Source: a phage. Taken from it: DNA of 64,000 nucleotides. Under the pieces are notes generated by a model. It saw nothing but the letters and a program-made list of their open reading frames with translations. It was not told where the DNA came from and ran no database searches. The position numbers and the translations under genes are program-made. Each line of letters opens with the position of its first letter. Positions within the stretch are counted from its first letter, which is position 1. The stretch lies in the sequence record PZ445454.1, one strand, 5' to 3'. Of this stretch, positions 1-64,000 are shown piece by piece.

Positions 1-2
1 TG

Positions 3-371
3 AAGTGGCTAGAGGAAGCTTTTAAAAATAATATTGGTGCAATTGTAGTTGGTATTTTTAGTGTTATTGGGATGTATACCACCATGCAAGTCTCGGATGG
101 TAAGCAAGAAGTGTCTATCACAACAAAGTTACAGCAGTTAGATAATTATTCCAAAAGTAATTATTCAGCTATTCGTGATTTACAGTCTGATATGAGGCTG
201 CTTCAGCTAGGGATGGAGAACCAGAAAGTCCAGTTAGAGAATGTTAAGGGTGAGAACGCAAAACTTACTAAGACTCTTGATAAATTCTCTGATAGTGTGA
301 ACAATCTGGCTCAATCAGTATCAGCCCTCCAAGCTATTACTGAAAAGAACACAAAGAATACTGAAAAGTAA
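3..371 (+). CDS. hypothetical protein, probably 5'-truncated by the window edge (in-frame hydrophobic segment upstream of the ATG at 72; coiled-coil-like C-terminus)
   Basis: ORF track 72..371; frame stays open back to position 3 with a hydrophobic stretch IGAIVVGIFSVIGMY; no obvious RBS before 72. Confidence 0.4.
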   Translation, partial: KWLEEAFKNNIGAIVVGIFSVIGMYTTMQVSDGKQEVSITTKLQQLDNYSKSNYSAIRDLQSDMRLLQLGMENQKVQLENVKGENAKLTKTLDKFSDSVNNLAQSVSALQAITEKNTKNTEK

Positions 372-376
372 AGTTT

Positions 377-406
377 AAGGCTCCTTTTTACGGGAGCCTT
401 TTTTGT
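377..406. terminator. hairpin plus T-run between convergent genes (candidate bidirectional intrinsic terminator)
   Basis: AAGGCTCC-TTTTTA-CGGGAGCCTT followed by TTTTTT, located between the + ORF ending 371 and the - ORF ending 408. Confidence 0.55.
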
Positions 407-407
407 T

Positions 408-1307
408 TTATTTACCTACTGACAAAGGTGCTTCAATCTTCCCTGCATGTTGATAGTTGCTAATACCACCAATAAAGTCACTTGCAGTAAGATGTTTCAG
501 GTCACTTAAAGTATTAAGTTGTAAACCAATCTCAAAAGTAGGTGCATGGAACTCTTCATTGCTCATCAGTTCATAAACCTGCTTCATATGGTTCTGATAA
601 ATCTGAGTATCCCCAAAGACACCTATCAAATATCGTGGAGTGTATCCAGTCATCTTACAAAGAACTTCCAGAATAAAACCATAAGACGCAATGTTAAAGG
701 GAAGTCCTAGAAAGGTGTCTACAGAACGCTGATACCATTGTAAGTCAACTTCACCTTCATTAGTGATATAAATCTGAAACAGAACATGACAAGGTGCTAA
801 AGCCATTGAGTTTGCTGCAATATCTGCTGCATTCCAAGCATTAACTAGCATGTAACGGTCTGTGATATCACCCTTCATCTTTGTTACTAAGGTCTCTAAC
901 TGGTCTACAACACAACCATTATGACCTTCAAAGTTTCTCCACTGAACTCCGTAGATTCTTCCACCTGCATCTTCTAACCAATCCTGTTCAGAAGAATAAT
1001 TAGAGCTTAACCAGCGTTTAAAATCATCTGACCAGATTGTCCAGCGTTCTCCGTCATTTTCACCCCAAGTACGGTAACGAAGTTCACCAAGCTTATTCTC
1101 ACCGTTCAGGAACCATAAAGCTTCCCCAATAACTTGCCGTGTAAACACCTGTTTAGATGTTAAGAGCGGGAAACCAGTTCGCATATCAAAACGAAACTGA
1201 GGTGGAGCAAATGCAGAGATAACATCTCCAGTTCGTGTAGTACGCAGTTCGCCAACAGATAAAACATGGTTCAGGATATTTTTGTAACTTGTATCTGCTT
1301 GTGACAT
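408..1307 (-). CDS. thyA: thymidylate synthase
   Basis: 299 aa; translation shows ThyA-like sequence throughout (RTGFPLLTSK, catalytic Cys region ALAPCHVLFQ, DTFLGLPFNIASY). Confidence 0.9.
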   Translation of the reverse strand: MSQADTSYKNILNHVLSVGELRTTRTGDVISAFAPPQFRFDMRTGFPLLTSKQVFTRQVIGEALWFLNGENKLGELRYRTWGENDGERWTIWSDDFKRWLSSNYSSEQDWLEDAGGRIYGVQWRNFEGHNGCVVDQLETLVTKMKGDITDRYMLVNAWNAADIAANSMALAPCHVLFQIYITNEGEVDLQWYQRSVDTFLGLPFNIASYGFILEVLCKMTGYTPRYLIGVFGDTQIYQNHMKQVYELMSNEEFHAPTFEIGLQLNTLSDLKHLTASDFIGGISNYQHAGKIEAPLSVGK

Positions 1308-1308
1308 A

Positions 1309-1854
1309 TCAAAAGTGTCCTTTTACTTGTGGAACATAAATTTCAAAAGTTGCTTTACCATCCTCTGATGGTTTTGACTGTACCTTTGTAAACACACGGT
1401 TATCATACAGCTTCTCAAAGAAGTTTTCAAAAGGTAAATGCACGGTGGCCTCTTCAGTAACTTTATGGAAAACAGTATGGAACACCACACTAGCATACGG
1501 TAAAGCATTGACAAGGATACCTGCACCACCAATTACAAAGACATCTTCATCAATAGAGCTATCAAGATACTTCAAAAATGCTCCAAATGACTCTTTACTG
1601 GCTTTAGCATACATTACATCATCTTTGCCAAAGTCTATGCCTAAGTATGGTACAGAATTTGTTAAGATGAGGTTTGCACGTTCTGGTAAAGGTTTACTAC
1701 CCAGAGTCTTGAAAGTTTCATTACCCATCACTACTAAGTTATTTTTAGTGAGTCTCTTAAACTCTTGCATGTCCTGTTTATGTCGAGGCCACGGCATACC
1801 AGTTGGAGTACCAAACTCACCATTTTCACCACTTGCAAAGATTAATTTAATCAT
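1309..1854 (-). CDS. folA: dihydrofolate reductase
   Basis: 181 aa; DHFR-like N-terminus IKLIFASGENGEFG...MPW and length; adjacent to thyA as in many large phages. Confidence 0.85.
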   Translation of the reverse strand: MIKLIFASGENGEFGTPTGMPWPRHKQDMQEFKRLTKNNLVVMGNETFKTLGSKPLPERANLILTNSVPYLGIDFGKDDVMYAKASKESFGAFLKYLDSSIDEDVFVIGGAGILVNALPYASVVFHTVFHKVTEEATVHLPFENFFEKLYDNRVFTKVQSKPSEDGKATFEIYVPQVKGHF

Positions 1855-2111
1855 TTTGTAAATCCTTTCTTAATAAACCAGTTGATAACATTCTTCACAG
1901 CTTTATTGCTATGGTAGATTAAGTGTGGTGTAGGTTGGTATGAACCATAAGCCCAGAATGATAGATGCTCACCACAACCAACACATGTTGTACTCTCTTC
2001 AGCTATATGACCATTAACAATCACATGAACTTCACCTTGTAAGTCTGTACATCCACAATGTGGGCATCGGATAGGTGTTCCATCAGACTCATAGCAGTGT
2101 TCAATTTTCAT
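1851..2111 (-). CDS. small zinc-ribbon protein (two CxxC pairs)
   Basis: 86 aa; CPHCGC and CVGCGEH motifs. Confidence 0.5.
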   Translation of the reverse strand: MKIEHCYESDGTPIRCPHCGCTDLQGEVHVIVNGHIAEESTTCVGCGEHLSFWAYGSYQPTPHLIYHSNKAVKNVINWFIKKGFTK

Positions 2112-2633
2112 CTATTTAACCTCAAAAACTGGCTCAAGAACCAATATAAAGTCTACACAGTCATCTTCTTCATCCAGAATACCATCAAAGTTCTTAGGAA
2201 CGAAGTCGAAGAGGCTCATAACAAAACAGTCAGAAGTAACCCTAATAGTCCCTCCCATGTTCTCTACAGTCAACACTGTACGACTTTCTTTTACCTCCCT
2301 CAGAAGATTACTCACAAAGTCATCTAAGAAATACTTCATTAGTGACTTGAAACCTTTAGGGTAATCTGTACCAGAGTATGTTTCAATCTGTGGTACAAGC
2401 TTAACATTTATACTAGTCTTTGTTAAGAATGTATTAGAGAACATACTATCAGGTAACTTACAAACAGTCTTTCCAGTACCTTCATGTTCAATCTCAACAA
2501 AACCAGCTTCATCGCCACATGTAACTATTTTAAAAGATGCTTCATTCTCATACTGTGAAGCCATAAACTTTTTAAGCATCACTTTAAGGAAGTCTGCATG
2601 AGCATCTTGTAAGAAGATATCAATCATAGTCAA
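2112..2633 (-). CDS. hypothetical protein
   Basis: 173 aa ORF, tight packing with neighbours. Confidence 0.5.
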   Translation of the reverse strand: MTMIDIFLQDAHADFLKVMLKKFMASQYENEASFKIVTCGDEAGFVEIEHEGTGKTVCKLPDSMFSNTFLTKTSINVKLVPQIETYSGTDYPKGFKSLMKYFLDDFVSNLLREVKESRTVLTVENMGGTIRVTSDCFVMSLFDFVPKNFDGILDEEDDCVDFILVLEPVFEVK

Positions 2634-2640
2634 TCACCTA

Positions 2641-3000
2641 TTATGGGAACAAGCACTTAATGTCATCGTTTTTGAAAACAAAACTTGTGTAGTTATGACC
2701 ATCAACATCCAGCCAAACAGCCTGAACATCCACACCATCAAGATTTTGGTAAAGCTCTTTGATGAAGTGGTCTTTTACAATCTGACTGCTAGTTGTTTCC
2801 AACTTAATGTTCGAGATTGCTGAACCTACAGCCATATAGCCCATGACACGTTTCTTCTCAGTATGCTTAATCTTACCATCTTTGTAAGCCATAATGAGAT
2901 TGGAAAGAATCTTTACACCATAATACTTTTCAAGGTGAGTAGGTACACCATAAAAGCCTAATGCGAAGTTTTCAGAGTGGATAATGTTTTCACGTTTCAT
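2641..3000 (-). CDS. hypothetical protein
   Basis: 119 aa ORF. Confidence 0.5.
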   Translation of the reverse strand: MKRENIIHSENFALGFYGVPTHLEKYYGVKILSNLIMAYKDGKIKHTEKKRVMGYMAVGSAISNIKLETTSSQIVKDHFIKELYQNLDGVDVQAVWLDVDGHNYTSFVFKNDDIKCLFP

Positions 3001-3001
3001 A

Positions 3002-3331
3002 TTAATCTGCCAACCTTAAATTGAAATTAACACCAAATTTTTCACATACTTCCAACATATACTCAAGGGAGACGTTACCAGTGAGATGGATTATGTTGGA
3101 TACACGAGCCTGAGAGATACCACAAATTTTAGCAACTTGCTCTTGAGAAAGACCTCTTGATTTAATCTCTCTCTTAAAACGATGTGCAACAAAGTCTCTC
3201 ATTTCGTCTACATCCATTGGACAAATATAACTCTCCATTTCAGCCTCTCTATCAGCCTCCCAATCATCTTGTGGGGCATAAGGGTCAAAAACCTCATTCA
3301 TCTTTCTTCTTCCGTTTGCGTGAAGTATCAA
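3002..3331 (-). CDS. helix-turn-helix DNA-binding protein (XRE-like HTH at C-terminus)
   Basis: 109 aa; LSQEQVAKICGISQARVSNI resembles XRE/Cro-type HTH. Confidence 0.5.
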   Translation of the reverse strand: MILHANGRRKMNEVFDPYAPQDDWEADREAEMESYICPMDVDEMRDFVAHRFKREIKSRGLSQEQVAKICGISQARVSNIIHLTGNVSLEYMLEVCEKFGVNFNLRLAD

Positions 3332-3506
3332 TCAATGAATCTATATTTGTAGCCCTAACCTTTTCACGTTCATCATTAAGATAATCATCAAGAGCCTTTT
3401 CAATCTGTGAATCATCTTGACAAATGACTGTAAAGACTGTAAAGCCGTCTGTATCATCAATTATCTTACCATAACCGCTTCTGGGATGTAACTTTTTAAG
3501 AGCCAT
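3294..3506 (-). CDS. hypothetical protein
   Basis: 70 aa ORF, overlaps downstream gene start; lysine-rich C-terminus. Confidence 0.35.
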   Translation of the reverse strand: MALKKLHPRSGYGKIIDDTDGFTVFTVICQDDSQIEKALDDYLNDEREKVRATNIDSLIDTSRKRKKKDE

Positions 3507-3507
3507 A

Positions 3508-3891
3508 TCAAATACCTGTGCAGCTTCTGTTTTCTAAGAAATACTCAACACCATACATAGCTTTTTGCATCAAATCTTCTTTAAACTGGATACGATGATT
3601 GAGCATAACCTGTACATCAATATCATCATGGTGTTTCTCTTTAATATTTGCAGATTGCAGGAAATACTCTGCAAGAACGCGATACTGGTAGTCAGTCACC
3701 TTATCAGTCATCTCTGTCAAAGACTCTTCAGAGATTGGTTTAAGTAACTCACCTTTAGATAGCGCAACACCTTTAACAATCTGGCAAGTGTCTTCTGGAA
3801 CACCTGATAAGTCCACATTTGGAAGTTCTGTTGCATTAACTGGTAAATTCATTGCCATAACCATTGCAGCAGCTAATAAAACCTTTTTCAT
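3508..3891 (-). CDS. secreted/periplasmic hypothetical protein
   Basis: 127 aa; N-terminal signal-peptide-like MKKVLLAAAMVMAMNLPVNA. Confidence 0.55.
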   Translation of the reverse strand: MKKVLLAAAMVMAMNLPVNATELPNVDLSGVPEDTCQIVKGVALSKGELLKPISEESLTEMTDKVTDYQYRVLAEYFLQSANIKEKHHDDIDVQVMLNHRIQFKEDLMQKAMYGVEYFLENRSCTGI

Positions 3892-4030
3892 AATGACCTC
3901 AAAGTTATATTAAATTTTGTATTACATTGAGTATAAAAATAAGCTATAACACCTGACTTGTCAACAGATTTTATAGCTTATTTGGCAGATTTTTTATAAG
4001 GCTACTGCCATCCTTCCATACCTTACCTTA

Positions 4031-4084
4031 CCACACCTAACCATACCTAACCATACCTAACCATACCTAACCATACCTAACCAA
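4031..4084. repeat. tandem decamer repeat (CCATACCTAA, about 5 copies)
   Basis: cacacctaa ccatacctaa x4 read directly; lies in a 590 bp ORF-free intergenic region (3892-4481). Confidence 0.8.
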
Positions 4085-4481
4085 ACTACACCATACAATA
4101 CCTTGTTAAAAGACCCTCTTAAAAGACCTTTTAAAAAGGTAAGTCTCATTTTAATGTAGTTGAGACTAACTACCCATACCAAACAGCACCGCACTATGCC
4201 TTACCCCACCTCACCGAGCCTCGCCCCACATCACTTAAAAACCCTTTTCAAAGACTCTTAAGTGATGCTGGTGAGTACCCGTTGGTTTATGCTGCTCAGT
4301 ATACTCACCAAATTTTCTATGTCAACAACTTTTATATAAAAGTCCTGATAGCTATATGTGTTACAAAACAGAAGATTGTGAACAAGACACCCATTGCAAA
4401 GGATGTGTTCAAAAGTTTACTTGTTATGTAAGACAACACAAAGATAACTAATGCAAATAGTATGATTATGCTTAGCATAGT

Positions 4482-5585
4482 TTACTCATAATCCCTAATA
4501 ACTAGTCCGACAGGGAACTGTAAAGAACCCTTACGAGTCATCTTCTGGAACTGAACCGTTAAAGGCTTCCCGATAAACTCATCAGGATGCTCAGCAAGAT
4601 ACTGTTTCTTCTCATGAGTAGTCTTCCATGAGACATCTACAAAGACGTTAGGAAGAGTCTCTACAACGAACTTACCATGACCACGTTTATCGGTCTTTAC
4701 ACCAGTCACTTTAAACTCTTCAGTGTGCATCTTCTTGTGCTTAATCAAGAAGTATGAACGGTGACCACACTCATAGAAGGAGTCTTCAGAGATTGAACGG
4801 TACATTGCACCTTCAAACTTGGCTTCAACCCACTTATCATGAGCTTCATCAAACTCTTCCCAAGAATTTACACGACGAGATTTAACAGGGACAACTTTAC
4901 AGCCATCTCTAAAGTCATTCAATGGTGAAGTCTCAATAATATCTCTACGCTCAGGCCACGTTTTAGTACTGTCACAGATATCATACCAGTAGAACTTAAG
5001 TAAGTGTCTGTCAGGATTGTCTTCATTTTTAATCATGGAGACAATATCTTCTAAGTCCCACCCATGAGCATAAATCTCTCCATCAAATTCATCAACATCT
5101 TTGTGGAGCCTTAACATTGCCATAATGTCAGGTATTAGTTCAGTAGGGATTTTGTAAACAGTATTCTCACGAGAATATGCTGTAAATACACTGCCAATAC
5201 TTAAGTGTCTTGAAATTCTACAACGTACACCATCAAGTTTTGGTTGAGCATCAGCAGGGAACTTCAGATACTTTGCATGACTAACCTTTGCAGCGTCATG
5301 AGCAAGCTGTACACCTACCTTTTCAGTATTCTGTGCAGACTCTTTTGTGTAAGCATAACCTTTACGGTCAACTTGCTTTTTATACTTAGCAGCAACTTCA
5401 AAGAGAGCTTGCTGTTCAGCGTTACGCTCATTCTTTTTACCGATGTTTTTCGGTTCTGCTGTATACTCTTCAAACATCATCTTGCCATTTTCTTTACCGT
5501 AGGTTGTAATAACTTTGTCACCTACAGCAACGCATGACCAGACGTTAAAAGAGCCATCTTTATTTTGTTTGTACAGAATTGTCAT
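4482..5585 (-). CDS. ATP-dependent DNA ligase
   Basis: Nucleotidyltransferase motif I KLDGVRC and DGEIY motif; ORF track starts at 5621 but the internal Met at 5585 has a better RBS (AGAGGT). Confidence 0.65.
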   Translation of the reverse strand: MTILYKQNKDGSFNVWSCVAVGDKVITTYGKENGKMMFEEYTAEPKNIGKKNERNAEQQALFEVAAKYKKQVDRKGYAYTKESAQNTEKVGVQLAHDAAKVSHAKYLKFPADAQPKLDGVRCRISRHLSIGSVFTAYSRENTVYKIPTELIPDIMAMLRLHKDVDEFDGEIYAHGWDLEDIVSMIKNEDNPDRHLLKFYWYDICDSTKTWPERRDIIETSPLNDFRDGCKVVPVKSRRVNSWEEFDEAHDKWVEAKFEGAMYRSISEDSFYECGHRSYFLIKHKKMHTEEFKVTGVKTDKRGHGKFVVETLPNVFVDVSWKTTHEKKQYLAEHPDEFIGKPLTVQFQKMTRKGSLQFPVGLVIRDYE

Positions 5586-5778
5586 TTTTAACCTCTGAGT
5601 GATACCAAGTGTAACAAGCATTACATGCGTAAAGCTCTAAGTCATTTTTATCTGGTTTATGGAAACAGTTTGACCCACAACGACACCGGAATAGTTTACC
5701 ATCAACACGAAGAATGAATGTTTCAAGCTCACCATCTTCTGTAAGAACTGCGTTCTTAAGTTTATCTTCTACAGTCAT
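5560..5778 (-). CDS. small zinc-finger protein
   Basis: 72 aa; CRCGSNC...CNAC cysteine pairs. Confidence 0.45.
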   Translation of the reverse strand: MTVEDKLKNAVLTEDGELETFILRVDGKLFRCRCGSNCFHKPDKNDLELYACNACYTWYHSEVKNDNSVQTK

Positions 5779-6080
5779 TTTCTCTTACCACCAATCTCTA
5801 CGTCAATCACTTGAACATCACCAGCAACATCAAACTTATGAATGATGCTTTCCACAGTGTAAGTCCAACCCTCGATTCGAACCAACTCACCTTCTCGTGG
5901 GACGATTGGGTTACGTTGAGCTACGGTTGTAGTGGAGTGAACAACATCATAACAGTAGATATAGTTTACTAGGACTTCCATCTTGAAAACCTCACTCAAT
6001 AACAGTAGTGTGTGATTGACCATTTTTGCCATAGCTATAAGATGTTGTTGTTTGAGAGTTTGGGCATCTGACAACAACAA
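5775..6080 (-). CDS. hypothetical protein
   Basis: 101 aa ORF (non-ATG start in track); overlaps the next ORF. Confidence 0.35.
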   Translation of the reverse strand: MLLSDAQTLKQQHLIAMAKMVNHTLLLLSEVFKMEVLVNYIYCYDVVHSTTTVAQRNPIVPREGELVRIEGWTYTVESIIHKFDVAGDVQVIDVEIGGKRK

Positions 6081-6252
6081 TATCTCTGCTTATGGCATCA
6101 CCATGTAACTTATAGGCTCTGCAATCTTGCATCTCTGGTGGGAGGCTATAAGAAGCATTTTTGTCCTCGTAAGAGGGATTACAGCCAGATAGAAGGATAA
6201 CACTAAGCACAATTACTGCTTTCCACATAATACTTCTCCTATTACTGTTCAC
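5992..6252 (-). CDS. putative lipoprotein
   Basis: 86 aa; internal Met followed by WKAVIVLSVILLSGC lipobox-like signal. Confidence 0.4.
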   Translation of the reverse strand: MNSNRRSIMWKAVIVLSVILLSGCNPSYEDKNASYSLPPEMQDCRAYKLHGDAISRDIVVVRCPNSQTTTSYSYGKNGQSHTTVIE

Positions 6253-6414
6253 GATGTTCTACTTCTCTGTACGTTCGTCGATAGTTTATAATAAGCTGTG
6301 CTAACTCGTTGCTTTTAACACCTGAACGTAGAAGTTGCCAATCAAAACCTTTACCGACTCTTCCATACAAACTAAAGAATTTTACTTTGCGTTTCATTTT
6401 GGTATCTCCAATAC

Positions 6415-6642
6415 TCAGATGTCAATGCTAATACGTTCACCCTTAAGGACTCCTGTACGGTCCCTTGCAATCTTACCGTCAACAATAAGGATATGTGCAG
6501 ACCTTAAAGATTCGCCATTAAAAGCTTTTACGAACTTACAAGGCATTACCACAATAGACATCTCCTGAATCAACTCTGGAGTATAGCAATTGTCGTGAAG
6601 TTGCTGAATAACGTCTGCAAGTGTCATTTTTGATGTCTCCAA
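6415..6642 (-). CDS. hypothetical protein
   Basis: 75 aa ORF. Confidence 0.35.
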   Translation of the reverse strand: METSKMTLADVIQQLHDNCYTPELIQEMSIVVMPCKFVKAFNGESLRSAHILIVDGKIARDRTGVLKGERISIDI

Positions 6643-6833
6643 TACTCAATATCAATAAGTTCTTGTGCAATACTTTTCAGATTACCTTTCAAGAAAACCT
6701 TCTCAGAACCTGAAAGAGATGAATTGTCAATTAGCCTGTTCATTCTCTCAAACAACTTCTGCTTACGGTTCTTGATAGTTTCCTTTGAAGCACCTTTCAT
6801 CATCGCTGCATGGGTTCTTCCACGGTGGCTCAT
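6624..6833 (-). CDS. hypothetical protein
   Basis: 69 aa ORF, basic. Confidence 0.35.
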   Translation of the reverse strand: MSHRGRTHAAMMKGASKETIKNRKQKLFERMNRLIDNSSLSGSEKVFLKGNLKSIAQELIDIEYWRHQK

Positions 6834-6884
6834 AAGCCCTCCTATACAAGATATAGTATAAGGTACTCTTCCCTGAGCACCTTG

Positions 6885-7451
6885 TCAACTTAGTTTTGCA
6901 AACTCTCCGTGGAGTTTAATAGCAGCTTCACAGTAAGCTTTATGGGCTTCTTCAGGTGTGTCATAGTAGCCTAATGACATCTTTTTACCTTTATAGCTTA
7001 TTTGCGCAAGCCACCTACCAGACTTCTTCTTCAGGCTTACACCCTTATAGCCTGATTTATTGGTAGATAGTTTGCTTTTATTCCAAGCACTTTGGCAGTC
7101 ATCTGCTTCTCTTAAGTTTACAACCCTGTTATCAAGGGAGTCCCCATTAATATGGTCGATAACACCTCTCGGTAGCCTACCATACACGTACAGCCATGCG
7201 AGTCTGTGTGCTTTATGTGCTTTCTTGTCAAAATAGATAGTAATCTGCTTATGACCAGTTGAGTCAATCTGGATGCTCCCCGCTACCTGTCCTGCGTACT
7301 TACTATTAAAGACTTTAACAGCCCTTGAGTCACCCTCTCTACGAAGCCAAGTAAAGACCCCTGTTTCGGGGTCATAGTGTAGTAGCTCCTTTAAACGTTC
7401 TTGTGTAATCATTTTGTCACCATTAATGCACTTCCAACCACGATTTACCAA
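6885..7451 (-). CDS. HNH homing endonuclease with AP2-type DNA-binding domain
   Basis: 188 aa; HNH motif DHINGDSLDNRVVNLREADDCQSAWN plus AP2-like YKGVSLKKKSGRWLAQISYKGKKMSLGYYDTPEEAHKAY; immediately downstream of the DNA polymerase. Confidence 0.8.
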   Translation of the reverse strand: MVNRGWKCINGDKMITQERLKELLHYDPETGVFTWLRREGDSRAVKVFNSKYAGQVAGSIQIDSTGHKQITIYFDKKAHKAHRLAWLYVYGRLPRGVIDHINGDSLDNRVVNLREADDCQSAWNKSKLSTNKSGYKGVSLKKKSGRWLAQISYKGKKMSLGYYDTPEEAHKAYCEAAIKLHGEFAKLS

Positions 7452-10152
7452 CCTTGCCAGTACCAGTTACCAGTGTTTCACTCTTTAGTCCTAAGTTCTT
7501 AGAGGCTTGCCCGTAATACCAATCAGTGACAGCCTTCACCTCTGCCGTCATACTTTCTGGGCATTCCCAACTCGTCTCGTCGTGATAGGAGCACAATAAA
7601 CGAGCACCTATAGCTGGTTTGCGACCGTTCAACTTCATCAAACCTTCGTCAATCATACGACGGCAAGCAAGGTTAATTGCCTCGTTCTGAATCTGACTTT
7701 CCGAACCCATGAGCAAATAATTCAATAACTTATGTGGAGATTTACACCACAACCAAGCTCCAGCAACCTTTACAAAACCCCCTTTAGAGATTGCAGCAGT
7801 CTTACCAAACACCTCTTCAAGTGCCTTTTTAGTTGCTTTGTAGTCAGCTTCCAAGTCATCTAACAGCTTCTTAATTTTAGGTAAACGAATAAAGTAAGTC
7901 TGTTTAGTCAGTGCGCCTTCCTGAGTAGTTGCAGCTTTAATCGTCTTAGCAAACTTCTCATCCCCTGCACCGAACAGTAGTGCATAGATACCATTCTTAG
8001 CTTTCTTACGACCTTTGCTAATCTCATGAAGAAGACTCTCATCCTGAGTAGCTCGACAAGTCAAGATGTCCTGCTCATCATTCAAGCTAAAGTAAATACT
8101 GTTCAGGGTGTGTGCATCAGTCCCTGAATAGACAACGTACAGGTCATTCTCAGAGTCATAGTGAAGGTACTTATCAATCTCTGGGTTGAGATACTCATCG
8201 AAGTGTTTGCAGTAATAGCGTCCATCTTCTTGACGAGTAAACTCAATTTCTTCTTTACCTTGCGTTACCGCTTTGGTGAAATCTTTATCACCCATAAAGT
8301 TACAAAGAAGAACTAACTGGGCTGAGTTCATGTCTACAGAGACAACGTTAGTACCTTCCTCACAAATCCACACTGCCCTCATTGGTTCCCCATAGACAGC
8401 AGCACCAGACGGTACGTTTACAATACCATATTGTGTCATACGTCCAGTTGAAGTACCAAACACCATTGCACCAGCACTAAGGCGACCATCAGGACGAATC
8501 TGGTTCAACCAACCTTTTTCATCATCCTTTGAGTTCTCAATAGTTCTGCGTCTGTGCATCAAAGTGTAGTATTTCGCAATCTTCTGTCCAAGCTCACCTT
8601 CAATCGTATCATAAGATGATTCAGTAAGTTTTGGTGAAGTACGGATTAAGCAAGGCTCAAGCAAATCTGTGTACTTCTTCACAGACCAGTTATGCTCAAT
8701 GTACTGTACACCTTCATGTTCAACATAACTCAAGCCACACCGCTCAACCATTTCCTGCCACTTAGGATGTTTTGTAATCATCTTTTTATTGTCTTTGAAA
8801 CGACAAACTTTGACAGGGCGACCATCAGAGTCTTTCTTGTAGTTCCAGTCATCTGGAATCCAACCAACTGATTTCAAGTAGTCTTTAACAACTGCTACCT
8901 GAGTCATACGAGAAACTTCAAACTCAATTGGTGTATACGGTGCATCAATCAAACCTGTGTAGCGACTTGACTCAAGTTCAAAGTGGTTAACAACGTGACT
9001 GTTATAATACTTCACAGTTTTAACTGTTTTTACTGGCTTCCAATCTTTGCATTTCTTACCCATCTTTGCATTCAACTCATTGCAAATTGCACGAGCATCC
9101 TTCATTGCTACAAAACCTTCCTTGTACTCTTCACCAGTTACAGTGTTGGTTGGTGTATAGCAATTCCTTTTTTCAATGTTAAAAATCTTTGTAGTTGGCT
9201 TACCAAATGGCTTGATTTCATATGTTTGCATCTCACCATTACGTACCTGCTGACGATACTTTGTCTTAGGGTACTTGGTAATTCTTTTCAGTCCATCTGC
9301 ATGACCAAATGTTTCAACATACTCATTCCAAGCTTTTGCAAACTCTTCTCCAGTGACTTTACCTTTGGTCTTAATAGTTGGAGGAAGATGTGGTTCAACC
9401 TCTGAAGCAAGCTCATTAGTCAACTTGTCAAGTTCCTTTACATGGAACTCCATAAGCTCTTTATCAGCTTTCCAACCATTAATAGCTTGTTGACTCATCC
9501 AGAAAGATGTTTCTTTAGCTCGCATGTAGGTTTCATAAGTATCTATACCACACTTCTTAAGCTTGAGATATTCATTATCAAGTGCCCGTTTAGTTTTGGC
9601 GTTAATACGAATATCTTCTACAACACGAGTGAAGATTTCTGCATTCCACACACCCCAATGCTCAATCTCTGGTTTACGAACACCAACACGAGCACCCCAT
9701 GCAGCCAAACCATGAGCACCTTTATAACCCTTTGGAGTTGGTCTATCCATCCACTGAACACGAGACTGGATAAGAGAGTCCTGAAAGAAATTACTCCACG
9801 GTTTACACTTTGGATTATCAAAGTTCCATAAATCCGGTGCAATGTGATTGAAAACCCACCAGTCATAACCGAGGCCATTATGGATACAAAGACGTTTTGC
9901 CTTTAACGCAAACTCAATACCTTCACGTAAACCACCCTTAATGTACTTAGTGTACTTGTGACCGAGGATAGGCTCATCTGTAAAGACCCATACAGGCGGC
10001 TCTTCATCGTCAGATTTATAGTCTGCAAAGGCCATTACGTGAACTTTAGTGAACTCAAGGAGTAAACCATCAGTTTCTGTATCACCAACCAAATGTAAGT
10101 TTTTAAAATCTACGTTTTCCATTTTTACTCCCTCTAAAACCATTAACCTCAT
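7423..10152 (-). CDS. DNA polymerase, family A, with 3'-5' exonuclease domain
   Basis: 909 aa; N-terminal exonuclease motif GDTETDGL; C-terminal motif-C-like YHDE; size and context fit a phage Pol I-type polymerase. Confidence 0.9.
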   Translation of the reverse strand: MRLMVLEGVKMENVDFKNLHLVGDTETDGLLLEFTKVHVMAFADYKSDDEEPPVWVFTDEPILGHKYTKYIKGGLREGIEFALKAKRLCIHNGLGYDWWVFNHIAPDLWNFDNPKCKPWSNFFQDSLIQSRVQWMDRPTPKGYKGAHGLAAWGARVGVRKPEIEHWGVWNAEIFTRVVEDIRINAKTKRALDNEYLKLKKCGIDTYETYMRAKETSFWMSQQAINGWKADKELMEFHVKELDKLTNELASEVEPHLPPTIKTKGKVTGEEFAKAWNEYVETFGHADGLKRITKYPKTKYRQQVRNGEMQTYEIKPFGKPTTKIFNIEKRNCYTPTNTVTGEEYKEGFVAMKDARAICNELNAKMGKKCKDWKPVKTVKTVKYYNSHVVNHFELESSRYTGLIDAPYTPIEFEVSRMTQVAVVKDYLKSVGWIPDDWNYKKDSDGRPVKVCRFKDNKKMITKHPKWQEMVERCGLSYVEHEGVQYIEHNWSVKKYTDLLEPCLIRTSPKLTESSYDTIEGELGQKIAKYYTLMHRRRTIENSKDDEKGWLNQIRPDGRLSAGAMVFGTSTGRMTQYGIVNVPSGAAVYGEPMRAVWICEEGTNVVSVDMNSAQLVLLCNFMGDKDFTKAVTQGKEEIEFTRQEDGRYYCKHFDEYLNPEIDKYLHYDSENDLYVVYSGTDAHTLNSIYFSLNDEQDILTCRATQDESLLHEISKGRKKAKNGIYALLFGAGDEKFAKTIKAATTQEGALTKQTYFIRLPKIKKLLDDLEADYKATKKALEEVFGKTAAISKGGFVKVAGAWLWCKSPHKLLNYLLMGSESQIQNEAINLACRRMIDEGLMKLNGRKPAIGARLLCSYHDETSWECPESMTAEVKAVTDWYYGQASKNLGLKSETLVTGTGKVGKSWLEVH

Positions 10153-10182
10153 ACATTACTGCAAAAAATTATAAAAAGCAAG

Positions 10183-10211
10183 TTGACAATGTACTTGACA
10201 AGGTGTTAATC
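10183..10211 (+). promoter_or_regulatory. candidate sigma70-type promoter with tandem TTGACA boxes in a divergent intergenic region
   Basis: TTGACAATGTACTTGACAAGGTG element; a near-identical element recurs at 56395-56417. Confidence 0.4.
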
Positions 10212-10379
10212 TTTGCGAAGTGGGTTTTTACTTAAAAGGTTACTTAACAGTTTAACTATACAGATACTTTAAAACTCTTAAAAGATTATTTAATAGCTTT
10301 TAAAAAGCTTTAAAGTATAACGTATAGAATACGTTAAGATAAAAGATTAAAACTTAATAGTTACTTAAAAGAGGCTTAC

Positions 10380-10802
10380 ATGCAGAAAATGTTTGTTCAC
10401 CCAGACATAGCTGACTTTGTTAGAGCTTTGCAGAAGTTGGAAGAACTTGACATTGCTGCTCAACGGGAATATGCTCACCATCACAGGAGAATGGTTGATA
10501 TACAACATGAGATAGAGTTATCAGAAGACTATGAAGATGACTTAAAATGCTCTGTGTTTGAGCATATGAAAGATGTTGCTACGGCGAGACGTAAAGCTAA
10601 AGACACAGTTGCTTTACTAGATTCTCTTAAAAAGAGGTTGCAAAGTGGTACAGACCTGTGTAATCTAGCATCACTGATTAACGATGTTGAAACTTCTTGG
10701 GATAGGCACTATTATCCGCGTTCTGAAAAGACACTTGACTTTTCTTCATCAGAAAACTTAAAATGTTCTAGAAAGAAACTTAACCAACTGAGAGAGAAAT
10801 AA
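10380..10802 (+). CDS. hypothetical protein
   Basis: 140 aa ORF, first gene of the plus-strand block. Confidence 0.5.
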   Translation: MQKMFVHPDIADFVRALQKLEELDIAAQREYAHHHRRMVDIQHEIELSEDYEDDLKCSVFEHMKDVATARRKAKDTVALLDSLKKRLQSGTDLCNLASLINDVETSWDRHYYPRSEKTLDFSSSENLKCSRKKLNQLREK

Positions 10803-10803
10803 T

Positions 10804-11604
10804 ATGAATATCGATGTAGAAAAGATGCTTGAAGAAAAAGGTATTGACGAAGCGTTCTTAATCAATGCCGTAGAAATCATGGCTATGATTCTTCGTGGCA
10901 ACAACTACACAGAACAGTTTATGCCTGCAAGTTATAACTTGCCTGAAGACAAGTCTGATAACGGTGCTTTTGCAGAACAGGTCAACATGATGCTTTGCGA
11001 CAAAACACTCGCTTTAGCATCTATCGTTGTAGGTGTTGATGCTCTTGCAGAGTTCATTTTTTATGAGATGCAGAAAAATGACTATATTGCCATGACCACT
11101 GAAGAAAAAGACTTGCTACTACTCGCAGGTAATGATGAACTAATTGACCTGTTAATTTCATCAACAAGTGCTGTTATGGCTGCTCTTGAGAAGCGTATGG
11201 AAGAGAAACTTTCACGATATGAAAAGCTTGATTGGGGCGTAGAAGAATTAAGCCCACGAATCAAGGAGATTATCCAGCAAACTAAAGAGTCTTTGGAAGA
11301 AGCTGTTGAAAATGACTCTGTAGCTGATATAGAACCACTTCAGGTGAAAGTTGCACTGATGATTCCAGCTATCTCTACGATGATGAATATCGTTGCACTA
11401 ATCCAGCTTTCACAGATGATGGGTGTGAGTATTGAGTTCATTGAGGAGATGACTGGCGGTGTTAGTATGCAAGCAATCAATGATGTTTTGGTGAACATTG
11501 GTGCTTCAATCATTGAAGAGAAACTACGCATTAACTTCGGTGATGATTTTGTGAAGCAACTCTCAGCTATGGCTGAAAAAGAGTCTGCTGAGCAACTGCA
11601 CTAA
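10804..11604 (+). CDS. hypothetical acidic protein
   Basis: 266 aa, Asp/Glu-rich. Confidence 0.55.
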   Translation: MNIDVEKMLEEKGIDEAFLINAVEIMAMILRGNNYTEQFMPASYNLPEDKSDNGAFAEQVNMMLCDKTLALASIVVGVDALAEFIFYEMQKNDYIAMTTEEKDLLLLAGNDELIDLLISSTSAVMAALEKRMEEKLSRYEKLDWGVEELSPRIKEIIQQTKESLEEAVENDSVADIEPLQVKVALMIPAISTMMNIVALIQLSQMMGVSIEFIEEMTGGVSMQAINDVLVNIGASIIEEKLRINFGDDFVKQLSAMAEKESAEQLH

Positions 11605-11622
11605 GTCTTTATAAATCTTACA

Positions 11623-11647
11623 AGCCTCCTTAGTTGGGGGCTTTTTA
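11623..11647 (+). terminator. intrinsic terminator-like hairpin
   Basis: AGCCTCC-TTAGTT-GGGGGCT followed by TTTTT. Confidence 0.5.
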
Positions 11648-11665
11648 GTAATTAATGGAGATAAA

Positions 11666-12409
11666 ATGAGTAATATTATCGCATTTACTGGAAAGGCACG
11701 TTCTGGAAAAGACACCTCATGTTCTATTGTGAAGAACATCTTAGAGGATGAGTATGGCTACAATGTTGAAGTAATGGCCTTTGCAGACAACCTTAAACTA
11801 TCTGCATCAAAGATATTTGACTTGACTTGGAATGACCTGTACGGTGAAACTAAAGAGACTCCACAGGTTTTTGACTTATCATATCCTGAACTGATGTTTA
11901 AAGTTACGGAAGCTATGGAGTTCACCTTCAGAGATGAACGTTACCATATGGACTTCAAGCTTATGTCAGAGTTAACCGGACGATTAATCATGGAGCTTAA
12001 GAAGGTTGCTAAACCGACTCTATTGACACGTCTGGGGTTTAGTAAAAAGTATAAATTCTCATCAAGACAAATTCAACAGATTTGGGGTACTGAAGTTGTC
12101 CGTAAAGTAATGGGCGACAAGTTCTGGTCTAAAGACCTTGAAAAAAGAATGGTTAGATTCCATGAAATGTGCTCACTTAGAAATCAATATGGTTTTGTCT
12201 TAATCAGTGATTTAAGATTTGACTCTGAAGCTGAATGGCTGAGTAGATTTGCACACCAAACTATTGAAGTAAAAAGAGACAATGTGGACAAAGTTTCATC
12301 ACATGTTTCAGAAAATGGTATTTCTACAAAATATGAGCGTGACATTATTCATAATAATGGTACTCTTGCAGACCTTGAGAACAAGCTAAGAGCCATCATT
12401 AAAGTTTAA
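11666..12409 (+). CDS. deoxynucleoside monophosphate kinase-like P-loop protein
   Basis: 247 aa; Walker A GKARSGKDT near the N-terminus, as I recall for T4 gp1-type dNMP kinases. Confidence 0.6.
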   Translation: MSNIIAFTGKARSGKDTSCSIVKNILEDEYGYNVEVMAFADNLKLSASKIFDLTWNDLYGETKETPQVFDLSYPELMFKVTEAMEFTFRDERYHMDFKLMSELTGRLIMELKKVAKPTLLTRLGFSKKYKFSSRQIQQIWGTEVVRKVMGDKFWSKDLEKRMVRFHEMCSLRNQYGFVLISDLRFDSEAEWLSRFAHQTIEVKRDNVDKVSSHVSENGISTKYERDIIHNNGTLADLENKLRAIIKV

Positions 12410-12417
12410 AAGAGAGA

Positions 12418-12618
12418 ATGAAGATGAGAGTAAAAGACAATTTTAAAGTTATTGACCACCGTTTAGTGGAACTCTCATCTCTTTCCAATGAGGTAATGAT
12501 TGAACGTCTTAAGAGAGTTGAATCACGAAGGAAAGAGATTGCAGATGAAATTCATGAACTGGACAAGATTGAAAATGGATTGAGGGCAGAACTACAACGA
12601 AGAGGTGCTAATGTCTAA
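12418..12618 (+). CDS. hypothetical protein
   Basis: 66 aa, coiled-coil-like. Confidence 0.45.
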   Translation: MKMRVKDNFKVIDHRLVELSSLSNEVMIERLKRVESRRKEIADEIHELDKIENGLRAELQRRGANV

Positions 12619-14596
12619 AGGTCGTAAATTGAAAGAGGCTGGTCAGTTTGTTGGTCATTGCGCATGTCCACGTTGTGGTTCATCAGATGCTGGTTCAATC
12701 TATCATCATGACGATGATTCTTATTCAATGACTTGCTTTAGTTGTAACAAAGGTTTCCCAGAATGGGATTTTGATAAAGGACAAATCGTGAGCACTTATT
12801 CTACTGGTTCAGACAATAAAAACCGTACTTTCCGTGGAATGGATTTAGACGATGTAAAAGAAAACCTAGAAGCAATGGACTTGAAAGATAGGAAGATTCC
12901 TGCAAAAGTCCTTGAACGCTTAGGTATCAAGGTTGACATTGACAGTGACGGTGAAATTGATGCGCACTTCTATCCAACTTACAAACGTAATGAAGATGGT
13001 AAGCTAGAACATGTTGGCTACCGTGTTCGTCACCGTTACCCAGAAGACCATCCAAAAGAGCACCTACGTGGTAAGCTAAAAGACTTTTCAGGTGGTGTTG
13101 GAGACATTAAAGGTGAACTGGCAATGTTCGGTTCATGGATTGCTCCAGAAGGTGGTAACCGTCTATTCATCTGGGAAGGTGAGATGGAATGTGCGACAGC
13201 AATCTATATGACCTCTCTTGCGATTAAAGACAAGTCTCGTCGTAAGAATTACTGTCATGTATCTGTTCCGTCAGGTGCAAACATCAAGTCTATCAAAGAT
13301 AACTATCAGTACATCACATCATTTGATGAAATCTACTTGTGCTTTGATAACGATGAAGCAGGTGCTAAAGCTACCAAAGAGGCTGCTGGTATCTTACCTA
13401 TTGAGAAGGTTCGTTTATTCCAGTATCCAGAGGGTGTAAAAGACCTTAACGAATGGTGGACAAAGTTCTATAAAGAGAAAGACACAGTTCTGGAAGGATT
13501 TAAGCAGCGTATCTACAACGCACCTCGTTACTGTCCTGCTGGTATCAAGAACTTTGCAGATGGTTTTGAGGCAATGAAGAATCGTGGTCAGATTCCATTG
13601 ATTCCTTTCCCAGAATCTTTCGGGGATTTGAACAGACTGACTTACGGTGGTTATGGTTTGGGTGAGATTACGACTATTGCAGCACCATCTTCAGTAGGTA
13701 AGTCAGCTTACACTCGTGAGATGATTTATTCAGCTTGGAAAGAAACTGATTACAATATCGGTGTAATTCCTGTAGAAGATACTTACGAAGAACTTATGGA
13801 AATGCTCTGTGCAATCCACCTGAGCAAGCAGATTTCTGAGATTCCTTATGACGAACGTGATTGGGATGAATTGAAGGAAGCACACGCAGAACTGTCTAAA
13901 GGCCGTCGTATACATATCGTTGACCATCAAGGGGCAATTGACCAAGATAACCTGCTGGAATTTGTTGACTATCTTGTTAACAGTTTAGATTGCAAGATTA
14001 TCATTCTTGACCCTATTACATTGGCTCTGTCACGTTCCGATACGGATGAAGAGGAAGTTTTGTCTGAGCTATTGCGTCGTTGTAAACGCTACCAGTATGC
14101 ACAGGTAAACGTCTGTCACGTTCGTAAGAGTGCAGGTGGTCAGAAAGCTAACTCTGAAGGTGGAGATATCTCTGAAGAGGATATTAAAGGCTCTGGTGCG
14201 TATTTCCAGATTTCTATGAACAACATTCTGTTAATGCGCAACAAGGTTGACCCAGACCCTGTTAAGAAAAACTTGACAAAAATCAAGTTAACTAAATGTC
14301 GTCGTCACGGTAAGTCAACGGGTATTGCTGGTCATACTTGGTACAATCCAGATACAGGGCGTCTCATTAAAGCATCTGGTTGTGGAGTTGACATTGATGG
14401 TGCAGCAGAAAATATCCGGCAACAGTTTGGTATTGGTGAGGCTGAAGACCATTACGATGACTCTTTGCCACATTATGAGGATGAAGTGTTTGACCGTGAG
14501 ACTGGTGAAGTCTATACTGATGAGCAGCGTCAAAGCTCAACGATTCCACCTGTATTAAGTGAGGATGCAGATGACTGCCCGTTCGAAACTGAGTGA
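12605..14596 (+). CDS. bifunctional DNA primase/helicase (T7 gp4-like)
   Basis: 663 aa; N-terminal Cys4 zinc ribbon CPRCGS...CFSCNKG, central TOPRIM-like region, C-terminal DnaB-type Walker A AAPSSVGKSAYT. Confidence 0.85.
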   Translation: MLMSKGRKLKEAGQFVGHCACPRCGSSDAGSIYHHDDDSYSMTCFSCNKGFPEWDFDKGQIVSTYSTGSDNKNRTFRGMDLDDVKENLEAMDLKDRKIPAKVLERLGIKVDIDSDGEIDAHFYPTYKRNEDGKLEHVGYRVRHRYPEDHPKEHLRGKLKDFSGGVGDIKGELAMFGSWIAPEGGNRLFIWEGEMECATAIYMTSLAIKDKSRRKNYCHVSVPSGANIKSIKDNYQYITSFDEIYLCFDNDEAGAKATKEAAGILPIEKVRLFQYPEGVKDLNEWWTKFYKEKDTVLEGFKQRIYNAPRYCPAGIKNFADGFEAMKNRGQIPLIPFPESFGDLNRLTYGGYGLGEITTIAAPSSVGKSAYTREMIYSAWKETDYNIGVIPVEDTYEELMEMLCAIHLSKQISEIPYDERDWDELKEAHAELSKGRRIHIVDHQGAIDQDNLLEFVDYLVNSLDCKIIILDPITLALSRSDTDEEEVLSELLRRCKRYQYAQVNVCHVRKSAGGQKANSEGGDISEEDIKGSGAYFQISMNNILLMRNKVDPDPVKKNLTKIKLTKCRRHGKSTGIAGHTWYNPDTGRLIKASGCGVDIDGAAENIRQQFGIGEAEDHYDDSLPHYEDEVFDRETGEVYTDEQRQSSTIPPVLSEDADDCPFETE

Positions 14597-14848
14597 TAGC
14601 TATAAAAGAGAGGGGTTCATACCCTTCTTTGAAGAAAAAAGTTTAAATAAATTTCAGGAAGAGTGTTTGACAAAGGTTGATAGGTTCTATAGAATGCTCT
14701 ACATGAAATGTGATGGTGGTGTCGAAGTAGAGAAAAAGTCCTATCACAATACTGTCACAGTCATCATCACTATGCCTGAACATAATATTGGTTGGCTGTT
14801 TGTAATAAAAGAAAATGTGTTTGAATATCAAGTATATCGGAGAATATC

Positions 14849-14998
14849 ATGAAACACTCTAAAGCATTTGAAAAAGTTTTTGGGGATTCCTTAAAAGCCA
14901 CTGCTGGAAAACCAGCAAAATACTATGAAGAGAAGCGTGTAAGAACTGGAAAAACTGCACGTAAAGCAACTTCTAAAGATAAGCACAACTTCCAGTAA
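14849..14998 (+). CDS. small basic hypothetical protein (49 aa, below ORF-track cutoff)
   Basis: ATG preceded by GGAG; own translation MKHSKAFEKVFGDSLKATAGKPAKYYEEKRVRTGKTARKATSKDKHNFQ. Confidence 0.3.
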   Translation: MKHSKAFEKVFGDSLKATAGKPAKYYEEKRVRTGKTARKATSKDKHNFQ

Positions 14999-15070
14999 TT
15001 AATGTTTGACAATAGAGTATCAACAAATTAGAATTGGTACTCTTCATAAATTGAGATAGAGGTTTAAATA

Positions 15071-15928
15071 ATGTCTAAAGTTGTTAAAATGAAAGCTCCG
15101 GTAGAGAAGTACAACGGTACTGAACGTCAAACTCTGCGTTACCTTCTGAAAGATGTCTGGTTTTATTACCTGAACACTTCACCACGTCCGGGAAAAGGTA
15201 AGTCCATTGATAAGAAATTCCCAGGCAAAGACTGTAACTACAGCGTTTCAATTCTGGCAGAAGATGGTAACAAGCTGTTTAAAGAGTTTACTAAGTCTAA
15301 GAAAAACCCAGAAGGTTGGGATAAAGTTACTACTGAAGCAGTTGATGCAGATGACTTCGAAGAGAAGTTTGGTTGCAAACCACCATTTGAAGCAGATACT
15401 TACTACATCTTGAAAGTAAGTCGTGCAGCAGCTTATAAAGATGGTGCTGTGTGGACAGCTAAACAGTCATTCCCTGTAATGCTGATTGAAGAAGTAAATG
15501 GTAAGCGTGTAGCTGTTAAACAGCCGATGAAGAAAATCAAAGCTCAAGCATCTGACAAACATGAAGATGATAAGAACTATGATGTAATTCACCCAGATAT
15601 TGCAGTTGGTAACGGTTCTTTTGGTAGTGTGATTCTCTCTACTCACTTCTACACTTTTGAGAATAACGTTCTGACAAAACCTATTCAGGAACAGTTTATC
15701 ATTGATACTCTTGTACCTTACACTGGGGGTAACGGTGCTAACGGTGAACCTGAACTGGATGAAGATGAACTGGCTATGCTTGGTCTTGATGGCGTTGAAG
15801 ATAACGGTGAAATCACTGAAGAAGATGCAACAGACCACAAACCTTCGAATGACTCTGATGATGGTGATGACGAAGACTTGCCGGACCCAGATGACGAAGG
15901 AGAGGAAGACTTCGATACAGAAGACTAA
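15071..15928 (+). CDS. single-stranded DNA-binding protein-like (acidic C-terminal tail)
   Basis: 285 aa; strongly acidic C-terminus DDEDLPDPDDEGEEDFDTED; sits between primase-helicase and flap endonuclease. Confidence 0.5.
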   Translation: MSKVVKMKAPVEKYNGTERQTLRYLLKDVWFYYLNTSPRPGKGKSIDKKFPGKDCNYSVSILAEDGNKLFKEFTKSKKNPEGWDKVTTEAVDADDFEEKFGCKPPFEADTYYILKVSRAAAYKDGAVWTAKQSFPVMLIEEVNGKRVAVKQPMKKIKAQASDKHEDDKNYDVIHPDIAVGNGSFGSVILSTHFYTFENNVLTKPIQEQFIIDTLVPYTGGNGANGEPELDEDELAMLGLDGVEDNGEITEEDATDHKPSNDSDDGDDEDLPDPDDEGEEDFDTED

Positions 15929-15946
15929 TCTCTAAAAGTTACTTTA

Positions 15947-15976
15947 AAGCCCTGTACTTAGTATGGGGCTTTTTCA
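15947..15976 (+). terminator. intrinsic terminator-like hairpin
   Basis: AAGCCC...GGGCTT followed by TTTTT after the SSB-like gene. Confidence 0.45.
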
Positions 15977-15990
15977 TATGGAGAGCCATA

Positions 15991-17031
15991 ATGGAGAAGT
16001 ACACATTAACAAAGCTTCCCGATTCAGTTACACATGTCTTTATTGACTCTGACAGCATTGCCTATAAAGGTGCTTGTGTAGTTGAGAAAGCAAAGTATAA
16101 ATACGTTAATAAACTCACAGCAGAAGAATCTGAACCATTTGATAATGCGAAAGATGCTGCAAGATGGTTAGCAGACCAGAGAATCCTTGTGGAAGAGCTT
16201 GGCCTGACATTTGATGAAGATGAATGGGAAAGACAAACTTGGAAAGAAGCTAAGAGTGAAAAAGAAGCTATCATGGCTACTCAACAGGTTCTTCAGGAAT
16301 GGCTTAAGGTTGTTGGTAAAGAAAGAACTTGGGTGGGTTATTTAACAGAGAAAGGTGTGCATAAACATAAAGACATTAAAGGTCTTGAGCACCAATATCA
16401 AGGTAACCGTAAAGATGCTGTCACACCAACACACTTAGTCGCTTGTCGTGAATACCTTTTATCCAGACCAGAGTTCAAGCTCTTAAAGGGAGGCTTCGAA
16501 GCCGATTCAATCGTAATTGCTAAAGCTGAAAAGATGGGTAAGAAGGCTGCTCTTATGAGTATTGACAAAGACCTTCGACAAGCTGAAGGAACTTATTGTA
16601 TTGATATGACTTATGAAAAATCACCACTAATCTTTATTGCTGATAATAATGTTGGTGATATCTGGGATTGTCCTATCAAATCAAAACCAAAAGCTGCAAA
16701 AACAGTTGGTGTAGGTTTTAAATTCTTGTGCTATCAGGCTGTTGCTGGAGATAATGCAGACAACTACTTTGGCCTTAAAGGTGCTGGTAAAGTAGCTGTG
16801 ATGAATGCTTTAGATGGCAAAGAGACATACAAAGAGTGTCTTGATGCTATCTATGAACTCTATGCTAAAAAAGACTCTTACACCTATGTATCATGGGATG
16901 GACAGACAGTTACAAAGACACCGTTAGAGTTAATGGAACAGCATTTCTGGATAGCTTATCAAGAAAGAAATCCAAAAGATAATTTCTCTTTTAAGAAATA
17001 TAATTGGGAGCCACGTATGAATGAAGATTAA
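15991..17031 (+). CDS. 5'-3' exonuclease / flap endonuclease (RNase H-like)
   Basis: 346 aa; N-terminal VFIDSDSIAY and H3TH motif AGDNADNYFGLKGAGKVAV. Confidence 0.75.
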   Translation: MEKYTLTKLPDSVTHVFIDSDSIAYKGACVVEKAKYKYVNKLTAEESEPFDNAKDAARWLADQRILVEELGLTFDEDEWERQTWKEAKSEKEAIMATQQVLQEWLKVVGKERTWVGYLTEKGVHKHKDIKGLEHQYQGNRKDAVTPTHLVACREYLLSRPEFKLLKGGFEADSIVIAKAEKMGKKAALMSIDKDLRQAEGTYCIDMTYEKSPLIFIADNNVGDIWDCPIKSKPKAAKTVGVGFKFLCYQAVAGDNADNYFGLKGAGKVAVMNALDGKETYKECLDAIYELYAKKDSYTYVSWDGQTVTKTPLELMEQHFWIAYQERNPKDNFSFKKYNWEPRMNED

Positions 17032-17518
17032 AGGATTTGGCAATTGCCCCACCTATGGTCATTGGGTATCTTTATGTGGGGAAGTTGACCCCACTAAACA
17101 TTTTGGTTTTGTCTATTTAGTACACTGTAAGAAAACCGGACAATATTATATCGGAAAGAAACAGCTTAATAGTGTGACTAAAAGAAAAGTTGCTGGCAAG
17201 ACTCGGAAGAAGGTAGTCACTAAGGAGAGTGATTGGATGACTTATGAAACTTCTTCTGAGTATATTAAAAAAGATATTGAGAGCTTTGGAAAAGAATTTT
17301 TTGACTTTTACATTATTCAGACCTACTACACGAAAGGTGGCCTAGTTTATGGTGAAGCAAACCTCCAACATAAATTCGATGTAATGACAAAAAGGATTGA
17401 CTCTAAGCTCAGACTCTTCTACAATGCCAATATTGCAGCAATTAAGTTTATCACTAAAGAAACTTATGAAGATGCTGAAAAAAGAATCCATAAGGTAATG
17501 AAAGCAAACTGCGCTTGA
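17021..17518 (+). CDS. hypothetical protein, possible GIY-YIG nuclease fold
   Basis: 165 aa; FVYLVHCKKTGQYYIGKK resembles a GIY-YIG motif; weak. Confidence 0.35.
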   Translation: MKIKGFGNCPTYGHWVSLCGEVDPTKHFGFVYLVHCKKTGQYYIGKKQLNSVTKRKVAGKTRKKVVTKESDWMTYETSSEYIKKDIESFGKEFFDFYIIQTYYTKGGLVYGEANLQHKFDVMTKRIDSKLRLFYNANIAAIKFITKETYEDAEKRIHKVMKANCA

Positions 17519-17524
17519 TAACTA

Positions 17525-17788
17525 TTGAGAGAGAATAAAATGTTTAATAAAAGCAAAGCTGTGAGTCATGTAGCAAAAGTTGACAGTAAGATTGAAGAAC
17601 TTGAGCGCATTCTTGCAAATGCTAGAGAGTCGATAATTAAAGAAGTTGAAGCTGTTGAATCTCAAATGCAGCACCTAATGCTTAAACGTCAAGAGCTACG
17701 TGAACATCTGGAATATATTGAAACACGAGAGCTAAAGGTTAACAGATATTTTAAGGAGTCCGAATGTTTAACTCAAGAGAATCAGTAA
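17525..17788 (+). CDS. hypothetical coiled-coil protein
   Basis: 87 aa. Confidence 0.45.
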   Translation: MRENKMFNKSKAVSHVAKVDSKIEELERILANARESIIKEVEAVESQMQHLMLKRQELREHLEYIETRELKVNRYFKESECLTQENQ

Positions 17789-18519
17789 AAAACTGGAATC
17801 TTCGTTGCGGAAAAACTCAAAAACAACCATACAGTAATGAGTATTGGGAGTCTTTGAAATCTCAATCTCTGTGTATGCTTGAAGAAGCAAAAGAGCTTGT
17901 AAAAGCAATTGAAGAGAAAGACCCCATTGAGACACTGGATGCTCAGGCAGATTTGCAATATGTTCTTGACGGTTTGATTTATCTGTCACAACATGACCAT
18001 AACGGTGCTATGAAAGCTGTTTGCCATAATAATGACCTGAAGTACACAGATGACTATGAAGAAGCTTTAAAACGTCTTGCAGATGTTGAGAAGCGTACTG
18101 GTCAAGAGTGTATCATCAGAATGTCAGTGGTTGATGGTAAAGAGTGGTATGCGATTGTCCGTGCAGCCGATGGGAAGATTATGAAGCAATCAAATCTCCC
18201 TAAAGTACAGCTTGGTGAATACATTGTAGAGCTTGAAAGCCAAGAACTTTTTGTGGTAGTATCTGAGACATGCGTTATCTGCAAAGGTATTGTAGGTAGC
18301 TTAAAGGATTTGGGTGTAGATGGTTTTGTAGAAGTTAATCCAATTACCTCTAAAGCAGATAAAGATTTCTGTAAAGAGAATGGACTATGGATTGCAGATA
18401 TTGTCTACTATGATGGTGAGCAGTTCCATGTAACCTCATACCCGAAACTGAATTATGATGCTAATAACCTGAAGTGCTGGTTAAAAGGGGTTGGTTATAA
18501 TGGATTCACAGAACATTAA
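17764..18519 (+). CDS. hypothetical protein
   Basis: 251 aa ORF. Confidence 0.5.
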   Translation: MFNSRESVKNWNLRCGKTQKQPYSNEYWESLKSQSLCMLEEAKELVKAIEEKDPIETLDAQADLQYVLDGLIYLSQHDHNGAMKAVCHNNDLKYTDDYEEALKRLADVEKRTGQECIIRMSVVDGKEWYAIVRAADGKIMKQSNLPKVQLGEYIVELESQELFVVVSETCVICKGIVGSLKDLGVDGFVEVNPITSKADKDFCKENGLWIADIVYYDGEQFHVTSYPKLNYDANNLKCWLKGVGYNGFTEH

Positions 18520-18823
18520 TAAAGAGGGTGTGGCTCAGAAGAGCCACTTCTCAAACTACAATATTTCTATGACGGTGTTTATGAATGACCCGTTACTAGA
18601 AAAATATGGTGAGACTCCAGATACACTTCTGGACAATGAACAAGTTTTAAAAGCAGTCCTGTACAAATACGGGATTGATATTGAGAAAGAGTATTCCTTT
18701 GAAATCTGCCAACATAGGAATACTTTCGGTAAAGTTGTGATGGCTCCGCTCTTTATGGGTGTAGAAAGGACTGACTATGGTTGGTTGTATCTAAAAAGAA
18801 ACTTGGAGAAATACCGTGTCTAA
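18491..18823 (+). CDS. hypothetical protein
   Basis: 110 aa ORF. Confidence 0.45.
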   Translation: MVIMDSQNINKEGVAQKSHFSNYNISMTVFMNDPLLEKYGETPDTLLDNEQVLKAVLYKYGIDIEKEYSFEICQHRNTFGKVVMAPLFMGVERTDYGWLYLKRNLEKYRV

Positions 18824-19154
18824 AGCAAAAAAGCTATCTTATGATGACATTATCTCAGGTGTTAAGCTAGGTGTTGACAGCATCGGACAAGACGTTAAGC
18901 ACGGAGACACAGTTATGTACTGTGATGACCGAAGAGGTAGAAGTGCAATCTTGTTTGGAAGAGTTGTTTGCAAGATGCGAGGTAATTACGTTGTTGCAGA
19001 CATGGATGTGAACGTTACACAAAAACTTGAAACAATTATGGATGATAATACATCATCATGGTTCTCCCTGAATTGTATGCACACTTCTTCAGTCACAAAG
19101 GTAAGTGATAAGTTTTACGATATGTGGCAGAATGAGCAAATTTTCAAGATTTAA
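18816..19154 (+). CDS. hypothetical protein
   Basis: 112 aa ORF. Confidence 0.5.
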   Translation: MSKAKKLSYDDIISGVKLGVDSIGQDVKHGDTVMYCDDRRGRSAILFGRVVCKMRGNYVVADMDVNVTQKLETIMDDNTSSWFSLNCMHTSSVTKVSDKFYDMWQNEQIFKI

Positions 19155-19159
19155 ACTAG

Positions 19160-19184
19160 GGAGCCTCTTCGGAGGCTCTTTTCA
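19160..19184 (+). terminator. intrinsic terminator
   Basis: GAGCCTC-TTCG-GAGGCTC followed by TTTT. Confidence 0.6.
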
Positions 19185-19200
19185 TCTGTAGGATTCAAAA

Positions 19201-21435
19201 ATGATTAAGACAATTAAAAAATCAAATGGTACAGTAGTAAGCTTTGACCCAGAAAGACTGAATAAGTGGGCATCATGGGCAGATAAACGTGGAATTATCT
19301 GGTCAGAAGTCACTATGGAAGCTATGAAACGTGTTTATGAAGGATGCACCACAAAAGAGATGCACCAAGCCATGATTGATGTTTGTGTTGATAAACAAAC
19401 TCAAGAATACTCAGATATGGCTGGACGGCTACTTTTGGGTATTATCTACAAAGAAGCCTTTGGAGGCTTTACTAAGGTTCCTACACTAGTTACCTTCGTT
19501 AAAAATATGGAGAGAGCAGGACTTTGGGAGAAGATGGACTATTCACAGGAAGAGCTTGAATACCTGCAAGGTTACATCGTACATTCAAAAGATATCTCTT
19601 ACGGTTATGCAGTCTTGAAACAGTTCAGAGACAAGTATGGTATCCGTGATATTAAAACGGGAAGACTTTTTGAGTCACCACAATTTATGTTTATGGGTAT
19701 GGCTATGAAAGCCTTTGAGAAGCAACCAAAGCACCGTAGACTGCAAGATGTTATCAAGCTGTACACTTACCTATCTGACCTGAAGATTAACGCTCCTACA
19801 CCTTATTTAAACGGTTTAAGAGCAACTAAATCAGGCTATGCGTCATGCTGTTTGATTAAGGCAAATGATACTGCTGAATCACTTGGTATTGCTGCAAAGG
19901 TTGCTTATGATATGACTACAAAGCAAGCTGGTATTGGTATGCTGATGGAGACTCGCACTATTGGTGATGGTATCCGTCAAAATACGATTGAGCACATGGG
20001 TAAACTGCCTTATTACAAGCTTGTACGTTCATCTGTAGAGGCAAACAAACAGAAGAGCCGTGGTGGTTCAGCTAATAACTTCTACACTGCTCTAGACCCG
20101 CAGATTGAAGATTTACTGCGTTTGAAGCACCCTACAACGGTTCCTTCTAAACGTATTAATGAGATGGACTACTCATTCGGCACAAACGATTATTTCTGGC
20201 AGTGTGTTCAGTATGATACAGATTGGTTGCTATTCTCTTACAAAGATGCACCAAAACTCTATGACATGTTCTACACAGCATCTGCTGATGAGTTTGCTAT
20301 GGCAGTTGGTCACGCAGTACATTCAGGAGTTAAGCACAGACGAGTCAAGGCTCGTGAAATTGCTAAGCTGTTTATTCAACAGCGTTATGCTACAGGTCGT
20401 GTGTATCCATTCTTCACTAACAATGCAAACACACATACACCATTTAAAGAACCATTGAAGATGTCAAATCTTTGCATGGAAATTGTGTTGCCAGTGTATG
20501 GTTTTGAGAAAGAGACAGACCTTTACAGAGACGATGCTGTGAAAGAGGATGGTGAGGTGGCTCTTTGCTTCCTAGCTAGTTTGGTTGCAGGGAGAATTTC
20601 AGAAGATGAATACGCTGACGTTGCTTATTATGCTCTTGCAATGGTTGACTCCGTTATTGACCTTATGGATTATCCGTATCCGTCGATGCGTAACCATGTT
20701 CAGAAGCGTCGTTCTGTTGGGATTGGCCTTACAAATGTGGCTCATTACCTTGCGAAGAACTACGTGAACTACTCTTCACGAGCAGGTAAAACGAAACTTC
20801 ATGAACTTGCAGAGATGCACTCTTACTATCTGCATGAAGCTTCTCTGAGACTTGCTAAAGAGCGTGGCGTTCCAGAGTACATGAAGTTCACTAAGTATCC
20901 TGAAGGTTGGGTTCCTCCAAAGACAGCTAACAAGAAGATTGATGAAAAGCATGATGCAAAACTACGATATGATTGGGATGACTTAGCACAACGTATCAAA
21001 GAAAATGGTGGAATCCGAAACTCTGTATTAGAAGCTTACATGCCTAATGAGAGTTCTTCACTAGCAACTAATACGACAAATGGCTTGTACCCAATTCGTG
21101 ACTTTATTTTAACTAAAAAGTCTGCAACTGGTAACGTACTGTTTATTGTTCCAGATTATGAAGAGTTGAAGTATGTCTATGAAATTGCTTGGGATATCGA
21201 CACCTTTGACATGATTGACTGTTATGCAATTGTTCAAAAGTTCACTGGTCAAGCTATCTCTTCAGACTTCTATGTTGACTATGCAAAGTCTAAGAAGGTA
21301 TCATTGGCTCAAGCTTTGAAGTACATGATTTATGCCAACTCGGTAGGTATGAAAACCATGTACTACCTTAACAGTCGCATTGGTGTAGGTAAATCTGCAC
21401 TGCAAGATGCTTATTGCGAGGGTTGTGGTGTTTAG
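19201..21435 (+). CDS. nrdA: ribonucleotide reductase class I large subunit
   Basis: 744 aa; N-terminal ATP-cone-like region; C-terminal CEGCGV tail typical of NrdA. Confidence 0.9.
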   Translation: MIKTIKKSNGTVVSFDPERLNKWASWADKRGIIWSEVTMEAMKRVYEGCTTKEMHQAMIDVCVDKQTQEYSDMAGRLLLGIIYKEAFGGFTKVPTLVTFVKNMERAGLWEKMDYSQEELEYLQGYIVHSKDISYGYAVLKQFRDKYGIRDIKTGRLFESPQFMFMGMAMKAFEKQPKHRRLQDVIKLYTYLSDLKINAPTPYLNGLRATKSGYASCCLIKANDTAESLGIAAKVAYDMTTKQAGIGMLMETRTIGDGIRQNTIEHMGKLPYYKLVRSSVEANKQKSRGGSANNFYTALDPQIEDLLRLKHPTTVPSKRINEMDYSFGTNDYFWQCVQYDTDWLLFSYKDAPKLYDMFYTASADEFAMAVGHAVHSGVKHRRVKAREIAKLFIQQRYATGRVYPFFTNNANTHTPFKEPLKMSNLCMEIVLPVYGFEKETDLYRDDAVKEDGEVALCFLASLVAGRISEDEYADVAYYALAMVDSVIDLMDYPYPSMRNHVQKRRSVGIGLTNVAHYLAKNYVNYSSRAGKTKLHELAEMHSYYLHEASLRLAKERGVPEYMKFTKYPEGWVPPKTANKKIDEKHDAKLRYDWDDLAQRIKENGGIRNSVLEAYMPNESSSLATNTTNGLYPIRDFILTKKSATGNVLFIVPDYEELKYVYEIAWDIDTFDMIDCYAIVQKFTGQAISSDFYVDYAKSKKVSLAQALKYMIYANSVGMKTMYYLNSRIGVGKSALQDAYCEGCGV

Positions 21436-21748
21436 TTTTAACAACTATGAGGGTCGTAAAAGACCCTCTAAAAATAGCTTTGGAGAGACCATGAAAGATT
21501 TAATAGAAAAACATGAGCGACCAATATACTTGCTCTACAAACCCCGCAAAACATTGTACTATGTGAGCAGCACAGGTATCATGATAAAGCAGAATGATGA
21601 CTTATGGGTCACTGGAGCCTCTTACATCTCTACAGCAGATGGTAAAATCTACGCAAGACCTTATGAGATGTTTAACAAAGAAAATTGGGAAGTTTTAGAC
21701 AGAAAACAAGCCTTAGAAATGATAAAGAAAGGAGAAATCACGCTATGA
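21407..21748 (+). CDS. hypothetical protein
   Basis: 113 aa ORF between nrdA and nrdB. Confidence 0.4.
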   Translation: MLIARVVVFSFNNYEGRKRPSKNSFGETMKDLIEKHERPIYLLYKPRKTLYYVSSTGIMIKQNDDLWVTGASYISTADGKIYARPYEMFNKENWEVLDRKQALEMIKKGEITL

Positions 21749-22818
21749 TTAACCAGCACCCAATCTTTTTAGGTGGTGAGAGAAAGACGTTTGACTCTCT
21801 TAATAAACACTACCCAAAAATCTTTGAACTTTATAAACAACAAAAGGCACAAGACTGGTCAGAAGATGAGTTCCCTTTTGAACAATCACGTCTTGATTTT
21901 GAGAGTGTTCCAGCATCAATGTCAGGTGTAATGCTTGAGATTCTTAAGTGGCAGTGGGAAGCAGATACTCAAGTCGCTAAAAGTTTAGCGTTTGCCTTTG
22001 CACCATTCATCTCTGATGACATCTATGCGACTGCAATTATGAAGCAGTCTGAGATTGAAAACCTACATGCTCTTACTTACTCAGAGATTGTAAGGCAATG
22101 TATTAAAAACCCTGAAACAATCTTAGATGAGATTAACCAGAATGTTGCTGTACAAGACCGATTAAAAACTGTGAATCGTGTTCTTGAAGAATTACTGGAT
22201 GAAGGTATAAACTATCGCCTGAGTTATGTGCGTGACTCACTTCTGGACAAAGACCCTTTACACTTCCATAAAGTGATTCTGAAAGGGCTGTTTGCAGTGA
22301 CTGCACTTGAAGGTATATCTTTTATGGCATCCTTTGCATGTACTTTTGCACTTGATGCTCAAGATAAATTTCAGGGTATTGCTCAAGCTGTCCAGAAAAT
22401 TATGCTTGATGAAATCCTTCACACTAAAATTGATATTGAAGTTTTAAAAGAAACTTTAAGAGATGATGAGTGGCAGAAAGCTTTTCAACAAATTCTTCCA
22501 GAGATTAAAGTAATCTTAGATGAAGTAGTTGAAAGTGAAGAGAAATGGTCGTATTATATCTTCTCCGAAGGACGTGCTGTAGTTGGCTTAAATACAAAGC
22601 TTCTTCATGAGTGGGTTTACTATAATGCTGCCCCACTGTATGATATGTTTGGCATTCCCAGAGATTTTGTAGCTCCTAAAGAACCACCTTTGAAGTACAT
22701 GATTAAGAAGATGGAAATTGATAAAGAGCAGAATGCTAATCAGGAGCAACAGAACGGTGCGTACCTATTGAATACTGTTGTAGATGATTTGAATAGTGGA
22801 TTTTTAGAGGTTCCTTAA
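21745..22818 (+). CDS. nrdB: ribonucleotide reductase class I small subunit
   Basis: ORF track 21685..22818; likely start at the internal Met (MINQHPIF) preceded by AAGGAG; ferritin-like di-iron protein length. Confidence 0.8.
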   Translation: MINQHPIFLGGERKTFDSLNKHYPKIFELYKQQKAQDWSEDEFPFEQSRLDFESVPASMSGVMLEILKWQWEADTQVAKSLAFAFAPFISDDIYATAIMKQSEIENLHALTYSEIVRQCIKNPETILDEINQNVAVQDRLKTVNRVLEELLDEGINYRLSYVRDSLLDKDPLHFHKVILKGLFAVTALEGISFMASFACTFALDAQDKFQGIAQAVQKIMLDEILHTKIDIEVLKETLRDDEWQKAFQQILPEIKVILDEVVESEEKWSYYIFSEGRAVVGLNTKLLHEWVYYNAAPLYDMFGIPRDFVAPKEPPLKYMIKKMEIDKEQNANQEQQNGAYLLNTVVDDLNSGFLEVP

Positions 22819-23060
22819 TGACTTATGTAATTTACTCCAAAACTGGATGCCCTCAATGTGAGACTGCAAAGAATTTTGCAAAAGCTCGTGGTATTGAACA
22901 TGTTGTGAGAATGTTAGGGCAGGATTATGAGCTATCAGACCTGATGGATATTGCACAGATGCCAGTTCGTCAGATGCCATTCATCATGAAAACTGATGGG
23001 CAAAACCTAAAGCCTGTTGGAACGCTACAGAATTTTATGGCAGAGGTGAATAATGCTTAA
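22818..23060 (+). CDS. glutaredoxin-like protein (NrdH/Grx-type redoxin)
   Basis: 80 aa; CPQC active-site motif near N-terminus; follows nrdB. Confidence 0.6.
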   Translation: MTYVIYSKTGCPQCETAKNFAKARGIEHVVRMLGQDYELSDLMDIAQMPVRQMPFIMKTDGQNLKPVGTLQNFMAEVNNA

Positions 23061-23259
23061 ACGCCTTTGGGAAGGTTTGGTTGTTGATGCACCAGCTATT
23101 GTGATTGGTATGCTTATTGTTAACCTATTTACTGACTTTGAACAAGGTTCATTGTTTGGAGCTATGTTACTATGGGTTATCTTCGAAATATTAGAGATAC
23201 AGTTAGGTATCACTGAAAAACTAAGAGAACTCTTTGCGAAGTTTTCTAAAAAGATTTAA
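23053..23259 (+). CDS. small hydrophobic protein
   Basis: 68 aa with two hydrophobic segments. Confidence 0.4.
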   Translation: MLKRLWEGLVVDAPAIVIGMLIVNLFTDFEQGSLFGAMLLWVIFEILEIQLGITEKLRELFAKFSKKI

Positions 23260-23266
23260 AATGAAA

Positions 23267-23288
23267 GGGTCTCTTCGGAGACCTTTTT
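23267..23288 (+). terminator. intrinsic terminator
   Basis: GGTCTC-TTCG-GAGACC followed by TTTTT. Confidence 0.6.
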
Positions 23289-23307
23289 AGCATGTAAAGG
23301 GGCAATA

Positions 23308-24504
23308 ATGAACAAAGTACAGATTATTAAAAAGAATGGCTCACTCGAAGAACCTGATATCAAAAAAGTTTTAGCAGCAGTCACAAAGTCAGCTAATAGG
23401 GTTGGGTATAGAGAACTCCCACCAGATGTTACCCAAGCTCTTGAGTCAGCATTTATGAGGATTCTGGTAAAATCCACTAAGCAGAATAACTTGCTCATCT
23501 CGGTAAATGATATCCACAGTATCGTTGAAGGTGCTTTGGCAGAAGTCAATCACGAGATTTATGAGTCTTACTCAACATACAGAAATTACCGTAAAGAGGT
23601 TGCTCAAAATTGGGATGAACTCTACCAGAAGACTAAAGATACACTCTTCTTAGGTGACCGTGAAAATGCTAACTTTGACAGTAGTTTAATTTCTACGAAA
23701 GGTTCAATTATCCGTGGTTACCTGACTAAAGAAATCTTTAAACAGTATCATCTAACACCAGAGGAACTTGAAGCCATTGAGAAAGGCTTTATCTATATCC
23801 ACGATTTGAGAGACCTGATTTTTGGTGGTATTAACTGTTGCCTGTTTGACATTGGTAAAGTCCTGAAAGGTGGCTTTGAAATGTCTGGCATCGAATATTG
23901 TGAACCAAAGTCTGTGCTGTCGGCCTTACAGGTTATTGGTGACGTAGTTCTTTCAGCAACTGCACAGCAATTTGGTGGCTTTACTTTAGCAGAGATTGAT
24001 AAGGTACTTGTGCCGTATGCTAAGAAGTCTCTACGCTACCATGCTGAGAAAGCAGCATCTTATGGTATTCCTAAAGAACATTACCATAATTATGTCATGG
24101 AGCAGCTACAGCTTGAATTGACTCAAGGTTTTCAATCACTTGAAATGAAACTAAACACTGTACCTTGTAGCCGTGGGGATTTTGCATTCACAACTTTGAC
24201 ATTTGGTTTACTTGACTCAGATATGTCTAATGAAGACAACCGGCTACAATACATGATTGCAAGTACTCTCCTAGATGTTCGTATGAATGGACAAGGTAAG
24301 AGCAAGAAGCCTGTTGTATTCCCTAAACTGGTTTATATCTATGACCAGAAGAGACATGATGAAAATATCTGTCAAGGTCACCTGTACAGTAAAGCCATTG
24401 AGTGCTGCTCTAAAGCAATGTATCCAGATTTCTTAAGTGTATCTGGTCATGGTGCTGTAGCAGAGGCTTTTGAGCGTTCTGGTAAGGTTATTTCACCGAT
24501 GGGT
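23308..24504 (+). CDS. nrdD: anaerobic ribonucleotide reductase, exon 1
   Basis: ORF ends ...SPMG then stop; the stop lies in the intron; continuation CRAFLSPY...GRANIGAVSLNLP found in frame at 25247. Confidence 0.8.
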
Positions 24505-25246
24505 TAACAGGCTCTATAGCTCATCTAAAACGTGCCTAAACAGGGAAACTCTACAGATGTAGACAATCCTGTGCTAAATGATGTAAGATGTAAGAAACTA
24601 TATAACATAGGAGTATTACATGCCAAATTATCATGTTACTGAAGACGGAAGAGTCTTTAGAGAAAATGGTGTAGAGCTTACACAGTGGAAATCCAACACT
24701 GGGTATATGAAAGTAAAGTTTTACGGTAAGAAGAATCGTGACATGTATGTCCATAGGTTAGTTGCTGAGAAATATGTACCTAACCCAAACAATCTTCCAA
24801 TTGTAAAACACAAAGATGATAACAAACTGAACAACCATGCTTCTAACTTAGAATGGGGAACTCATTCTGAGAATGTTAAAGAAGGTTATGAGAACGGTTG
24901 CTACAAGTTTTGTAAGCGTTCATATGCTGTGAAGGCTACACACAAAGTGACAAAAGAAGTTATTGCTGCCAAGTCAATACGAGAGTTATCCAATATACTC
25001 GGATATAATCGCAAGACTATCTCTTCAATATTGAAGGGTGTAAAAGAGCATAATAACTTTGAACATGAATTTGAATACATCTAAATGCCGAACGACTAAC
25101 CGTGATGAATGTAGCGGTGTAGGGTCAAGCGACTCGAAATGGTACGCTACTTAGAAATAAGTAGAAGATATAGTCTGGACTTACTGGTGACAGTAAGCAG
25201 CTTGGATAAAGCGGGGTAAGCGTAGCGAACTTGCCTGAACAACAAG
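24505..25246 (+). mobile_element. group I self-splicing intron interrupting nrdD, carrying an HNH homing endonuclease ORF
   Basis: 5' exon ends in T, intron ends in G; 5' region (CTAAACAGGGAAACTCT...GTAGACAATCCTGTGCTAAAT) resembles the T4 td/nrdD intron core as I recall it; ORF in a peripheral loop. Confidence 0.8.
24620..25084 (+). CDS. HNH homing endonuclease (intron-encoded)
   Basis: 154 aa; HKDDNKLNNHASNLEWGTHSEN HNH motif. Confidence 0.8.
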   Translation: MPNYHVTEDGRVFRENGVELTQWKSNTGYMKVKFYGKKNRDMYVHRLVAEKYVPNPNNLPIVKHKDDNKLNNHASNLEWGTHSENVKEGYENGCYKFCKRSYAVKATHKVTKEVIAAKSIRELSNILGYNRKTISSILKGVKEHNNFEHEFEYI

Positions 25247-26194
25247 TGTAGAGCATTTTTATCACCATACCATAACGAAGATGGTGAAGAGTTTTATGTA
25301 GGTCGTGCTAACATTGGTGCTGTGTCTTTGAACTTACCAATGATTTACCAGTATTCTAAAGAGAATGGTTTAGATTTCTGGAAAGAGCTTGATAAGTACC
25401 TAGAGATGATTCGTAGTTTCCACAAGAAACGCTATGAAATGATTGCCAATATGCCAGCAAGTTCTAACCCTCTTGCATTTACACAAGGTGGTCTGTACAA
25501 AGGAACTAAGAAGCCTACTGACAGGGTTGGTTGGGATATTGTGAAGTCCTTCACAGCTTCTTTTGGGGTTACTGCGCTTGATGAGCTATCTGTTCTTGCT
25601 GAAGGTAAACGACTTCATGAAGTTGGAAGTTATAGTTTTGCATATGATGTTCTGGCATACATCAACATGAAAACTGAAGAGTTTAAAAATGAAGATGGCT
25701 TCTTATATGCCGTCTATGGTACTCCAGCAGAATCACTTTGTGGAACTCAGCTAAAACAGTTCAGAGAAATGTTTGGTGTTATCAAAGGTGTTTCTGATAA
25801 GGAATATTTTACAAACAGTTTCCATATGAATGTTGCAGCAGACATCTCACCATTTGAGAAGCAGGACTTAGAAGAACCATTCTTCCATATCTGTAGAGGT
25901 GGCAGAATCCAGTATGTAAGGGTAGCTAACCCAGAAAACTTAACAGCACTTAAAAGTTGTATTACAAGAGGGATGTTGAAAGGTTTTTATCAGGGACTTA
26001 ACTTTGACTTAGCAATCTGTGAACATTGTGGTAACAGACCAAAGGCTGATGTCGAAGAATGTGAGGTTTGCCATTCACATGATATCTCTGTGATTAACAG
26101 GGTGTGCGGATATCTGGGATGGACTAAGATTAAAGGTGAATCCCGAATGAATGATGCAAAAATCGCTGAGATTCGTGACAGGATTTCTATGTAA
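25247..26194 (+). CDS. nrdD: anaerobic ribonucleotide reductase, exon 2
   Basis: C-terminal Cys cluster CEHCG...CEVC and glycyl-radical motif RVCGYLG; ORF track 25322..26194 but the frame is open from 25247. Confidence 0.8.
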   Translation, partial: CRAFLSPYHNEDGEEFYVGRANIGAVSLNLPMIYQYSKENGLDFWKELDKYLEMIRSFHKKRYEMIANMPASSNPLAFTQGGLYKGTKKPTDRVGWDIVKSFTASFGVTALDELSVLAEGKRLHEVGSYSFAYDVLAYINMKTEEFKNEDGFLYAVYGTPAESLCGTQLKQFREMFGVIKGVSDKEYFTNSFHMNVAADISPFEKQDLEEPFFHICRGGRIQYVRVANPENLTALKSCITRGMLKGFYQGLNFDLAICEHCGNRPKADVEECEVCHSHDISVINRVCGYLGWTKIKGESRMNDAKIAEIRDRISM

Positions 26195-26348
26195 AACTTG
26201 ACAAGATGGTGTGGGTCTTGATAGGCTTACATCACCTTTTTTATTGGATGTTAGATATGGCAGAGAGTATTATTGGGTTGTTCATAGGTTCTGTCTTACT
26301 AGGGTTCTTTTTAGGACTCTCTTATTGTGAATTGAGAGATAAGTTAAA

Positions 26349-26549
26349 ATGTTTAAGATATCAAAAACGATGATATACATACTCCACATTCTAATCTTCT
26401 TCTTTGGGGTTAGTGTTATGGTATGGGGTTTTTCAGACCCACAATGGAGTTTCTCATATCATGGTCAGATGGATTTATGGTCATGCTTCAAACCATTTTT
26501 AGGGTTAGCTATAGCATTCAGTGCATTACCAACTAAGGTGAAATTATGA
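26349..26549 (+). CDS. small membrane protein
   Basis: 66 aa, two hydrophobic helices. Confidence 0.4.
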   Translation: MFKISKTMIYILHILIFFFGVSVMVWGFSDPQWSFSYHGQMDLWSCFKPFLGLAIAFSALPTKVKL

Positions 26550-26941
26550 TTAAGTTAAACCAAAAACAGTTAGAGTGGCTTAAAGATTACGCCTCAGAGT
26601 GTGGCTCTTGCGAAAAGAATCACGTAAAATACTCAACATTCCATACGACCTTCATATTGTATATCAGCGACAACGTTCTAAGCGATTCCGTAGAAGATGG
26701 TGTAGTATTGCCTAATGAGTTACTTGATAAATTAGCTGTAGTCACTGGAACTTGGTCTGAAGAAGATGGTCATGAATTATCTGATGATGTTGTCTTCTAC
26801 ACCCTTGAAAACATCATGAATCCAGAGTACATTATACTAATGACTTGCGCGCAAGATTGTGTTCCATTACAAGACTTTATTAAAGAACACTGTGAAGAGT
26901 TTATTACTAAACAGGTTCCTTGTGAGGTGGTGTTTGAATGA
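26546..26941 (+). CDS. hypothetical protein
   Basis: 131 aa ORF. Confidence 0.5.
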   Translation: MIKLNQKQLEWLKDYASECGSCEKNHVKYSTFHTTFILYISDNVLSDSVEDGVVLPNELLDKLAVVTGTWSEEDGHELSDDVVFYTLENIMNPEYIILMTCAQDCVPLQDFIKEHCEEFITKQVPCEVVFE

Positions 26942-27237
26942 GTAAAACAATTCGAAGAAAAGGTTTAAAGAACGTTCATGGACTCTATGAGTGGAGAAAT
27001 GAGGTACGTAACAGAGAAAATGCTTCAGAGGTCTACTACCACTCTGATATGATGTCCAGAAAAGGTGGCTCTTACGACTTTACAAGTCAGCCTTGCAGAG
27101 AGATTAAGAAGGCTACTAAACGTCTTACAAGAACACAAATAAGGCAGCTTTCTAAGACATCCTTCTTAGATGAAGACTTTGACATTGATAGCAAGTCTCC
27201 AAAGAAAGCCGCTAACAGCACTTATATGTATTGGTGA
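26938..27237 (+). CDS. hypothetical protein
   Basis: 99 aa ORF. Confidence 0.5.
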   Translation: MSKTIRRKGLKNVHGLYEWRNEVRNRENASEVYYHSDMMSRKGGSYDFTSQPCREIKKATKRLTRTQIRQLSKTSFLDEDFDIDSKSPKKAANSTYMYW

Positions 27238-27246
27238 GGTAACTAG

Positions 27247-27732
27247 ATGAATTACATGGAGATTCGACCATTTGACACAGCTAATGGTGAAGGGGTTCGT
27301 GTAAGCCTCTTCGTAGCTGGCTGTAAACATCACTGTGAAGGATGCTTTAACAGGGAGTCTTGGAAGTTTAATGCTGGTAAAGAGTTTACCTATGCAAACC
27401 TCTACGGCATCATTAAGTTAATGGATGATAATGCTATCAGTGGGTTGTCAATACTTGGTGGGGAGCCTCTGGATGACAGAAACATTCAAGAGGTCACCAA
27501 CATATGCAAGCGTATTAAAACTGTTTATCCAGAAAAGTCTATATGGCTTTGGACAGGTTTTCAACTGCACGAAAAAATCCACTTAGATGTGATGAAATAT
27601 GTTGACGTGGTGATTGATGGTAAGTATGATTCATCTAAACCAACAGTTAAACCATATCGTGGTTCTGATAACCAAAACCTCTGGAGAAAAGAGTATGGAT
27701 GGCAAGGCGATTGTCAGTGGAGAGCAGAGTGA
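27247..27732 (+). CDS. nrdG: anaerobic ribonucleotide reductase activating protein (radical SAM)
   Basis: 161 aa; CKHHCEGC radical-SAM cysteine motif near N-terminus; located near nrdD. Confidence 0.75.
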   Translation: MNYMEIRPFDTANGEGVRVSLFVAGCKHHCEGCFNRESWKFNAGKEFTYANLYGIIKLMDDNAISGLSILGGEPLDDRNIQEVTNICKRIKTVYPEKSIWLWTGFQLHEKIHLDVMKYVDVVIDGKYDSSKPTVKPYRGSDNQNLWRKEYGWQGDCQWRAE

Positions 27733-27970
27733 TTATTCTGGCAAGTGGACTTATGACATCAACAAGTTAGATGCTTGGATGATTTATACGAGAGAAAAAT
27801 TTGGTGCACATTCATTATGTGCTCTTGCAACGATTGTAAAGAATGTCACCTTTGTCATAAACGAGTCAGATAAATTTGGAAACTTCTACAGGATTCAAAA
27901 CATTAGAGAAGGTATAACTCCAATCGGTATCACTGAAGAAGAACTTCATAAGTTCTGTATCAAACTTTAA
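27695..27970 (+). CDS. hypothetical protein
   Basis: ORF track 27614..27970; internal Met at 27695 with RBS-like GGAGAAAAGAG avoids a long overlap with nrdG. Confidence 0.4.
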   Translation: MDGKAIVSGEQSDYSGKWTYDINKLDAWMIYTREKFGAHSLCALATIVKNVTFVINESDKFGNFYRIQNIREGITPIGITEEELHKFCIKL

Positions 27971-27973
27971 TGA

Positions 27974-28252
27974 GTGAGACTAAAAATGGGAATTTTAGGT
28001 AATATGAAAGCTGGATTCTTGAAGGCACTGGCAAAAGCAGCAGCAATCATTTCTATGACTGGAAAGCAGGTTGGTGTGGATGCTTCAGCAATTGCACAGG
28101 TTCTTGCAAGCCAAATTGAACAGCAGCCTTACATCCACGTTGGACGTGGTAAAGGTGGTAAAAAACAAGCACATCGACCAACTGGTGCAGCAGCTATTAA
28201 ACGAGCAGCTAAGAAAGCTCGTAACCGTAAACGTAATAAGAAGGCTAAATAA
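27974..28252 (+). CDS. small basic protein (lysine/arginine-rich C-terminus)
   Basis: 92 aa; C-terminal KRAAKKARNRKRNKKAK. Confidence 0.45.
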   Translation: MRLKMGILGNMKAGFLKALAKAAAIISMTGKQVGVDASAIAQVLASQIEQQPYIHVGRGKGGKKQAHRPTGAAAIKRAAKKARNRKRNKKAK

Positions 28253-28254
28253 TC

Positions 28255-28575
28255 ATGAGCAAAGTTTATAACACTCGCAAATTACAGATTTTCGTACTGT
28301 GCCAGTTTATGGCTAAAGAATATAACTTCTACTATTGTGGTACAGGTTTTATTAGTGATGATGATGGCTCATACCTCCCATTCAAAGAAGCTGTAAAACT
28401 CTTTAATGAAGAGAAAAGCTCTAAGAAAGATATTGAAAAGGTTAAGCTAACCTACAGCAAGAAAGATAAGAAGATTATCTGCCTAGATAACTTTGTAAAA
28501 GTTACTGGAGAAGCAAAAGAGTTTATGGATGAGAGTGAGATTTCATTCACAAGCATCTTGAAAGTAGCTCAGTAA
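28255..28575 (+). CDS. hypothetical protein
   Basis: 106 aa ORF. Confidence 0.5.
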   Translation: MSKVYNTRKLQIFVLCQFMAKEYNFYYCGTGFISDDDGSYLPFKEAVKLFNEEKSSKKDIEKVKLTYSKKDKKIICLDNFVKVTGEAKEFMDESEISFTSILKVAQ

Positions 28576-28625
28576 ACAGATACTATAAGGGGACTGTAAA
28601 GGTTCCCTTTTATTTTGGAGATGAT

Positions 28626-29141
28626 ATGTATCTGTCAAACCTAAAACGTTCTGCTGCAATGTCAGTGCTAAGACTCAGCTTTGAGGAACGTCAAGAGTTC
28701 ATTGACTCCCACCAATACGACCCTTCTAACTCCAATCACATGATTCTCTGGAATCGTGGCAGTACTCGTGAAAGAGCACTATTCCGTTACTACCCGCATT
28801 ACACCATAGATAACCTGTATGAGTGTTTTGTTGTGAAGAACACCATTACAGTACTCAATAAACTTTGCAGATACACAGGTAGTCAATCCTTCACATTAGG
28901 CCACCACAAACCTGTTACAAAGGGTGGTGAGCATCACTGTGCAAACTGGTTTATCCAGACTAAACTTGATAACCAGAAGCAAGGGGATAACCTTCTAAGC
29001 ACACCTAAGATGACCTATGAAGAGCAAGAGAAATATATCAAAAATAATATGCCAGGTGTGCTTGACAACAACTATACAGATTTGGCAATATCTCTCCTGT
29101 TGAAGTTCGAGACAGTTTATAGGGCAACTTACAATGGCTAA
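28626..29141 (+). CDS. HNH endonuclease-like protein
   Basis: 171 aa; GHHKPVTKGGEHHCANW...N motif. Confidence 0.45.
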   Translation: MYLSNLKRSAAMSVLRLSFEERQEFIDSHQYDPSNSNHMILWNRGSTRERALFRYYPHYTIDNLYECFVVKNTITVLNKLCRYTGSQSFTLGHHKPVTKGGEHHCANWFIQTKLDNQKQGDNLLSTPKMTYEEQEKYIKNNMPGVLDNNYTDLAISLLLKFETVYRATYNG

Positions 29142-29412
29142 AGAGAAGTGGGAGATTTTACCATTAGTCAGTGAAGGTGGTAATGGTTGTGAAATGTACA
29201 TGATACGTGGTCATGTTCCAGAACCAATTGCGCTTGAGATGGTAAACAACTTTACAGATGGCTCTTACAAAGACTTAGGGGAGCCAACTATAAAGCAGCA
29301 ATGGGTAAAGCCTGTACCAGACAGCACAGGTAACTGTAGTGTACTTTATCACGTTGTAGACCCTGCAAAATGCAAATCTGCAATGGCAGTAACAAACGTA
29401 ACTTTTGATTGA
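29134..29412 (+). CDS. hypothetical protein
   Basis: 92 aa ORF. Confidence 0.45.
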   Translation: MAKEKWEILPLVSEGGNGCEMYMIRGHVPEPIALEMVNNFTDGSYKDLGEPTIKQQWVKPVPDSTGNCSVLYHVVDPAKCKSAMAVTNVTFD

Positions 29413-29423
29413 GAGATAAAACT

Positions 29424-30305
29424 ATGAAAACTGTTATTGAAGCCGTCGTCACCGCACAAGAGAAATTCTTCCACACAGAAAAATTCAATATCATTCAATT
29501 CCCATCTGGAGAAATTGGTGGAAACTTCTCTGAAGATTTTGTTAAGTTTACTGAGCGTAATGCTGGTAAGATTGATAATGTTATAATTACTGTACAGGGA
29601 TATGACAAAGATACACTGTTTGCATTAGCTTTGGCTAAGGATGCCGTTGACAGTCTTGTTCCCCAGAAATCAGCGATGAAAACCATTGTTTTCGGGTTCT
29701 TACCAAATGCTCGATATGACCGCCACATGTTCAAAGGTGATGCAGCAGCACTGAAAGTCTTTGCCAACCTAGTTAATGCAATGGGTTTTGATGCAGTATG
29801 TGCTCTTGACCCTCACAGTAATGTTGCAGAAAACTTATTTAAGTGCTTTCAAAGCATGAAGCAAAAAGATGTGGCAGTACACTTTGCAAGTGACCCACGC
29901 ATTGATTTCTTGGTAGCCCCAGATGCAGGTGCAGCTAAGAAGACTGAAGACACCGCTAAAGAGGTGGATAAACCGTATATCACAATGTCTAAGGTGCGCA
30001 ATCTTAAGACTGGAGAAATTACTGGTATGCGAATCCTTGATGATGTTGATTTGACAGATAAAACTGTCATGATTCTGGATGATATTTGTGATGGAGGCCG
30101 AACCTTCGTAGAGGCAGCGAAACACCTACGCGAAGCAGGTGCAAAACGTGTGGAACTCTATGTAACACATGGAATTTTCTCTAAAGGTGTTGAAAACTTG
30201 CTTGACAACGGAATCGACCATATCTACACTACAAACACTTTAGGTGAAGCTAAAGACCGTGGCTTAACACATTACGGTCAAGTGACTGTAGCAACCATTG
30301 ACTGA
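29424..30305 (+). CDS. ribose-phosphate pyrophosphokinase (PRPP synthetase)-like protein; candidate ADP-ribose pyrophosphokinase of a NAD+ reconstitution pathway
   Basis: PRTase-type motif MILDDICDGGRTF and PRPP-synthetase-like N-terminal half; ORF track start 29409 is non-ATG, ATG at 29424; immediately upstream of the NAMPT-like gene. Confidence 0.7.
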   Translation: MKTVIEAVVTAQEKFFHTEKFNIIQFPSGEIGGNFSEDFVKFTERNAGKIDNVIITVQGYDKDTLFALALAKDAVDSLVPQKSAMKTIVFGFLPNARYDRHMFKGDAAALKVFANLVNAMGFDAVCALDPHSNVAENLFKCFQSMKQKDVAVHFASDPRIDFLVAPDAGAAKKTEDTAKEVDKPYITMSKVRNLKTGEITGMRILDDVDLTDKTVMILDDICDGGRTFVEAAKHLREAGAKRVELYVTHGIFSKGVENLLDNGIDHIYTTNTLGEAKDRGLTHYGQVTVATID

Positions 30306-30313
30306 GATTTTAT

Positions 30314-30336
30314 AGGGGCTTGAAAGCCCCATTTTG
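30314..30336 (+). terminator. hairpin (terminator-like)
   Basis: GGGGCTTGAAAGCCCC followed by ATTTT. Confidence 0.4.
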
Positions 30337-30350
30337 AGAGAGACTAAAAG

Positions 30351-32132
30351 ATGACTAAATCACTTTACGCAGTACCAGCAGGTTTAAATGCAGATGCTTA
30401 CAAATCTGGTCATGTTTACCAGTACCCTAGTGCAACAGAATACTTGATGTTCAACCTGACACCACGTAGTGATAAATGGTTTAACAGCCCCTTAGCAATT
30501 GATGGTGTAGTGGCTTTTGGTATTCAGCGTTTTGTTAAAGATTACTTGATAGACCACTGGAACGCAACTTTCTTTGAGCGTGATAAAAAAGAAGCAATTG
30601 ACGAAATCTTAGAAGTCATGAATGGTGTTCTGGGTAAAGATGCTATCGGTCGAGAGCATTGGGAAGCACTTCACGACTTAGGCTATCTACCAGTTGAAGT
30701 ATATGCTGTAGAAGAAGGTACAGTTGTCCCTATGCGTGTCCCAATGATTGTCTTCCAGAACACTGTTTCAGGCTTCCATTGGGTAGCAGGTTATCTGGAA
30801 GATGCTTTCTCTGCTGAGATTTGGAAGGCTTGTACCATTGCAACTATTGCATTGCACTACAAACGCATCTGTAAGAAGTGGGCTGACCTTACTTGCGACA
30901 ATGACTTACATTTACCTTATCAGTGCCATGACTTTGCTATGCGTGGTATGTCCGGCTTTACTGATGACGCATTTAACGCTGTAGGCCACTTAACCAGCTT
31001 TAAAGGAACTGATAGCTTCCCTGCTGTGTATACGGCTAAACGAATATATGGACAGTCTTACCCAATCTCTGATATTGGTAGTTCTGTACCAGCCACTGAG
31101 CACTCTGTAATGTGTGCAAACATTGCTTGGGAAGGTGGTAATGAGTTGATTGAAGAAGAAAGACGCTTTAAAGGTGAGTTGCAAACCTTCCGTCGTTTCT
31201 TAACAGAAACTTACCCAACTGGTATTGCAAGTATTGTTTCAGATACTTATAACTTCTGGAGAACCGTGTCAGAAATCTTGCCAGCACTTCGTAAAGAAAT
31301 TATGGAACGTGATGGTAAGCTGGTAATTCGCCCTGACTCTGGAGACCCTGTACATATTGTCACAGGTTATAAAGCAATCCACTTAGAGTGTGCTAAGAAG
31401 GCTTATTACGAGCATCTAAGCAAGCTGGAAGCTAGTGACACAATGTTGGATGCTGTTCTGAACATGAAGCTTGAAAACATCAGCTATGGTATTGCTGGAT
31501 GGCTACTATCAGAAGGCTACGAAATGGTTGTTGACAGAGAAGACTTTGAAGTTGCTGATACAGTGATGTTGAAAAATGCTTATATGGTTGGTTCTGCAAA
31601 CGTTGTAACACGTCCTGTAGCTGAGATTGATGGAGCTATTAAGACACTGTACAACATCTTTGGAGGAACTACTAACTCTAAAGGGTTTAAGGTGCTGGAT
31701 GAGCATATCGGCCTTATCTATGGTGACTCTATCACGCTGGAACGTGCAAACGAAATCCTGAAGCGTCTGTATGAAATGGGTTTTGCAAGCTCTAACGTAG
31801 TGTTTGGTGTAGGCTCTTACACTTACCAGTACATGACTCGTGATACCTTTGCATTTGCTGTCAAAGCAACCCTTGCAAGCATTGGTGGTAAAGAGATTAT
31901 GCTTGCAAAAGACCCTAAAACAGATAGTGGTGTTAAGAAGTCTGCCTTTGGTGGTGTATCACCTATGTGGGATGGTGATAAGCTGAAAGCTGTAGATGGC
32001 TATGGATTCCAGAGTTTTGCAGATGTACTTGACCACCCAGCTTGTGCTTTACGTTTAGTCTTTAGTGACTCTGAGCAGTTCGGTTACACAACTCTTGGTG
32101 ATATTCGAAACAATATTGACAAGCAGCTTTAA
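30351..32132 (+). CDS. nicotinamide phosphoribosyltransferase (NAMPT/NadV)-like protein
   Basis: 593 aa; N-terminal DAYKSGH motif and length typical of the NAMPT family. Confidence 0.75.
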   Translation: MTKSLYAVPAGLNADAYKSGHVYQYPSATEYLMFNLTPRSDKWFNSPLAIDGVVAFGIQRFVKDYLIDHWNATFFERDKKEAIDEILEVMNGVLGKDAIGREHWEALHDLGYLPVEVYAVEEGTVVPMRVPMIVFQNTVSGFHWVAGYLEDAFSAEIWKACTIATIALHYKRICKKWADLTCDNDLHLPYQCHDFAMRGMSGFTDDAFNAVGHLTSFKGTDSFPAVYTAKRIYGQSYPISDIGSSVPATEHSVMCANIAWEGGNELIEEERRFKGELQTFRRFLTETYPTGIASIVSDTYNFWRTVSEILPALRKEIMERDGKLVIRPDSGDPVHIVTGYKAIHLECAKKAYYEHLSKLEASDTMLDAVLNMKLENISYGIAGWLLSEGYEMVVDREDFEVADTVMLKNAYMVGSANVVTRPVAEIDGAIKTLYNIFGGTTNSKGFKVLDEHIGLIYGDSITLERANEILKRLYEMGFASSNVVFGVGSYTYQYMTRDTFAFAVKATLASIGGKEIMLAKDPKTDSGVKKSAFGGVSPMWDGDKLKAVDGYGFQSFADVLDHPACALRLVFSDSEQFGYTTLGDIRNNIDKQL

Positions 32133-32145
32133 AAGTATATGATAA

Positions 32146-32168
32146 GAGGCTCCTACGGGAGCCTTTTT
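32146..32168 (+). terminator. intrinsic terminator
   Basis: GGCTCC-TACG-GGAGCC followed by TTTTT. Confidence 0.6.
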
Positions 32169-32185
32169 AATTTCTGGAGAAGACT

Positions 32186-32530
32186 ATGGATAACCTTTCT
32201 ATATGGTTCAATAAGGAACCTGTACAACCTAAATACTTACAAGTTGCCTATACAGACATCCTTGAAGTTCTCGGTAAAGAAAAGTTTGAAAAGTTCTGTG
32301 AAGGTATCTATAATCACCACTGTCAGTTTGCTACGAAAGAGGGTATGTTTGTCATAGAACAGTTCTTTGGCAGAGACCCAGATGACTATGAAGAGATTAG
32401 CTTTGTAATGAAATACATGATAGAGTATATTGAGAATCGTGGATTCGAAGTTAATCCTGAATTTTATGAACATGAGGGTGTACCTTTAGCAAAAGGTTTT
32501 GACGGTATACTTGTTAACTGGACTTGGTAA
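32186..32530 (+). CDS. hypothetical protein
   Basis: 114 aa ORF. Confidence 0.5.
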   Translation: MDNLSIWFNKEPVQPKYLQVAYTDILEVLGKEKFEKFCEGIYNHHCQFATKEGMFVIEQFFGRDPDDYEEISFVMKYMIEYIENRGFEVNPEFYEHEGVPLAKGFDGILVNWTW

Positions 32531-32871
32531 AAGCTATGAAAATCAAAGAGATGAACATCAACGTTGTCCTAGAAGAACGTTGGGAGAATATTAAGAAACC
32601 CGAAGATGGTAAAAAGTTTCTTAACAAAATTTTAGTAGCAGCTAAAGAAGAACTGACTGGTAAGGTTGCAGCAGCAATCACAATAAAAGTCTGTGTAAAA
32701 GGTCTTCCACAACATCACCAATTTGCTCTTGATGAGTTTAAAGAAAACTTCTACAATCCAAACAAACAGATGCTTGAAAGTAACTTTGCAGTGTCTACAA
32801 GTATCGTCCATGACAGAAGTTTTATCCTTTACAAAAATATGAGAGGTGAGCCATGCAAGCATATTGGATAG
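32524..32871 (+). CDS. hypothetical protein
   Basis: 115 aa ORF. Confidence 0.45.
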   Translation: MVKAMKIKEMNINVVLEERWENIKKPEDGKKFLNKILVAAKEELTGKVAAAITIKVCVKGLPQHHQFALDEFKENFYNPNKQMLESNFAVSTSIVHDRSFILYKNMRGEPCKHIG

Positions 32872-33029
32872 AAATTTTACTGTCACTTGGTAGTGTAGCA
32901 GTATTTGTTTACCTTCTTTGCAAGTACTATGCAGAGCACAAGAAGTGTGACTACTGTAACGGAGAAGGGTATACAAGAGCAGGTTGTTGCCCTATGTGTG
33001 GCGGTTCTGGTAAAATGTTTAATAAGTAA
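32853..33029 (+). CDS. small membrane-anchored zinc-ribbon protein (58 aa, below ORF-track cutoff)
   Basis: Own translation MQAYWIEILLSLGSVAVFVYLLCKYYAEHKKCDYCNGEGYTRAGCCPMCGGSGKMFNK; TM helix plus CxxCxGxG-type motifs. Confidence 0.35.
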   Translation: MQAYWIEILLSLGSVAVFVYLLCKYYAEHKKCDYCNGEGYTRAGCCPMCGGSGKMFNK

Positions 33030-33057
33030 TTTAACAGTAAACTAAGAGGAAAGTATT

Positions 33058-35424
33058 ATGCGCATGGTAAATGACCACGCAGAAGTGATTAAGAGTTCAA
33101 CTTCTTTGGAGACATCTCAAGCTCAGATTACAATGACACCTGAAATGTTCAGTCTTCTGAGTTCTGGTGTATATACCTTTAAAGAGAGGGCAGTGATTCG
33201 TGAACTGTCATGTAATGCAGTAGATGCTCAGAAAGAAGCTGGAAAAGAGAATATCCCGTTCCATGTGCATTTACCTACTCGTTTTGAGCCTTACTTTGAA
33301 GTCCGTGATTTTGGAACTGGATTGACTCATGATAAAGTTATGAGTTTGTATCTGAACTACGGGGCTTCTACGAAGAATGACTCTAATGATTACATTGGCG
33401 CAATGGGTATCGGCTCAAAATCCCCATTTGCAATTGCTCAGTCATTCACAGTATCTAGTTATGTTGATGGTGTTGTTAATAAGTACTCTGTTTACCTTGA
33501 GAATGGTATCCCTCAAGTAACTAAGCTTACTACTAACCCAACAAATGAACCCAATGGTTTAGCTGTACGTGTAGCAGTTGCTGACCACCGTATTTCAAAG
33601 TTCTTTGAAGAGGCTGGTCACGTATATTCATACTTTGCTGTAAAACCAGAAAGCAATATTGTATATGATGATGTGTTAGCAGATATGAACGTCATTGCCC
33701 GTGAAGAGGGTGTTTATGATGCTATGATTCATAAGCAAAGTTGGCGTTCTAGTGGTAACAGGACAGAGTTTAATGTGGTGATGGGTAACATTGCCTACCC
33801 TGTTAACATGGAAGCATTACTTGGTGATGATTTCTTCAAAGTCTTGCCAGAGTTTTTCCGTAGGAGTGTAGACCTTGTAAACATCTACATGCCTATTGGT
33901 TCAGTTGCTATAGCAGCTTCTCGTGAAGCATTGCAGATGAATGATACGACAAAAAATGTTATCATTGAGGCTACTAAAAAGATAACTGAAGCAATTACAA
34001 AGGATGTTATCAAGAAAGTTAATAGTCAACCTACACTCATGGATGCTGCACAGGCTTATGCTGAGTTACGTTTGAACTCACGAGAGATGTTTAATGCTGT
34101 GTGTCCGAAGCTGGAGTGGGGTGGCGTTAAGCTTGATTCTCTGGAAGAAGAATTACTAAACATTCGTCGTGGGATTATCTACGCAGAAGACGGCTCAGTC
34201 ATTTATGAACGTGACGGCAAAGGTAATATTAAGGTTGACAGTAAAGGAAACAACATTCCTAAAGTGGACTACCTATACAATCCAGTTGCTTATGTCAAGT
34301 TCAACTCTTTAGAGAGTAAGATTCGTGCAACAGCACTTTCCTACACTCAAGAGGCAAGTATGTTCAATATCTTTGGTGCAATGCGTAAAAGCCAAATTGA
34401 ACAGTTTTTGTTCGTGATTAATGACCGTCGCAATAAAAACGGAACTGAGAAGACTGTAGGACGCAATCAAATCTTGCGTGGTGCATGTCGAGACTACGCC
34501 AATGAGTCAAGTCTGTTTCACAGATACAATGGTATTGTGTTTGTTTTCTCGACTGAAAAAGAGCTAGATGACTTAATCAACCTACACAAACTTGATAAAA
34601 GCTTGTTAAAGATTGTGAAGATGTCTGATAAGGAACATCACTATCAGCGTAAAGAAGCTGTGAGGGGTGTTGTAAAACTCTGGAAAGCTGTTCCAGCAGA
34701 AGGTGTAGCTTCCTATAAAGAGGTTTCAGAGGACTTTGATACAATTGAAGAACCTCAGCTTTACATTAAGGCAGTTGGTGACACAGTTGATGGCGAATGT
34801 TTTTGCTCATCTCCAGAAGATGTAGCTAAGTCAGTCGCTAATGTTATAGGGAAGACAGTCTATGTTTTCCGAAAAGCAAATTGGAAAAAGATACCAGAAG
34901 ACTGGATTGAAGTAGATGAGAAACTATTGAATGACAGCCTAACTGATGTTCACTGGATTAATCATAACAGGTATATGACACGTATCTATATGAATGGTGT
35001 CCTTGACCTTACAAGTAGTTGGATTATTGCCAGAAACTTTACGTTTAATAACAAGAAGATTTCTCGCGGGTATTGCTATTCACGAGATACATACAAAACC
35101 ATCTTCTTAGAAGGTAATGAGAATGCTGTTGAGGCAATGTTTGGTAAGATTCAGTATGTGGCTGCACCGTTTGCATACACTTACACTATCAGTGTTCTTC
35201 AGGATTTGAAGTCATGCCTTGACAATGATACAAAACTGTACAAAAAGATTAAGAAAGCGGGTGACCGCATGGTTATCAAACTGACAAACTACCTTTCAAA
35301 AAGAAAACAAGAAAACTTCTTGCTTTCCCATTTAGATTGGAATAAAGTGTCACCCATCGAAGTGAGTAAGTTCTTAGGCTTTGATGTGAAGTGTGTTCCA
35401 GAAGGGACTACAATTTACGATTAA
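33058..35424 (+). CDS. GHKL-type ATPase domain protein, rIIA-like
   Basis: 788 aa; N-terminal Bergerat-fold motifs ELSCNAVDA (N-box), DFGTGL (G1), GAMGIGSKS (G2); rIIA proteins carry such a domain as far as I recall. Confidence 0.6.
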   Translation: MRMVNDHAEVIKSSTSLETSQAQITMTPEMFSLLSSGVYTFKERAVIRELSCNAVDAQKEAGKENIPFHVHLPTRFEPYFEVRDFGTGLTHDKVMSLYLNYGASTKNDSNDYIGAMGIGSKSPFAIAQSFTVSSYVDGVVNKYSVYLENGIPQVTKLTTNPTNEPNGLAVRVAVADHRISKFFEEAGHVYSYFAVKPESNIVYDDVLADMNVIAREEGVYDAMIHKQSWRSSGNRTEFNVVMGNIAYPVNMEALLGDDFFKVLPEFFRRSVDLVNIYMPIGSVAIAASREALQMNDTTKNVIIEATKKITEAITKDVIKKVNSQPTLMDAAQAYAELRLNSREMFNAVCPKLEWGGVKLDSLEEELLNIRRGIIYAEDGSVIYERDGKGNIKVDSKGNNIPKVDYLYNPVAYVKFNSLESKIRATALSYTQEASMFNIFGAMRKSQIEQFLFVINDRRNKNGTEKTVGRNQILRGACRDYANESSLFHRYNGIVFVFSTEKELDDLINLHKLDKSLLKIVKMSDKEHHYQRKEAVRGVVKLWKAVPAEGVASYKEVSEDFDTIEEPQLYIKAVGDTVDGECFCSSPEDVAKSVANVIGKTVYVFRKANWKKIPEDWIEVDEKLLNDSLTDVHWINHNRYMTRIYMNGVLDLTSSWIIARNFTFNNKKISRGYCYSRDTYKTIFLEGNENAVEAMFGKIQYVAAPFAYTYTISVLQDLKSCLDNDTKLYKKIKKAGDRMVIKLTNYLSKRKQENFLLSHLDWNKVSPIEVSKFLGFDVKCVPEGTTIYD

Positions 35425-35429
35425 AGTGT

Positions 35430-35459
35430 TTGACAAGGGGCTTCAAAGCCCCTTAGAAT
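35430..35459 (+). promoter_or_regulatory. candidate promoter with hairpin in the spacer
   Basis: TTGACA-AGGGGCTTCAAAGCCCC-TTAGAAT upstream of 35504. Confidence 0.4.
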
Positions 35460-35503
35460 AGCCTTACAAAATGATTTATTAACTAACAAGAGAGAGTAAT
35501 AAG

Positions 35504-36610
35504 ATGACTACTAAAACTAAAGCACAGATTGACGCAGAAATTTACGAACTGGTTAAAGAAGGTAAGCTGACTAAAACAGCTATTGCACAGAAGTTCAATA
35601 CTTCAACCCGTTCAGTTGGTCGTGCTGTAGAGCGTCATGAAGCAACCTTAAAAGGTAAGAAAAAGGTAGCTTCTAAACCAGCTACGAAGACTTTGAAGCA
35701 AGTTGCTAAATCAGTTAAAAAGAAAGCTGACAAGCCAGTTAAAAAGGCTGTTAAAGAGCCTGTACAGAAAGCTCCGGTAAATAAACTGCATGAAGCTATG
35801 CAGAATGGTAACCAGATTGAGTATATGATTACTGGCGATTCTGTTATCATGACTTTCGGTGCAGATTCTGAAATCGTTGAATCTACCCATCCGAACTACA
35901 AAGAAATTGTGATGGCTGTTGTATCCGGTGAGTATAAGAAAGCTTTCGAACTGATGAACATTCGTAAGTCTATCGAAAACTTCACTCAGGGTGCTATCAC
36001 CATCAAAGGTGATAAGCTATTCTATGGTGCTGTTGAGATGCGTTCTACTCTGGTTGACCGTATTCTTCACATGATGAAGACTGGTGATAAAGGTTTTGAA
36101 CGACTTGTAATGTTCTTCGAAAAACTGATGGAAAACCCATCTAAAGGTTCTGTAGAACAACTGTGGGGATTCATATCTCACCTTGATGTTGAAATTGATG
36201 AAGAAGGCTACATTATCGGTTGGAAAAAGGTACAAAGTAAAGCTGACGGTTCTCTGGTAGACAGCCACACCCATAAAGTACCTAATGACTTAGGTAACCT
36301 AGTTGAGATGCCTCGTTGGATGGTTGATAGTGACCCTAACCGCACTTGCTCTCAGGGTTTACATGTTGGTGCATGGGAATACGTATCATGTTTTGGAGGT
36401 GATACCATCCTGAAAGTTCGTGTCCACCCACGAGATGTTGTATCTGTTCCGATTGATTACAACGATATGAAGATGCGTGTATCAGCTTATGAGTCTTTTG
36501 CGATTGTTGACAGCAACCGTAAAGTTATCAAGACTCACTCTGGCTCTGGTGGTCATCGTGTAGTAATTGGTTCTCACGGCGAGTTAATCTCCAAGACACC
36601 ACGCGTTTAA
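35504..36610 (+). CDS. hypothetical protein, possible rIIB-like partner of the upstream ATPase
   Basis: 368 aa; N-terminal HTH-like segment, lysine-rich linker, conserved-looking C-terminal domain; rIIB assignment is by position and size only. Confidence 0.5.
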   Translation: MTTKTKAQIDAEIYELVKEGKLTKTAIAQKFNTSTRSVGRAVERHEATLKGKKKVASKPATKTLKQVAKSVKKKADKPVKKAVKEPVQKAPVNKLHEAMQNGNQIEYMITGDSVIMTFGADSEIVESTHPNYKEIVMAVVSGEYKKAFELMNIRKSIENFTQGAITIKGDKLFYGAVEMRSTLVDRILHMMKTGDKGFERLVMFFEKLMENPSKGSVEQLWGFISHLDVEIDEEGYIIGWKKVQSKADGSLVDSHTHKVPNDLGNLVEMPRWMVDSDPNRTCSQGLHVGAWEYVSCFGGDTILKVRVHPRDVVSVPIDYNDMKMRVSAYESFAIVDSNRKVIKTHSGSGGHRVVIGSHGELISKTPRV

Positions 36611-36621
36611 TAGTTTACAAT

Positions 36622-36647
36622 AGGCTGCTTCGGCGGCCTTTTTTATT
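36622..36647 (+). terminator. intrinsic terminator
   Basis: AGGCTGC-TTCG-GCGGCCT followed by TTTTTT. Confidence 0.6.
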
Positions 36648-36705
36648 TGTATTTTGTGCAGAGTGCTGTATAATTGATGTCACGATAAACTAAACAGGAG
36701 AACCA

Positions 36706-37254
36706 ATGAAGAAGTTGATTCTAGGTTTGTGCTTAATGTTTACAGCACACTTATCTTATGCAGTTGACTGCCCAGAGCTATCAATTAGCCAAAAAGTAAA
36801 CATGTTAAAAGCTTACCAGTATGGTGAGAATAACATGGGTAAAGGTTGGGGTATCACTCTAGCTGCTATAGCCTTACAAGAGTCAGAGTTAGGTCTGAAG
36901 GTAGAGAATAAAAAGACACATGATTATGGTATTTTCCAGAATCACTTGAAGACTGTTGTAAAGCGTAACAAAATCAGTCCTAATGTGGCTAAAAAGAAAC
37001 TCTTAAGAGACTTTGATTATGCTGCGAAGGAAACTCACAAAGAGCTTGAGTTTTGGACAAAGGTGCATGGTCAGCCAAAGTCAAAGAAGACTTTACAAAA
37101 AGTTTTAGCATCATATAATGCTGGGTATTCGTACAGAATCCCTAAAGCTAAGAAATATTCTCAAGATGTCTATAACAACATGAAAGTCATCGCTCAATGT
37201 GAATTTGCAACAAACATTTCTAAGGTAAACCATGAAAAAATTAAGAAAGTCTGA
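36706..37254 (+). CDS. secreted lytic transglycosylase-like protein (SLT domain)
   Basis: 182 aa; signal peptide MKKLILGLCLMFTAHLSYA; SLT-like motifs ES, GIFQ and SYNAG. Confidence 0.55.
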   Translation: MKKLILGLCLMFTAHLSYAVDCPELSISQKVNMLKAYQYGENNMGKGWGITLAAIALQESELGLKVENKKTHDYGIFQNHLKTVVKRNKISPNVAKKKLLRDFDYAAKETHKELEFWTKVHGQPKSKKTLQKVLASYNAGYSYRIPKAKKYSQDVYNNMKVIAQCEFATNISKVNHEKIKKV

Positions 37255-37927
37255 TGAAGTACTGTGTCATGCTTATGACTTACATCCTCATGAGTTAGGT
37301 CTTGATTCCTGTGTATGGACTCCAGAACAGTGTAGGGATTTTGAAGACACCGCAAGAGAAGTTGTATGTTCACTTGAAGAGTTCCACACATCAGAGCCAA
37401 TTGTGAATGTTGTAGATAAAGAGACTGGACAAACTATAGGTGTAAGTCGTGATAGCTTAGTCATAGTCAATAAAGACCTTGTAGAAAAAGGGAATCTTAT
37501 CTTAGCAGATATTGATGGTGTTCTTACAAATTTTAATCACGAAGATTGTTCAACGGAATTGACTGATGGTTCATTTTCACAGTATACTAATCTTCTTGAC
37601 TCTGTAAGAGCAAAACCAACGTATGTTTTCAATATCATTGATGCAATTGCTAATCATGCTGCTGTTGGACTCTTGACAGCAAGAGGTGAATCTCAGAGAA
37701 TACCTACTGAGATGTTTTTAAGGCATAATACAGAGCATGATTACATGCTTTTTATGCGTGGTTTTGGAACTAACTCTATAAGTGCAGAAAGTTTAAAAGT
37801 AAGGATGATTCAGTCTTGCATTCTACCTTACTTTAATATAGTATGTTTTATAGAAGATACAGAGAAGAATGTTCAGAAGGTAAACAGAATCCTTCCACAC
37901 ATTAAAACTATGTTAGTAAAACATTGA
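37232..37927 (+). CDS. hypothetical protein, possible HAD-like phosphatase/nucleotidase
   Basis: 231 aa; LADIDGVLTNF resembles HAD motif I; weak. Confidence 0.35.
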   Translation: MKKLRKSDEVLCHAYDLHPHELGLDSCVWTPEQCRDFEDTAREVVCSLEEFHTSEPIVNVVDKETGQTIGVSRDSLVIVNKDLVEKGNLILADIDGVLTNFNHEDCSTELTDGSFSQYTNLLDSVRAKPTYVFNIIDAIANHAAVGLLTARGESQRIPTEMFLRHNTEHDYMLFMRGFGTNSISAESLKVRMIQSCILPYFNIVCFIEDTEKNVQKVNRILPHIKTMLVKH

Positions 37928-37937
37928 GAGAAAACTT

Positions 37938-38402
37938 ATGAACAATATCATTACGGTAGCACTGGACGTTACGGCAAACAAATCTGAAGTAGTTCGTAAC
38001 ATTATCAAAAGCAACTTTGAGGGTAAAATCTTCCGTGCTGTCAATGTAAAAGCAGACGGTAACATCCGAGAATACCGTGCTCTTCTGAATGTTAAGAAAC
38101 ACGTCAAAGGTGCTGGTTCAACGACTGCACACAAAGAAAACCTGATGACTATCTATGATATGGGTATGGCTTCAGAGTTAGGTGCTGAAGGTATCGTCAA
38201 AGAAGGTGCTCCGTATCGCTCTTTCAATCTGGAAACTGCTCTTATGCTTTCCTTTACAAGTGGTTCTAAAACAACTACTTATCTCTTTACTGATGCTGCA
38301 ACGGTATCTGCTATCAAGGATAACGCTATCAAAGCTGGGGTAGCTGCTGCTGCAAAAGCTTCTTCGATGGCTGCAAATGTCCTTGCTAAAGTCCTCGGTT
38401 AA
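37938..38402 (+). CDS. hypothetical protein
   Basis: 154 aa ORF. Confidence 0.5.
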   Translation: MNNIITVALDVTANKSEVVRNIIKSNFEGKIFRAVNVKADGNIREYRALLNVKKHVKGAGSTTAHKENLMTIYDMGMASELGAEGIVKEGAPYRSFNLETALMLSFTSGSKTTTYLFTDAATVSAIKDNAIKAGVAAAAKASSMAANVLAKVLG

Positions 38403-38413
38403 GGTTAAGATAC

Positions 38414-38436
38414 AGGCTCCTTCGGGAGCCTTTTTC
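38414..38436 (+). terminator. intrinsic terminator
   Basis: GGCTCC-TTCG-GGAGCC followed by TTTTT. Confidence 0.6.
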
Positions 38437-38454
38437 ATTTCAGGAGATTGTTAA

Positions 38455-38802
38455 ATGACATTTAAAGAGTTCTGTCAAGCTACTTTCATAATTGTTTTCT
38501 TAGTTGGGGCAGGTGTCTGGGGAGGATACTCTTACAGAGACTATCAAGTTGCTGAAGCTGAGCTAAATAATGAGAAACTAATAAGTGTGGCTAAAGATGC
38601 TTATCAGGAAGGTTTAGCCACACTCAGCACCAATTACAAAAATGATTTGAAAGATGTGCTTGCTAAGAATAAGCATACAAAAGAGGTACTAACATATGAA
38701 AAAACTAAGCCAGAGTTTTATAATGTTTGTGTTACTGATAATTATGTCAGGGTGTTCAACGAACAAAGTGAACAGTACATTCAAAAACTCCCAAGTAAGT
38801 GA
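38455..38802 (+). CDS. inner-membrane spanin-like protein (Rz-like, candidate)
   Basis: 115 aa; N-terminal TM helix FIIVFLVGAGVWGGY then coiled-coil-like periplasmic region. Confidence 0.45.
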   Translation: MTFKEFCQATFIIVFLVGAGVWGGYSYRDYQVAEAELNNEKLISVAKDAYQEGLATLSTNYKNDLKDVLAKNKHTKEVLTYEKTKPEFYNVCVTDNYVRVFNEQSEQYIQKLPSK

Positions 38803-38965
38803 GAGTGACAAGTACACTCAAGAAGAATCAAGATTCACTGTCAAAGGCAACACTGGTAGTGATGTGGCAGCAGCCCTTGAGTTTTATCGTGATGGTTTTT
38901 ACCAGTGCACAATCAAAGCTAATAACCTTATTGATATGATTTTATTAGGGAACAAACAGCAATGA
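38696..38965 (+). CDS. outer-membrane lipoprotein, spanin-like (Rz1-like, candidate), overlapping the previous gene in another frame
   Basis: 89 aa; signal plus lipobox-like LLIIMSGC; starts inside 38455..38802 and extends past it. Confidence 0.4.
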   Translation: MKKLSQSFIMFVLLIIMSGCSTNKVNSTFKNSQVSESDKYTQEESRFTVKGNTGSDVAAALEFYRDGFYQCTIKANNLIDMILLGNKQQ

Positions 38966-39231
38966 CAGAGAATGAAGACACTTTCTATGTAGAAGGGTAC
39001 TTACTGCTACCACGACCAAAAGAAACTTATATGCGAATTGATTTCTCACCGACCATTATGGATAACGTGATGTGTCATATTTTTATGCAAGGTATCACAG
39101 CACAACTGAAGCATGTTGGTAAAGAGTGCAAAATAAAGGTTGACACTCATCCAGAAATCAAAGAGAATCACTACACATGGTTCTTACCAGACTCTAAAGA
39201 AATCTTAGCAGTTCTTAAAACGAGGAAGTAA
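38962..39231 (+). CDS. hypothetical protein
   Basis: 89 aa ORF. Confidence 0.45.
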   Translation: MTENEDTFYVEGYLLLPRPKETYMRIDFSPTIMDNVMCHIFMQGITAQLKHVGKECKIKVDTHPEIKENHYTWFLPDSKEILAVLKTRK

Positions 39232-39233
39232 CT

Positions 39234-39560
39234 ATGCAGATTAACGGAAGAGACTTTGTAGCCGTTTACTATGAGAAAGGCAAAGAAGTTGGCGTAGCAC
39301 AAGTATCTTATGGCAATGGTAAGTGGTTATATGGAACAATCGCAGTAGTCGGAACAAGAAGTGATACAAAAACTTTTAAAGATTGTGTTGACCTTCTTGA
39401 AGAATCCATCCACAATCATTGGTGTCTGATATGGATGACTGACAACGAAGTGATAGAACGCTTCAAAAAGATTGACATCAACATTGATAGCATTGAGCAT
39501 GTTGATTTGTATGAGCTAACTGAGAAGGTAAACTATGAAAGTAATACTAGCCAGAGATAA
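39234..39560 (+). CDS. hypothetical protein
   Basis: 108 aa ORF. Confidence 0.45.
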   Translation: MQINGRDFVAVYYEKGKEVGVAQVSYGNGKWLYGTIAVVGTRSDTKTFKDCVDLLEESIHNHWCLIWMTDNEVIERFKKIDINIDSIEHVDLYELTEKVNYESNTSQR

Positions 39561-39762
39561 AAAGACACGGAAACTTATCAGGTCAGCAGTGTTCATTGGA
39601 CGAAATGAAGTCATACCATTTACAGCAAATGATGTGATAGCTTACCGGAAGAACTTAGTATTCGCTGACTGTTTACGTGGATTCATCTCTGAACCATTGG
39701 AAGACTTTAAAAGTCGTTGTGGTAAAGGCATCATCATTCAAGAGGCAATTATTCATGGCTGA
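39535..39762 (+). CDS. hypothetical protein
   Basis: 75 aa ORF. Confidence 0.35.
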   Translation: MKVILARDKKTRKLIRSAVFIGRNEVIPFTANDVIAYRKNLVFADCLRGFISEPLEDFKSRCGKGIIIQEAIIHG

Positions 39763-39955
39763 CTTCTGCAAAGATTGTGCTATCGAAATGTTCGGACGTG
39801 ATACAGGTGACTTAAAAGGTCTTATCACTGAAGATGACTTTAAGGCTGGCTATGCAATGCCAGTAATCTGTGAAGGTTGTGGATGTATCTGGGTAGACCA
39901 CGAAGGACAGCGTGTAAAACCTTCAGAAGATAAAGAATCTTGGGAGAGATGCTAA
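39677..39955 (+). CDS. hypothetical protein (Cys-rich)
   Basis: 92 aa; CKDC...CEGCGC. Confidence 0.35.
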   Translation: MDSSLNHWKTLKVVVVKASSFKRQLFMADFCKDCAIEMFGRDTGDLKGLITEDDFKAGYAMPVICEGCGCIWVDHEGQRVKPSEDKESWERC

Positions 39956-40741
39956 ATGGGTATTGTAAAAATCATCAATGGGGATATCTTCTCCGCATTT
40001 GATAAAGGTAAGTTTGATATTATTGGTCACGGTTGCAACTGTATGAACTTAATGGGTGCAGGTATCGCTGACAAGATTTCTAAACTTTACCCAAAAGCAT
40101 ATGAGACAGATACAGAAGTTTATCTGTATGCAGGTGGTATAGGCCACAAACCCTGTGAAAATTTACTAGGCAACTTCTCTGTAGCACGTTTAAAACAAGG
40201 CCGTATAGCTAACCTTTACACTCAGCTTAAGACTGGTAAAGATGCCCGATACAGTGCTTTAGAGTCATCTCTGAAACAGCTTAACAGATACTGTGAAGTT
40301 AATCAGTTGAAGAAAGTTGGTTTACCTATGATTGGTGCAGGTATCGGTGGACTTGACCCTCAAGCCGTCACCGTTATCATTAATCAGGTGATGAAGAGCG
40401 TAGATGTCTATCTATATGTCTACGAAGGAGAGATGTACTACAAGTTACGCTCAGGTTGGAAGAACTACTGTGAACCAGAATACTTTGCAGGTGTAGTAGT
40501 GTTCACTGACAATGCAGTTACCCTCTTCAGACGAAGAAAAGGTAAGATACATCAAAGTAACCCTCCGGTTGAAAAGATGTCTCTAAGTAACGCTCTAGTT
40601 ACCCACCTGTCGAAGAGCAATCACAGAATTGCCGTGACGTTTGGTAGTGATGCCGATACATATATCTATGCAAGAACTGATGAGGATATCGAGACAGTTT
40701 TCTCTTCACCAGAAGTTACCTTCTTAGACGCAAAGAACTAA
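39956..40741 (+). CDS. Macro-domain protein (ADP-ribose binding/processing)
   Basis: 261 aa; N-terminal INGDIFSAFDKGKFDIIGHGCNCMNLMGAGIADKI and later GLPMIGAGIGGLDP match Macro-domain signatures. Confidence 0.6.
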   Translation: MGIVKIINGDIFSAFDKGKFDIIGHGCNCMNLMGAGIADKISKLYPKAYETDTEVYLYAGGIGHKPCENLLGNFSVARLKQGRIANLYTQLKTGKDARYSALESSLKQLNRYCEVNQLKKVGLPMIGAGIGGLDPQAVTVIINQVMKSVDVYLYVYEGEMYYKLRSGWKNYCEPEYFAGVVVFTDNAVTLFRRRKGKIHQSNPPVEKMSLSNALVTHLSKSNHRIAVTFGSDADTYIYARTDEDIETVFSSPEVTFLDAKN

Positions 40742-40807
40742 GAAACTCTGTAGAATATTCACAATAGATTAAGCCTTTCTTATCTGGTAAATTTTTCAGG
40801 TAAGGAG

Positions 40808-41010
40808 GGCTTTTTCATTTTAGAATTGTGCAGGTAGAGTTCTGTAGAGAAATCTGTAGAGAGAATTTTGAACTCCAAAGAGAAAATTCATTTTCAAACT
40901 GTGCAGGTAATCTCCAAAGAGCTTTTTCATTTTCAAAACGTGCAGACCCCGCTCAGGTCGGGCAAGAAAAATCATTTTAGAATTGTGCAGGTAGGTGGGT
41001 GCAGGTGGGG
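40808..41010. repeat. four direct repeats of a ~25 nt motif (consensus about TCATTTTMRAAYKGTGCAGGTA); iteron-like
   Basis: Copies at about 40811-40837, 40883-40910, 40922-40948, 40968-40995 read directly; two overlapping ORF-track ORFs here are probably spurious. Confidence 0.7.
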
Positions 41011-41170
41011 ATGTCGCCATTTCTCACAAGGCTACCACATCTGGAAATAAAAGTCAACAGAAAAATTTGTAGCGGATTGAAAAATAATTCTTGATTGTAG
41101 TTCTGTTTTGTGGTATTCGCGCGCACCCGTTTCATTACAATTTTTGCAAAAAATATTTTTAAAATTCCTA

Positions 41171-41199
41171 TTGACTCTTTGAGTATGGTTATCTAATAT
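41171..41199 (+). promoter_or_regulatory. sigma70-like promoter for the first cassette gene
   Basis: TTGACT-N17-TAATAT upstream of 41250. Confidence 0.5.
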
Positions 41200-41249
41200 T
41201 TGCATCAGACGGGCAAGCAAGCCCACTTCCTAAACTGGAGAATCTAAAA

Positions 41250-41456
41250 ATGCTGTACAGTCGCGAATTGATGGTTACAACTAACATTAACACAAAGGCA
41301 AAACGTTTTTACATACAAATCTGTGGCGTATGGTCCAGAATATCAGAAGCTGACTATTGCAACTATGTAGAAACGGCTATAAACTCTAATTGCTACCTTA
41401 CAAGAAATACAAGAAAGTACATAAGACAGACAGCAATTTACTACTACGATAAATAA
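41250..41456 (+). CDS. small hypothetical protein (cassette gene 1)
   Basis: 68 aa; preceded by conserved leader CTAAACTGGAGAATCTAAAA-ATG. Confidence 0.55.
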   Translation: MLYSRELMVTTNINTKAKRFYIQICGVWSRISEADYCNYVETAINSNCYLTRNTRKYIRQTAIYYYDK

Positions 41457-41543
41457 AGTACTTTACAAGGGGCTTATAGTTCGATAAAGTAAGCCCCAGA
41501 TAAAGAGCTTTGCTAACTAACCTTAAACTAGGAGAATCTGAAA
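41456..41543 (+). repeat. conserved intergenic regulatory cassette, type A
   Basis: TTTACA-like box, hairpin GGGGCTTATAGTTCGATAAAGTAAGCCCC, leader CTAAACTAGGAGAATCTGAAA-ATG. Confidence 0.7.
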
Positions 41544-41924
41544 ATGGCATATCGTGCACCTAAATTCATCAACAAAGACAACTTTCGCAACGCACTGGAG
41601 AAGTCACTTGATGAAAAATTTAACGGTAAATTGATTATTGTTCACGCATTCAATTTTAAGTATGATATTAATGGGAATAAAATCAACCATTACACGGCAA
41701 CCATGATAGATGGTACACTTTCAAGTGAAAAAGCCGTACTGAATGCACTTGCTGGACGCGGTAAAAACCTGATAAAATGTGATAAGCGACGTTATCAGGG
41801 TGGCGCATATGGTTACGATGATGCTGTTTACCATCTTGAAAACATGGGCTATCAAGTAGAAAAAGCTGGAGTATCACAAATTATCGGGAGTGATGGTTAT
41901 GTGACAATTTTCAAAATTAACTAA
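41544..41924 (+). CDS. hypothetical protein (cassette gene 2)
   Basis: 126 aa; conserved leader directly upstream. Confidence 0.6.
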   Translation: MAYRAPKFINKDNFRNALEKSLDEKFNGKLIIVHAFNFKYDINGNKINHYTATMIDGTLSSEKAVLNALAGRGKNLIKCDKRRYQGGAYGYDDAVYHLENMGYQVEKAGVSQIIGSDGYVTIFKIN

Positions 41925-42014
41925 TAAAGTACTTTACAGGGGGCTTATAGTTCGATAAAGTAAGCCCCAGATAAAGAGCTTTACCACTAAATCCTAAATT
42001 GGAGAATCTGAAAA
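41925..42014 (+). repeat. conserved intergenic regulatory cassette, type A
   Basis: Near-identical to 41456-41543. Confidence 0.7.
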
Positions 42015-42272
42015 ATGGCTATTATTAAAAACGTTGTAATTTCTGCAAAAACTCGTGATGACGCTCGCGTTATGGCTAAAAAGTTATGTGGGAAAGTGGT
42101 TGACAACGGGAAACAATCTGCTGTAAGATGGGGTGTAAAGGTTGATAAACATTTAACCTTAAAACGTAGTTCAAACAACCTTTTTAAAGGTGTAAAATCA
42201 CTCGGTAAAGTGAACGTTTTTACCAAAAAAGGTTATAAAATGCACTTATCATTAACTGGCAATTTAATCTGA
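42015..42272 (+). CDS. small hypothetical protein (cassette gene 3)
   Basis: 85 aa; starts MAII, conserved leader. Confidence 0.55.
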   Translation: MAIIKNVVISAKTRDDARVMAKKLCGKVVDNGKQSAVRWGVKVDKHLTLKRSSNNLFKGVKSLGKVNVFTKKGYKMHLSLTGNLI

Positions 42273-42360
42273 TAAAGTACTTTACAAGGGGCTTAAAAGT
42301 TGATATCTTAAGCCCCAGATAAAGAGCTTTACCACTAAATCCTAAACTGGAGAATCTAAA
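42273..42360 (+). repeat. conserved intergenic regulatory cassette, type A variant
   Basis: GGGGCTTAAAAGTTGATATCTTAAGCCCC hairpin plus conserved leader. Confidence 0.7.
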
Positions 42361-42873
42361 ATGAAAACTGTAGACGCTACCTTTGAAGTTGTAAAAGAAA
42401 AATTCACCATTATTTATGAAGCTGTCAATTGCTTTGAAGCAAGCCATAATCTTGATAATTGGAAGTTTACAGATGACCATCAAGGCGGTGTGACGATTAA
42501 AAATCCTAACTGTCAGCGTAATGAATTTAAATATGCAATCCCTTTGCATTACAGCCTTAAGCAGCTTTCAAGTGACTATGCAAAACAAGGCCGTGAGAAT
42601 CCATCGAAAGAGGCTTACACGAGCTTACAGAAAGAACTAGAAAGAGATTTAGAGGCTTCAGAGTACAACCTTGCCGCGAAAGTTGTGGATGCAAACGGTA
42701 ACACGGTTTTAGAAAGTTTTTATCTTGGTTATGCTTTCGATTGGTGCTATCGTGACGGCGATGATTTAGAGGGTAGACTAAAAGAAGAGGTGAACAATTC
42801 AGACGCAGAAACTGAAGTATTAGAACGTTTGGAATCGTTGAAAGACTCAGTGATGAATATCTTTAAGAACTAA
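42361..42873 (+). CDS. hypothetical acidic protein (cassette gene 4)
   Basis: 170 aa. Confidence 0.6.
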   Translation: MKTVDATFEVVKEKFTIIYEAVNCFEASHNLDNWKFTDDHQGGVTIKNPNCQRNEFKYAIPLHYSLKQLSSDYAKQGRENPSKEAYTSLQKELERDLEASEYNLAAKVVDANGNTVLESFYLGYAFDWCYRDGDDLEGRLKEEVNNSDAETEVLERLESLKDSVMNIFKN

Positions 42874-42965
42874 ATAGATTTCTTTACACGGGGCTAACAA
42901 GCTGATATGGTAGCCCCAGATAAAGAGATTTATCAAATAAAGCCCTTAAACTAGGAGATTCTAAA
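42874..42965 (+). repeat. conserved intergenic regulatory cassette, type A variant
   Basis: GGGGCTAACAAGCTGATATGGTAGCCCC hairpin plus conserved leader. Confidence 0.65.
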
Positions 42966-43262
42966 ATGAAATTATCGAATAAAGTTCGTGAAAATCTAAG
43001 CAAGTTACTCAACAAAATTGATTTTATCGAGACATCAAGAAATAATCATGATGTTATGGAATGGTTGCACGGCAAAATAAAAGGCCGTCGCGTAGTGATT
43101 TGCTTATGGAATAGTTGCAGGGAATATAAAAAACCTGTATTGCAAGTAAATATCTATGATGATACTTTTAAAAGTCCAGTAAAATCTAAAAGTGACTTAC
43201 TAGATTCTTATGAGATAACTGTAAATGGCAAAGTATCACGTAAAGAGGAAACACCATGTTAA
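42966..43262 (+). CDS. hypothetical protein (cassette gene 5)
   Basis: 98 aa. Confidence 0.55.
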   Translation: MKLSNKVRENLSKLLNKIDFIETSRNNHDVMEWLHGKIKGRRVVICLWNSCREYKKPVLQVNIYDDTFKSPVKSKSDLLDSYEITVNGKVSRKEETPC

Positions 43263-43588
43263 TGACTGGTATCACTGCAATCATTGCCATTTTCGCGCTA
43301 TATAAGGCATATAAAGCCTATAATCTAGCAAATAAGGCAATCACACAGCAGGTTAGCAATAACCTTGTAGAAAGCTTTCTAGGGCGCCTCAGTGATGAGC
43401 AAATAAAGCGGCTAGAGATGAGCTTCAGATATAAAGCGAAAACCTATCAGATAAGTGACATCTTCAAAGATGATTTTCAGTTAGTCGATGATTATAATTC
43501 ACTGATAAATGCTTTAAATATCAGTGATTTGAAAGACTATTACGCTGTAATTGTTCAAGAATTGAGCAAACGAAAACAAAATGTTTGA
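43256..43588 (+). CDS. hypothetical protein with N-terminal TM helix
   Basis: 110 aa; translationally coupled to the previous gene (no cassette upstream). Confidence 0.5.
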   Translation: MLMTGITAIIAIFALYKAYKAYNLANKAITQQVSNNLVESFLGRLSDEQIKRLEMSFRYKAKTYQISDIFKDDFQLVDDYNSLINALNISDLKDYYAVIVQELSKRKQNV

Positions 43589-43677
43589 CACTGGTTTTCA
43601 GATAGATTAAATTACACATCAACGGGGTGGGAATGACCTTCCCCACTAAGTAAAGTCCTAAACTGGAGATTCTGAAA
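43585..43677 (+). repeat. conserved intergenic regulatory cassette, type B (includes promoter TTGACA-N17-TAAATT)
   Basis: TTGACACTGGTTTTCAGATAGATTAAATT, hairpin GGGAATGACCTTCCC, leader CTAAACTGGAGATTCTGAAA-ATG. Confidence 0.7.
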
Positions 43678-43950
43678 ATGTATACTACTAACAACGGTCG
43701 TACTTTAAACGTAACCATACGCCACTACATCAACGGGGTGATGCACTTTGAAGACTTACAAGCTGAGCAACATATCTTAGATTGGCAAGTTGCAGGACTC
43801 CAAAAAACTGCTACAGGATACGGGAAAAAGATTCCAACCAGTTGGAAAGTATACTACGAAGGCCGTTTGCGCAGAATTTATCAAGATGTATATAGCAATA
43901 GCGCAACAAGTTACATCATGGTAAAAGGTAAAAAGCTGCATTTAGTGTAA
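43678..43950 (+). CDS. small hypothetical protein (cassette gene 6)
   Basis: 90 aa. Confidence 0.55.
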   Translation: MYTTNNGRTLNVTIRHYINGVMHFEDLQAEQHILDWQVAGLQKTATGYGKKIPTSWKVYYEGRLRRIYQDVYSNSATSYIMVKGKKLHLV

Positions 43951-44035
43951 AGTACTTTACAAGGGGCTTATAGTTCGATAAAGTAAGCCCCAGATAAAGA
44001 GCTTTACCACTAAATCCTAAATTGGAGATTCAAAA
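43951..44035 (+). repeat. conserved intergenic regulatory cassette, type A
   Basis: Near-identical to 41925-42014. Confidence 0.7.
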
Positions 44036-44440
44036 ATGGCTATTAATAACCGTGAATTATCAATCTTAAAAGCACGTTTGACCGTTAACCGGATTAATGT
44101 TATTACATCATCAGCACCGGACGAAACATTGCACAACATTATTGGGAAGATTCAAAGTGTTATCTTAGACGTTGAAAACGTAAAAAACTCATTGGCTGAC
44201 GTTGCAGCAGGTATCACGCTAGACGGTGCACAATATGAAATGACCGACATGTTAGGCAAATCTAAGGTAATGAATAAAGAGCTTGATTTGAAAATGTTTC
44301 GGTTTGCTGTTAAAGTGTGGCTATCTGTCGAATATGACGCTAACTTTGCAATCGCTGACTTTTTCGCCACTTGGTTACAACGTAATTTGACAAATCATGA
44401 TTTTCGTGGTATCTGCGATGCAATTTATGCAGAACTCTAA
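44036..44440 (+). CDS. hypothetical protein (cassette gene 7)
   Basis: 134 aa; starts MAIN. Confidence 0.6.
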   Translation: MAINNRELSILKARLTVNRINVITSSAPDETLHNIIGKIQSVILDVENVKNSLADVAAGITLDGAQYEMTDMLGKSKVMNKELDLKMFRFAVKVWLSVEYDANFAIADFFATWLQRNLTNHDFRGICDAIYAEL

Positions 44441-44540
44441 AAATTTTGTTGACACTGGTTTTCAGATAGATTAAATTACACATCAACGGGGCGGGAATGA
44501 CCTTCCCCACTAAATAAAGTCCTAAACTGGAGATTCAAAA
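44441..44540 (+). repeat. conserved intergenic regulatory cassette, type B (promoter TTGACA-N17-TAAATT)
   Basis: Near-identical to 43585-43677. Confidence 0.7.
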
Positions 44541-44738
44541 ATGGCTATTATTAATGGTTTAACCATTGAAACTACACACATCAAAGACATTAAAGTTGGT
44601 GATGTAGTTCTTTTTCACGGCGTAGAAAAAACCGTCACGGCGAAAGATATTACAGAGGACTCCTTCATGGGCCGGTCACTCTTCGGTGATTCTTATTGCT
44701 TAGGTTATCGCGCAGTTTTAAAAGTTATCAAAAAATAA
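44541..44738 (+). CDS. small hypothetical protein (cassette gene 8)
   Basis: 65 aa; starts MAII. Confidence 0.5.
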   Translation: MAIINGLTIETTHIKDIKVGDVVLFHGVEKTVTAKDITEDSFMGRSLFGDSYCLGYRAVLKVIKK

Positions 44739-44830
44739 CCGATAAAGTACTCTACAAGGGGCTTAAAAGTTGATATCTTAAGCCCCAGATAAAGAGCTTT
44801 ACCACTAAATCCTAAACTGGAGATTCAAAA
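44739..44830 (+). repeat. conserved intergenic regulatory cassette, type A variant
   Basis: Near-identical to 42273-42360. Confidence 0.7.
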
Positions 44831-45373
44831 ATGAAATGCTTTCACGGTACTACTCAAGAAAACTTCCTCAATCTGATTAATAACGGTGACAAGCCATCAG
44901 GTGCATGGAATTGTTCGGATATGGACGGCAATTTTTACGTGTACCCAGAAAATAAAATCTATGGCGACGATGAGGAAGAGATAATCTCTGAAGGCATCCA
45001 GCAAGCGTTAGGTAATGCCACTATTACGGCTGCTTTCCAGATGAAAACCCAAAATATTGTTATCTTAGAACTTGATATCCCAGAGGATGACCTAAATGAT
45101 GATTATTCTTGTGATAATATGTCTGGCGTAGCAAGTTTTACAGAATACTTCGATTTAAATTGGATTAAAAAGGTTTACGTAACCGAGTTTAATGCGATGT
45201 TTTCGCCTTTTTGTCTTCCTTCATTGGATAACCCAAATTTAAACTATCTTGAGGAGTCTCTGGAGCTTCTTGCTAAAAGTGTTCAACAGTCGGACAGTAT
45301 TCAGGTTTTTTGTGACATCATGGATACACTGACAGGAAACATCACAGAAGAGGATTTAAAGAGCTTTTTCTGA
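44831..45373 (+). CDS. hypothetical strongly acidic protein (cassette gene 9)
   Basis: 180 aa, Asp/Glu-rich. Confidence 0.6.
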   Translation: MKCFHGTTQENFLNLINNGDKPSGAWNCSDMDGNFYVYPENKIYGDDEEEIISEGIQQALGNATITAAFQMKTQNIVILELDIPEDDLNDDYSCDNMSGVASFTEYFDLNWIKKVYVTEFNAMFSPFCLPSLDNPNLNYLEESLELLAKSVQQSDSIQVFCDIMDTLTGNITEEDLKSFF

Positions 45374-45414
45374 AAACCTATACAATCACCTTATAAACAC
45401 TGATTAGCCCCTCA

Positions 45415-45437
45415 CAGGGGCTTTTAAGAGGCTTAAA
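45415..45437 (+). terminator. hairpin plus T-run
   Basis: AGCCCC-TCACA-GGGGCT followed by TTTT. Confidence 0.45.
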
Positions 45438-45439
45438 TC

Positions 45440-45673
45440 ATGCTTACAACCGTTTATCTTATCCTTTCTATTTGTAACGGTCATTCATGCGATTTTAAAG
45501 GGCTTGAAGAGTTTACAGGAAGTAAAGAAAATGCTATTCAAGTTTGCCAGATAGCAAGGCAAGACTACCCCGCCAGTGATGATATACAATGTTACTTTAA
45601 GACAGAAGATGATGATGGAATCTATTTCGACAGCGTTGACGGTCAATATGAAATTATCATTGAAAAAGACTAG
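45440..45673 (+). CDS. small hypothetical protein
   Basis: 77 aa; hydrophobic N-terminus; no conserved cassette leader. Confidence 0.45.
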   Translation: MLTTVYLILSICNGHSCDFKGLEEFTGSKENAIQVCQIARQDYPASDDIQCYFKTEDDDGIYFDSVDGQYEIIIEKD

Positions 45674-45762
45674 ACAAGCCTGATAAAAGTCTGTAAATTG
45701 TCAATCAACGGGGCGGGAATGACCTTCCCCACTAAATAAAGTCCTAAACTGGAGATTCAAAA
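45674..45762 (+). repeat. conserved intergenic regulatory cassette, type B
   Basis: CAACGGGGCGGGAATGACCTTCCCCACTAAATAAAGTCCTAAACTGGAGATTCAAAA-ATG. Confidence 0.7.
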
Positions 45763-46104
45763 ATGGCTTATGTAACCGTAATTACCGATAAAGCTGGCTC
45801 ATCTTGGTCAACTCAAGTAAGCGATAATCTATCACCTATGCAGTGCCTAAAATACTTTGAGCAATGGAATAAAGGTGAGGATACAAGCCCCTTTCAAGTG
45901 ATGCAGATTATACATGTAGACAATGAAGGGAAGAAAACGACTTTAAACAGCGAGTTCTACGCAACCCGATTTGAAACGAGATGTAAAACGATGAAGTTAT
46001 TACGTGAATCCGGTTATGCCCATATCGCCGCGTTAATCTGGGATGACCTGCTAAAAAACCAACGTATGAACTATGTAAAACCTGAAAAAATATTCATCAG
46101 TTAA
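45763..46104 (+). CDS. hypothetical protein (cassette gene 10)
   Basis: 113 aa. Confidence 0.55.
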   Translation: MAYVTVITDKAGSSWSTQVSDNLSPMQCLKYFEQWNKGEDTSPFQVMQIIHVDNEGKKTTLNSEFYATRFETRCKTMKLLRESGYAHIAALIWDDLLKNQRMNYVKPEKIFIS

Positions 46105-46239
46105 TCAATAACTTACAAAAAACTTTTAAAAAAGTGTTGACAATACCCCTTGACATTGGTAACTTTGTTCGAGGGGGTTTATCTAAAAGGGATTAACTTA
46201 AAAGATTCTTTATAGATAAACTTAAAAAATTGCTTGCAA

Positions 46240-46327
46240 TCAGATATCAAAACAAGTAAATTACTAATCAACGGTGAGGGAATGAACTTCCTCACTAAAT
46301 AAAGTCCTTAAACTAGGAGATTCAAAA
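46240..46327 (+). repeat. conserved intergenic regulatory cassette, type B variant
   Basis: CAACGGTGAGGGAATGAACTTCCTCACTAAATAAAGTCCTTAAACTAGGAGATTCAAAA-ATG. Confidence 0.65.
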
Positions 46328-46858
46328 ATGAACAAGTTCAAAGCTATCAACTACATCCGTTCAAGTAGTGTCATGTCAAAGCCTGTTAAAGATACCTATG
46401 AATTTCGTTGCAATGGTGTACACTTTGCAACCATTACCAAATCAGAAAACGGGGCTTATTACGTTCATCGTCGTAATGTTGCAACAGTTGTAGTCTCTCA
46501 CTTTATGCAAGCTGTAGCAGAATTATTACCGTTATTCTTAGGGATTTACTTGGATGAGTGTAAAAACGTTCACAACCACGTTAAAAGCCTTTTAAACAGT
46601 TATAAAATGGCTTATGAACGTTCTATCAAGTCCTTAAACAAGTTCTATAAAGCCCCTGTAAATACTGTTTCAATGGCCTACGCTGCAAATGGTGAAAGAG
46701 TAAACCTATCCGATGTGGAAGATATCGAGCTTTACAACCATCGGCCTAACGGTTACTCTCAGACTCTAGGTGAAGGTTTAACTTTCAATATCAAGAACTT
46801 AGAAAAAACTTTAAAAGATATTGAAAAAGATATTGACGAGACAATCAAAAATCTGTAA
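46328..46858 (+). CDS. hypothetical protein (cassette gene 11)
   Basis: 176 aa. Confidence 0.6.
   Translation: MNKFKAINYIRSSSVMSKPVKDTYEFRCNGVHFATITKSENGAYYVHRRNVATVVVSHFMQAVAELLPLFLGIYLDECKNVHNHVKSLLNSYKMAYERSIKSLNKFYKAPVNTVSMAYAANGERVNLSDVEDIELYNHRPNGYSQTLGEGLTFNIKNLEKTLKDIEKDIDETIKNL

Positions 46859-64000: not shown

What the first reader, a model, noticed from the sequence alone, without database searches (positions are those of the whole stretch)
3892..4481. Long ORF-free spacer with a tandem decamer repeat
A 590 bp gap between two minus-strand genes contains about five tandem copies of CCATACCTAA and other C/A-rich iterations. Length and repeat content suggest a regulatory region (promoter with binding array) or a small-RNA locus rather than simple spacing.
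Basis: seen in the sequence. Interest (0 to 1): 0.4.

Follow-up and report, generated by a model that had tools for sequence, protein, structure and literature searches.

The report
Orphan VIPR guide-RNA genes in phage
The "spacer" in this Felix O1-like phage holds two genes for VIPR guide RNAs, whose GGY-NN pentamer repeats normally steer the phage protein Vipr to silence a parasitic satellite of E. coli. This phage has lost the Vipr gene, and the conspicuous decamer repeat is a slippage expansion that breaks one of the two guides.

Summary
The repeat is real: TRF finds period 10 at 4020-4096. The underlying unit is a pentamer, GGYNN on the minus strand. There are two such arrays, 4176-4225 and 4018-4102, and no others in the 64 kb. 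The gap is not ORF-free, because 4332-4478 encodes a conserved 48-aa membrane protein.

The window is a Felixounavirus. In about half of its relatives the same spacer also holds a 195-aa and a 146-aa gene between such arrays. The 195-aa protein matches PDB 36pp "SUSP1 Vipr protein" (E=1.4e-80). Two 2026 bioRxiv preprints describe this system as VIPR: Vipr filaments bind GGY and use the NN dinucleotides to read DNA, skipping one base per unit.

Promoter, leader hairpins and pseudoknot tails here are near-identical to those of the SUSP1 vrRNA genes. Guide A matches an E. coli satellite's recombinase gene (17/20, in codon frame). The ancestral form of guide B matches a satellite promoter (20/22). 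The window's decamer-expanded guide B matches nothing (0.65 or less).

No vipr or vap gene lies in the window, and a complete vipr-less relative has none either. Verdict: a known kind of element, here as an orphan and partly broken guide array.

The parts
4332..4478 (-). 48-aa small membrane-protein gene. It lies inside the reported 'gap' but is not part of the RNA element. Some relatives have a different small ORF here.
   Evidence: ORF list; phrog_22006 E=1.3e-30; conserved at protein level in tootiki and UAB_Phi87.
4298..4325 (-). Promoter P_A, TTGACA-16-TATACT, the inferred promoter of the vrRNA array.
   Evidence: 11/12 consensus match. Present in all 27 relatives and in SUSP1 upstream of vrRNA1.
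4229..4267 (-). Leader hairpin A, CAUCACUUAAGAGUCUUU...AAGGGUUUUUAAGUGAUG, immediately 5' of guide A.
   Evidence: MFE -15.5 kcal/mol, z=-4.9, 0 of 200 shuffles as good. Conserved in relatives and SUSP1.
4176..4225 (-). vrRNA guide A: 10 GGYNN units, 8 with perfect GGY. NN code: GA TC GA GG AA AT GC GC TT AT.
   Evidence: Same allele in vipr+ tootiki and vipr- humlepung. 17/20 NN match, in codon frame, in the satellite serine-recombinase gene at L164 15186-15214.
4138..4175 (-). 3' tail A, GGGUAGUUAGUCUCAACUACAUUAAAAUGAGACUUACC. It can form an H-type pseudoknot (GUAG/CUAC plus AGUCUCA/UGAGACU).
   Evidence: One junction base (A for G, before CUAC) from the commonest relative tail, and one further base (U for C after UGAGAC) from the SUSP1 vrRNA2 tail. 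Hairpin in MFE, z=-2.1. The preprint reports a pseudoknotted tail for this clade.
4101..4139 (-). Leader hairpin B, CCUUUUUAAAAGGUCUUUUAAGAGGGUCUUUUAACAAGG. This is the repeat within which the vipr-vap segment appears to have been deleted.
   Evidence: TRF period 12-13; fold. Window 343-380 of the spacer aligns to both leader copies of tootiki, at 345 and 1624.
4018..4102 (-). vrRNA guide B: 17 GGYNN units. It contains the decamer run (TTAGGTATGG)n at 4035-4080, which is three extra decamers (six units) relative to the allele in tootiki, L018 and L027.
   Evidence: Ancestral 11-unit allele matches 20/22 NN over the -10/start of a satellite promoter (L165 5615-5646, L170 5202-5233). The expanded allele's best match is 0.65 or less.
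3965..4017 (-). 3' tail B, GGAAGGAUGGCAGUAGCCUUAUAAAAAAUCUGCCAAAUAAGCUAUAAAAUCUG. Its H-type pseudoknot would pair UGGCAG/CUGCCA and UAGCcUUAU/AUAAGCUA.
   Evidence: Identical to the SUSP1 vrRNA4 tail. Stem 1 covaries between tail types: GGCAG/CUGCC against GGUAG/CUACC. Stem 1 appears in the MFE fold.
3936..3964 (-). Promoter P_B, TTGACA-17-TATTTT, for the downstream 127-aa gene (3508-3891) and its operon. It borders the element.
   Evidence: 10/12 consensus match; invariant in relatives.

Best explanation
The non-coding stretch is a VIPR (Viral Interference Programmable Repeat) guide-RNA locus of the type II / SUSP1 clade that has lost its protein genes. Read on the minus strand it runs: promoter P_A, leader hairpin, guide A (10 GGYNN units), pseudoknot tail, leader hairpin, guide B (17 units), pseudoknot tail, then the promoter of the next operon.

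In complete systems each GGY is gripped by one Vipr protomer. The NN dinucleotides then base-pair with double-stranded DNA, skipping every third base, and silence transcription. This mechanism is shown in the preprints for SUSP1.

Here guide A is addressed to the serine-recombinase gene of an E. coli chromosomal satellite that carries Felix-like tape-measure and baseplate genes. Guide B's ancestor was addressed to that satellite's first promoter.

The vipr-vap segment, plus one vrRNA, was most likely removed by recombination between two copies of the roughly 35-bp leader repeat (inferred). The decamer repeat is a later replication-slippage expansion that adds six units to guide B. It destroys the guide's register with its target and pushes it past the 9-16 units seen in working vrRNAs (inferred).

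With no Vipr encoded, the two RNAs are probably still transcribed but inert in single infections. My estimates for the sub-claims: identity as vrRNA genes about 0.93; no vipr anywhere in this phage about 0.85; inert relic about 0.6.
For: (1) GGY at 5-nt period is conserved and NN is near-random, while the flanks are about 100% identical in 7 relatives. The arrays are unique in the window.

(2) In 16 of 27 related loci the same spacer holds a 195-aa and a 146-aa gene between such arrays.

(3) The 195-aa protein has homologs next to heterogeneous GGTNN arrays in 41 unrelated IMG/VR loci that were found by DNA pattern alone.

(4) A profile of this family hits PDB 36pp_D 'SUSP1 Vipr protein' at E=1.4e-80. 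SUSP1's own copy is 97.9% identical.

(5) The preprints 10.64898/2026.04.26.720920 and .720927 define vrRNAs as 9-16 YNNGG repeats plus a conserved pseudoknotted tail.

(6) The SUSP1 locus lies at the orthologous site and has the same P_A, leaders and tails.

[quoted passage not shown] That is 85/385 guide-by-satellite tests, against 17/1155 for shuffled guides. Window guide A scores 17/20 in frame. Ancestral guide B scores 20/22. Expanded guide B scores 0.65 or less.

(8) No Vipr or Vap homolog is found in the window at E<=10, nor Vipr in the complete genome of vipr-less humlepung.

(9) The window spacer aligns to tootiki as two blocks that overlap in the leader repeat.
Against: No expression data exist for this phage, so mature RNA ends are only inferred from SUSP1.

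About 22 kb of the genome lies outside the window. By synteny with humlepung that part is the structural module.

Guide A reaches only 85% NN in one of seven sampled satellites and 70-75% in the rest. No perfect target was found, and exact-pattern scans of IMG/VR found none.

Arrays in vipr-less phages are as intact as those in vipr+ phages: GGY perfect in 0.816 against 0.802 of units. They are also as often target-matched, 6/11 against 24/43. That fits recent loss, but it fits continued use in trans equally well.

Unit slippage is also seen in vipr+ phages, so the expansion alone does not prove relaxed selection.
Confidence: 0.82

Rival explanations
1. The orphan guides are kept because they work in trans. 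In mixed infections they load onto Vipr made by a co-infecting vipr+ relative, whose Vipr is 97% or more identical across the group. Alternatively they act as decoys that soak up a competitor's Vipr, an RNA anti-VIPR analogous to anti-CRISPR repeat mimics.
For: About half of Ounavirinae records lack vipr yet keep P_A, leaders, tails and arrays. GGY integrity and target-match rate are equal in vipr- and vipr+ phages. vipr- phages carry many different guide alleles. The preprint notes that some satellites carry their own vrRNAs.
Against: There is no direct evidence for trans loading. One-module phages such as Felix O1 show eroded arrays, 5-6 of 9 GGY perfect with a best target match of 0.72 for the one scored. 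The window's guide B is expanded beyond the working range. vipr is rarer in Salmonella phages (17 of about 77) than in Escherichia phages (77 of about 119), and the satellite was found in E. coli. That pattern fits simple loss where the target is absent.
Confidence: 0.2
2. This is a DNA-level regulatory array, the first reader's main idea: phased repeats upstream of P_B that bind a transcription factor (for example the HTH protein at 3002-3331) or bend DNA to tune the promoter.
For: The array ends about 55 bp upstream of the P_B -35 hexamer. An HTH regulator gene lies in the downstream operon.
Against: The repeat sequence and unit number differ between phages whose promoters are identical, and only GGY is kept. 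The same kind of array occurs in unrelated phages next to Vipr genes, not next to a shared promoter. A 5-bp period puts successive sites on opposite faces of the duplex.
Confidence: 0.03
3. The arrays are a replication origin, R-loop or recombination hot spot: a strongly G-rich non-template strand behind a strong promoter, near the replication genes, flanking a movable cassette.
For: GC skew reaches -0.86. The arrays flank the optional two-gene cassette. The leader repeat is the apparent deletion junction.
Against: The strand bias and periodicity are fully explained by the GGY code. The cassette is the effector gene pair itself. No origin features were found. Recombination at the leaders is a side effect of repeated sequence.
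Confidence: 0.03
4. The repeat is a functionless microsatellite produced by slippage in an otherwise ordinary intergenic region.
For: The perfect decamer run is indeed a slippage product specific to this phage.
Against: The surrounding pentamer arrays keep GGY while NN varies freely, which neutral drift would not do. Their NN codes match satellite DNA far above shuffled controls.
Confidence: 0.02

Closest known systems
Type II VIPR system of Escherichia phage SUSP1 (vipr, vap1, four vrRNAs; bioRxiv 10.64898/2026.04.26.720920 and .720927; PDB 36pp)
   Same: It sits at the same genomic site, between the DNA ligase gene and the 127-aa gene. It has the same promoter, leader hairpins and tail sequences, the same GGY/NN pentamer code, and the same class of target, an E. 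coli satellite with Felix-like tape-measure and baseplate genes.
   Different: The window has no vipr and no vap. It has two vrRNA genes instead of four. One guide has 17 units, outside the reported 9-16, because of a decamer expansion.
Complete VIPR loci of Felixounavirus relatives (tootiki_14/15, wV8 gp096/gp095 with annotated 'DR_4' and 'repeat_region' features)
   Same: Guide A is identical to tootiki's first guide. Guide B is tootiki's last guide plus three decamers. The flanks are about 94% identical over 3 kb.
   Different: About 1.25 kb (one vrRNA, vipr, vap and a terminator hairpin) is missing from the window. The junction lies in the leader repeat.
Orphan CRISPR arrays and phage-borne mini-arrays (from my own knowledge, not tested here)
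   Same: These are guide-RNA genes without a cognate effector gene in the same genome. They are potentially usable only with an effector supplied from elsewhere.
   Different: There is no repeat-spacer structure and no Cas genes. The information lies in dinucleotides interleaved with GGY, not in contiguous spacers. Rfam gives no match.
Class 1 CRISPR crRNA-Cas7 backbone filaments
   Same: It works alike. A RAMP protein polymerises along the guide, one protomer per short repeat unit, and flips out bases at fixed intervals. This is what the preprints state.
   Different: The period is 5 nt rather than 6. Three of five bases are sequestered. The target is read with a one-base skip and a triplex intermediate. 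None of this was tested here.

Membership tests
VIPR vrRNA (type II, SUSP1 clade) | A tract of 9-16 tandem YNNGG/GGYNN units, with GGY conserved and NN hypervariable among relatives. | tested here: met
   Guide A has 10 units (8 perfect GGY). Guide B has 17 units (15 perfect), one over the range because of the expansion; its ancestral allele has 11-12. Position frequencies are G .86, G .93, T .88, with NN near background. The alignment shows only GGY conserved.
VIPR vrRNA (type II, SUSP1 clade) | An invariable 3' tail of about 40 nt, with a conserved structure that includes a pseudoknot. | tested here: met
   Tail B is identical to the SUSP1 vrRNA4 tail. Tail A differs from the SUSP1 vrRNA2 tail at two positions (the unpaired junction base before CUAC, and U for C after UGAGAC) and from the commonest relative tail at the junction base only. 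Both can form H-type pseudoknots when read directly. Stem 1 shows a compensatory C-G to U-A change between tail types. The MFE folds recover one stem of each. Covariation depth is low because the tails are almost invariant.
VIPR system | A vipr gene (minimal RAMP, about 190 aa) next to the arrays. | tested here: not met
   No hit in the six-frame ORFs of the window at E<=10, while the tootiki control scores 1.5e-52. The gene is present at the orthologous site in 16 of 27 related loci and in 118 phage records.
VIPR system | An accessory vap gene (vap1, 146 aa in this clade). | tested here: not met
   phmmer of the 146-aa protein against window ORFs gives no hit at E<=10.
VIPR vrRNA | The NN code matches a natural target at 80% or better under the 1-nt-skip rule, typically with the skipped base at codon wobble positions. 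| tested here: inconclusive
   Guide A scores 17/20 (85%) in frame in a satellite recombinase gene, but in only 1 of 7 satellites. The orthologous site scores 15/20 in three others. The expanded guide B fails at 0.65 or less. Its ancestral allele passes at 20/22. Over the whole set the test is clearly positive: 85/385 against 17/1155 shuffled.
VIPR vrRNA | No self-targeting of the source genome. | tested here: met
   Neither window guide reaches 80% NN anywhere in the 64-kb window.
VIPR vrRNA | Expressed as a small RNA of about 100 nt that co-purifies with Vipr. | not testable with these tools
   This is shown only for SUSP1 and P. fulva in the preprint. For the window it is inferred from identical promoter, leader and tail sequences.
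CRISPR array | Direct repeats of about 24-40 bp separated by unique spacers of similar length. | tested here: not met
   The repeat finders show only 5/10-bp and 12-13-bp periods. There is no Rfam match.
Known Rfam RNA families | A covariance-model match at or near the gathering score. | tested here: not met
   The best hits have E of 3.6 or worse and lie far below gathering scores.

The most novel reading that the evidence does not exclude
Orphan vrRNA arrays are not debris but a strategy. Roughly half of Felix O1-like phages have shed vipr-vap yet keep promoter-driven, GGY-intact, target-matched guides. These either borrow Vipr from co-infecting relatives, gaining anti-satellite protection without paying for the effector, or act as RNA decoys that disarm a rival phage's Vipr. 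That would make guide-only loci a distinct, selectable state of an RNA-guided system in viruses.
Probability: 0.2. Interest if true: 0.7.

Novelty: new member of a known kind. Interest (0 to 1): 0.5.

Why it matters
VIPR was described only in 2026, as an RNA-guided DNA-recognition system older than CRISPR. This window shows what such a locus looks like after the effector gene is lost. The guides, promoter and tails persist, one guide still addresses the satellite's recombinase gene, and the other has been wrecked by a 30-bp slippage event.

Three practical points follow. Guide arrays can be found from DNA alone, using GGYNN periodicity together with hypervariable NN. Vipr-less arrays are common in a well-sampled and therapeutically used phage genus, about half of the records. 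The E. coli satellite targeted by these phages sits in 474 of 5,426 complete E. coli genomes, which matters for host range and phage-cocktail design.

Finally, this locus gives a natural experiment on how unit insertions affect the non-contiguous code.

Tried and rejected
Rfam at permissive E-values found nothing relevant. The intrinsic-terminator scan found none.

Before the protein link emerged I considered several readings. These were: phased DNA bending or an UP element; a Rho rut site on the plus strand; two-tetrad G-quadruplexes; R-loop priming of replication; boxA-like antitermination; Chi-like or RecA-preferred GT-rich recombination sites; and TRAP-like ring binding. All were dropped once the arrays proved to be tied to Vipr homologs in 41 unrelated loci and to PDB 36pp.

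Exact 1-nt-skip patterns for guide A and for two ancestral forms of guide B found nothing in IMG/VR.

The same pattern for guide A found 9 metagenome and 4 genome hits. These encode a conserved (C)DSDGKIAAFI-type peptide, which I take to be arginine decarboxylase-like, in non-host bacteria, or lie in no open frame. I judged them coincidental.

Megablast of 25 kb of the window, and blastn of the vrRNA locus, against E. coli genomes found nothing. The satellite was reached only through the baseplate gene of a relative.

The AlphaFold model of Vipr (pLDDT 93.9) was not taken to a fold search, because the sequence match to a solved structure made that unnecessary.

The Felix O1, wV8 and UAB_Phi87 genome papers do not discuss this spacer.

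Full report
**1. What is in the sequence**

The window is a Felix O1-like myovirus (Felixounavirus). 259 phage records match 3000-6000 at 80-99% identity. The reported gap lies between the DNA ligase gene (4482-5621, minus) and a 127-aa gene (3508-3891, minus).

TRF confirms a period-10 array at 4020-4096, with 7.7 copies. The basic period is 5: ACCWWACCWWACC scores 16 hits against 0.97 expected. On the minus strand, which is the strand of all neighbouring genes, the unit is GGYNN.

A scan for GGY at 5-nt spacing finds exactly two arrays in the 64 kb, at 4176-4225 and 4018-4102, both on the minus strand. Shuffles gave none.

The gap is not ORF-free. 4332-4478 encodes a 48-aa membrane protein of phrog_22006.

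**2. Anatomy from comparison**

I collected the same spacer from 27 relatives: annotated records plus 23 IMG/VR loci found through the 127-aa protein. Its length ranges from 273 to 2132 bp.

Reading the minus strand, the window shows this order (coordinates):
- promoter P_A (TTGACA-16-TATACT)
- a strong leader hairpin
- array A
- a tail
- a second leader hairpin
- array B
- a second tail
- promoter P_B of the next operon

In seven relatives with this two-array layout the promoters, leaders and tails are virtually identical. The arrays differ almost completely, except that GGY recurs every five bases. Over 735 units the frequencies are G .86, G .93, T .88, with NN near background. The first three values are inflated by how I selected the arrays; the NN values are not.

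The window's perfect decamers are specific to this phage. tootiki, L018 and L027 carry the same array B with 11 units, and L026 has 12. The window has 17, so the difference is three extra TTAGGTATGG copies.

**3. The link to a protein**

In 16 of the 27 loci the spacer also contains a 195-aa and a 146-aa gene lying between arrays. wV8 annotates the flanking repeats as 'DR_4'. Neither gene has a Pfam domain or a named PHROG function.

A scan of IMG/VR for (GGTNN)7GGT returned at least 120 loci. 67 of them carry heterogeneous arrays, often many in tandem. These arrays lie on the coding strand, next to ORFs of about 165-210 aa.

Those ORFs are homologs of the 195-aa protein. phmmer finds 40, and a profile finds 43 in 41 loci. 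So the protein and the array form a conserved pair across unrelated viruses.

The family has at least 520 members in the large protein database, all unnamed. Its alignment shows a C-terminal GxGDWRPRFGRF loop. The profile hits one solved structure, 36pp chain D, 'SUSP1 Vipr protein', at E=1.4e-80. The SUSP1 genomic copy is 97.9% identical to tootiki's.

**4. What is already known**

[quoted passage not shown] Their main claims are:
- Vipr is a minimal RAMP protein.
- It polymerises on vrRNAs made of 9-16 YNNGG repeats followed by a conserved tail, pseudoknotted in the SUSP1 clade.
- It sequesters each GGY.
- It uses the NN dinucleotides to pair with double-stranded DNA, skipping every third base, and this represses transcription.
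- In the SUSP1 clade, 18 of 20 guides with identifiable targets aim at an E. coli satellite.

Neither text contains 'orphan' or 'Felix'.

**5. Membership**

The SUSP1 locus lies at the orthologous site. It has the same P_A and leader, followed by vrRNA1, vipr, vap and three further vrRNAs.

The window's tail B is identical to SUSP1's last tail. Tail A differs from the SUSP1 vrRNA2 tail at two positions, the unpaired junction base before CUAC and one U-for-C change after UGAGAC. Both tails can form H-type pseudoknots. One stem shows a compensatory change between tail types, and single stems appear in MFE folds.

The window contains no Vipr or Vap homolog. The complete genome of humlepung, a vipr-less relative with the same guide A, has no Vipr homolog either and only the same two arrays.

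The window spacer aligns to tootiki as two blocks that overlap in the roughly 35-bp leader repeat. This is the expected scar of a deletion that removed one vrRNA together with vipr and vap.

Across the phage collection, 118 records carry this Vipr at 90% identity or better, against 230-259 records that carry the spacer. By first word of the organism name that is 77 of about 119 for Escherichia and 17 of about 77 for Salmonella.

**6. Targets**

Exact-pattern searches of public collections were uninformative.

The preprint notes that the satellite's baseplate hub protein is 72% identical to SUSP1's. I therefore searched the humlepung baseplate gene against complete E. coli genomes. 474 of 5,426 genomes carry a chromosomal copy at 70-93% identity.

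I fetched seven of these islands. They are about 11 kb and encode a serine recombinase, a tape-measure protein, a baseplate protein and an HNH endonuclease. They are inserted near tonB, in a DUF72 gene, or near wrbA.

Scoring with the 1-nt-skip rule gave:
- 35 of 55 Felix/SUSP1 guides reach 80% NN or better in at least one island.
- That is 85 of 385 guide-by-island tests, against 17 of 1155 for guides with shuffled unit order.
- Window guide A scores 17/20 at L164 15186-15214. It lies in the recombinase gene with the skipped bases at wobble positions, and the orthologous site is its best hit in three other islands at 15/20.
- The ancestral guide B scores 20/22 across the -10 and start region of a TTGACA-N17-TAGTAT promoter upstream of the first satellite ORF, in two islands.
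- The window's expanded guide B keeps the first seven units in register and then falls out. Its best score anywhere is 0.65.

The first four islands, the only ones I checked, carry no Vipr gene and no arrays.

**7. Interpretation and limits**

Shown here:
- the arrays, their periodicity and their uniqueness in the window
- orthology to an experimentally characterised vrRNA locus
- absence of vipr and vap from the window
- the target matches

Inferred:
- transcription from P_A
- the mature RNA ends
- deletion through the leader repeat
- loss of function of guide B

Open: whether orphan guides are relics or are used in trans. Arrays in vipr-less phages are as intact as those in vipr+ phages (0.816 against 0.802 perfect GGY). 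They are also as often target-matched (6/11 against 24/43). This does not separate recent loss from continued use. The eroded single array of Felix O1 itself (6 of 9 GGY perfect, best match 0.72) points to decay in at least some lineages.

**8. Verdict**

It belongs to a kind that is now described, so it is not new in kind.

This instance is a guide-only, partly broken member, a state the preprints do not discuss. I rate it of moderate interest: high as biology, limited as novelty.

Noticed in passing
window 47171-48832: A 1.66-kb stretch with no ORF of 50 aa or more, packed with dozens of short iterations (CTTGTTAA/G, CTGTTAAG, CTATAGAG/CTATAAAG; several TRF arrays of period 10-12). In humlepung the equivalent non-coding DNA spans the ends of the linear record, so this is probably the genome-terminus or terminal-repeat region.
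   Followed up: partly
window 4332-4478; L009, L026, L163 (SUSP1) 1751-1925: The slot between the ligase gene and promoter P_A is itself variable. It holds a 48-aa membrane protein here, a different basic, Cys-containing ORF of about 60 aa in SUSP1, L009 and L026, and nothing in Felix O1.
   Followed up: partly
L164 4.8-16.3 kb; also L165-L170 (E. coli chromosomes): An island of about 11 kb with a serine recombinase, tape-measure and baseplate genes (70-93% nt identity to Felixounavirus), an HNH endonuclease, and a long unannotated stretch of about 1.5-2.5 kb in several of them. It is present in 474 of 5,426 complete E. coli genomes at three or more insertion sites. It is the apparent satellite targeted by these phages.
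   Followed up: partly
L137 2604-12927; L086 3228-4394; L040 2217-3406 (IMG/VR contigs): Some uncultivated viral contigs carry very large GGTNN arrays: up to 72 units in one run, or 12-18 arrays back to back with fixed punctuation such as ...GGCAG or ...GGCTA. This is well beyond the 9-16 units per vrRNA reported. They may be the 'staggered' or other array types mentioned in the preprint.
   Followed up: no
window 4482-5621 and 5560-5778: The ligase region is annotated in several relatives as two overlapping 'DNA ligase' CDSs. Here a 379-aa ORF overlaps a 72-aa ORF by 62 nt. This could be a split gene, a frameshift, or a mis-annotated upstream gene.
   Followed up: no
L148-L160 (metagenome and genome hits to the guide A pattern): The codon-like NNx pattern of guide A picks out a conserved DSDGKIAAFI-type peptide, which I take to be arginine decarboxylase-like, in unrelated bacteria. 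This is a caution that 1-nt-skip searches of very large databases yield protein-motif false positives.
   Followed up: yes
window 58577-63556: A cluster of 25 tRNA genes on the plus strand, as is usual for Felix O1-like phages.
   Followed up: no

What the first reader, a model, noticed from the sequence alone, without database searches (positions are those of the whole stretch)
6885..7451. Multiple homing-endonuclease-type genes, including one abutting the DNA polymerase
An HNH-AP2 endonuclease sits directly downstream of, and slightly overlapping, the family A polymerase. With the intron-borne HNH in nrdD, another HNH-like ORF at 28626 and a possible GIY-YIG at 17021, the replication module is a hotspot for selfish nucleases that can drive marker exclusion between related phages.
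Basis: partly seen in the sequence, partly recalled or inferred. Interest (0 to 1): 0.45.

Follow-up and report, generated by a model that had tools for sequence, protein, structure and literature searches.

The report
Free-standing HNH-AP2 homing endonuclease after polymerase
A small selfish nuclease gene sits just after the DNA polymerase gene of this Felix O1-like phage; about 40% of related phages lack it and others carry a different version, which is the ordinary, already-described behaviour of phage homing endonuclease genes.

Summary
The window comes from a Felixounavirus (Felix O1-like myophage). The ORF at 6885..7451(-) is real: Pfam HNH_3 (6.5e-14) plus AP2 (1.7e-13). Its likely start is ATG 7412, 10 nt after the stop of the family A polymerase, so the "slight overlap" comes from choosing an upstream TTG.

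Population data show a free-standing, mobile homing endonuclease gene (HEG):
- Of 257 related records, 104 have a precise empty junction and 153 are occupied.
- Occupied sites carry four divergent HNH-AP2 lineages (41-56% aa identity). All are intact and under purifying selection (dN/dS 0.04-0.23).
- Occupancy is uncoupled from the backbone 1 kb away.
- Differences from near-identical empty-site phages cluster, mostly synonymously, in the last 60 nt of pol.
- Carriers share co-conversion-like tracts.

Of the other claims:
- The nrdD HNH really is intron-borne: a 742-nt group I intron whose splicing restores a NrdD colinear with intronless Felix O1.
- The GIY-YIG ORF (17021) and ORF 28626 are near-universal core genes with no sign of mobility.

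This is a known kind. Near-identical genes are already annotated as homing endonucleases, and HNH-AP2 HEGs beside polymerase genes are published. Cleavage, target site and marker exclusion remain untested.

The parts
6885..7412 (-). HNH-AP2 homing endonuclease gene (175 aa, ATG 7412 to TGA 6887-6885), allele lineage 'A1'
   Evidence: Pfam HNH_3 and AP2; PHROG_99; 98.9% aa identical to the annotated 'putative HNH homing endonuclease' of phage dune; same CDS length annotated in VpaE1_ev78, Sf13 and SP22.
7104..7214 (-). HNH_3 nuclease domain (aa 67-103), motif D86-H87-x-N-G-D...N99-L-R...N111
   Evidence: The motif DH.[ND]G[DN]..[ND]N...NLR is conserved in 21 of 22 occupied loci across all four lineages.
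6906..7055 (-). AP2 DNA-binding domain (aa 120-169)
   Evidence: Pfam AP2 1.7e-13; phmmer hits to WRI1, TEM1 and ERF structures. The last ~25 aa / ~80 nt are identical or nearly so in all four lineages.
7413..7422 (-). 10-nt spacer between the pol stop and the HEG ATG, carrying a GGTGA Shine-Dalgarno-like sequence; no promoter of its own
   Evidence: Read from the sequence. No sigma70-like site on this strand near the start.
6889..7421 (-). Inserted segment relative to empty-site phages (~533 nt, replacing TAGTA of the empty junction TAA-TTAGTA-TTGACA; boundaries +/-1-2 nt)
   Evidence: Junction comparison with Ro111lw, EC6, typing phage 8 and mio, and with 17 empty loci in all.
7423..7482 (-). 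Last 60 nt of pol: recoded (mostly synonymous) tract linked to the HEG; candidate target or immunity region
   Evidence: AAA TCG TGG TTG GAA GTG CAT in five A1-body carriers (window, VpaE1_ev78, SUSP1, SUSP2, SP22) against AAA AGC TGG CTT GAA GTA CAC in most empty sites; the recombinant CECAV_041 is the exception, with an A2-type pol end. Clustering of differences: mio 15/60 against 40/1440, p=6e-10; L021 8/60 against 46/1440, p=1e-3.
7423..10152 (-). Family A DNA polymerase gene (909 aa), uninterrupted in this phage
   Evidence: PF00476. Relatives carry an insertion between codons 724|725, which is window 7981|7980.
7423..8400 (-). About 1 kb of the pol 3' end that exists as highly divergent haplotypes in otherwise 96-100% identical backbones
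   Evidence: CECAV_041, bumzen and REP12 are 63-80% identical here but 96-100% identical beyond 8400. Felix O1-type sequences are 40-88% identical.
6834..6888 (-). Conserved intergenic element (TTGACAAGGTGCTCAGGGAAGAGTACCTTATACTATATCTTGTATAGGAGG) ahead of the downstream small genes; the HEG stop TGA overlaps its TTGACA
   Evidence: Present in 257 phage records, 28 IMG/VR contigs, and unique in the window. A promoter function is inferred only; the consensus scan did not flag it.
6624..6833 (-). Downstream 69-aa gene (phrog_5180, function unknown), itself variable among relatives
   Evidence: The downstream bins become non-homologous in many loci.
24505..25246 (+). Group I intron in nrdD (742 nt)
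   Evidence: Rfam Intron_gpI 38.9 bits, E=4e-8, below the gathering score. The 3' core is ~70% identical to T-even td introns. Joining 24504|25247 gives a 714-aa NrdD colinear with intronless Felix O1 NrdD (701/715). EC6 has a 316-nt ORF-less intron at the same site.
24620..25084 (+). Intron-encoded HNH_3 (+weak NUMOD1) endonuclease, 154 aa
   Evidence: Pfam HNH_3 2.6e-10; PHROG_59 8.6e-44.
17021..17518 (+). GIY-YIG-domain ORF (165 aa): a conserved core gene, not a mobile HEG
   Evidence: SegE_GIY-YIG 9.4e-28. At least 80% covered in 261 of 297 records, one place each, including Erwinia phages at ~68% identity.
28626..29141 (+). Conserved ORF (171 aa, phrog_3500) with only a weak HNH-like motif: a core gene
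   Evidence: No Pfam hit; phrog_2214 HNH 3.8e-4; at least 80% covered in 240 of 269 records.

Best explanation
The ORF 6885..7412(-) is a free-standing homing endonuclease gene of the HNH_3-AP2 type. It lies in the 6-nt gap between the stop codon of the family A DNA polymerase gene and a conserved intergenic element.

Proposed mechanism:
1. The gene is probably transcribed with pol; it has its own Shine-Dalgarno-like sequence but no promoter of its own (inferred).
2. In a cell co-infected by a relative that lacks it or carries a different allele, the protein binds DNA through its AP2 domain. It then nicks or cuts through its HNH (beta-beta-alpha-metal) site, in or near the 3' end of the other phage's pol gene (inferred).
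3. Recombinational repair from the HEG-bearing genome copies in the HEG together with a variable length of adjacent pol sequence (co-conversion).
4. The carrier's own pol 3' end is recoded, mostly synonymously, and interrupted by the insert, which would protect it from self-cleavage (inferred).

Shown here: domain content, exact insertion site, presence/absence and multi-allele polymorphism, purifying selection, uncoupling from the backbone, and co-conversion-like tracts.

Inferred: catalytic activity, nick versus double-strand break, the target site, and homing or marker exclusion in vivo.
For: - Domains: HNH_3 and AP2 above the Pfam cut-offs, PHROG_99, AP2/ERF structures.
- Exact empty site: TAA-TTAGTA-TTGACA in 17 of 38 sampled loci and in 104 of 257 GenBank phage records. 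Only 57 records carry this allele lineage at >=80% coverage.
- Four homologous but divergent lineages (A, B, C, D; 41-56% aa identity) occupy the identical site with catalytic motifs kept.
- All 22 occupied loci have intact ORFs, and dN/dS is 0.04-0.23 within lineages.
- State is scattered against distal pol sequence (8450-9050). The window (A1) is 1.5% from an allele-C phage. An allele-D phage is 0.0% from an empty one. An allele-B phage is 0.7% from an empty one.
- Differences between the window and near-identical empty-site phages cluster in the last 60 nt of pol (Fisher p down to 6e-10) and are mostly synonymous.
- A1 carrier SUSP2 shares the last 270 nt of pol (7 differences) but not the next 330 nt (34 differences).
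- A1 and A2 HEGs differ by dS ~0.5, whereas the adjacent pol 3' end is saturated (dS >3).
- CECAV_041 has an A1 HEG body (94-99% identity) next to a pol 3' kb that is only 63-79% identical, with a crossover inside the HEG.
- The family is very widespread and multi-copy in phages: 2688 records, 4242 places.
- Published context: Felix O1 has six HNH genes (PMC3185647). HNH-AP2 HEGs are often beside polymerase genes, with unstable HEG content at cognate loci and HEGs at boundaries of exchange (PMC10448857).
Against: - No cleavage, nicking or homing was measured, and no member of this Felixounavirus lineage was found to be biochemically characterised in the library searched.
- The patterns (mosaicism, divergent flank, allele replacement) could also arise from ordinary homologous recombination in a variable region without endonuclease help.
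- Strong purifying selection and long residence at one site (A1 against A3 dS ~1.3, similar to the flanking pol) also fit a gene that benefits the phage rather than a purely selfish element.
- The link between the recoded pol end and the A1 allele is not absolute (CECAV_041).
- The conserved empty-site codon pattern may partly reflect shared ancestry of the empty-site phages.
Confidence: 0.8

Rival explanations
1. Domesticated accessory gene. The HNH-AP2 protein serves the phage, for example as an AP2-type DNA-binding regulator of the adjacent conserved intergenic element and downstream small genes, or as a nuclease aimed at competitors or host DNA. It would spread only by ordinary recombination, not by homing.
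For: - Purifying selection in every lineage and no decayed copies among 22 loci.
- The stop codon overlaps the conserved intergenic element, and all lineages keep an identical C-terminal AP2 helix.
- The A1/A3 divergence is similar to that of the flanking pol.
- Precedent from established knowledge: I-TevI doubles as an autorepressor.
Against: - 40% of relatives do without any gene at this site while keeping the intergenic element intact, so no essential regulatory role.
- The DNA-contacting AP2 beta-sheet residues differ between lineages, whereas the intergenic element is invariant.
- Catalytic HNH residues are retained.
- Flank patterns are those expected of break-induced co-conversion.
Confidence: 0.12
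2. Passive passenger in a recombination hotspot. The nuclease is no longer active or never targets this locus. The presence/absence and allele mosaic simply reflect frequent homologous exchange of a hypervariable region downstream of pol, bounded by conserved pol sequence and the conserved intergenic element.
For: - The small genes downstream of the intergenic element are also variable.
- A crossover lies inside the HEG in CECAV_041.
- A 1-kb divergent pol block also occurs in phages whatever their HEG body.
- A second mobile element site lies 555 nt upstream in relatives and could be the real driver.
Against: - dN/dS of 0.04-0.23 and conserved catalytic motifs argue against an inactive relic.
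- Differences concentrate exactly at the HEG-proximal 60 nt of pol.
- The empty junction is identical across many lineages with no scar.
Confidence: 0.08
3. The nuclease is intron- or intein-encoded, as part of the polymerase gene.
For: Relatives do carry an intron-like element inside pol. HNH nucleases in polymerase introns are known (SPO1/SP82 I-HmuI/II, established knowledge).
Against: - The pol ORF ends with the same ...GKVGKSWLEVH* as in empty-site phages, before the insert.
- The HEG is in a different reading unit after the stop.
- Rfam finds no intron here at the gathering threshold.
- The insert is essentially just ORF plus RBS.
Confidence: 0.01

Closest known systems
Felix O1 ORF95 / NP_944955.1 'HNH endonuclease' and the annotated 'HNH homing endonuclease' genes of other Felixounavirus/Mooglevirus genomes (dune, SP22, SUSP1/2, Sf13)
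   Same: - Same intergenic site after the pol stop and before the same conserved element.
- Same HNH_3-AP2 architecture and identical C-terminal 25 aa.
- The dune protein is 98.9% identical to the window protein.
   Different: - Felix O1 itself carries lineage B: 167 aa, 48% aa identity, overlapping pol by 19 nt, with a strongly diverged pol C-terminus.
- The window carries lineage A1.
T4 free-standing HEGs SegF, SegG and MobE ('intronless homing', localized marker exclusion, co-conversion from a nearby cleavage site); established knowledge, reviewed in Edgell, Gibb & Belfort 2010 (cited in PMC8300805)
   Same: - An intergenic ORF inserted between conserved genes.
- Sporadic distribution among relatives.
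- Expected cleavage in the neighbouring conserved gene of the HEG-less phage.
- Co-conversion of flanking markers.
   Different: - Seg proteins are GIY-YIG enzymes; MobE is HNH but without AP2.
- Those activities are experimentally shown, whereas here they are inferred from comparative patterns only.
I-HmuI / I-HmuII of Bacillus phages SPO1 / SP82 (HNH nickases in DNA polymerase gene introns; competition between variants; Goodrich-Blair & Shub 1996, own knowledge)
   Same: - HNH-family enzyme associated with a phage DNA polymerase gene.
- Different variants at the same site in related phages, with linked divergent exon sequence.
- This gives a model for allele-against-allele competition.
   Different: - Those are intron-encoded and use other DNA-binding modules.
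- The window gene is free-standing with an AP2 domain.
- phmmer did not retrieve I-HmuI.
HNH-AP2 endonuclease family (Magnani, Sjolander & Hake 2004, cited as ref. 45 in PMC10448857) and ICP1 'IPA-HNH' HEGs / HEG-islands (Barth, Dunham & Seed 2023, PMC10448857)
   Same: - N-terminal HNH plus C-terminal AP2.
- Frequent placement next to DNA polymerase genes (29% of IPA-HNH).
- Unstable HEG content at cognate loci, with HEGs sitting at boundaries of genetic exchange.
- An essential gene segment bracketed by two HEG sites.
   Different: - IPA-HNH were defined as too divergent to hit Pfam HNH_3.
- The window protein hits HNH_3 clearly, so it is the classical HNH_3-AP2 type.

Membership tests
HNH (beta-beta-alpha-metal) endonuclease, Pfam HNH_3 PF13392 | Profile match above the curated gathering score | tested here: met
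   51.7 bits against 24.8, aa 67-103.
HNH (beta-beta-alpha-metal) endonuclease, Pfam HNH_3 PF13392 | Catalytic His and the conserved Asn residues of the H-N-N motif | tested here: met
   D86-H87...N99-L-R...N111. The motif is conserved in 21 of 22 homologues at this locus. The residue roles are assigned by analogy.
HNH (beta-beta-alpha-metal) endonuclease, Pfam HNH_3 PF13392 | Metal-dependent DNA nicking or cleavage | not testable with these tools
   Needs biochemistry.
AP2 DNA-binding domain PF00847 | Profile match above the gathering score and similarity to solved AP2/ERF domains | tested here: met
   51.0 bits against 33.3; 7wq5 E=2.3e-7, 7et4, 5wx9.
Free-standing homing endonuclease gene | Located between genes, not inside an intron or intein | tested here: met
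   The insert lies between the pol stop and the conserved intergenic element. Pol ends identically in empty-site phages. No intron model hit at this site.
Free-standing homing endonuclease gene | Sporadic presence/absence at a precise site among close relatives | tested here: met
   104 empty against 153 occupied of 257 records; 17 of 38 sampled loci empty, with identical junctions.
Free-standing homing endonuclease gene | Distribution incongruent with the host genome (horizontal spread) | tested here: met
   Nearest neighbours by distal pol carry different states. The HEG is more similar than its flank.
Free-standing homing endonuclease gene | Co-conversion of flanking sequence | tested here: inconclusive
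   Patterns fit: SUSP2 has 7 differences in 270 nt against 34 in the next 330 nt, and differences cluster in the last 60 nt. Recombination without cleavage could give similar tracts.
Free-standing homing endonuclease gene | Cleaves the HEG-less cognate allele and is inherited super-Mendelianly in mixed infection | not testable with these tools
   Requires in vitro cleavage mapping and phage crosses.
ICP1-like IPA-HNH HEGs (PMC10448857) | HNH domain too divergent for the Pfam HNH_3 profile, paired with AP2 | tested here: not met
   The window protein hits HNH_3 at 6.5e-14. It has the same architecture but is not a member of this subgroup.
Group I intron with intron-encoded HNH (the nrdD element in the finding) | Group I core structure | tested here: inconclusive
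   Rfam RF00028 38.9 bits, E=4e-8, below the gathering score of 50. The 3' core is ~70% identical to T-even td introns.
Group I intron with intron-encoded HNH (the nrdD element in the finding) | Removal restores an uninterrupted conserved ORF; 5' exon ends in U and intron ends in G; ORF-less and intron-less alleles exist | tested here: met
   Joining 24504|25247 gives SPMG|CRAFL and a 714-aa NrdD, 701/715 identical to intronless Felix O1. EC6 has a 316-nt ORF-less intron. Only 60 records carry >=80% of the full 742-nt intron; others, such as EC6, match only part of it.
Mobile GIY-YIG HEG (claim for ORF 17021) | Sporadic distribution among relatives | tested here: not met
   Present in 261 of 297 records at >=80% coverage, one place per record, and conserved even in Erwinia phages. 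The GIY-YIG domain itself is present.
HNH HEG (claim for ORF 28626) | Recognisable HNH domain and sporadic distribution | tested here: not met
   No Pfam hit, only phrog_2214 at 3.8e-4. Present in 240 of 269 records.

The most novel reading that the evidence does not exclude
The pol-proximal site may be a multi-allelic HEG battleground.
- Four HNH-AP2 lineages have diverged DNA-contacting AP2 sheets, and each is linked to a differently recoded or diverged polymerase C-terminal segment.
- They may cut one another's pol variants, as I-HmuI and I-HmuII do, as well as the empty site.
- In relatives, an intron-like element with an Endonuclease VII ORF interrupts pol at codon 724|725.
- Together the two sites would make the last 186 codons of an essential polymerase a mobile 'HEG island' whose diversification is driven by nuclease competition rather than by polymerase function.
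Probability: 0.3. Interest if true: 0.5.

Novelty: already known. Interest (0 to 1): 0.3.

Why it matters
- For annotation: this gene and the nrdD intron ORF are the two real mobile nucleases in the window. The GIY-YIG ORF at 17021 and ORF 28626 should not be called homing endonucleases.
- For phage genomics and therapy-phage engineering: the pol 3' end of Felixounaviruses is a recombination and gene-conversion boundary. It is a poor phylogenetic marker and a place where mixed infections will reshuffle genomes.
- As an experimental system: 104 natural empty sites, four natural alleles and easy E. coli K-12 hosts would make this a convenient system for testing HNH-AP2 specificity and allele competition. 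That would extend known biology rather than reveal a new kind of element.

Tried and rejected
- VpaE1_ev78 as an experimentally evolved derivative of VpaE1 that had gained the HEG. Rejected: the '_ev' phages appear to be natural VpaE1-like isolates from the infant-faeces coliphage study PMC6969025 (matched by the search; the paper itself was not opened). VpaE1 itself is simply an empty-site phage (L033).
- An RNA hairpin sequestering the HEG ribosome-binding site, as in T4 HEG regulation. The fold of 7380-7480(-) is no better than shuffles (z=+1.57).
- A dedicated sigma70-like promoter for the HEG. None found on the minus strand near its start. The conserved downstream element was not flagged either, so its promoter role stays an inference. 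It is not a repeated motif in the window.
- An intron or intein reading for the pol-adjacent gene. Rejected by the junction comparison and Rfam.
- Other HEGs in ten further ORFs of 170-265 aa, including two in the tRNA region. None had nuclease domains.
- Similarity to I-HmuI by sequence. Not retrieved by phmmer against the PDB.
- Magnani et al. 2004 could not be read because the paper is not held. It is cited only via PMC10448857 and from my own knowledge.
- Structure prediction and the large protein-database searches were not run. Domain assignment was already unambiguous, and they could not settle activity or target.

Full report
**What the window is.** Megablast of 5500-9500 finds 261 phage records, nearly all Felixounavirus or Mooglevirus (Felix O1-like myophages of Escherichia, Salmonella, Shigella and Citrobacter). 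The best matches are ~96% identical. The region holds a replication and nucleotide-metabolism module:
- ATP-dependent ligase (4482..5621) and family A polymerase (7423..10152);
- dNMP kinase, primase-helicase, NrdA, NrdB, NrdD and NrdG.

**The observation.** The ORF 6885..7451(-) exists.
- It carries HNH_3 (aa 67-103, 6.5e-14) and AP2 (aa 120-169, 1.7e-13), both above the Pfam cut-offs.
- It matches PHROG_99 'HNH endonuclease' at 1.2e-72, and its AP2 part matches solved plant AP2/ERF domains.
- The 188-aa form starts at a TTG inside pol. The better model is ATG 7412: a GGTGA lies 5 nt upstream, the ATG is 10 nt after the pol stop, and it gives the 528-nt CDS annotated in relatives.
- Homology to phages lacking the gene continues through the pol stop, so the upstream in-frame extension is polymerase DNA. 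The 'slight overlap' is therefore not supported for this allele. It is real for the Felix O1 allele, which overlaps pol by 19 nt.

**The insertion site.** In gene orientation, phages without the gene read ...GAA GTA CAC TAA TTAGTA TTGACAAGGTGCTCA.... The window reads ...GAA GTG CAT TAA TGGTGACAAA ATG [HEG] ...AAA CTA AGT TGA CAAGGTGCTCA.... About 533 nt, essentially a Shine-Dalgarno sequence plus the ORF, replaces 5 nt between the pol stop and a conserved ~55-nt intergenic element. The HEG stop overlaps the TTGACA of that element. No intron model matches here, and pol ends with the same residues with or without the insert. This is a free-standing gene, not an intron or intein ORF.

**Population survey.**
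- A 60-nt query spanning the empty junction finds the intergenic element in 257 phage records. In 104 the junction is contiguous (empty); in 153 only the downstream half matches (occupied).
- Only 57 records carry this allele lineage at >=80% coverage.
- I classified 38 loci by the distance from the pol stop to TTGACA: ten GenBank loci plus 28 IMG/VR loci. Seventeen are empty (5-6 nt). The rest have 481, 508, 519/531 or 533/534 nt.
- These correspond to four homologous HNH-AP2 lineages: A (window; sub-types A1, A2, A3), B (Felix O1), C and D. They are 41-56% identical in protein between lineages.
- All lineages share an identical C-terminal ~25 aa and a near-identical last ~80-146 nt. A and C also share the N-terminal ~22 aa. 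The predicted DNA-contacting AP2 strands differ between lineages.

**Is the gene functional?** All 22 occupied loci have intact ORFs, and 21 of 22 keep the DH..G..N...NLR motif. Within-lineage dN/dS is 0.04-0.23. The gene is under purifying selection and is not a decaying relic.

**Evidence for mobility.**
1. The state is uncoupled from the backbone. Using pol 8450-9050 as a marker:
   - the window (A1) is closest (1.5%) to an allele-C phage;
   - an allele-D contig is identical (0.0%) to an empty one;
   - an allele-B contig is 0.7% from an empty one.
2. Differences from near-identical empty-site phages pile up next to the HEG. For mio there are 15 differences in the last 60 nt of pol against 40 in the preceding 1440 nt (Fisher p=6e-10). 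For L021 the counts are 8 against 46 (p=1e-3). Four other empty phages give p<=1e-4. At most two amino-acid changes fall in the last 20 codons.
3. Five A1-body carriers (window, VpaE1_ev78, SUSP1, SUSP2, SP22) read AAA TCG TGG TTG GAA GTG CAT; the recombinant CECAV_041 is the exception. Most empty sites read AAA AGC TGG CTT GAA GTA CAC.
4. Among A1 carriers with different backbones, sequence next to the HEG is shared. SUSP2 has 7 differences in the last 270 nt of pol and 34 in the next 330 nt.
5. The HEG can be far more similar than its flank:
   - A1 against A2 has dS ~0.5, while the adjacent pol 3' end is saturated;
   - vB_CECAV_041 has a 94-99% identical HEG body beside a pol 3' kb of only 63-79% identity;
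   - identity returns to 96-100% beyond window position 8400;
   - its crossover lies inside the conserved 5' part of the HEG.

These are the signatures expected of homing with co-conversion and of allele replacement. They do not prove endonuclease involvement.

**Mechanism proposed.** The HEG is co-transcribed with pol; no promoter or regulatory hairpin was detected. In mixed infection the protein would recognise, through AP2, and nick or cut, through HNH, the pol 3' end or junction of phages with an empty or heterologous site. Repair would copy the HEG and adjacent pol sequence. The carrier would be protected by the insertion and the recoded last codons. This follows the established behaviour of T4 SegF/SegG/MobE and of SPO1/SP82 I-HmuI/II (own knowledge). 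It also matches the description of HNH-AP2 HEGs next to polymerase genes and at boundaries of genetic exchange (PMC10448857). Activity, cut type, target and marker exclusion are all inferred.

**The other nucleases in the finding.**
- **nrdD intron: confirmed.**
  - nrdD is split into 23308..24507 and 25322..26194, with an HNH_3 (+weak NUMOD1) ORF at 24620..25084 between them.
  - Rfam's group I model matches 24912..25197 at 38.9 bits (E=4e-8, below gathering), with a second partial hit.
  - The 3' core is ~70% identical to T-even td introns.
  - Joining 24504|25247 (U before the 5' splice site, G at the intron end) gives a 714-aa NrdD colinear with, and 701/715 identical to, intronless Felix O1 NrdD.
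  - EC6 has a 316-nt ORF-less intron at the same site. Only 60 records carry >=80% of the full 742-nt intron; others, such as EC6, match only part of it.
  - Felix O1 was reported to lack introns (PMC3185647).
- **ORF 17021..17518: not mobile.** It does have a SegE-type GIY-YIG domain (9.4e-28). However, it is present once each in 261 of 297 matching records, including Erwinia phages. It is a fixed core gene.
- **ORF 28626..29141: not mobile.** It has no Pfam domain and only a weak PHROG HNH similarity, and it is present in 240 of 269 records.
- Ten further mid-sized ORFs showed no nuclease domains.

**Comparison with what is known.**
- Felix O1's six HNH genes were described in 2010 (PMC3185647).
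- The HNH-AP2 family, including a Felix O1 protein, dates from Magnani et al. 2004. This is from my own knowledge and from the citation in PMC10448857; the paper itself could not be read.
- The window protein is 98.9% identical to a GenBank protein already annotated as a putative HNH homing endonuclease.
- The family occurs in 2688 phage records, often several times per genome.
- The object is therefore already known in kind and in sequence.
- I did not find an explicit description, in the library searched, of the four-lineage occupancy of one site or of the linked recoding of the polymerase C-terminus in Felixounaviruses. That is a modest, testable extension.

**Verdict.** This is a real, ordinary, well-behaved free-standing HNH-AP2 homing endonuclease gene. 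Interest 0.3.

Noticed in passing
window 7980|7981 (pol codons 724|725); L003 2448-3252, L010 3060-3327, L033 2683-3462, L013 2605-3405: In EC6, REP12, VpaE1 and Si3 the polymerase gene is interrupted exactly between codons 724 and 725 of the window's pol, by a 268-805-nt element. The EC6 copy encodes an Endonuclease VII-type ORF (Pfam 5.9e-20) and gives a weak group I intron hit (22.9 bits). The REP12 copy has no annotated CDS in the 268-nt gap. The window's pol is uninterrupted, so its last 186 codons lie between two mobile-element sites.
   Followed up: partly
window 7423-8400: A block of about 1 kb at the 3' end of pol is only 63-80% identical in CECAV_041, bumzen and REP12, and 40-88% identical in Felix O1-type phages. 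Sequence beyond 8400 and downstream of the HEG is 96-100% identical. The boundary is sharp.
   Followed up: partly
L041 (vB_CECAV_041) versus window 7380-7425: A recombinant HEG. It has an A2-type pol end and an A2-type first ~30 nt of the HEG, then switches to A1-type sequence inside the conserved RLKELLHYDPETGVFTW-coding stretch.
   Followed up: yes
window 6400-6833 and the corresponding parts of L003, L006, L009, L018: The small genes just downstream of the conserved intergenic element are themselves variable. The 69-aa gene 6624..6833 (phrog_5180) is missing, replaced or duplicated in EC6, typing phage 8, mio and SUSP2. The ~55-nt intergenic element therefore acts as a conserved linker between two variable stretches.
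   Followed up: no
window 25247-25276 versus L040 (Felix O1 nrdD): The first ~30 nt of nrdD exon 2 differ from intronless Felix O1 at several, mostly synonymous, positions right next to the intron insertion site. This is the same kind of pattern seen at the pol/HEG junction.
   Followed up: no
window 58577-63553: A cluster of 23 tRNA genes, all on the + strand, with two DUF-family ORFs (61638..62195 DUF7338; 62584..63381 DUF7217) embedded in it.
   Followed up: no
window 7414-7419 and 6882-6887: The hexamer TGACAA occurs as a direct repeat at both borders of the HEG insert in the window. It is absent at the 5' border of the A2 allele, so it is probably chance.
   Followed up: partly
VpaE1, Sf14 and EcSzw-2 records (one search hits H206, H207, H213): Other Felixounaviruses carry a 40-44% identical HNH-AP2 paralogue next to the exodeoxyribonuclease gene. 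This insertion site looks unoccupied in the window: 15991..17031 is followed directly by the GIY-YIG ORF.
   Followed up: no

What the first reader, a model, noticed from the sequence alone, without database searches (positions are those of the whole stretch)
10183..10211. Conserved tandem-TTGACA element at both divergent strand-switch regions
Nearly the same 24 nt element (TTGACAAWGTACTTGACAAGGTGT) occurs at 10183 and 56395, each in an intergenic region where transcription diverges. A related double-TTGACA arrangement occurs at 46137-46155. This suggests a shared promoter class or regulator-binding site controlling early expression in both directions.
Basis: seen in the sequence. Interest (0 to 1): 0.4.

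Follow-up and report, generated by a model that had tools for sequence, protein, structure and literature searches.

The report
Phage promoters with doubled -35 box
Three rightward promoters of this Felix O1-like phage carry a second, strictly conserved copy of the TTGACA "-35" box inside the promoter spacer; they are ordinary host-polymerase promoters in most respects, but the conserved extra box is unexplained and seems undescribed.

Summary
TTGACAAWGTACTTGACAAGGTGT occurs at 10183 and 56395 (none expected by chance), and a 13-nt-spaced version occurs at 46137. The window is a Felixounavirus. A complete relative has exactly these three perfect tandem pairs.

Each site reads as a sigma70-type promoter pointing rightward: A-tract, TTGACA (hexamer 1), a 17-18 nt spacer, then TAnnnT, with TGn at two sites. 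Hexamer 2 lies inside the spacer, 4-6 nt upstream of the -10, and has no -10 of its own at two of the three sites.

Across about 30 relatives, including Suspvirus- and Mooglevirus-like genomes, both hexamers are invariant (0 of 36 columns vary). By contrast, 14 of 19 columns between the hexamers vary. Only T-12, A-11 and T-7 of the -10 are fixed.

The same architecture is conserved at one site in Kolesnikvirus. It is also conserved upstream of the late-sigma gene in a large family of uncultured T4-like phages.

So "shared promoter class" is supported. "Both directions" is not, because the leftward promoters are separate. A phage-specific regulator site is possible but disfavoured. The role of hexamer 2 is unresolved; my best guess is a second docking site for sigma region 4. 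Part of this is already annotated as promoters in GenBank. Interest is moderate.

The parts
10173..10182 (+). Site A upstream A-tract, AAAAAGCAAG. It is UP-element-like for the rightward promoter. Its complement TTGCTT (10181->10176) is the candidate -35 of the leftward DNA-polymerase promoter.
   Evidence: Invariant in 22 unique related sequences. The AAAAAG-N3-TTGACA pattern is enriched in the window, with 12 matches against 1.45 expected.
10183..10188 (+). Site A hexamer 1, TTGACA. This is the functional -35 of the rightward promoter.
   Evidence: An 18-nt spacer separates it from TAATCT. Invariant in all relatives. Annotated as a promoter in GenBank record MZ726791.
10195..10200 (+). Site A hexamer 2, TTGACA. 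It lies inside the spacer, 6 nt upstream of the -10.
   Evidence: Invariant in all relatives, while 4 of the 6 bases between the hexamers vary. No -10-like hexamer lies 15-19 nt downstream of it (sequence).
10204..10212 (+). Site A extended -10: TGT + TAATCT.
   Evidence: Relatives have TGTTAGTCT or TGGTAGTCT. TG, T-12, A-11 and T-7 are fixed, while the n and third positions vary.
10218..10379 (+). Site A predicted start (A10218/10219) and the roughly 160-nt AT-rich leader carrying ACTTAAAAG-type repeats.
   Evidence: The start is inferred from the -10 position. The leader folds with MFE -31.2 and z -2.6. A 12-nt lag autocorrelation gives z 4.7. The hairpin at 10318-10336 shows a compensatory change in Moogle-like loci.
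10153..10158 (-). Site A candidate leftward -10, TAATGT on the minus strand. It lies 17 nt from TTGCTT and would drive the DNA polymerase operon.
   Evidence: Relatives have TAATGT or TAGGGT, so the TAnnGT positions are kept while the flanks diverge. This is an inference with no start-site data.
56385..56394 (+). Site B upstream A-tract, AAAAAAGTTG.
   Evidence: AAAA is invariant in 15 unique sequences.
56395..56400 (+). Site B hexamer 1, TTGACA (-35). Its complement TTGTCA also serves as the candidate -35 of the leftward promoter.
   Evidence: A 17-nt spacer separates it from TAGGCT. Invariant in relatives. It is the start of P41 in the Felix O1 paper.
56407..56412 (+). Site B hexamer 2, TTGACA. 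It lies in the spacer, 5 nt upstream of the -10.
   Evidence: Invariant, while all 6 bases between the hexamers vary. GenBank record MZ726791 uses it as a -35 paired with AATACT at N15.
56418..56423 (+). Site B -10, TAGGCT.
   Evidence: Relatives have TAGGCT, TAGCCT, TAAGTT or TAGTGT. T-12, A-11 and T-7 are invariant and the middle is variable.
56429..56544 (+). Site B predicted start and the roughly 115-nt leader. The leader is almost invariant across the clade and is built of 12-nt tandem pairs.
   Evidence: Lag-12 autocorrelation gives z 11.6. The leader folds with MFE -28.4 and z -3.0.
56372..56380 (-). Site B candidate leftward extended -10, TGT + AATAGT on the minus strand.
   Evidence: Relatives keep the form TGnAATnnT (TGCAATAGT, TGCAATACT, TGTAATTTT). 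This is an inference.
46128..46136 (+). Site C upstream A-tract, AAAAAAGTG.
46137..46142 (+). Site C hexamer 1, TTGACA (-35).
   Evidence: A 17-nt spacer separates it from TAACTT. Invariant in 17 unique sequences.
46150..46155 (+). Site C hexamer 2, TTGACA. The period is 13, and it lies 4 nt upstream of the -10.
   Evidence: Invariant, while 4 of the 7 bases between the hexamers vary.
46157..46165 (+). Site C extended -10: TGG + TAACTT.
   Evidence: Relatives have TAACTT or TAATGT, and TGG is kept.
46172..46327 (+). Site C predicted start and the roughly 155-nt structured leader.
   Evidence: The leader folds with MFE -36.3 and z -4.9. A 5' hairpin here is annotated as a terminator in MZ726791.

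Best explanation
The tandem-TTGACA elements are the cores of three rightward promoters read by the host sigma70 RNA polymerase.

Hexamer 1 is the working -35 box. It is preceded by an A-tract and followed, after 17-18 bp, by a TAnnnT -10 box, with a TGn extension at sites A and C. These promoters head three transcription units:
- Site A: the long unit that starts at the gene at 10380.
- Site B: the unit at 56545 that holds a DUF5681 protein, a Ro-like protein and the tRNA cluster, and runs on toward the structural genes.
- Site C: a short unit at 46328.

Each transcript would begin with a structured, AT-rich leader of 115-160 nt.

Hexamer 2 is a second consensus -35 box kept by selection inside the spacer, at about -23 to -18. 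It is not the -35 of a second promoter. My best guess is that it is a second docking site for sigma region 4. This would raise capture of polymerase by these promoters, or change how polymerase leaves them, rather than serving as an operator for a phage protein.

What is shown: the sequence architecture, its uniqueness in the genome and its conservation pattern. What is inferred: polymerase use, start sites and the role of hexamer 2.
For: Anatomy. Hexamer 1 is followed by TAATCT after 18 nt at site A, TAGGCT after 17 nt at site B, and TAACTT after 17 nt at site C. TGn is present at A and C.

Conservation:
- 0 of 36 hexamer columns vary across 22, 15 and 17 unique related sequences at sites A, B and C.
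- 14 of 19 inter-hexamer columns vary.
- In the -10, only T-12, A-11 and T-7 are fixed. Those are the bases sigma70 reads (established knowledge).

Uniqueness. Exactly three perfect pairs exist in a complete 87.6-kb relative.

Promoter family. The window holds many single-hexamer promoters of the same style, A-tract-TTGACA-17/18-TAnnnT. GenBank annotators already call sites A, B and C promoters.

Hexamer 2 has no -10 of its own at A or C.

Pointers to the polymerase rather than a phage-specific factor:
- Kolesnikvirus phages (phiEa104, PMBT37) keep one such site, AAAAAGCCC-TTGACA-TTCTAC-TTGACA-GGGGC-TAAAGT, although tblastn finds no homologue of the window's HTH gene in phiEa104.
- In uncultured T4-like phages sampled through their late-sigma protein, 66 of 66 unique upstream regions have hexamer 1 and a 17-nt spacer. 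60 of 66 have an exact hexamer 2, and the other six keep TTG or TTA.
- The position of hexamer 2 shifts by +/-1 relative to both hexamer 1 and the -10 while the total spacer stays at 17.
Against: - No transcription start site, footprint or expression data exist for any copy. No such data were found in the literature searched.
- The -10 boxes are weak in their central positions. The simple consensus scan did not call sites A or B on the + strand.
- A -35 box in the spacer would be expected to form unproductive complexes, so a positive role is speculative.
- I know of no described precedent for a docking role at -23 to -18.
- A control scan with the second hexamer at N3-4 found 44 loci, many of them real-looking promoters. 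Extra hexamers in spacers therefore occur at other offsets. The excess at N6-7 is carried by two or three families, not by phage promoters in general.
- The window encodes an XRE-type regulator (3002-3331, minus strand) that could bind here.
Confidence: 0.55

Rival explanations
1. The two hexamers form an operator for a phage-encoded regulator. The obvious candidate is the XRE/HTH_3 protein at 3002-3331 (minus strand). Bound over the -35 box and spacer, it would switch these three promoters off, or tune them, as infection proceeds.
For: - The direct repeat overlaps the -35 and spacer, which is the classic place for an operator.
- Only three promoters in the genome carry it, which is what a small regulon would look like.
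- The phage encodes an HTH_3 regulator: Pfam E 6e-10, phrog_1373 'transcriptional regulator'.
- TTGACAA is nearly self-complementary, so TTGnCAA-N5-TTGnCAA could also be read as an inverted repeat (sequence).
- Kolesnikvirus has no detected homologue of the HTH gene and has single hexamers at its two divergent regions.
Against: - The conserved units coincide exactly with the sigma70 -35 hexamer. The seventh base and the flanks vary.
- The centre base is always A, never T, so the repeat is direct rather than palindromic.
- The spacing is 12, 12 and 13 within one genome, and 11 or 12 in the T4-like family.
- Kolesnikvirus still keeps one tandem site although no HTH homologue was detected.
- A T4-like family keeps the same architecture.
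- Felix O1 ORFs just downstream of sites A and B peak at 25 min, not at 5 min.
Confidence: 0.2
2. There are two overlapping promoters 12 bp apart (P1 and P2). Each hexamer would act as the -35 box of its own -10 box, giving two start sites, as at gal P1/P2.
For: At site B, hexamer 2 is followed after 15 nt by AATACT, and after 16 nt by AACACT in distant relatives. GenBank record MZ726791 annotates exactly that as the promoter.
Against: - At sites A and C, nothing resembling TAnnnT lies 15-19 nt after hexamer 2. The candidates are CGAAGT, GAAGTG and AAGTGG at A, and GAGGGG at C.
- The same is true in Kolesnikvirus (AGGGTT) and the T4-like family (TGTACC, TGTAGC).
Confidence: 0.08
3. These are origin or primer promoters. 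A strong promoter followed by an AT-rich unwinding region would prime replication through an R-loop, as at T4 ori(uvsY) and ori(34). The tandem hexamers would be part of that specialised promoter.
For: - The leaders are 23-30% G+C and are more conserved than the flanking genes.
- The leaders are built of short periodic repeats.
- Sites A and B sit at strand-switch points where GC skew changes sign.
- In the T4-like family, the element points antisense into a block of same-strand genes that includes a helicase and uvsY. That is odd for an mRNA promoter.
- The analogy with T4 origins comes from established knowledge, not from a test here.
Against: - GC skew simply follows the direction of transcription in this window.
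- The leaders end in good ribosome-binding sites and genes.
- No initiator-binding repeats are shared with the 1.6-kb repeat region.
- Nothing in this idea explains why a second -35 box would be needed.
Confidence: 0.1
4. Hexamer 2 has no function. It would be a remnant of 12-nt tandem duplications, copied between sites by recombination.
For: - Sites A and B are full of 12-nt tandem pairs of unrelated sequence, which suggests a duplication process.
- The two 24-mers are nearly identical in this genome.
- Extra TTGACA hexamers occur in promoter spacers elsewhere at roughly background numbers.
Against: - Both hexamers are invariant at three loci across lineages whose proteins differ by up to 20%, while the bases between them have turned over completely.
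- Independent conservation is seen in Kolesnikvirus and in 60 of 66 members of the T4-like family.
Confidence: 0.05

Closest known systems
T4 early promoters, described as 'über' UP/-35/TGn/-10 promoters, together with T7 A1 (Hinton review, PMC2988021)
   Same: - They are read by unmodified host sigma70 polymerase.
- They combine an upstream A/T-rich element, a near-consensus -35, TGn and a -10.
- They sit at the head of phage transcription units.
- The review notes extra regions of consensus of unknown meaning.
   Different: - A second full TTGACA in the spacer is not part of the T4 early consensus, as far as I know.
- The -10 boxes here are weak in the middle (TAATCT, TAGGCT, TAACTT).
- No Alt-type enzyme is known in this phage group.
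Lambda PR' late promoter with its second TTGACT hexamer (from memory of Nickels, Roberts and Hochschild 2002; not checked here)
   Same: One promoter region carries two -35-type hexamers. The second is bound by sigma region 4 in a specialised complex rather than serving as a -35 for initiation.
   Different: - In lambda, the second hexamer lies downstream of the -10, next to a -10-like pause element, and works with the Q antiterminator.
- Here it lies upstream of the -10.
- There is no consistent -10-like element in register with it.
- No Q-like protein has been identified.
Direct-repeat activator sites that overlap the -35 region: lambda CII (TTGC-N6-TTGC) and the PhoB pho box (from established knowledge)
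   Same: They are short direct repeats starting with TTG or TGTCA, about one helical turn apart, lying over the -35 region.
   Different: - Those promoters have a poor -35 and need the activator. Here hexamer 1 is a perfect -35 at the perfect distance.
- The period here is 12-13, not 10-11.
- The repeat unit here is the sigma70 consensus itself.
PeSL promoter-terminator cassettes of T4-type phages (PMC2839356, PMC4122927)
   Same: They are conserved sigma70-type early promoter modules shared between phage genomes. Some promoters in this window are likewise fused to hairpins (43585, 44449, 58431).
   Different: - PeSLs are many-copy stem-loop-plus-promoter cassettes in variable regions.
- The tandem-hexamer promoters are three fixed, syntenic sites with no upstream stem-loop.
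- I did not read the PeSL consensus in detail, because that look-up failed on a term error.

Membership tests
sigma70 (-35/-10) promoter | A -35 hexamer close to TTGACA. | tested here: met
   Hexamer 1 is a perfect TTGACA at 10183, 56395 and 46137. It is invariant in relatives.
sigma70 (-35/-10) promoter | A -10 hexamer with T-12, A-11 and T-7, lying 16-18 bp downstream of the -35. | tested here: met
   TAATCT at 18 nt, TAGGCT at 17 nt and TAACTT at 17 nt. The three key positions are invariant while the centre varies. The overall match to TATAAT is weak, and the consensus scanner missed sites A and B.
sigma70 (-35/-10) promoter | Transcription starts 6-8 nt downstream of the -10 and depends on sigma70 holoenzyme. 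| not testable with these tools
   No start-site or in vitro data were found for any Felixounavirus.
'Über' UP/-35/TGn/-10 phage early promoter (T4 early type) | An extended -10 TGn at -15 to -13. | tested here: inconclusive
   Present and conserved at A (TGT/TGG) and C (TGG). At B, the TG sits one base too close (GTG-TAGGCT).
'Über' UP/-35/TGn/-10 phage early promoter (T4 early type) | An A/T-rich UP element upstream of the -35. | tested here: inconclusive
   A conserved AAAAAG lies 3-4 nt upstream of hexamer 1 at all sites. At site A the same bases are also the candidate -35 of the leftward promoter, so the reason for their conservation is ambiguous.
Overlapping dual promoters (P1/P2) | Each -35 has its own -10 at 16-18 bp. 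| tested here: not met
   No TAnnnT lies 15-19 nt after hexamer 2 at A or C, in Kolesnikvirus or in the T4-like family. Only site B has AATACT, at 15 nt.
Operator for a dimeric or tandem DNA-binding regulator | Fixed spacing of half-sites, and co-occurrence with the cognate regulator gene. | tested here: not met
   Spacing is 12, 12 and 13 in one genome, and 11 or 12 in the T4-like family. The tandem site is present in phiEa104, where tblastn finds no homologue of the window's HTH protein (best E 6.2). Actual binding could not be tested.
Lambda PR'-type Q-loading promoter | A -35-like hexamer next to a -10-like pause element in the initially transcribed region, plus a Q-type antiterminator. 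| tested here: not met
   Hexamer 2 is upstream of the -10. No consistent -10-like hexamer lies 16-18 nt after it. The Q-like protein was not searched for.
T4-type origin promoter (promoter plus downstream unwinding element) | A promoter followed by an AT-rich, easily unwound region that forms a primer R-loop. | tested here: inconclusive
   The leaders are 23-30% G+C and highly conserved. GC skew switches at A and B, but that tracks transcription direction. R-loop formation and initiation are not testable here.

The most novel reading that the evidence does not exclude
A conserved second sigma-region-4 binding hexamer in the spacer defines a distinct "dual -35" class of phage promoter. It would be kept by selection in unrelated phage groups (Ounavirinae and aquatic T4-like phages). 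It would give polymerase a property that a normal promoter lacks, such as faster capture on the single infecting genome, altered escape, retention of sigma in early elongation, or priming of replication.
Probability: 0.3. Interest if true: 0.65.

Novelty: new variant of a known kind. Interest (0 to 1): 0.45.

Why it matters
The Felix O1 genome paper stated that no promoter could be found in the polymerase-side divergent region, and that the temporal control of transcription is unknown (PMC3185647). These three promoters are the best candidates for where host polymerase first engages the genome.

If the second -35 box really alters polymerase behaviour, it would add an element to the known sigma70 promoter grammar. 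It would also give a compact, portable design for strong or specially regulated promoters. Felix O1-type phages are widely used for Salmonella and E. coli typing and biocontrol, so knowing their entry promoters also has practical use.

If hexamer 2 proves inert or merely a repressor site, the finding reduces to routine promoter annotation.

Tried and rejected
**Second promoter from hexamer 2.** Rejected. I looked 15-19 nt downstream of hexamer 2 at all sites and in all families, and only site B has a weak candidate.

**Leftward use of the hexamers.**
- At site A, the complement hexamers sit 10 and 22 nt from the only TATAAT, and that TATAAT is not conserved. I replaced this idea with TTGCTT-17-TAATGT.
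- At site B, the complement of hexamer 1 fits a leftward extended -10 promoter. So the element may be shared there, but not at A.

**T4-late-type promoter.** TATAAATA at 56424-56431 is not conserved in Suspvirus- or Mooglevirus-like relatives.

**Alternative sigma factors and host regulators.** I compared the element from memory with sigma32, sigmaE and sigma28 consensus sequences, and with the sites of PhoB, OmpR, ArcA, PmrA, IHF, FNR and CRP. None fits in both motif and spacing. None of these comparisons was computed.

**Sigma-dependent pause model.** This needs hexamer 2 paired with a -10-like element at +1 to +6. No such element exists at A or C.

**Known RNA families.** Rfam found only tRNAs in the window, and nothing at the T4-like locus.

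**General excess of tandem hexamers in phage promoters.** Not demonstrated.
- The N6-7 scan hit more than 120 loci, but these are mostly two families.
- An N3-4 control gave 44 loci.

**Literature.** Searches for Felixounavirus start sites or transcriptomes, and for "tandem/two/double TTGACA", found nothing.

**Cultured T4-like phages carrying the element.** None found. Only Felix-like records matched.

Full report
**Observation.** Allowing three mismatches, they are the only matches in the window, and none occurred in 100 dinucleotide-preserving shuffles. The third site, TTGACAATACCCCTTGACA at 46137-46155, is real but has a 13-nt rather than a 12-nt hexamer period.

**What the window is.** It is a Felix O1-like myovirus (Felixounavirus), 96-97.6% identical over 3 kb to SBA-1781, ULIM9 and Felix O1. 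The coding strands are as follows:
- Minus from 408 up to the DNA polymerase. The real polymerase start is most likely ATG 10122, which is preceded by GAGGGAG.
- Plus from 10380 to 47170.
- A 1.6-kb stretch without ORFs.
- Minus from 48833 to a small ORF that, by my reading of the sequence, starts near 56293.
- Plus from 56545 onward, through a tRNA cluster at 58577-63553.

Sites A (10183) and B (56395) are therefore in the two divergent intergenic regions, each about 250 nt long. Site C (46137) lies between two plus-strand genes.

**Anatomy.** At each site an A-tract (AAAAAG) lies 3-4 nt upstream of hexamer 1. The layouts are:
- Site A: TTGACA-N18-TAATCT, with TGT immediately upstream of the -10.
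- Site B: TTGACA-N17-TAGGCT.
- Site C: TTGACA-N17-TAACTT, with TGG upstream.

Hexamer 2 sits inside the spacer and ends 6, 5 and 4 nt before the -10 at A, B and C. Nothing like TAnnnT lies 15-19 nt downstream of hexamer 2 at A or C. At B there is AATACT at 15 nt.

The window contains many other promoter-like sites of the same style with one hexamer. Examples are 4325(-), 15006, 35430, 43585, 44449, 53095(-), 56929, 58431, 58521 and 59983. AAAAAG-N3-TTGACA is enriched, with 12 matches against 1.45 expected. The simple consensus scanner did not call A or B on the + strand, because their -10 boxes match TATAAT at only three positions.

**Evolutionary signature.** I fetched the homologous regions from about 30 IMG/VR genomes through neighbouring proteins, not through the motif. 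The set includes genomes whose proteins are only 75-92% identical, which are Suspvirus- and Mooglevirus-like. Across 22, 15 and 17 unique sequences at sites A, B and C:
- None of the 36 hexamer columns varies.
- 14 of the 19 columns between the hexamers vary. At site B all six vary: AAGTAC, AAGGAC, TTCCTC, AGCCTC, AGGGGA and AATGAC.
- In the -10 boxes only the first, second and sixth positions are fixed: TAATCT/TAGTCT at A; TAGGCT/TAGCCT/TAAGTT/TAGTGT at B; TAACTT/TAATGT at C.
- The TG of TGn is fixed while n varies.

T-12, A-11 and T-7 are the -10 bases that sigma70 reads most strictly (established knowledge). This is the footprint of selection expected for a sigma70 promoter that uses hexamer 1. 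It also shows that hexamer 2 is under selection as a hexamer, not as part of a 24-nt block.

A complete relative (ASO1A, 87.6 kb) has exactly three perfect pairs, at the same three sites.

**Leftward promoters.** The element is not bidirectional.
- At site A, the invariant AAAAAGCAAG upstream of hexamer 1 reads TTGCTT on the minus strand. Seventeen nt further on that strand lies TAATCT's leftward counterpart, TAATGT (TAGGGT in distant relatives). This is a plausible polymerase-operon promoter set back-to-back with the rightward one. The perfect TATAAT on the minus strand at 10173-10168 is not conserved.
- At site B, a conserved TGnAATnnT lies on the minus strand at 56380-56372. Eighteen nt from it is TTGTCA, the complement of hexamer 1.

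**More distant relatives.** The Kolesnikvirus phages phiEa104 and PMBT37 share about 60% DNA polymerase identity and the same four-block genome layout. They have single-hexamer promoters in both divergent regions. They do conserve one tandem promoter, AAAAAGCCC-TTGACA-TTCTAC-TTGACA-GGGGC-TAAAGT, at the end of the long rightward block, pointing into an unannotated 1.4 kb. tblastn finds no homologue of the window's HTH regulator in phiEa104 (best E 6.2).

**An unrelated family.** Most hits are not Felix-like. They belong to a large family of uncultured T4-like phages, identified as follows:
- UvsY: Pfam E 2e-24.
- Major head protein: phrog_138.
- Late sigma factor: phrog_234, E 8e-63.

In this family the element lies just upstream of the late-sigma gene and points away from it. 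To avoid ascertainment bias, I re-sampled the family through the sigma protein. In 66 unique upstream regions:
- Hexamer 1 is TTGACA in 66.
- The spacer to a TATAGT/TAAAGT/TACAGT -10 is 17 nt in 66.
- Hexamer 2 is exactly TTGACA in 60. The others are TTGCCA, TTGACT, TTGCCG, TTGCCT and TTAACA.
- Where the inter-hexamer gap is 5 instead of 6, the gap to the -10 is 6 instead of 5, so the total spacer is unchanged.

Some Felix-like phages share the identical 27-mer with this family.

**A control tempers the generality.** The same pattern with the second hexamer at N3-4 gives 44 loci in the whole collection. Many of them also look like real promoters, with hexamer 1 followed after 16-18 nt by TATAAT. 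Extra hexamers in spacers are therefore not confined to one offset. The N6-7 excess is carried by a few conserved families. A general enrichment among phage promoters is not shown.

**Mechanism.**
- The promoter reading is well supported, at about 0.85 confidence: host sigma70 polymerase, with hexamer 1 as the -35, transcribing rightward.
- The role of hexamer 2 is open. The conserved unit is exactly the sigma70 -35 consensus. Its register can slip by one base relative to both neighbours. It is kept in phages that infect different hosts and have no detected (Kolesnikvirus) or unexamined (T4-like fragments) copy of the Felix HTH regulator.
- The most economical reader of hexamer 2 is therefore sigma region 4 itself. 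I propose a second docking site that increases capture of polymerase, or alters escape or sigma retention. This step is inference only; I put it at about 0.3-0.35 within the overall statement.
- The operator model, with the XRE regulator at 3002-3331, remains possible at about 0.2. Felix O1 RT-PCR shows ORFs 41, 42 and 96-99 peaking at 25 min rather than being shut off early. That does not favour an early shut-off operator.
- A dual-promoter model fails at two of the three sites.
- An origin-promoter model is suggested by three things: the AT-rich, highly conserved, periodically repeated leaders; the skew switch; and the antisense orientation in the T4-like family. It is untested, and it does not explain the second hexamer.

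**What is known.**
- The Felix O1 genome paper lists P41 (TTGACA-N15-TATAGG at 21515). I mapped it to hexamer 1 of site B.
- The same paper states that no other promoter-like sequence was found in the 40-41 or 96-97 intergenic regions, and that temporal control is unknown.
- Later GenBank records (ASO1A, AYO145A) annotate promoters at A, B and C by pattern matching. They use hexamer 1 at A and hexamer 2 at B.
- I found no paper that mentions the duplicated hexamer or its conservation.
- The closest described class is the T4 "über" UP/-35/TGn/-10 early promoter.

**Verdict.** The feature is real and conserved. It is a set of host-type phage promoters, which is already partly annotated and therefore ordinary. 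What is not ordinary is the unexplained and apparently undescribed conserved second -35 box. I score it as a new variant of a known kind, of moderate interest.

Noticed in passing
window 47171-48780: This is a 1.6-kb stretch with no ORF of 44 aa or more, at the convergent junction of the two long blocks. It is packed with short repeats (CTTGTTAG, CTGTTAAG, TTGTTAAGA, CTTAAAAG, CTATAGAG, CTTATAAG). It shows a very strong 11-nt periodicity (lag-11 z = 24.6). It is unannotated in ASO1A (14733-16270) and in phiEa104 (16471-17901), where the tandem promoter points into it. It could be an origin, a protein-binding array or a region near the genome ends.
   Followed up: partly
window 10219-10379, 56430-56544, 46172-46327: Long AT-rich leaders lie downstream of the three tandem promoters. 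They carry CTnnnnAG octamers (CTTAAAAG is 13-fold enriched in non-coding DNA, CTTGTTAG 26-fold). They are built of 12-nt tandem pairs of unrelated sequence (lag-12 z = 11.6 at site B). They are predicted to fold (z -2.6, -3.0, -4.9), with the 5' end pairing to the Shine-Dalgarno region at site A. The site B leader is nearly invariant even where the flanking proteins differ by 20%.
   Followed up: partly
window 10318-10336: The hairpin TAACGTAT-AGA-ATACGTTA in the site A leader changes to ATGTAT..ATACAT in Mooglevirus-like loci. This is a compensatory double change that keeps the stem.
   Followed up: no
window 56997-58412: This 471-aa protein has DUF2828 and DUF7788 domains. Homologues in mycobacteriophage records are named Ro-like RNA-binding protein. 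It is encoded immediately upstream of the 23-gene tRNA cluster (58577-63553). A Y-RNA-like partner might lie nearby, but Rfam found none at gathering threshold.
   Followed up: partly
window 43585-43650 and 44449-44515: A 39-bp repeat consists of a good promoter (TTGACA-17-TAAATT) followed at once by a GC-rich hairpin (CAACGGGGTGGGAATGACCTTCCCGCCCCGTTG). ASO1A annotates it as a promoter plus a terminator. It could make very short RNAs or 5'-hairpin-protected mRNAs. The promoter at 58431 likewise lies inside the hairpin listed as terminators t42/t43 in the Felix O1 paper.
   Followed up: no
window 3002-3331 (minus strand): An XRE/HTH_3 regulator (Pfam E 6e-10; phrog_1373 'transcriptional regulator') lies in the leftward replication block. 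tblastn finds no homologue in phiEa104. Its target is unknown.
   Followed up: partly
L146 2871-2971, and 66 related loci (L225-L304): In uncultured T4-like phages, the tandem-hexamer promoter between the late-sigma gene and a 117-aa ORF points antisense into a run of same-strand genes (helicase, uvsY, major head protein). In one subgroup it is followed by an AT palindrome plus a T-run (ATTAATATATTAATTTTTTT), so it may make a roughly 40-nt RNA or an anti-late transcript.
   Followed up: partly
L308, L311, L315, L324, L327, L329, L331: Another IMG/VR family conserves a promoter with two TTGACA hexamers only 4 nt apart: AAAAAGATG-TTGACA-GGGG-TTGACA-N8-TATAAT/TAAAAT. This hints that doubled -35 boxes at other offsets may also be maintained.
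   Followed up: no
window 10122-10152: The long ORF call for the DNA polymerase starts at 10152. However, the ATG at 10122 has a strong GAGGGAG ribosome-binding site 7 nt upstream. The Felix O1 record carries two alternative starts. The true start is probably 10122.
   Followed up: no

What the first reader, a model, noticed from the sequence alone, without database searches (positions are those of the whole stretch)
24505..25246. Group I intron with an HNH homing endonuclease splitting nrdD
The NrdD reading frame stops after ...SPMG and resumes 742 nt later as CRAFLSPY...SLNLP, the conserved continuation. The intervening segment starts after an exon-terminal T, ends in G, contains a core resembling the T4 td/nrdD intron family as I recall it, and carries a free-standing HNH ORF in a loop.
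Basis: partly seen in the sequence, partly recalled or inferred. Interest (0 to 1): 0.7.

Follow-up and report, generated by a model that had tools for sequence, protein, structure and literature searches.

The report
Mobile self-splicing intron in phage nrdD
[quoted passage not shown] It is an ordinary member of the T4-type phage intron family, though no paper I could search describes it as an intron.

Summary
The window is a Felixounavirus; its nrdD region is 97% identical to Escherichia phage skuden. nrdD is interrupted at 24505-25246. Joining 23308-24504 to 25247-26194 gives a 714-aa NrdD that is 98% identical, without indels, to the uninterrupted NrdD of phages wV8 and SeKF_63.

The insert has a complete T4-type group I fold:
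- P1 has a U·G pair at the splice site, P10 has 8 bp, and the last base is G.
- P3-P9.2 are present with P7.1 and P7.2; there is no P2.
- Across seven related introns, including T4 td and a T4-type nrdD intron, 89.9% of pair cells are paired, against 34-42% in slid controls. Compensatory changes occur in 39 of 78 pairs.

Rfam misses its threshold here (38.9 vs 50 bits) because a 465-nt ORF sits in the P6a loop. A natural ORF-less allele passes (54.2).

The ORF is an I-HmuI-like HNH endonuclease under purifying selection (dN/dS 0.055). Relatives carry three allelic states: no intron, intron, and ORF-less intron. Intron-linked silent changes cluster in the first 54 nt of exon 2, and a mismatch-free tract shared with skuden starts 9 nt before the intron; both indicate homing.

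This is a new member of a known kind, of modest interest.

The parts
23308..24504 (+). nrdD exon 1 (399 codons: ATP-cone plus the N-terminal half of NrdD), ending ...SPMG. The last 7 nt, GATGGGT (24498-24504), form the 5' strand of P1.
24505..25246 (+). Group I intron, 742 nt, T4-type subgroup IA with P7.1 and P7.2 and no P2. It starts with an in-frame TAA and ends in G (omega-G).
24511..24525 (+). Internal guide sequence. GCTCTATA (24511-24518) pairs with the first 8 nt of exon 2 (P10). GCTCATC (24519-24525) pairs with the last 7 nt of exon 1 (P1, with U·G at the splice site).
   Evidence: read from the sequence; P1 81.6% paired in A1
24531..24574 (+). 5' core: P3 5' strand CGTGCC (24531-24536); P4 ACAGGG / TCCTGT (24540-24545 / 24567-24572); P5 TCTAC / GTAGA (24550-24554 / 24559-24563); P6 5' strand GC (24573-24574).
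24580..25081 (+). P6a stem GATGTA (24580-24585) / TACATC (25076-25081). Its loop holds the endonuclease gene.
   Evidence: The outer half of P6a (A1 helix 8, 3 pairs) is 100% paired and all 3 pairs show changes on both sides; the inner half (helix 9) is only 47.6% paired on the MAFFT alignment. Read directly from the sequences, the stems differ in every lineage: GUUC/GAAC in the T4-type nrdD intron, CAGC/GCUG in L021, CAAAGUAUU/GAAUACUUUG in F88.
24620..25084 (+). HNH homing endonuclease gene, 154 aa, I-HmuI-like. AGGAG (24609-24613) lies 6 nt upstream of the ATG. The motif residues H64, N76 and N85 are conserved.
25087..25175 (+). 3' catalytic core: P6 3' strand GC (25087-25088); P7 GACTA (25094-25098) / TAGTC (25171-25175); P7.1 ACCG/CGGT (25099-25118); P7.2 GGGTC/GACTC (25122-25135); P3 3' strand GGTACG (25141-25146); P8 CTACTTA-GAAA-TAAGTAG (25147-25164); J8/7 AAGATA (25165-25170).
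25180..25246 (+). Peripheral 3' domain: P9 CTTACTG-GTGA-CAGTAAG (25180-25197); P9.1 GCTT/AAGC (25200-25212); P9.2 GGTAAG/CTTGCC (25215-25235); tail TGAACAACAAG ending in omega-G at 25246.
25247..26194 (+). nrdD exon 2 (315 codons plus stop). It begins with the codon for Cys400, which aligns with the catalytic Cys290 of T4 NrdD, and contains Gly687, which aligns with the glycyl-radical Gly580.
25247..25300 (+). Exon-2 tract of intron-linked, mostly silent substitutions. Fixed differences from intron-less alleles lie at +3, +9, +12, +18 and +54. This is the presumed endonuclease target and/or co-conversion tract.

Best explanation
Window 24505-25246 is a mobile group I intron of the T4-type IA family. 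It is inserted in the phage's anaerobic ribonucleotide reductase gene nrdD between the codons for Gly399 and Cys400, the catalytic cysteine.

**Proposed mechanism (inferred from the fold and from the experimentally characterised T4 td and nrdD introns):**
1. nrdD is transcribed through the intron.
2. The RNA folds into the P3-P9 core. The internal guide sequence pairs with the end of exon 1 (P1, U·G) and the start of exon 2 (P10).
3. An external guanosine attacks the 5' splice site.
4. The freed exon-1 3'-OH attacks after the terminal G. This joins ...AUGGGU to UGUAGAGC... and restores one 714-aa reading frame.

**The endonuclease.** The P6a loop encodes an I-HmuI-like HNH endonuclease. In mixed infections it most likely nicks or cuts the intron-less nrdD allele close to the insertion site, mainly recognising exon-2 sequence. 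Recombinational repair from the intron-bearing genome then copies in the intron together with adjacent exon-2 sequence (homing with co-conversion).

**Shown here:**
- the exact junction;
- the conserved, covarying fold;
- purifying selection on the ribozyme, the ORF and the exons;
- presence/absence polymorphism of the intron among relatives;
- exon-2-linked substitutions and a mosaic identity tract.

**Inferred, not shown:** splicing itself, endonuclease activity, and the cleavage site.
For: **Junction**
- The spliced product is 98% identical, without indels, to uninterrupted NrdD of wV8 and SeKF_63.
- Only the given boundaries satisfy both the exon-terminal U and the terminal G.

**Fold**
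- Rfam Intron_gpI scores 38.9 bits, E = 3.3e-8, in the window, plus a separate P4-P6 hit.
- The ORF-less allele in phage ECOH1 scores 54.2, above the gathering score of 50. A T4-type nrdD intron scores 66.7.
- The minimum-free-energy fold of the ORF-less allele recovers P3, P4, P5, P6, P6a, P7.1, P7.2, P8, P9 and P9.2.
- The named structure was counted on 7 introns, including T4 td and a T4-type nrdD intron. It gave 89.9% paired cells vs 34-42% when partners were slid, and 39 of 78 pairs had changes on both sides. No shuffle out of 500 reached the observed values. P3, P4, P8 and P9.2 are 100% paired, with 2-5 compensatory pairs each.

**Selection**
- The ribozyme part has a p-distance of 0.019 among alleles, against 0.165 at ORF third-codon positions. 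nrdD dN/dS is 0.04 among intron-bearing alleles.
- HNH dN/dS has a median of 0.055.

**Endonuclease**
- It matches I-HmuI (PDB 1U3E) at E = 1.1e-9 over the full length.
- The AlphaFold model has pLDDT 90.6, and its only significant PDB match is 1u3e at E = 4.5e-12.
- H64, N76 and N85 are invariant in 26 homologues.

**Mobility**
- Relatives show three allelic states. From the tools' summary counts, roughly 60 records have intron plus ORF, about 35 have the ORF-less intron, and about 130 have no intron.
- Divergence between intron-bearing and intron-less alleles is 0.18 in the first 60 nt of exon 2, against 0.03-0.06 around it. Fixed differences lie at +3, +9, +12, +18 and +54, and there are none in exon 1.
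- Against phage skuden there are 0 mismatches from 24496 to at least 25799. Exon 1 upstream (24000-24499) has 13-20 mismatches per 250 nt.
- The same MG|C site holds related intron-plus-HNH elements in Vibrio phage F88 and in four metagenomic phage contigs. Their HNH proteins are 39-80% identical to this one.
Against: - No RNA data were available, so splicing is not demonstrated.
- The full-length window copy is below Rfam's gathering score (38.9 vs 50).
- The residue before the catalytic His is Lys, where I-HmuI has Asp. That position is variable across the family, so activity cannot be read off the sequence.
- The exon-2 substitutions could reflect co-conversion from a diverged donor alone, rather than the endonuclease's target.
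- No promoter for the ORF stood out above chance: 7 promoter-like sites were found against 9.6 expected.
Confidence: 0.9

Rival explanations
1. A homing endonuclease gene landed in nrdD without a working intron. NrdD is then made as two polypeptides that assemble, as in Aeromonas phage Aeh1, where mobE splits NrdA into two functional pieces.
For: GenBank records annotate two nrdD CDSs plus a homing endonuclease. Papers describe it only as a split gene interrupted by a homing endonuclease (PMC4837284). Exon 2 has an in-frame GTG at 25322.
Against: - The 277 nt outside the ORF form a complete, covarying group I core. They evolve about 8 times more slowly than ORF third-codon positions.
- The ORF-less allele keeps the ribozyme intact and still interrupts the gene.
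- A product starting at 25322 would lack Cys400, the equivalent of the catalytic Cys290 of T4 NrdD.
- No start codon sits at the junction.
Confidence: 0.04
2. The intron is a decayed relic that no longer splices, and nrdD is a pseudogene in this phage.
For: The window copy is below Rfam's gathering score. nrdD is needed only in anaerobic growth, so it might be dispensable.
Against: - nrdD dN/dS is 0.04 among intron-bearing alleles, and both exons are intact.
- All core helices are intact, and the positions invariant in T4 td and the T4-type nrdD intron are conserved.
- The low score is explained by the 465-nt ORF in P6a.
Confidence: 0.03
3. The intron splices, but the HNH protein is no longer an active homing enzyme; for example it may be retained for another role. 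On this view the intron's patchy distribution reflects ordinary recombination and loss rather than endonuclease-driven homing.
For: - Lys replaces the Asp that precedes the catalytic His in I-HmuI.
- ORF-less introns persist in about 35 records, all with one shared 426-nt in-frame deletion.
- Phage genomes are mosaic in any case.
Against: - dN/dS of 0.055 shows the protein is maintained.
- H64, N76 and N85 are invariant, and the pre-His position varies among homologues.
- The recombination boundary with skuden falls within 9 nt of the 5' splice site. The intron-linked substitutions hug the insertion site on the exon-2 side.
- From established knowledge (Goodrich-Blair & Shub 1996; Shen et al. 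2004), the exon-2 side is where I-HmuI-type enzymes bind and nick.
Confidence: 0.12

Closest known systems
Phage T4 td intron with I-TevI
   Same: Same T4-type IA fold with P7.1 and P7.2. Core identity is 65% overall, and the 3' part matches at about 70% by blastn. The ORF lies in the P6a loop. An in-frame stop follows the 5' splice site directly. The host gene is a nucleotide-metabolism gene of a virulent enterobacterial phage.
   Different: The host gene is td, not nrdD. td has a P2 hairpin, which is absent here. The endonuclease is GIY-YIG, not HNH.
Phage T4 nrdD (sunY) intron with I-TevII
   Same: Same host gene and the same guide sequence GCUCAU. Identity in P3-P7.1 is 83%, and the P7-P7.1 24-mer is identical.
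   Different: It is inserted in codon Tyr180 of T4 NrdD, which aligns with residue 280 here, 120 codons upstream of this site. Its ORF is a GIY-YIG enzyme located in the P9.1 region, not in P6a.
Bacillus phage SPO1 DNA-polymerase intron with I-HmuI (PDB 1U3E); also I-BasI
   Same: The endonuclease is the closest solved homologue by sequence (E = 1.1e-9, full length) and by fold (E = 4.5e-12). From established knowledge, these are intron-encoded nicking enzymes that recognise mainly the 3' exon. That fits the exon-2 bias of the linked substitutions seen here.
   Different: The host gene and host phylum differ. Protein identity is only about 26%. Lys replaces the Asp before the catalytic His. 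Activity was not tested here.
Phage RB3 / T4 nrdB intron with I-TevIII
   Same: It is an HNH endonuclease encoded in the P6a loop of a T4-type intron in a ribonucleotide reductase gene (established knowledge; PMC2988022). In T4 itself the ORF has been inactivated by a large deletion, which parallels the ORF-less alleles here.
   Different: The host gene is nrdB (class I small subunit). I-TevIII makes a double-strand break and has a different DNA-binding region. It was not compared by sequence here.
Aeromonas phage Aeh1 NrdA split by mobE
   Same: A ribonucleotide reductase gene interrupted by an HNH endonuclease gene and annotated as two CDSs.
   Different: In Aeh1 there is no intron, and the two polypeptides assemble (PMC3653736). 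Here a complete ribozyme flanks the ORF.

Membership tests
Group I intron (Rfam RF00028) | Score at or above the curated gathering threshold of the covariance model | tested here: inconclusive
   The window copy scores 38.9 bits against a threshold of 50, with E = 3.3e-8. The natural ORF-less allele, whose excised core is 97% identical to the window's, scores 54.2 and passes. The shortfall is due to the 465-nt ORF in P6a.
Group I intron | P1 formed by an internal guide sequence with a U·G pair at the 5' splice site, and a terminal G at the 3' end | tested here: met
   GAUGGGU (24498-24504) pairs with GCUCAUC (24519-24525), and U24504 pairs with G24519. The last intron base, 25246, is G. An 8-bp P10 joins 24511-24518 to 25247-25254.
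Group I intron | Conserved core P3-P9 with the P3/P7 pseudoknot, supported by covariation | tested here: met
   89.9% of cells are paired vs 34-42% when slid, and 39 of 78 pairs have compensatory changes. P3 is 100% paired, with 5 of 6 pairs covarying. P7 is invariant.
Group I intron | Guanosine-dependent self-splicing that ligates the exons | not testable with these tools
   Only the DNA-level junction with intron-less alleles could be checked; it is exact.
Subgroup IA, T4-type (td / nrdB / nrdD introns) | Extra hairpins P7.1 and P7.2 between P7 and P3', and sequence similarity to the T4 introns | tested here: met
   P7.1 lies at 25099-25118 and P7.2 at 25122-25135. Core identity to T4 td and the T4-type nrdD intron is 65-67%. 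P2 is absent, unlike td.
HNH (beta-beta-alpha-Me) endonucleases, Pfam HNH_3 | Profile match above the curated cut-off, with the catalytic His and the two Asn of the motif conserved | tested here: met
   PF13392 scores 40.2 bits against a cut-off of 24.8. H64, N76 and N85 are invariant in 26 homologues.
I-HmuI-like intron-encoded nicking endonucleases | Full-length architecture: N-terminal beta domain, HNH, helical linker and C-terminal helix-turn-helix | tested here: met
   phmmer to 1U3E gives E = 1.1e-9 over residues 3-145. The model has pLDDT 90.6, and Foldseek to 1u3e gives E = 4.5e-12 over 163 columns. There is a weak NUMOD1 hit at residues 118-137.
I-HmuI-like intron-encoded nicking endonucleases | Site-specific nicking of the target gene near the intron insertion site | not testable with these tools
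   Indirect evidence only: intron-linked substitutions at +3 to +54 of exon 2.
Mobile (homing) intron | Presence/absence polymorphism at one precise site among close relatives, with co-conversion of flanking exon sequence | tested here: met
   Three allelic states exist. The exon-2 divergence peak and fixed differences are intron-linked. The mismatch-free tract 24496 to at least 25799 against skuden ends within 9 nt of the 5' splice site.
Mobile (homing) intron | Endonuclease-dependent super-Mendelian inheritance in mixed infection | not testable with these tools
   This requires phage crosses.
Intein | In-frame insertion translated with the host protein | tested here: not met
   An in-frame TAA sits at 24505-24507, directly after exon 1. 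The HNH ORF has its own Shine-Dalgarno sequence and ATG.

The most novel reading that the evidence does not exclude
The elements at the nrdD Gly|Cys site and the classical T4 nrdD (sunY) intron may be sister lineages of one ribozyme that moved between two sites in the same gene. The two sites are 120 codons apart, and the move would have been guided by an unchanged guide sequence, GCUCAU. Both targets read AUGRGU, which is the signature expected of reverse-splicing transposition. After the move, the ribozyme would have acquired a different endonuclease (HNH in P6a rather than GIY-YIG in P9.1).

On this reading the exon-2 silent substitutions at +3 to +18 would be self-immunity changes in the nicking site. 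The U at +3 would also complete P10.
Probability: 0.2. Interest if true: 0.45.

Novelty: new member of a known kind. Interest (0 to 1): 0.3.

Why it matters
**Annotation.** About 95 deposited Felix O1-like genomes, many of them phage-therapy or biocontrol candidates, list nrdD as two genes plus a "homing endonuclease". It should be annotated as one spliced gene.

**A possible study system.**
- Three allelic states occur in phages that otherwise share about 94% identity in nrdD.
- The co-conversion boundary is sharp.
- The endonuclease is I-HmuI-like, a family whose route from nick to homing is still unclear.
- The hosts, E. coli and Salmonella, are easy to work with.

**Biology.** The insertion directly before the catalytic cysteine codon, repeated in Vibrio-phage and metagenomic nrdD genes, is another example of homing elements targeting the most conserved codons of essential enzymes. 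None of this changes current understanding.

Tried and rejected
1. **Rfam on the whole window.** At gathering threshold there was no intron hit. This is explained by the ORF in P6a and does not count against the intron.
2. **Second intron in the window.** A paper on phage SPJ41 mentions "two introns" (PMC9951933). No further hit appeared in the window at E <= 0.01.
3. **Chimera idea.** I considered a 5' half from the T4 nrdD intron and a 3' half from td. It is not supported beyond family-level similarity, since overall identity is 65-72% to every family member compared.
4. **Hairpin hiding the ORF's ribosome-binding site and ATG, as for I-TevI.** A stem exists, but it is not more stable than shuffles (z = -0.26).
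5. **Internal promoter for the ORF.** Promoter-like sites are not enriched: 7 found against 9.6 expected.
6. **Campylobacter phage hits to the intron core.** According to the literature, the intron described in Campylobacter group II phages is in the large-terminase gene, not nrdD. The hit loci themselves are unannotated and I did not inspect them.
7. **JSE phage homologue.** I tried to locate the phage JSE protein cited by Bardina et al. as 53% identical. A tblastn search with a 56%-identical relative returned 62 records, the 25 listed all Felix-type; JSE was not located.
8. **Own covariance model.** I did not build one, because a model of about 270 positions would exceed the calibration limit. 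I used pair counting on a MAFFT alignment instead. This understates pairing in the badly aligned loops: the inner part of P6a, P9.1 and P10.
9. **Intein reading.** Rejected because of the in-frame stop directly after exon 1.

Full report
**Context.** The nrdD region of the window (23300-26200) is 97.2% identical to Escherichia phage skuden. It is 94-96% identical to many Salmonella and Escherichia phages of the genus Felixounavirus. The region is the nucleotide-metabolism module: nrdB, a glutaredoxin gene, a small membrane-protein gene, nrdD, then nrdG at 27247-27732.

**Observation.**
- The ORF 23308-24507 ends ...GKVISPMG, followed by TAA. A frame reading CRAFLSPYHNEDGEEFYVGRAN... opens at 25247 and runs to 26194.
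- Pfam places NRDD profile positions 1-250 (plus an ATP-cone) in the first piece. Positions 264-560 (plus the glycyl-radical domain) fall in the second piece.
- Joining 24504 to 25247 gives a 714-aa protein. It is 98.5% and 98.3% identical, with no indel, to the uninterrupted NrdD of phages wV8 and SeKF_63, whose DNA reads ...CCGATGGGT|TGCAGAGCC....
- A 1-nt shift of both boundaries would give the same mRNA. Only 24505-25246 leaves a U at the end of exon 1 and a G at the end of the insert.

**The RNA.**
- Rfam's group I model does not reach its gathering score on the window. With permissive settings it gives 38.9 bits (E = 3.3e-8) at 24912-25197, and a separate local hit to P4-P6 at 24540-24637.
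- The shortfall is caused by the 465-nt ORF. Phage ECOH1 carries the same intron with the ORF deleted (315 nt), and this allele scores 54.2 bits, above the threshold of 50. A T4-type nrdD intron (phage IME537) scores 66.7.
- I read the helices off the sequence (coordinates):
  - P1: GAUGGGU (exon 1) with GCUCAUC, with U·G at the splice site.
  - P10: GCUCUAUA with UGUAGAGC (exon 2), 8 bp, directly adjacent to P1 on the guide sequence.
  - No P2.
  - P3: CGUGCC/GGUACG. P4: ACAGGG/UCCUGU. P5: UCUAC/GUAGA. P6: GC/GC.
  - P6a: GAUGUA/UACAUC, enclosing the ORF.
  - P7: GACUA/UAGUC, followed by P7.1 and P7.2.
  - P8 with a GAAA loop and P9 with a GUGA loop, then P9.1, P9.2 and the tail ...CAACAAG.
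- The minimum-free-energy fold of the ORF-less allele recovers all of these except P7, which forms a pseudoknot with P3.
- I counted this structure on an alignment of seven introns: the window, ECOH1, Vibrio phage F88, two IMG/VR introns, the T4-type nrdD intron and T4 td.
  - 89.9% of cells are paired, against 34-42% when partners are slid.
  - 39 of 78 pairs have changes on both sides.
  - 0 of 500 shuffles reach the observed values.
  - P3, P4, P8 and P9.2 are 100% paired; P7 is invariant.
- The lower values for P10, P9.1 and the inner part of P6a reflect MAFFT misalignment of variable loops.
- Among seven Felix-type alleles the ribozyme part differs by 1.9%, while third-codon positions of the embedded ORF differ by 16.5%. 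The RNA is therefore under purifying selection.

**The site.**
- Alignment with T4-type NrdD (34% identity) puts Cys400 of this protein on T4 Cys290. Gly687 falls on the radical-bearing Gly580, and Cys177 on Cys79 (conserved PMGCRSF also in PDB 9d3x).
- From established knowledge of T4 NrdD (Logan et al. 1999), Cys290 is the cysteine at the tip of the finger loop that initiates catalysis. The intron therefore sits directly 5' of the catalytic cysteine codon.
- The classical T4 nrdD intron lies elsewhere, inside codon Tyr180, which corresponds to residue 280 here, 120 codons upstream.
- Both introns use the same guide sequence, GCUCAU, against AUGAGU (T4) or AUGGGU (here).
- The Gly|Cys site is occupied by related introns in several other phages:
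  - Vibrio phage F88, with an HNH ORF in P6a;
  - a 137-kb IMG/VR contig, where the intron is ORF-less;
  - four metagenomic contigs whose HNH proteins are 80, 58, 56 and 47% identical to this one.

**The protein.**
- The 154-aa ORF has AGGAG 6 nt upstream of its ATG and matches Pfam HNH_3 and PHROG 59.
- Its only solved relative is I-HmuI, the nicking endonuclease of the SPO1 DNA-polymerase intron: E = 1.1e-9 over nearly the full length.
- A model built on 26 homologues has pLDDT 90.6, and its only significant PDB match is 1u3e at E = 4.5e-12.
- H64, N76 and N85 are invariant. The residue before H64 is Lys, where I-HmuI has Asp, but that position varies within the family.
- Median dN/dS among ten copies is 0.055.
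- Several homologues end in ...EMPND or ...CPTTMADECKPVESSDSKREAA. These are read-through translations of the ribozyme's P6'-P7-P7.1-P7.2 sequence. This shows that the HNH lineage has long lived in the P6a loop of this intron family.

**Mobility.**
- Felix-type records fall into three states: no intron, a roughly 316-nt ORF-less intron, and the 742-nt intron with ORF. From the tools' summary counts these number roughly 130, 35 and 60 records; these are estimates.
- The three ORF-less alleles I inspected (L001, L009, L015) share one in-frame 426-nt deletion (ATGCCAAAT|AACTTC) that leaves a 12-codon remnant.
- I compared 10 intron-bearing with 5 intron-less nrdD genes. Between-group divergence equals within-group divergence everywhere except the first 60 nt of exon 2, where it is 0.18 against 0.05-0.06. 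Fixed, mostly silent differences lie at +3, +9, +12, +18 and +54, and there are none in exon 1.
- The U at +3 also completes P10.
- Against skuden, the window has no mismatch from 24496 to at least 25799. That tract covers the intron plus more than 550 nt of exon 2. Exon 1 upstream (24000-24499) carries 13-20 mismatches per 250 nt.
- A recombination boundary within 9 nt of the 5' splice site, with a tract running into exon 2, is what homing with asymmetric co-conversion produces. It also fits the exon-2-directed binding and nicking known for I-HmuI-type enzymes (established knowledge; reviewed in PMC2988022).

**Rivals.**
- A two-piece NrdD split by a free-standing endonuclease, as in Aeh1 NrdA, is contradicted by three points. 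The ribozyme is conserved and covaries. It is retained in ORF-less alleles. Any exon-2 product started at the first in-frame start (GTG 25322) would lack Cys400.
- A dead intron or pseudogene is contradicted by nrdD dN/dS of 0.04 among intron-bearing alleles.
- An intein is excluded by the in-frame stop directly after exon 1.
- It remains possible (about 0.1) that the endonuclease is no longer an active homing enzyme.

**What is known.**
- The Felix O1 genome paper reported no introns (PMC3185647). Felix O1's close relative wV8 is indeed intron-less at this site.
- Later papers noted a split nrdD interrupted by a homing endonuclease in some Felix-like phages, without calling it an intron (PMC3728262; PMC4837284).
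- One paper lists "two introns" among the ncRNAs of SPJ41 without detail (PMC9951933).
- I found no paper describing the ribozyme, its site or its mobility.
- Group I introns with endonucleases in phage RNR genes, including nrdD, are textbook material (PMC3653736; PMC2988022; PMC12880540).

**Verdict.** It is a new, largely unannotated member of a well-known kind. Interest is modest (0.3). The most novel reading still open is relocation of one ribozyme lineage between two nrdD sites under an unchanged guide sequence.

Noticed in passing
window 25094-25117; loci L007-L028: The exact 24-mer GACTAACCGTGATGAATGTAGCGG (P7 plus P7.1) occurs in 22 IMG/VR viral contigs. Eleven of them showed no nrdD match. 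One of these (L028) interrupts a terminase-like gene with a Walker A motif; I did not identify the host genes of the other ten. The 24-mer looks like a shared, near-invariant module of T4-type introns.
   Followed up: partly
L038 330-4134 (GCA_037963475 contig): This metagenomic nrdD carries the same Gly|Cys intron with HNH. In addition, its exon-1 product is 688 aa long with a weak Intein_splicing Pfam hit. It may be an intein and an intron in one gene.
   Followed up: no
alignment A2 (proteins P0003, P0006, P0010, P0015, P0019; L003 2527-3030): The C-terminal tails of HNH homologues (EMPND; CPTTMADECKPVESSDSKREAA) are translations of the ribozyme core downstream of P6a. In those introns the ORF therefore overlaps catalytic RNA sequence.
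   Followed up: partly
L033 (Escherichia phage pEC-M719-6WT.1), around the nrdD Gly|Cys codons: This intron-less allele, from a more distant relative (84% nrdD identity), has the exon-2 sequence typical of intron-bearing alleles, except for C at +3. It could be the donor lineage of the co-converted tract, or a case of precise intron loss.
   Followed up: no
L001 2004-2318, L009, L015: The three ORF-less introns inspected share one in-frame 426-nt deletion that leaves a 12-codon mini-ORF (MPNNFEHEFEYI). They occur in phages whose exon 1 differs by up to 12%, so the deleted intron has itself spread.
   Followed up: partly
window 58577-63556: This is a cluster of 25 tRNA genes (ARAGORN; 23 by Rfam). 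tRNA-Arg(TCT) at 63384-63476 is 93 nt long, which is unusually long for an arginine tRNA.
   Followed up: no
window 23268-23283 and 26207-26234: Terminator-like hairpins followed by T-runs bracket nrdD. wV8 has annotated terminators at the equivalent positions. The intron-containing gene may therefore be its own transcription unit.
   Followed up: no
L002 2496-3540 (phage IME537): In this T4-like record the nrdD intron is annotated as two nrdD CDSs, and the second CDS overlaps the I-TevII-type ORF. This is the same annotation problem seen in the Felix-type records.
   Followed up: no

What the first reader, a model, noticed from the sequence alone, without database searches (positions are those of the whole stretch)
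29424..32132. Adjacent PRPP-synthetase-like and NAMPT-like genes: candidate NAD+ reconstitution (counter-defence) module
A ribose-phosphate pyrophosphokinase homologue sits directly upstream of a nicotinamide phosphoribosyltransferase homologue, with no NMN adenylyltransferase next to it. To my recollection this pairing matches a recently described phage pathway (termed NARP1) in which a Prs-like enzyme pyrophosphorylates ADP-ribose and a NAMPT-like enzyme joins it to nicotinamide to rebuild NAD+, countering NAD+-depleting immunity such as TIR, SIR2 and SEFIR effectors. The alternative is ordinary NAD salvage.
Basis: partly seen in the sequence, partly recalled or inferred. Interest (0 to 1): 0.8.

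Follow-up and report, generated by a model that had tools for sequence, protein, structure and literature searches.

The report
Known phage NAD+ rebuilding operon (NARP1)

Summary
A 293-aa Prs-like gene (29424-30305, +) sits 45 bp upstream of a 593-aa NAMPT-like gene (30351-32132, +), and the window has no NMN adenylyltransferase. Exact-sequence look-up maps both proteins only to Escherichia phage JohannRWettstein (Bas63): QXV81770.1 and QXV81771.1. The 30-nt Cas13a guide used to delete Bas63 genes 79-80 matches the window perfectly at 29747. Bas63 is the Felixounavirus in which Osterman et al. (bioRxiv 10.1101/2024.02.11.579819) discovered NARP1. They showed that deleting genes 79-80 sensitises the phage to SIR2-HerA, and that infected cells contain ADPR-PP. 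The window's Namat keeps every catalytic residue and the Namat-specific adenine clamp (GSYTYQYMTRD; K42-W43). Its Adps keeps the essential lysine (K190). Novelty: already known. Interest is low. One loose end: a Macro-domain protein 7.8 kb downstream (39956-40741) belongs to the same PHROG family as the Adpp phosphatase of the extended pathway NARP1-AP. That family is also common in phages without NARP1, so a role alongside NARP1 is only a possibility.

The parts
29424..30305 (+). adps (Bas63 gene 79): ADP-ribose pyrophosphate synthetase, a divergent Prs-family enzyme, 293 aa
   Evidence: ORF; PF00156/PF14572, phrog_619 and TIGR01251. It is 293/293 identical to Bas63 Adps QXV81770.1. K190 aligns with the essential K162 of SPbetaL1 Adps. 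The Cas13a guide used for the Bas63 deletion matches exactly at 29747.
30315..30330 (+). GC-rich hairpin (GGGGCU-UGAA-AGCCCC, then AUUUUG) in the 45-bp adps-namat spacer; role unknown (weak terminator, attenuator or mRNA-stability element)
   Evidence: Sequence. Fold is -12.8 kcal/mol, z -2.41. The terminator scan did not call it. In some relatives an HNH endonuclease gene occupies this spacer.
30351..32132 (+). namat (Bas63 gene 80): nicotinamide ADPR-transferase, a NAMPT-family enzyme, 593 aa
   Evidence: ORF; PF04095/PF18127 and phrog_448. Exact match to QXV81771.1. Best PDB matches are the SPbetaL1 Namat structures 9W5W/9W5X at 430 bits, against 178 bits for Xanthomonas Nampt and about 144 bits for human NAMPT. 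Catalytic and clamp residues are conserved, and the SCH motif GSYTYQYMTRD lies at aa 488-498.
32144..32167 (+). intrinsic-terminator-like hairpin plus T-run that ends the unit
   Evidence: 10-bp stem with 5 GC pairs followed by a T-rich tail. Fold is -18.9 kcal/mol, z -2.39. A terminator is annotated at the same place in phage Tribble.
28587..28609 (+). upstream terminator-like hairpin that marks the 5' boundary of the terminator-bounded unit
   Evidence: Tribble Term10.
28626..29412 (+). two small ORFs (171 aa, weakly HNH-like; 92 aa) between the upstream terminator and adps. They are probably co-transcribed and are not known to take part in the pathway.
   Evidence: phrog_3500 and phrog_4726, no Macro or RyR domain. 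The published Bas63 deletion removed only genes 79-80, and the two-gene SPbetaL1 operon alone is sufficient.
39956..40741 (+). unlinked Macro-domain protein (QXV81786.1, 261 aa) of the Poa1p/Adpp-like family; a possible but unproven accessory enzyme (ADPR-1''-phosphate to ADPR)
   Evidence: PF01661 at 1e-07, 32.3 bits, cut-off 22. It falls in phrog_335 together with three published Adpp proteins. It is 27% identical, E 1e-13, end to end with the characterised Vibrio phage Gary Adpp. The family occurs in 2,823 phage records, including T4-like phages.

Best explanation
This is the NARP1 operon (NAD+ reconstitution pathway 1) of Escherichia phage JohannRWettstein (Bas63), a Felixounavirus. NAD+-depleting defence systems (SIR2-HerA/Nezha, type I Thoeris, DSR1/2, SEFIR) split NAD+ into ADP-ribose and nicotinamide. 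Step 1: Adps (29424-30305) uses ATP to put a pyrophosphate on ADP-ribose, making ADPR-PP. Step 2: Namat (30351-32132) replaces that pyrophosphate with nicotinamide and regenerates NAD+ directly, with no NMN intermediate and no NMN adenylyltransferase. The phage thereby keeps enough NAD+ to finish replication. Shown here: the identity of the genes, the conservation of catalytic and specificity residues, and the absence of an NMNAT. Shown in the literature for this phage: the deletion phenotype, partial NAD+ rescue, independence from host pncC and nadR, and ADPR-PP in infected cells. Inferred for these exact proteins from SPbetaL1 homologues (32% and 47% identical): the two reactions as measured in vitro.
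For: Identity: Adps is 293/293 identical to the Bas63 Adps printed in Osterman Table S1, and the first 399 aa of Namat are identical to the portion printed in Table S2, where it is labelled 'Adps-associated'. Exact look-up returns only QXV81770.1 and QXV81771.1 of JohannRWettstein. The Cas13a guide for the Bas63 79-80 knock-out matches at 29747. Bas63's own record, MZ501086, is absent from the searchable phage collection although its neighbouring accessions are present. The best other phages are only 94-97% identical. Residues: Namat D15, Y17, F195, R198, D221, A248, R327, D329, G458, D459, G488, S489, Y490, Y494, T496, R497 and D498 correspond to the ligand-contacting residues of SPbetaL1 Namat. 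The SCH motif is GSYTYQYMTRD, against GGALLQKVDRD in Xanthomonas Nampt. The SCL is K42-W43, as described for Bas63. Adps K190 corresponds to SPbetaL1 K162. Adps fails every canonical Prs equivalog cut-off. [quoted passage not shown]
Against: Bas63 Adps 'did not purify well', so the in vitro chemistry was done with SPbetaL1 proteins, not these. SPbetaL1 Namat can also make NMN from PRPP when ADPR-PP is absent, so some classical activity is not excluded. Generic HMMs cannot separate Namat from Nampt: NF006629 is passed at 468 bits against a 405-bit cut-off. This Namat has about 100 residues of insertions that the crystallised homologue lacks, most of them between aa 340 and 427, and their effect is unknown. 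NAD+ rescue in Bas63 infection was only partial.
Confidence: 0.95

Rival explanations
1. Ordinary NAD+ salvage. The first enzyme is a true PRPP synthetase and the second a true Nampt that makes NMN, which host NadR or PncC-dependent routes then turn into NAD+.
For: The database names of both proteins say exactly this. SPbetaL1 Namat can make NMN from PRPP in vitro. NF006629 is passed.
Against: [quoted passage not shown] ADPR-PP accumulates only with the wild-type phage. The homologous Adps gave no measurable product in the control reaction for Prs activity but converted ADPR plus ATP to ADPR-PP, and Namat made only NAD+ when offered both PRPP and ADPR-PP. The window protein has the aromatic adenine clamp that Nampt lacks. 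Adps misses all Prs equivalog cut-offs. The window has no NMNAT.
Confidence: 0.03
2. A nucleotide-supply module. The pair sits next to the nrd genes simply to raise PRPP and nucleotide pools for phage DNA synthesis, and has nothing to do with defence.
For: It lies in the early/metabolic region, just downstream of nrdA, nrdB, nrdD and nrdG, in a window that also carries thymidylate synthase and dNMP kinase genes.
Against: In the published plaque assays the deletion phenotype is a reduced titre on cells expressing SIR2-HerA, compared with empty-vector control cells. A nicotinamide-handling enzyme has no role in bulk nucleotide synthesis. 97% of Adps-clade genes are linked to a Namat gene.
Confidence: 0.02

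Closest known systems
NARP1 of Escherichia phage JohannRWettstein (Bas63), genes 79-80 (Osterman et al., bioRxiv 10.1101/2024.02.11.579819)
   Same: Everything tested: protein sequences identical over their full length, gene order, spacing, and the guide-RNA target site.
   Different: Nothing detected. The window appears to be a piece of this genome.
NARP1 of Bacillus phage SPbetaL1 (Adps WIT26982.1; Namat, PDB 9W5W/9W5X), the biochemically and structurally characterised pair
   Same: Same two-gene order. The Adps catalytic lysine, all Namat nicotinamide/NMN-contact residues and the GSxTYQYxTRD clamp motif are conserved.
   Different: Only 32% (Adps) and 47% (Namat) identity. The window Namat is about 100 aa longer, mostly through insertions between aa 340 and 427. 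Its SCL uses K42-W43 instead of R40.
NARP2 of Vibrio phage KVP40 (Nampt plus bifunctional Nmnat)
   Same: It also uses a NAMPT-family enzyme and counters NAD+-depleting defence.
   Different: NARP2 goes through PRPP and NMN and needs an NMN adenylyltransferase. The window has a Prs-like Adps instead and no NMNAT.
NARP1-AP of Vibrio phage Gary (Adps-Adpp-Namat; bioRxiv 10.64898/2026.01.28.702374)
   Same: Same Adps and Namat core. The window also encodes a Macro-domain protein of the same PHROG family as Adpp.
   Different: In NARP1-AP the Macro gene lies inside or beside the operon. Here it is 7.8 kb away, carries an extra C-terminal region of about 100 aa, and no Escherichia or Salmonella phage is in that paper's NARP1-AP table.
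Canonical PRPP synthetase (Prs) and nicotinamide phosphoribosyltransferase (Nampt/NadV)
   Same: Same folds and catalytic cores.
   Different: Adps scores 49-114 bits against Prs equivalog models whose cut-offs are 296-536 bits. Namat carries the aromatic adenine clamp that is absent from Xanthomonas Nampt and, according to the published alignment, from human Nampt.

Membership tests
NARP1 (Adps + Namat) | A Prs-family gene and a NAMPT-family gene adjacent on the same strand | tested here: met
   29424-30305 and 30351-32132, both on the + strand, 45 bp apart.
NARP1 (Adps + Namat) | The Prs-like protein belongs to the phage Adps clade, not the cellular Prs clade | tested here: met
   It is identical to Bas63 Adps, a query and member of the published Adps set, where it is flagged as Namat-associated. 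It fails all NCBIfam Prs equivalog cut-offs. No new tree was built here.
NARP1 (Adps + Namat) | Adps catalytic lysine (SPbetaL1 K162 = B. subtilis Prs K197) | tested here: met
   K190 in the window protein.
NARP1 (Adps + Namat) | Namat catalytic core (SPbetaL1 D13, Y15, F189, R192, D215, R306, D308) | tested here: met
   D15, Y17, F195, R198, D221, R327 and D329 in the window protein.
NARP1 (Adps + Namat) | Namat selectivity-clamp helix motif GS-X-phi-X-phi-X-phi-TRD with aromatic X (PMC12774641) | tested here: met
   GSYTYQYMTRD at aa 488-498. SPbetaL1 has GSFTYQYNTRD and Xanthomonas Nampt has GGALLQKVDRD.
NARP1 (Adps + Namat) | Selectivity-clamp loop that supplies a stacking residue (Arg, or Lys/Tyr followed by the stacking residue) | tested here: met
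   K42-W43 aligns with SPbetaL1 R40-V41, which is the Lys-type arrangement the paper describes for Bas63. The geometry itself was not modelled here.
NARP1 (Adps + Namat) | Enzymatic activity: ADPR + ATP to ADPR-PP, then ADPR-PP + nicotinamide to NAD+ | not testable with these tools
   Literature: ADPR-PP was detected in Bas63-infected cells; the in vitro reactions were shown only for the SPbetaL1 homologues.
NARP1 (Adps + Namat) | Counter-defence phenotype against NAD+-depleting systems | not testable with these tools
   Literature: Bas63 delta-79-80 forms about 20-fold fewer plaques on SIR2-HerA.
NARP2 (Nampt + Nmnat) | An NMN adenylyltransferase encoded by the phage | tested here: not met
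   No PF01467-type or Nudix domain in the 30 ORFs scanned. No NMNAT motif in any open frame. None annotated in the relative Tribble. Only 64 kb of the 87.1-kb genome is in the window.
NARP1-AP (NARP1 + Adpp phosphatase) | A Macro-domain ADPR-1''-phosphate phosphatase gene within or beside the NARP1 operon | tested here: not met
   None of the 10 flanking ORFs has a Macro domain. A Macro gene of the same PHROG family exists, but 7.8 kb downstream.
RyDEP-extended NARP1 | A RyR-domain (PF02026) gene in the NARP1 locus | tested here: not met
   No PF02026 hit among the flanking ORFs at E up to 1.
Canonical PRPP synthetase | Reaches a curated equivalog score for Prs | tested here: not met
   The best equivalog score is 113.8 bits against a cut-off of 296. 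Only the broad subfamily model TIGR01251 is passed.
Canonical Nampt (NadV) | Membership of the PRPP-specific Nampt clade rather than the Namat clade | tested here: not met
   NF006629 is passed, so that HMM does not discriminate. However, the protein is listed as 'Adps-associated' in the published table, scores 430 bits to Namat structures against 178 and 144 bits to Nampts, and has the aromatic clamp.

The most novel reading that the evidence does not exclude
Bas63 and other Felixounaviruses may carry an unrecognised 'split' NARP1-AP. Under this reading the unlinked Macro-domain protein at 39956-40741 (QXV81786.1) acts in trans as an ADPR-1''-phosphate phosphatase. It would feed ADPR into Adps and Namat and extend protection to RES-type (aRES) NAD+ phosphorylases. 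These phages were not counted in the published survey because the gene is about 8 kb from the operon. The evidence allows this but does not favour it. The same Macro family occurs in thousands of phages, including T4-like phages not known to carry NARP1. The window protein is no closer to proven Adpp proteins (27-30% identity) than to those T4-like proteins (34-37%).
Probability: 0.2. Interest if true: 0.45.

Novelty: already known. Interest (0 to 1): 0.1.

Why it matters
NARP1 matters in itself. It showed that phages can chemically rebuild NAD+ from the debris left by abortive-infection NADases, using two reactions unknown before 2024, and it defeats several unrelated defence families at once. 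This window adds nothing to that, because it is the published type locus. The useful results are three. The scan's first stage recognised a real counter-defence operon from raw sequence alone. Database annotation of these genes across more than 250 related phage records is still the misleading 'Prs' and 'NAMPT'. And a possible unlinked accessory phosphatase deserves a simple experiment.

Tried and rejected
1. I looked for the Bas63 GenBank record to compare directly. MZ501086 is not in the phage collection, so I used the sequences printed in the paper's supplementary tables and an exact-sequence look-up instead.

2. I looked for accessory NARP1 genes (Macro/Adpp, RyR/RyDEP, NMNAT) among 10 flanking ORFs and found none.

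3. I tested whether the distal Macro gene is specifically linked to NARP1. tblastn shows the family in 2,823 phage records, including many T4-like phages, so co-occurrence cannot be argued from these data. A full cross-tabulation is not possible with 60-row outputs.

4. The promoter scan gave 31 sites against 23.3 +/- 5.0 expected. That is uninformative, so no promoter is assigned.

5. I considered predicting the Namat structure to examine the roughly 88-residue region containing the two large insertions. I did not run it. It would have needed an expensive homologue search for a side question that cannot change the verdict.

6. I considered building new Prs/Adps and Nampt/Namat trees. I rejected this as redundant, because the proteins are identical to members of the published trees.

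Full report
**Observation.** The window carries two + strand ORFs, at 29409/29424..30305 and 30351..32132. The finding's coordinates are exactly the ATG of the first and the stop of the second.

- The first product (293 aa from the ATG) matches the phosphoribosyltransferase and Prs-associated domains PF00156 and PF14572. It also matches PHROG phrog_619 'ribose-phosphate pyrophosphokinase' (2.4e-99) and the broad Prs subfamily model TIGR01251 (138.5 bits, cut-off 113). It fails every curated Prs equivalog model, for example 113.8 bits against a cut-off of 296.
- The second product (593 aa) matches PF04095 and, marginally, PF18127, phrog_448 'nicotinamide phosphoribosyl transferase' (2.4e-201) and NF006629.

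**Where the window comes from.**

- DNA searches show a Felix O1-like myovirus. 257 phage records match the two genes, almost all of them Escherichia, Salmonella, Shigella or Citrobacter Felixounavirus-type phages. The best matches are only 94-97% identical.
- The paper that defined NARP1 (Osterman et al., bioRxiv 10.1101/2024.02.11.579819) started from genes 79-80 of the BASEL phage Bas63, also called JohannRWettstein, accession MZ501086.1.
- That accession is the only one of its neighbours missing from the searchable collection.
- The paper's supplementary tables print the Bas63 proteins. The window's Adps is 293/293 identical, and the first 399 residues of its Namat equal the printed portion.
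- The 30-nt Cas13a spacer used to delete Bas63 genes 79-80 matches the window exactly at 29747.
- An exact-sequence look-up then returned QXV81770.1 and QXV81771.1 of JohannRWettstein for the two full-length proteins. The Namat sequence is the sole member of its cluster, seen on one 87,100-bp contig.
- The window is therefore Bas63 itself.

**What it is and how it works.** According to the paper:

- Deleting genes 79-80 lowers plating on SIR2-HerA cells about 20-fold.
- Wild-type phage partly preserves NAD+.
- A new metabolite, ADPR-PP (m/z 720.010), appears only with wild-type phage.
- With the SPbetaL1 homologues in vitro, Adps converts ADPR plus ATP to ADPR-PP and showed no Prs activity in the control reaction. 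Namat converts ADPR-PP plus nicotinamide to NAD+ and prefers ADPR-PP over PRPP.
- The Bas63 Adps did not purify well. The in vitro chemistry is therefore an inference for these exact proteins, although a strong one.

**Sequence tests run here.**

- I rebuilt the SPbetaL1 Namat sequence from the PDB alignment. All 20 residues named in the structural paper (PMC12774641) fell on the expected numbers, which validates the numbering.
- The window Namat keeps the nicotinamide and NMN contacts: D15, Y17, F195, R198, D221, A248, R327 and D329. R327 is the equivalent of R306, whose mutation kills activity.
- It also keeps the AMP and adenine contacts: G458, D459, G488, S489, Y490, Y494, T496, R497 and D498.
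- The Namat-specific 'selectivity clamp helix' motif is present as GSYTYQYMTRD. SPbetaL1 Namat has GSFTYQYNTRD. Xanthomonas Nampt has GGALLQKVDRD, with no aromatic residues.
- The clamp loop reads K42-W43, the Lys-plus-next-residue arrangement the authors describe for Bas63.
- In the PDB the protein scores 430 bits to the Namat structures 9W5W/9W5X, 178 bits to Xanthomonas Nampt and about 144 bits to human NAMPT.
- Adps is 32% identical to SPbetaL1 Adps and keeps the essential lysine as K190.

**Surroundings.**

- Terminator-like hairpins at 28587-28609 and 32144-32167 bracket a unit of four + strand genes: a 171-aa weakly HNH-like ORF, a 92-aa ORF, adps and namat. The same terminators are annotated in phage Tribble.
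- The 45-bp adps-namat spacer holds a smaller GC hairpin at 30315-30330. In some relatives an HNH endonuclease gene sits in this spacer.
- None of the ten flanking ORFs has a Macro, RyR, nucleotidyltransferase or Nudix domain.
- Twenty further ORFs and a six-frame motif scan found no NMNAT.
- This is therefore the basic two-gene NARP1. It is not NARP2, not the operon-encoded NARP1-AP and not the RyDEP-extended form.

**One loose end.**

- ORF 39956-40741 (QXV81786.1, annotated 'putative phosphatase') has a Macro domain (PF01661, 32.3 bits, cut-off 22).
- It falls in phrog_335 together with three Adpp proteins listed in the NARP1-AP paper.
- It aligns end to end with the characterised Vibrio phage Gary Adpp at 27% identity, E 1e-13.
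- No Escherichia, Salmonella or Shigella phage appears in that paper's table, and Bas63 is not mentioned there.
- However, the same Macro family is found in 2,823 phage records, including many T4-like phages, which are not known to carry NARP1.
- The window protein is, if anything, closer to those T4-like proteins (34-37% identity) than to proven Adpps (27-30%).
- An in-trans Adpp role is possible but unproven. I put it at about 0.2.

**Verdict.** The feature is the already published type example of NARP1, so it is already known and of low interest as a discovery.

Noticed in passing
window 39956-40741 (+): A 261-aa Macro-domain protein (QXV81786.1, 'putative phosphatase') lies 7.8 kb downstream of NARP1. 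It is in the same PHROG family (phrog_335) as the Adpp ADPR-1''-phosphate phosphatases of NARP1-AP and is 27% identical to the characterised Vibrio phage Gary enzyme. It has an extra C-terminal region of about 100 aa. The family is also widespread in phages without NARP1.
   Followed up: partly
window 31368-31631 (Namat aa 340-427): The Bas63 Namat has two large insertions (58 and 19 aa) within aa 340-427, plus smaller ones at aa 46-49 and 258-278, relative to the crystallised SPbetaL1 Namat. They have no Pfam match, and a search of the structural paper's main text for 'insertion' found no mention of them. Phage SUSP2 also has extra sequence here, with a different sequence.
   Followed up: partly
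window 30315-30330; locus L005 2391-2882: A GC-rich hairpin followed by AUUUUG sits between adps and namat inside the supposed two-gene operon. In a fraction of related phages (e.g. Salmonella phage BPS15Q2) a free-standing HNH homing-endonuclease gene occupies this same spacer.
   Followed up: partly
window 23308-26194 (+): The anaerobic ribonucleotide reductase gene nrdD is split into 399-aa and 290-aa parts by a 154-aa HNH endonuclease ORF (24620-25084). A group I intron model matches below Rfam's threshold at 24912-25197 (38.9 bits, local E 4e-08) and weakly at 24540-24637. This suggests an intron-borne homing endonuclease.
   Followed up: partly
window 58577-63556 (+): A cluster of 25 tRNA genes (23 of them reach Rfam's gathering score), interspersed with small ORFs including DUF7338 and DUF7217 proteins.
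   Followed up: no
window 28626-29141 (+): The 171-aa ORF that heads the terminator-bounded unit containing NARP1 has a weak HNH-endonuclease-like match (phrog_2214, 3.8e-04; its main family is phrog_3500, function unknown). Its sequence contains a GHHKP...GGEHH...N motif.
   Followed up: no
window 17764-18519 (+): A 251-aa protein with a MazG/PRA-PH-type pyrophosphohydrolase domain (PF01503, 1e-05), annotated as hypothetical in relatives.
   Followed up: no
window 29424-32132, and more than 250 related phage records: Nearly all GenBank records of related Felixounaviruses still name these genes 'ribose-phosphate pyrophosphokinase' and 'nicotinamide/nicotinate phosphoribosyltransferase'. One record even calls the first gene nadR. 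The annotation has not caught up with the 2024 functional assignment.
   Followed up: no
phage collection, accession MZ501086: The GenBank record of Bas63 is absent from the searchable phage collection although MZ501084, MZ501085 and MZ501087 are present. This is consistent with the window's own source record having been withheld.
   Followed up: yes
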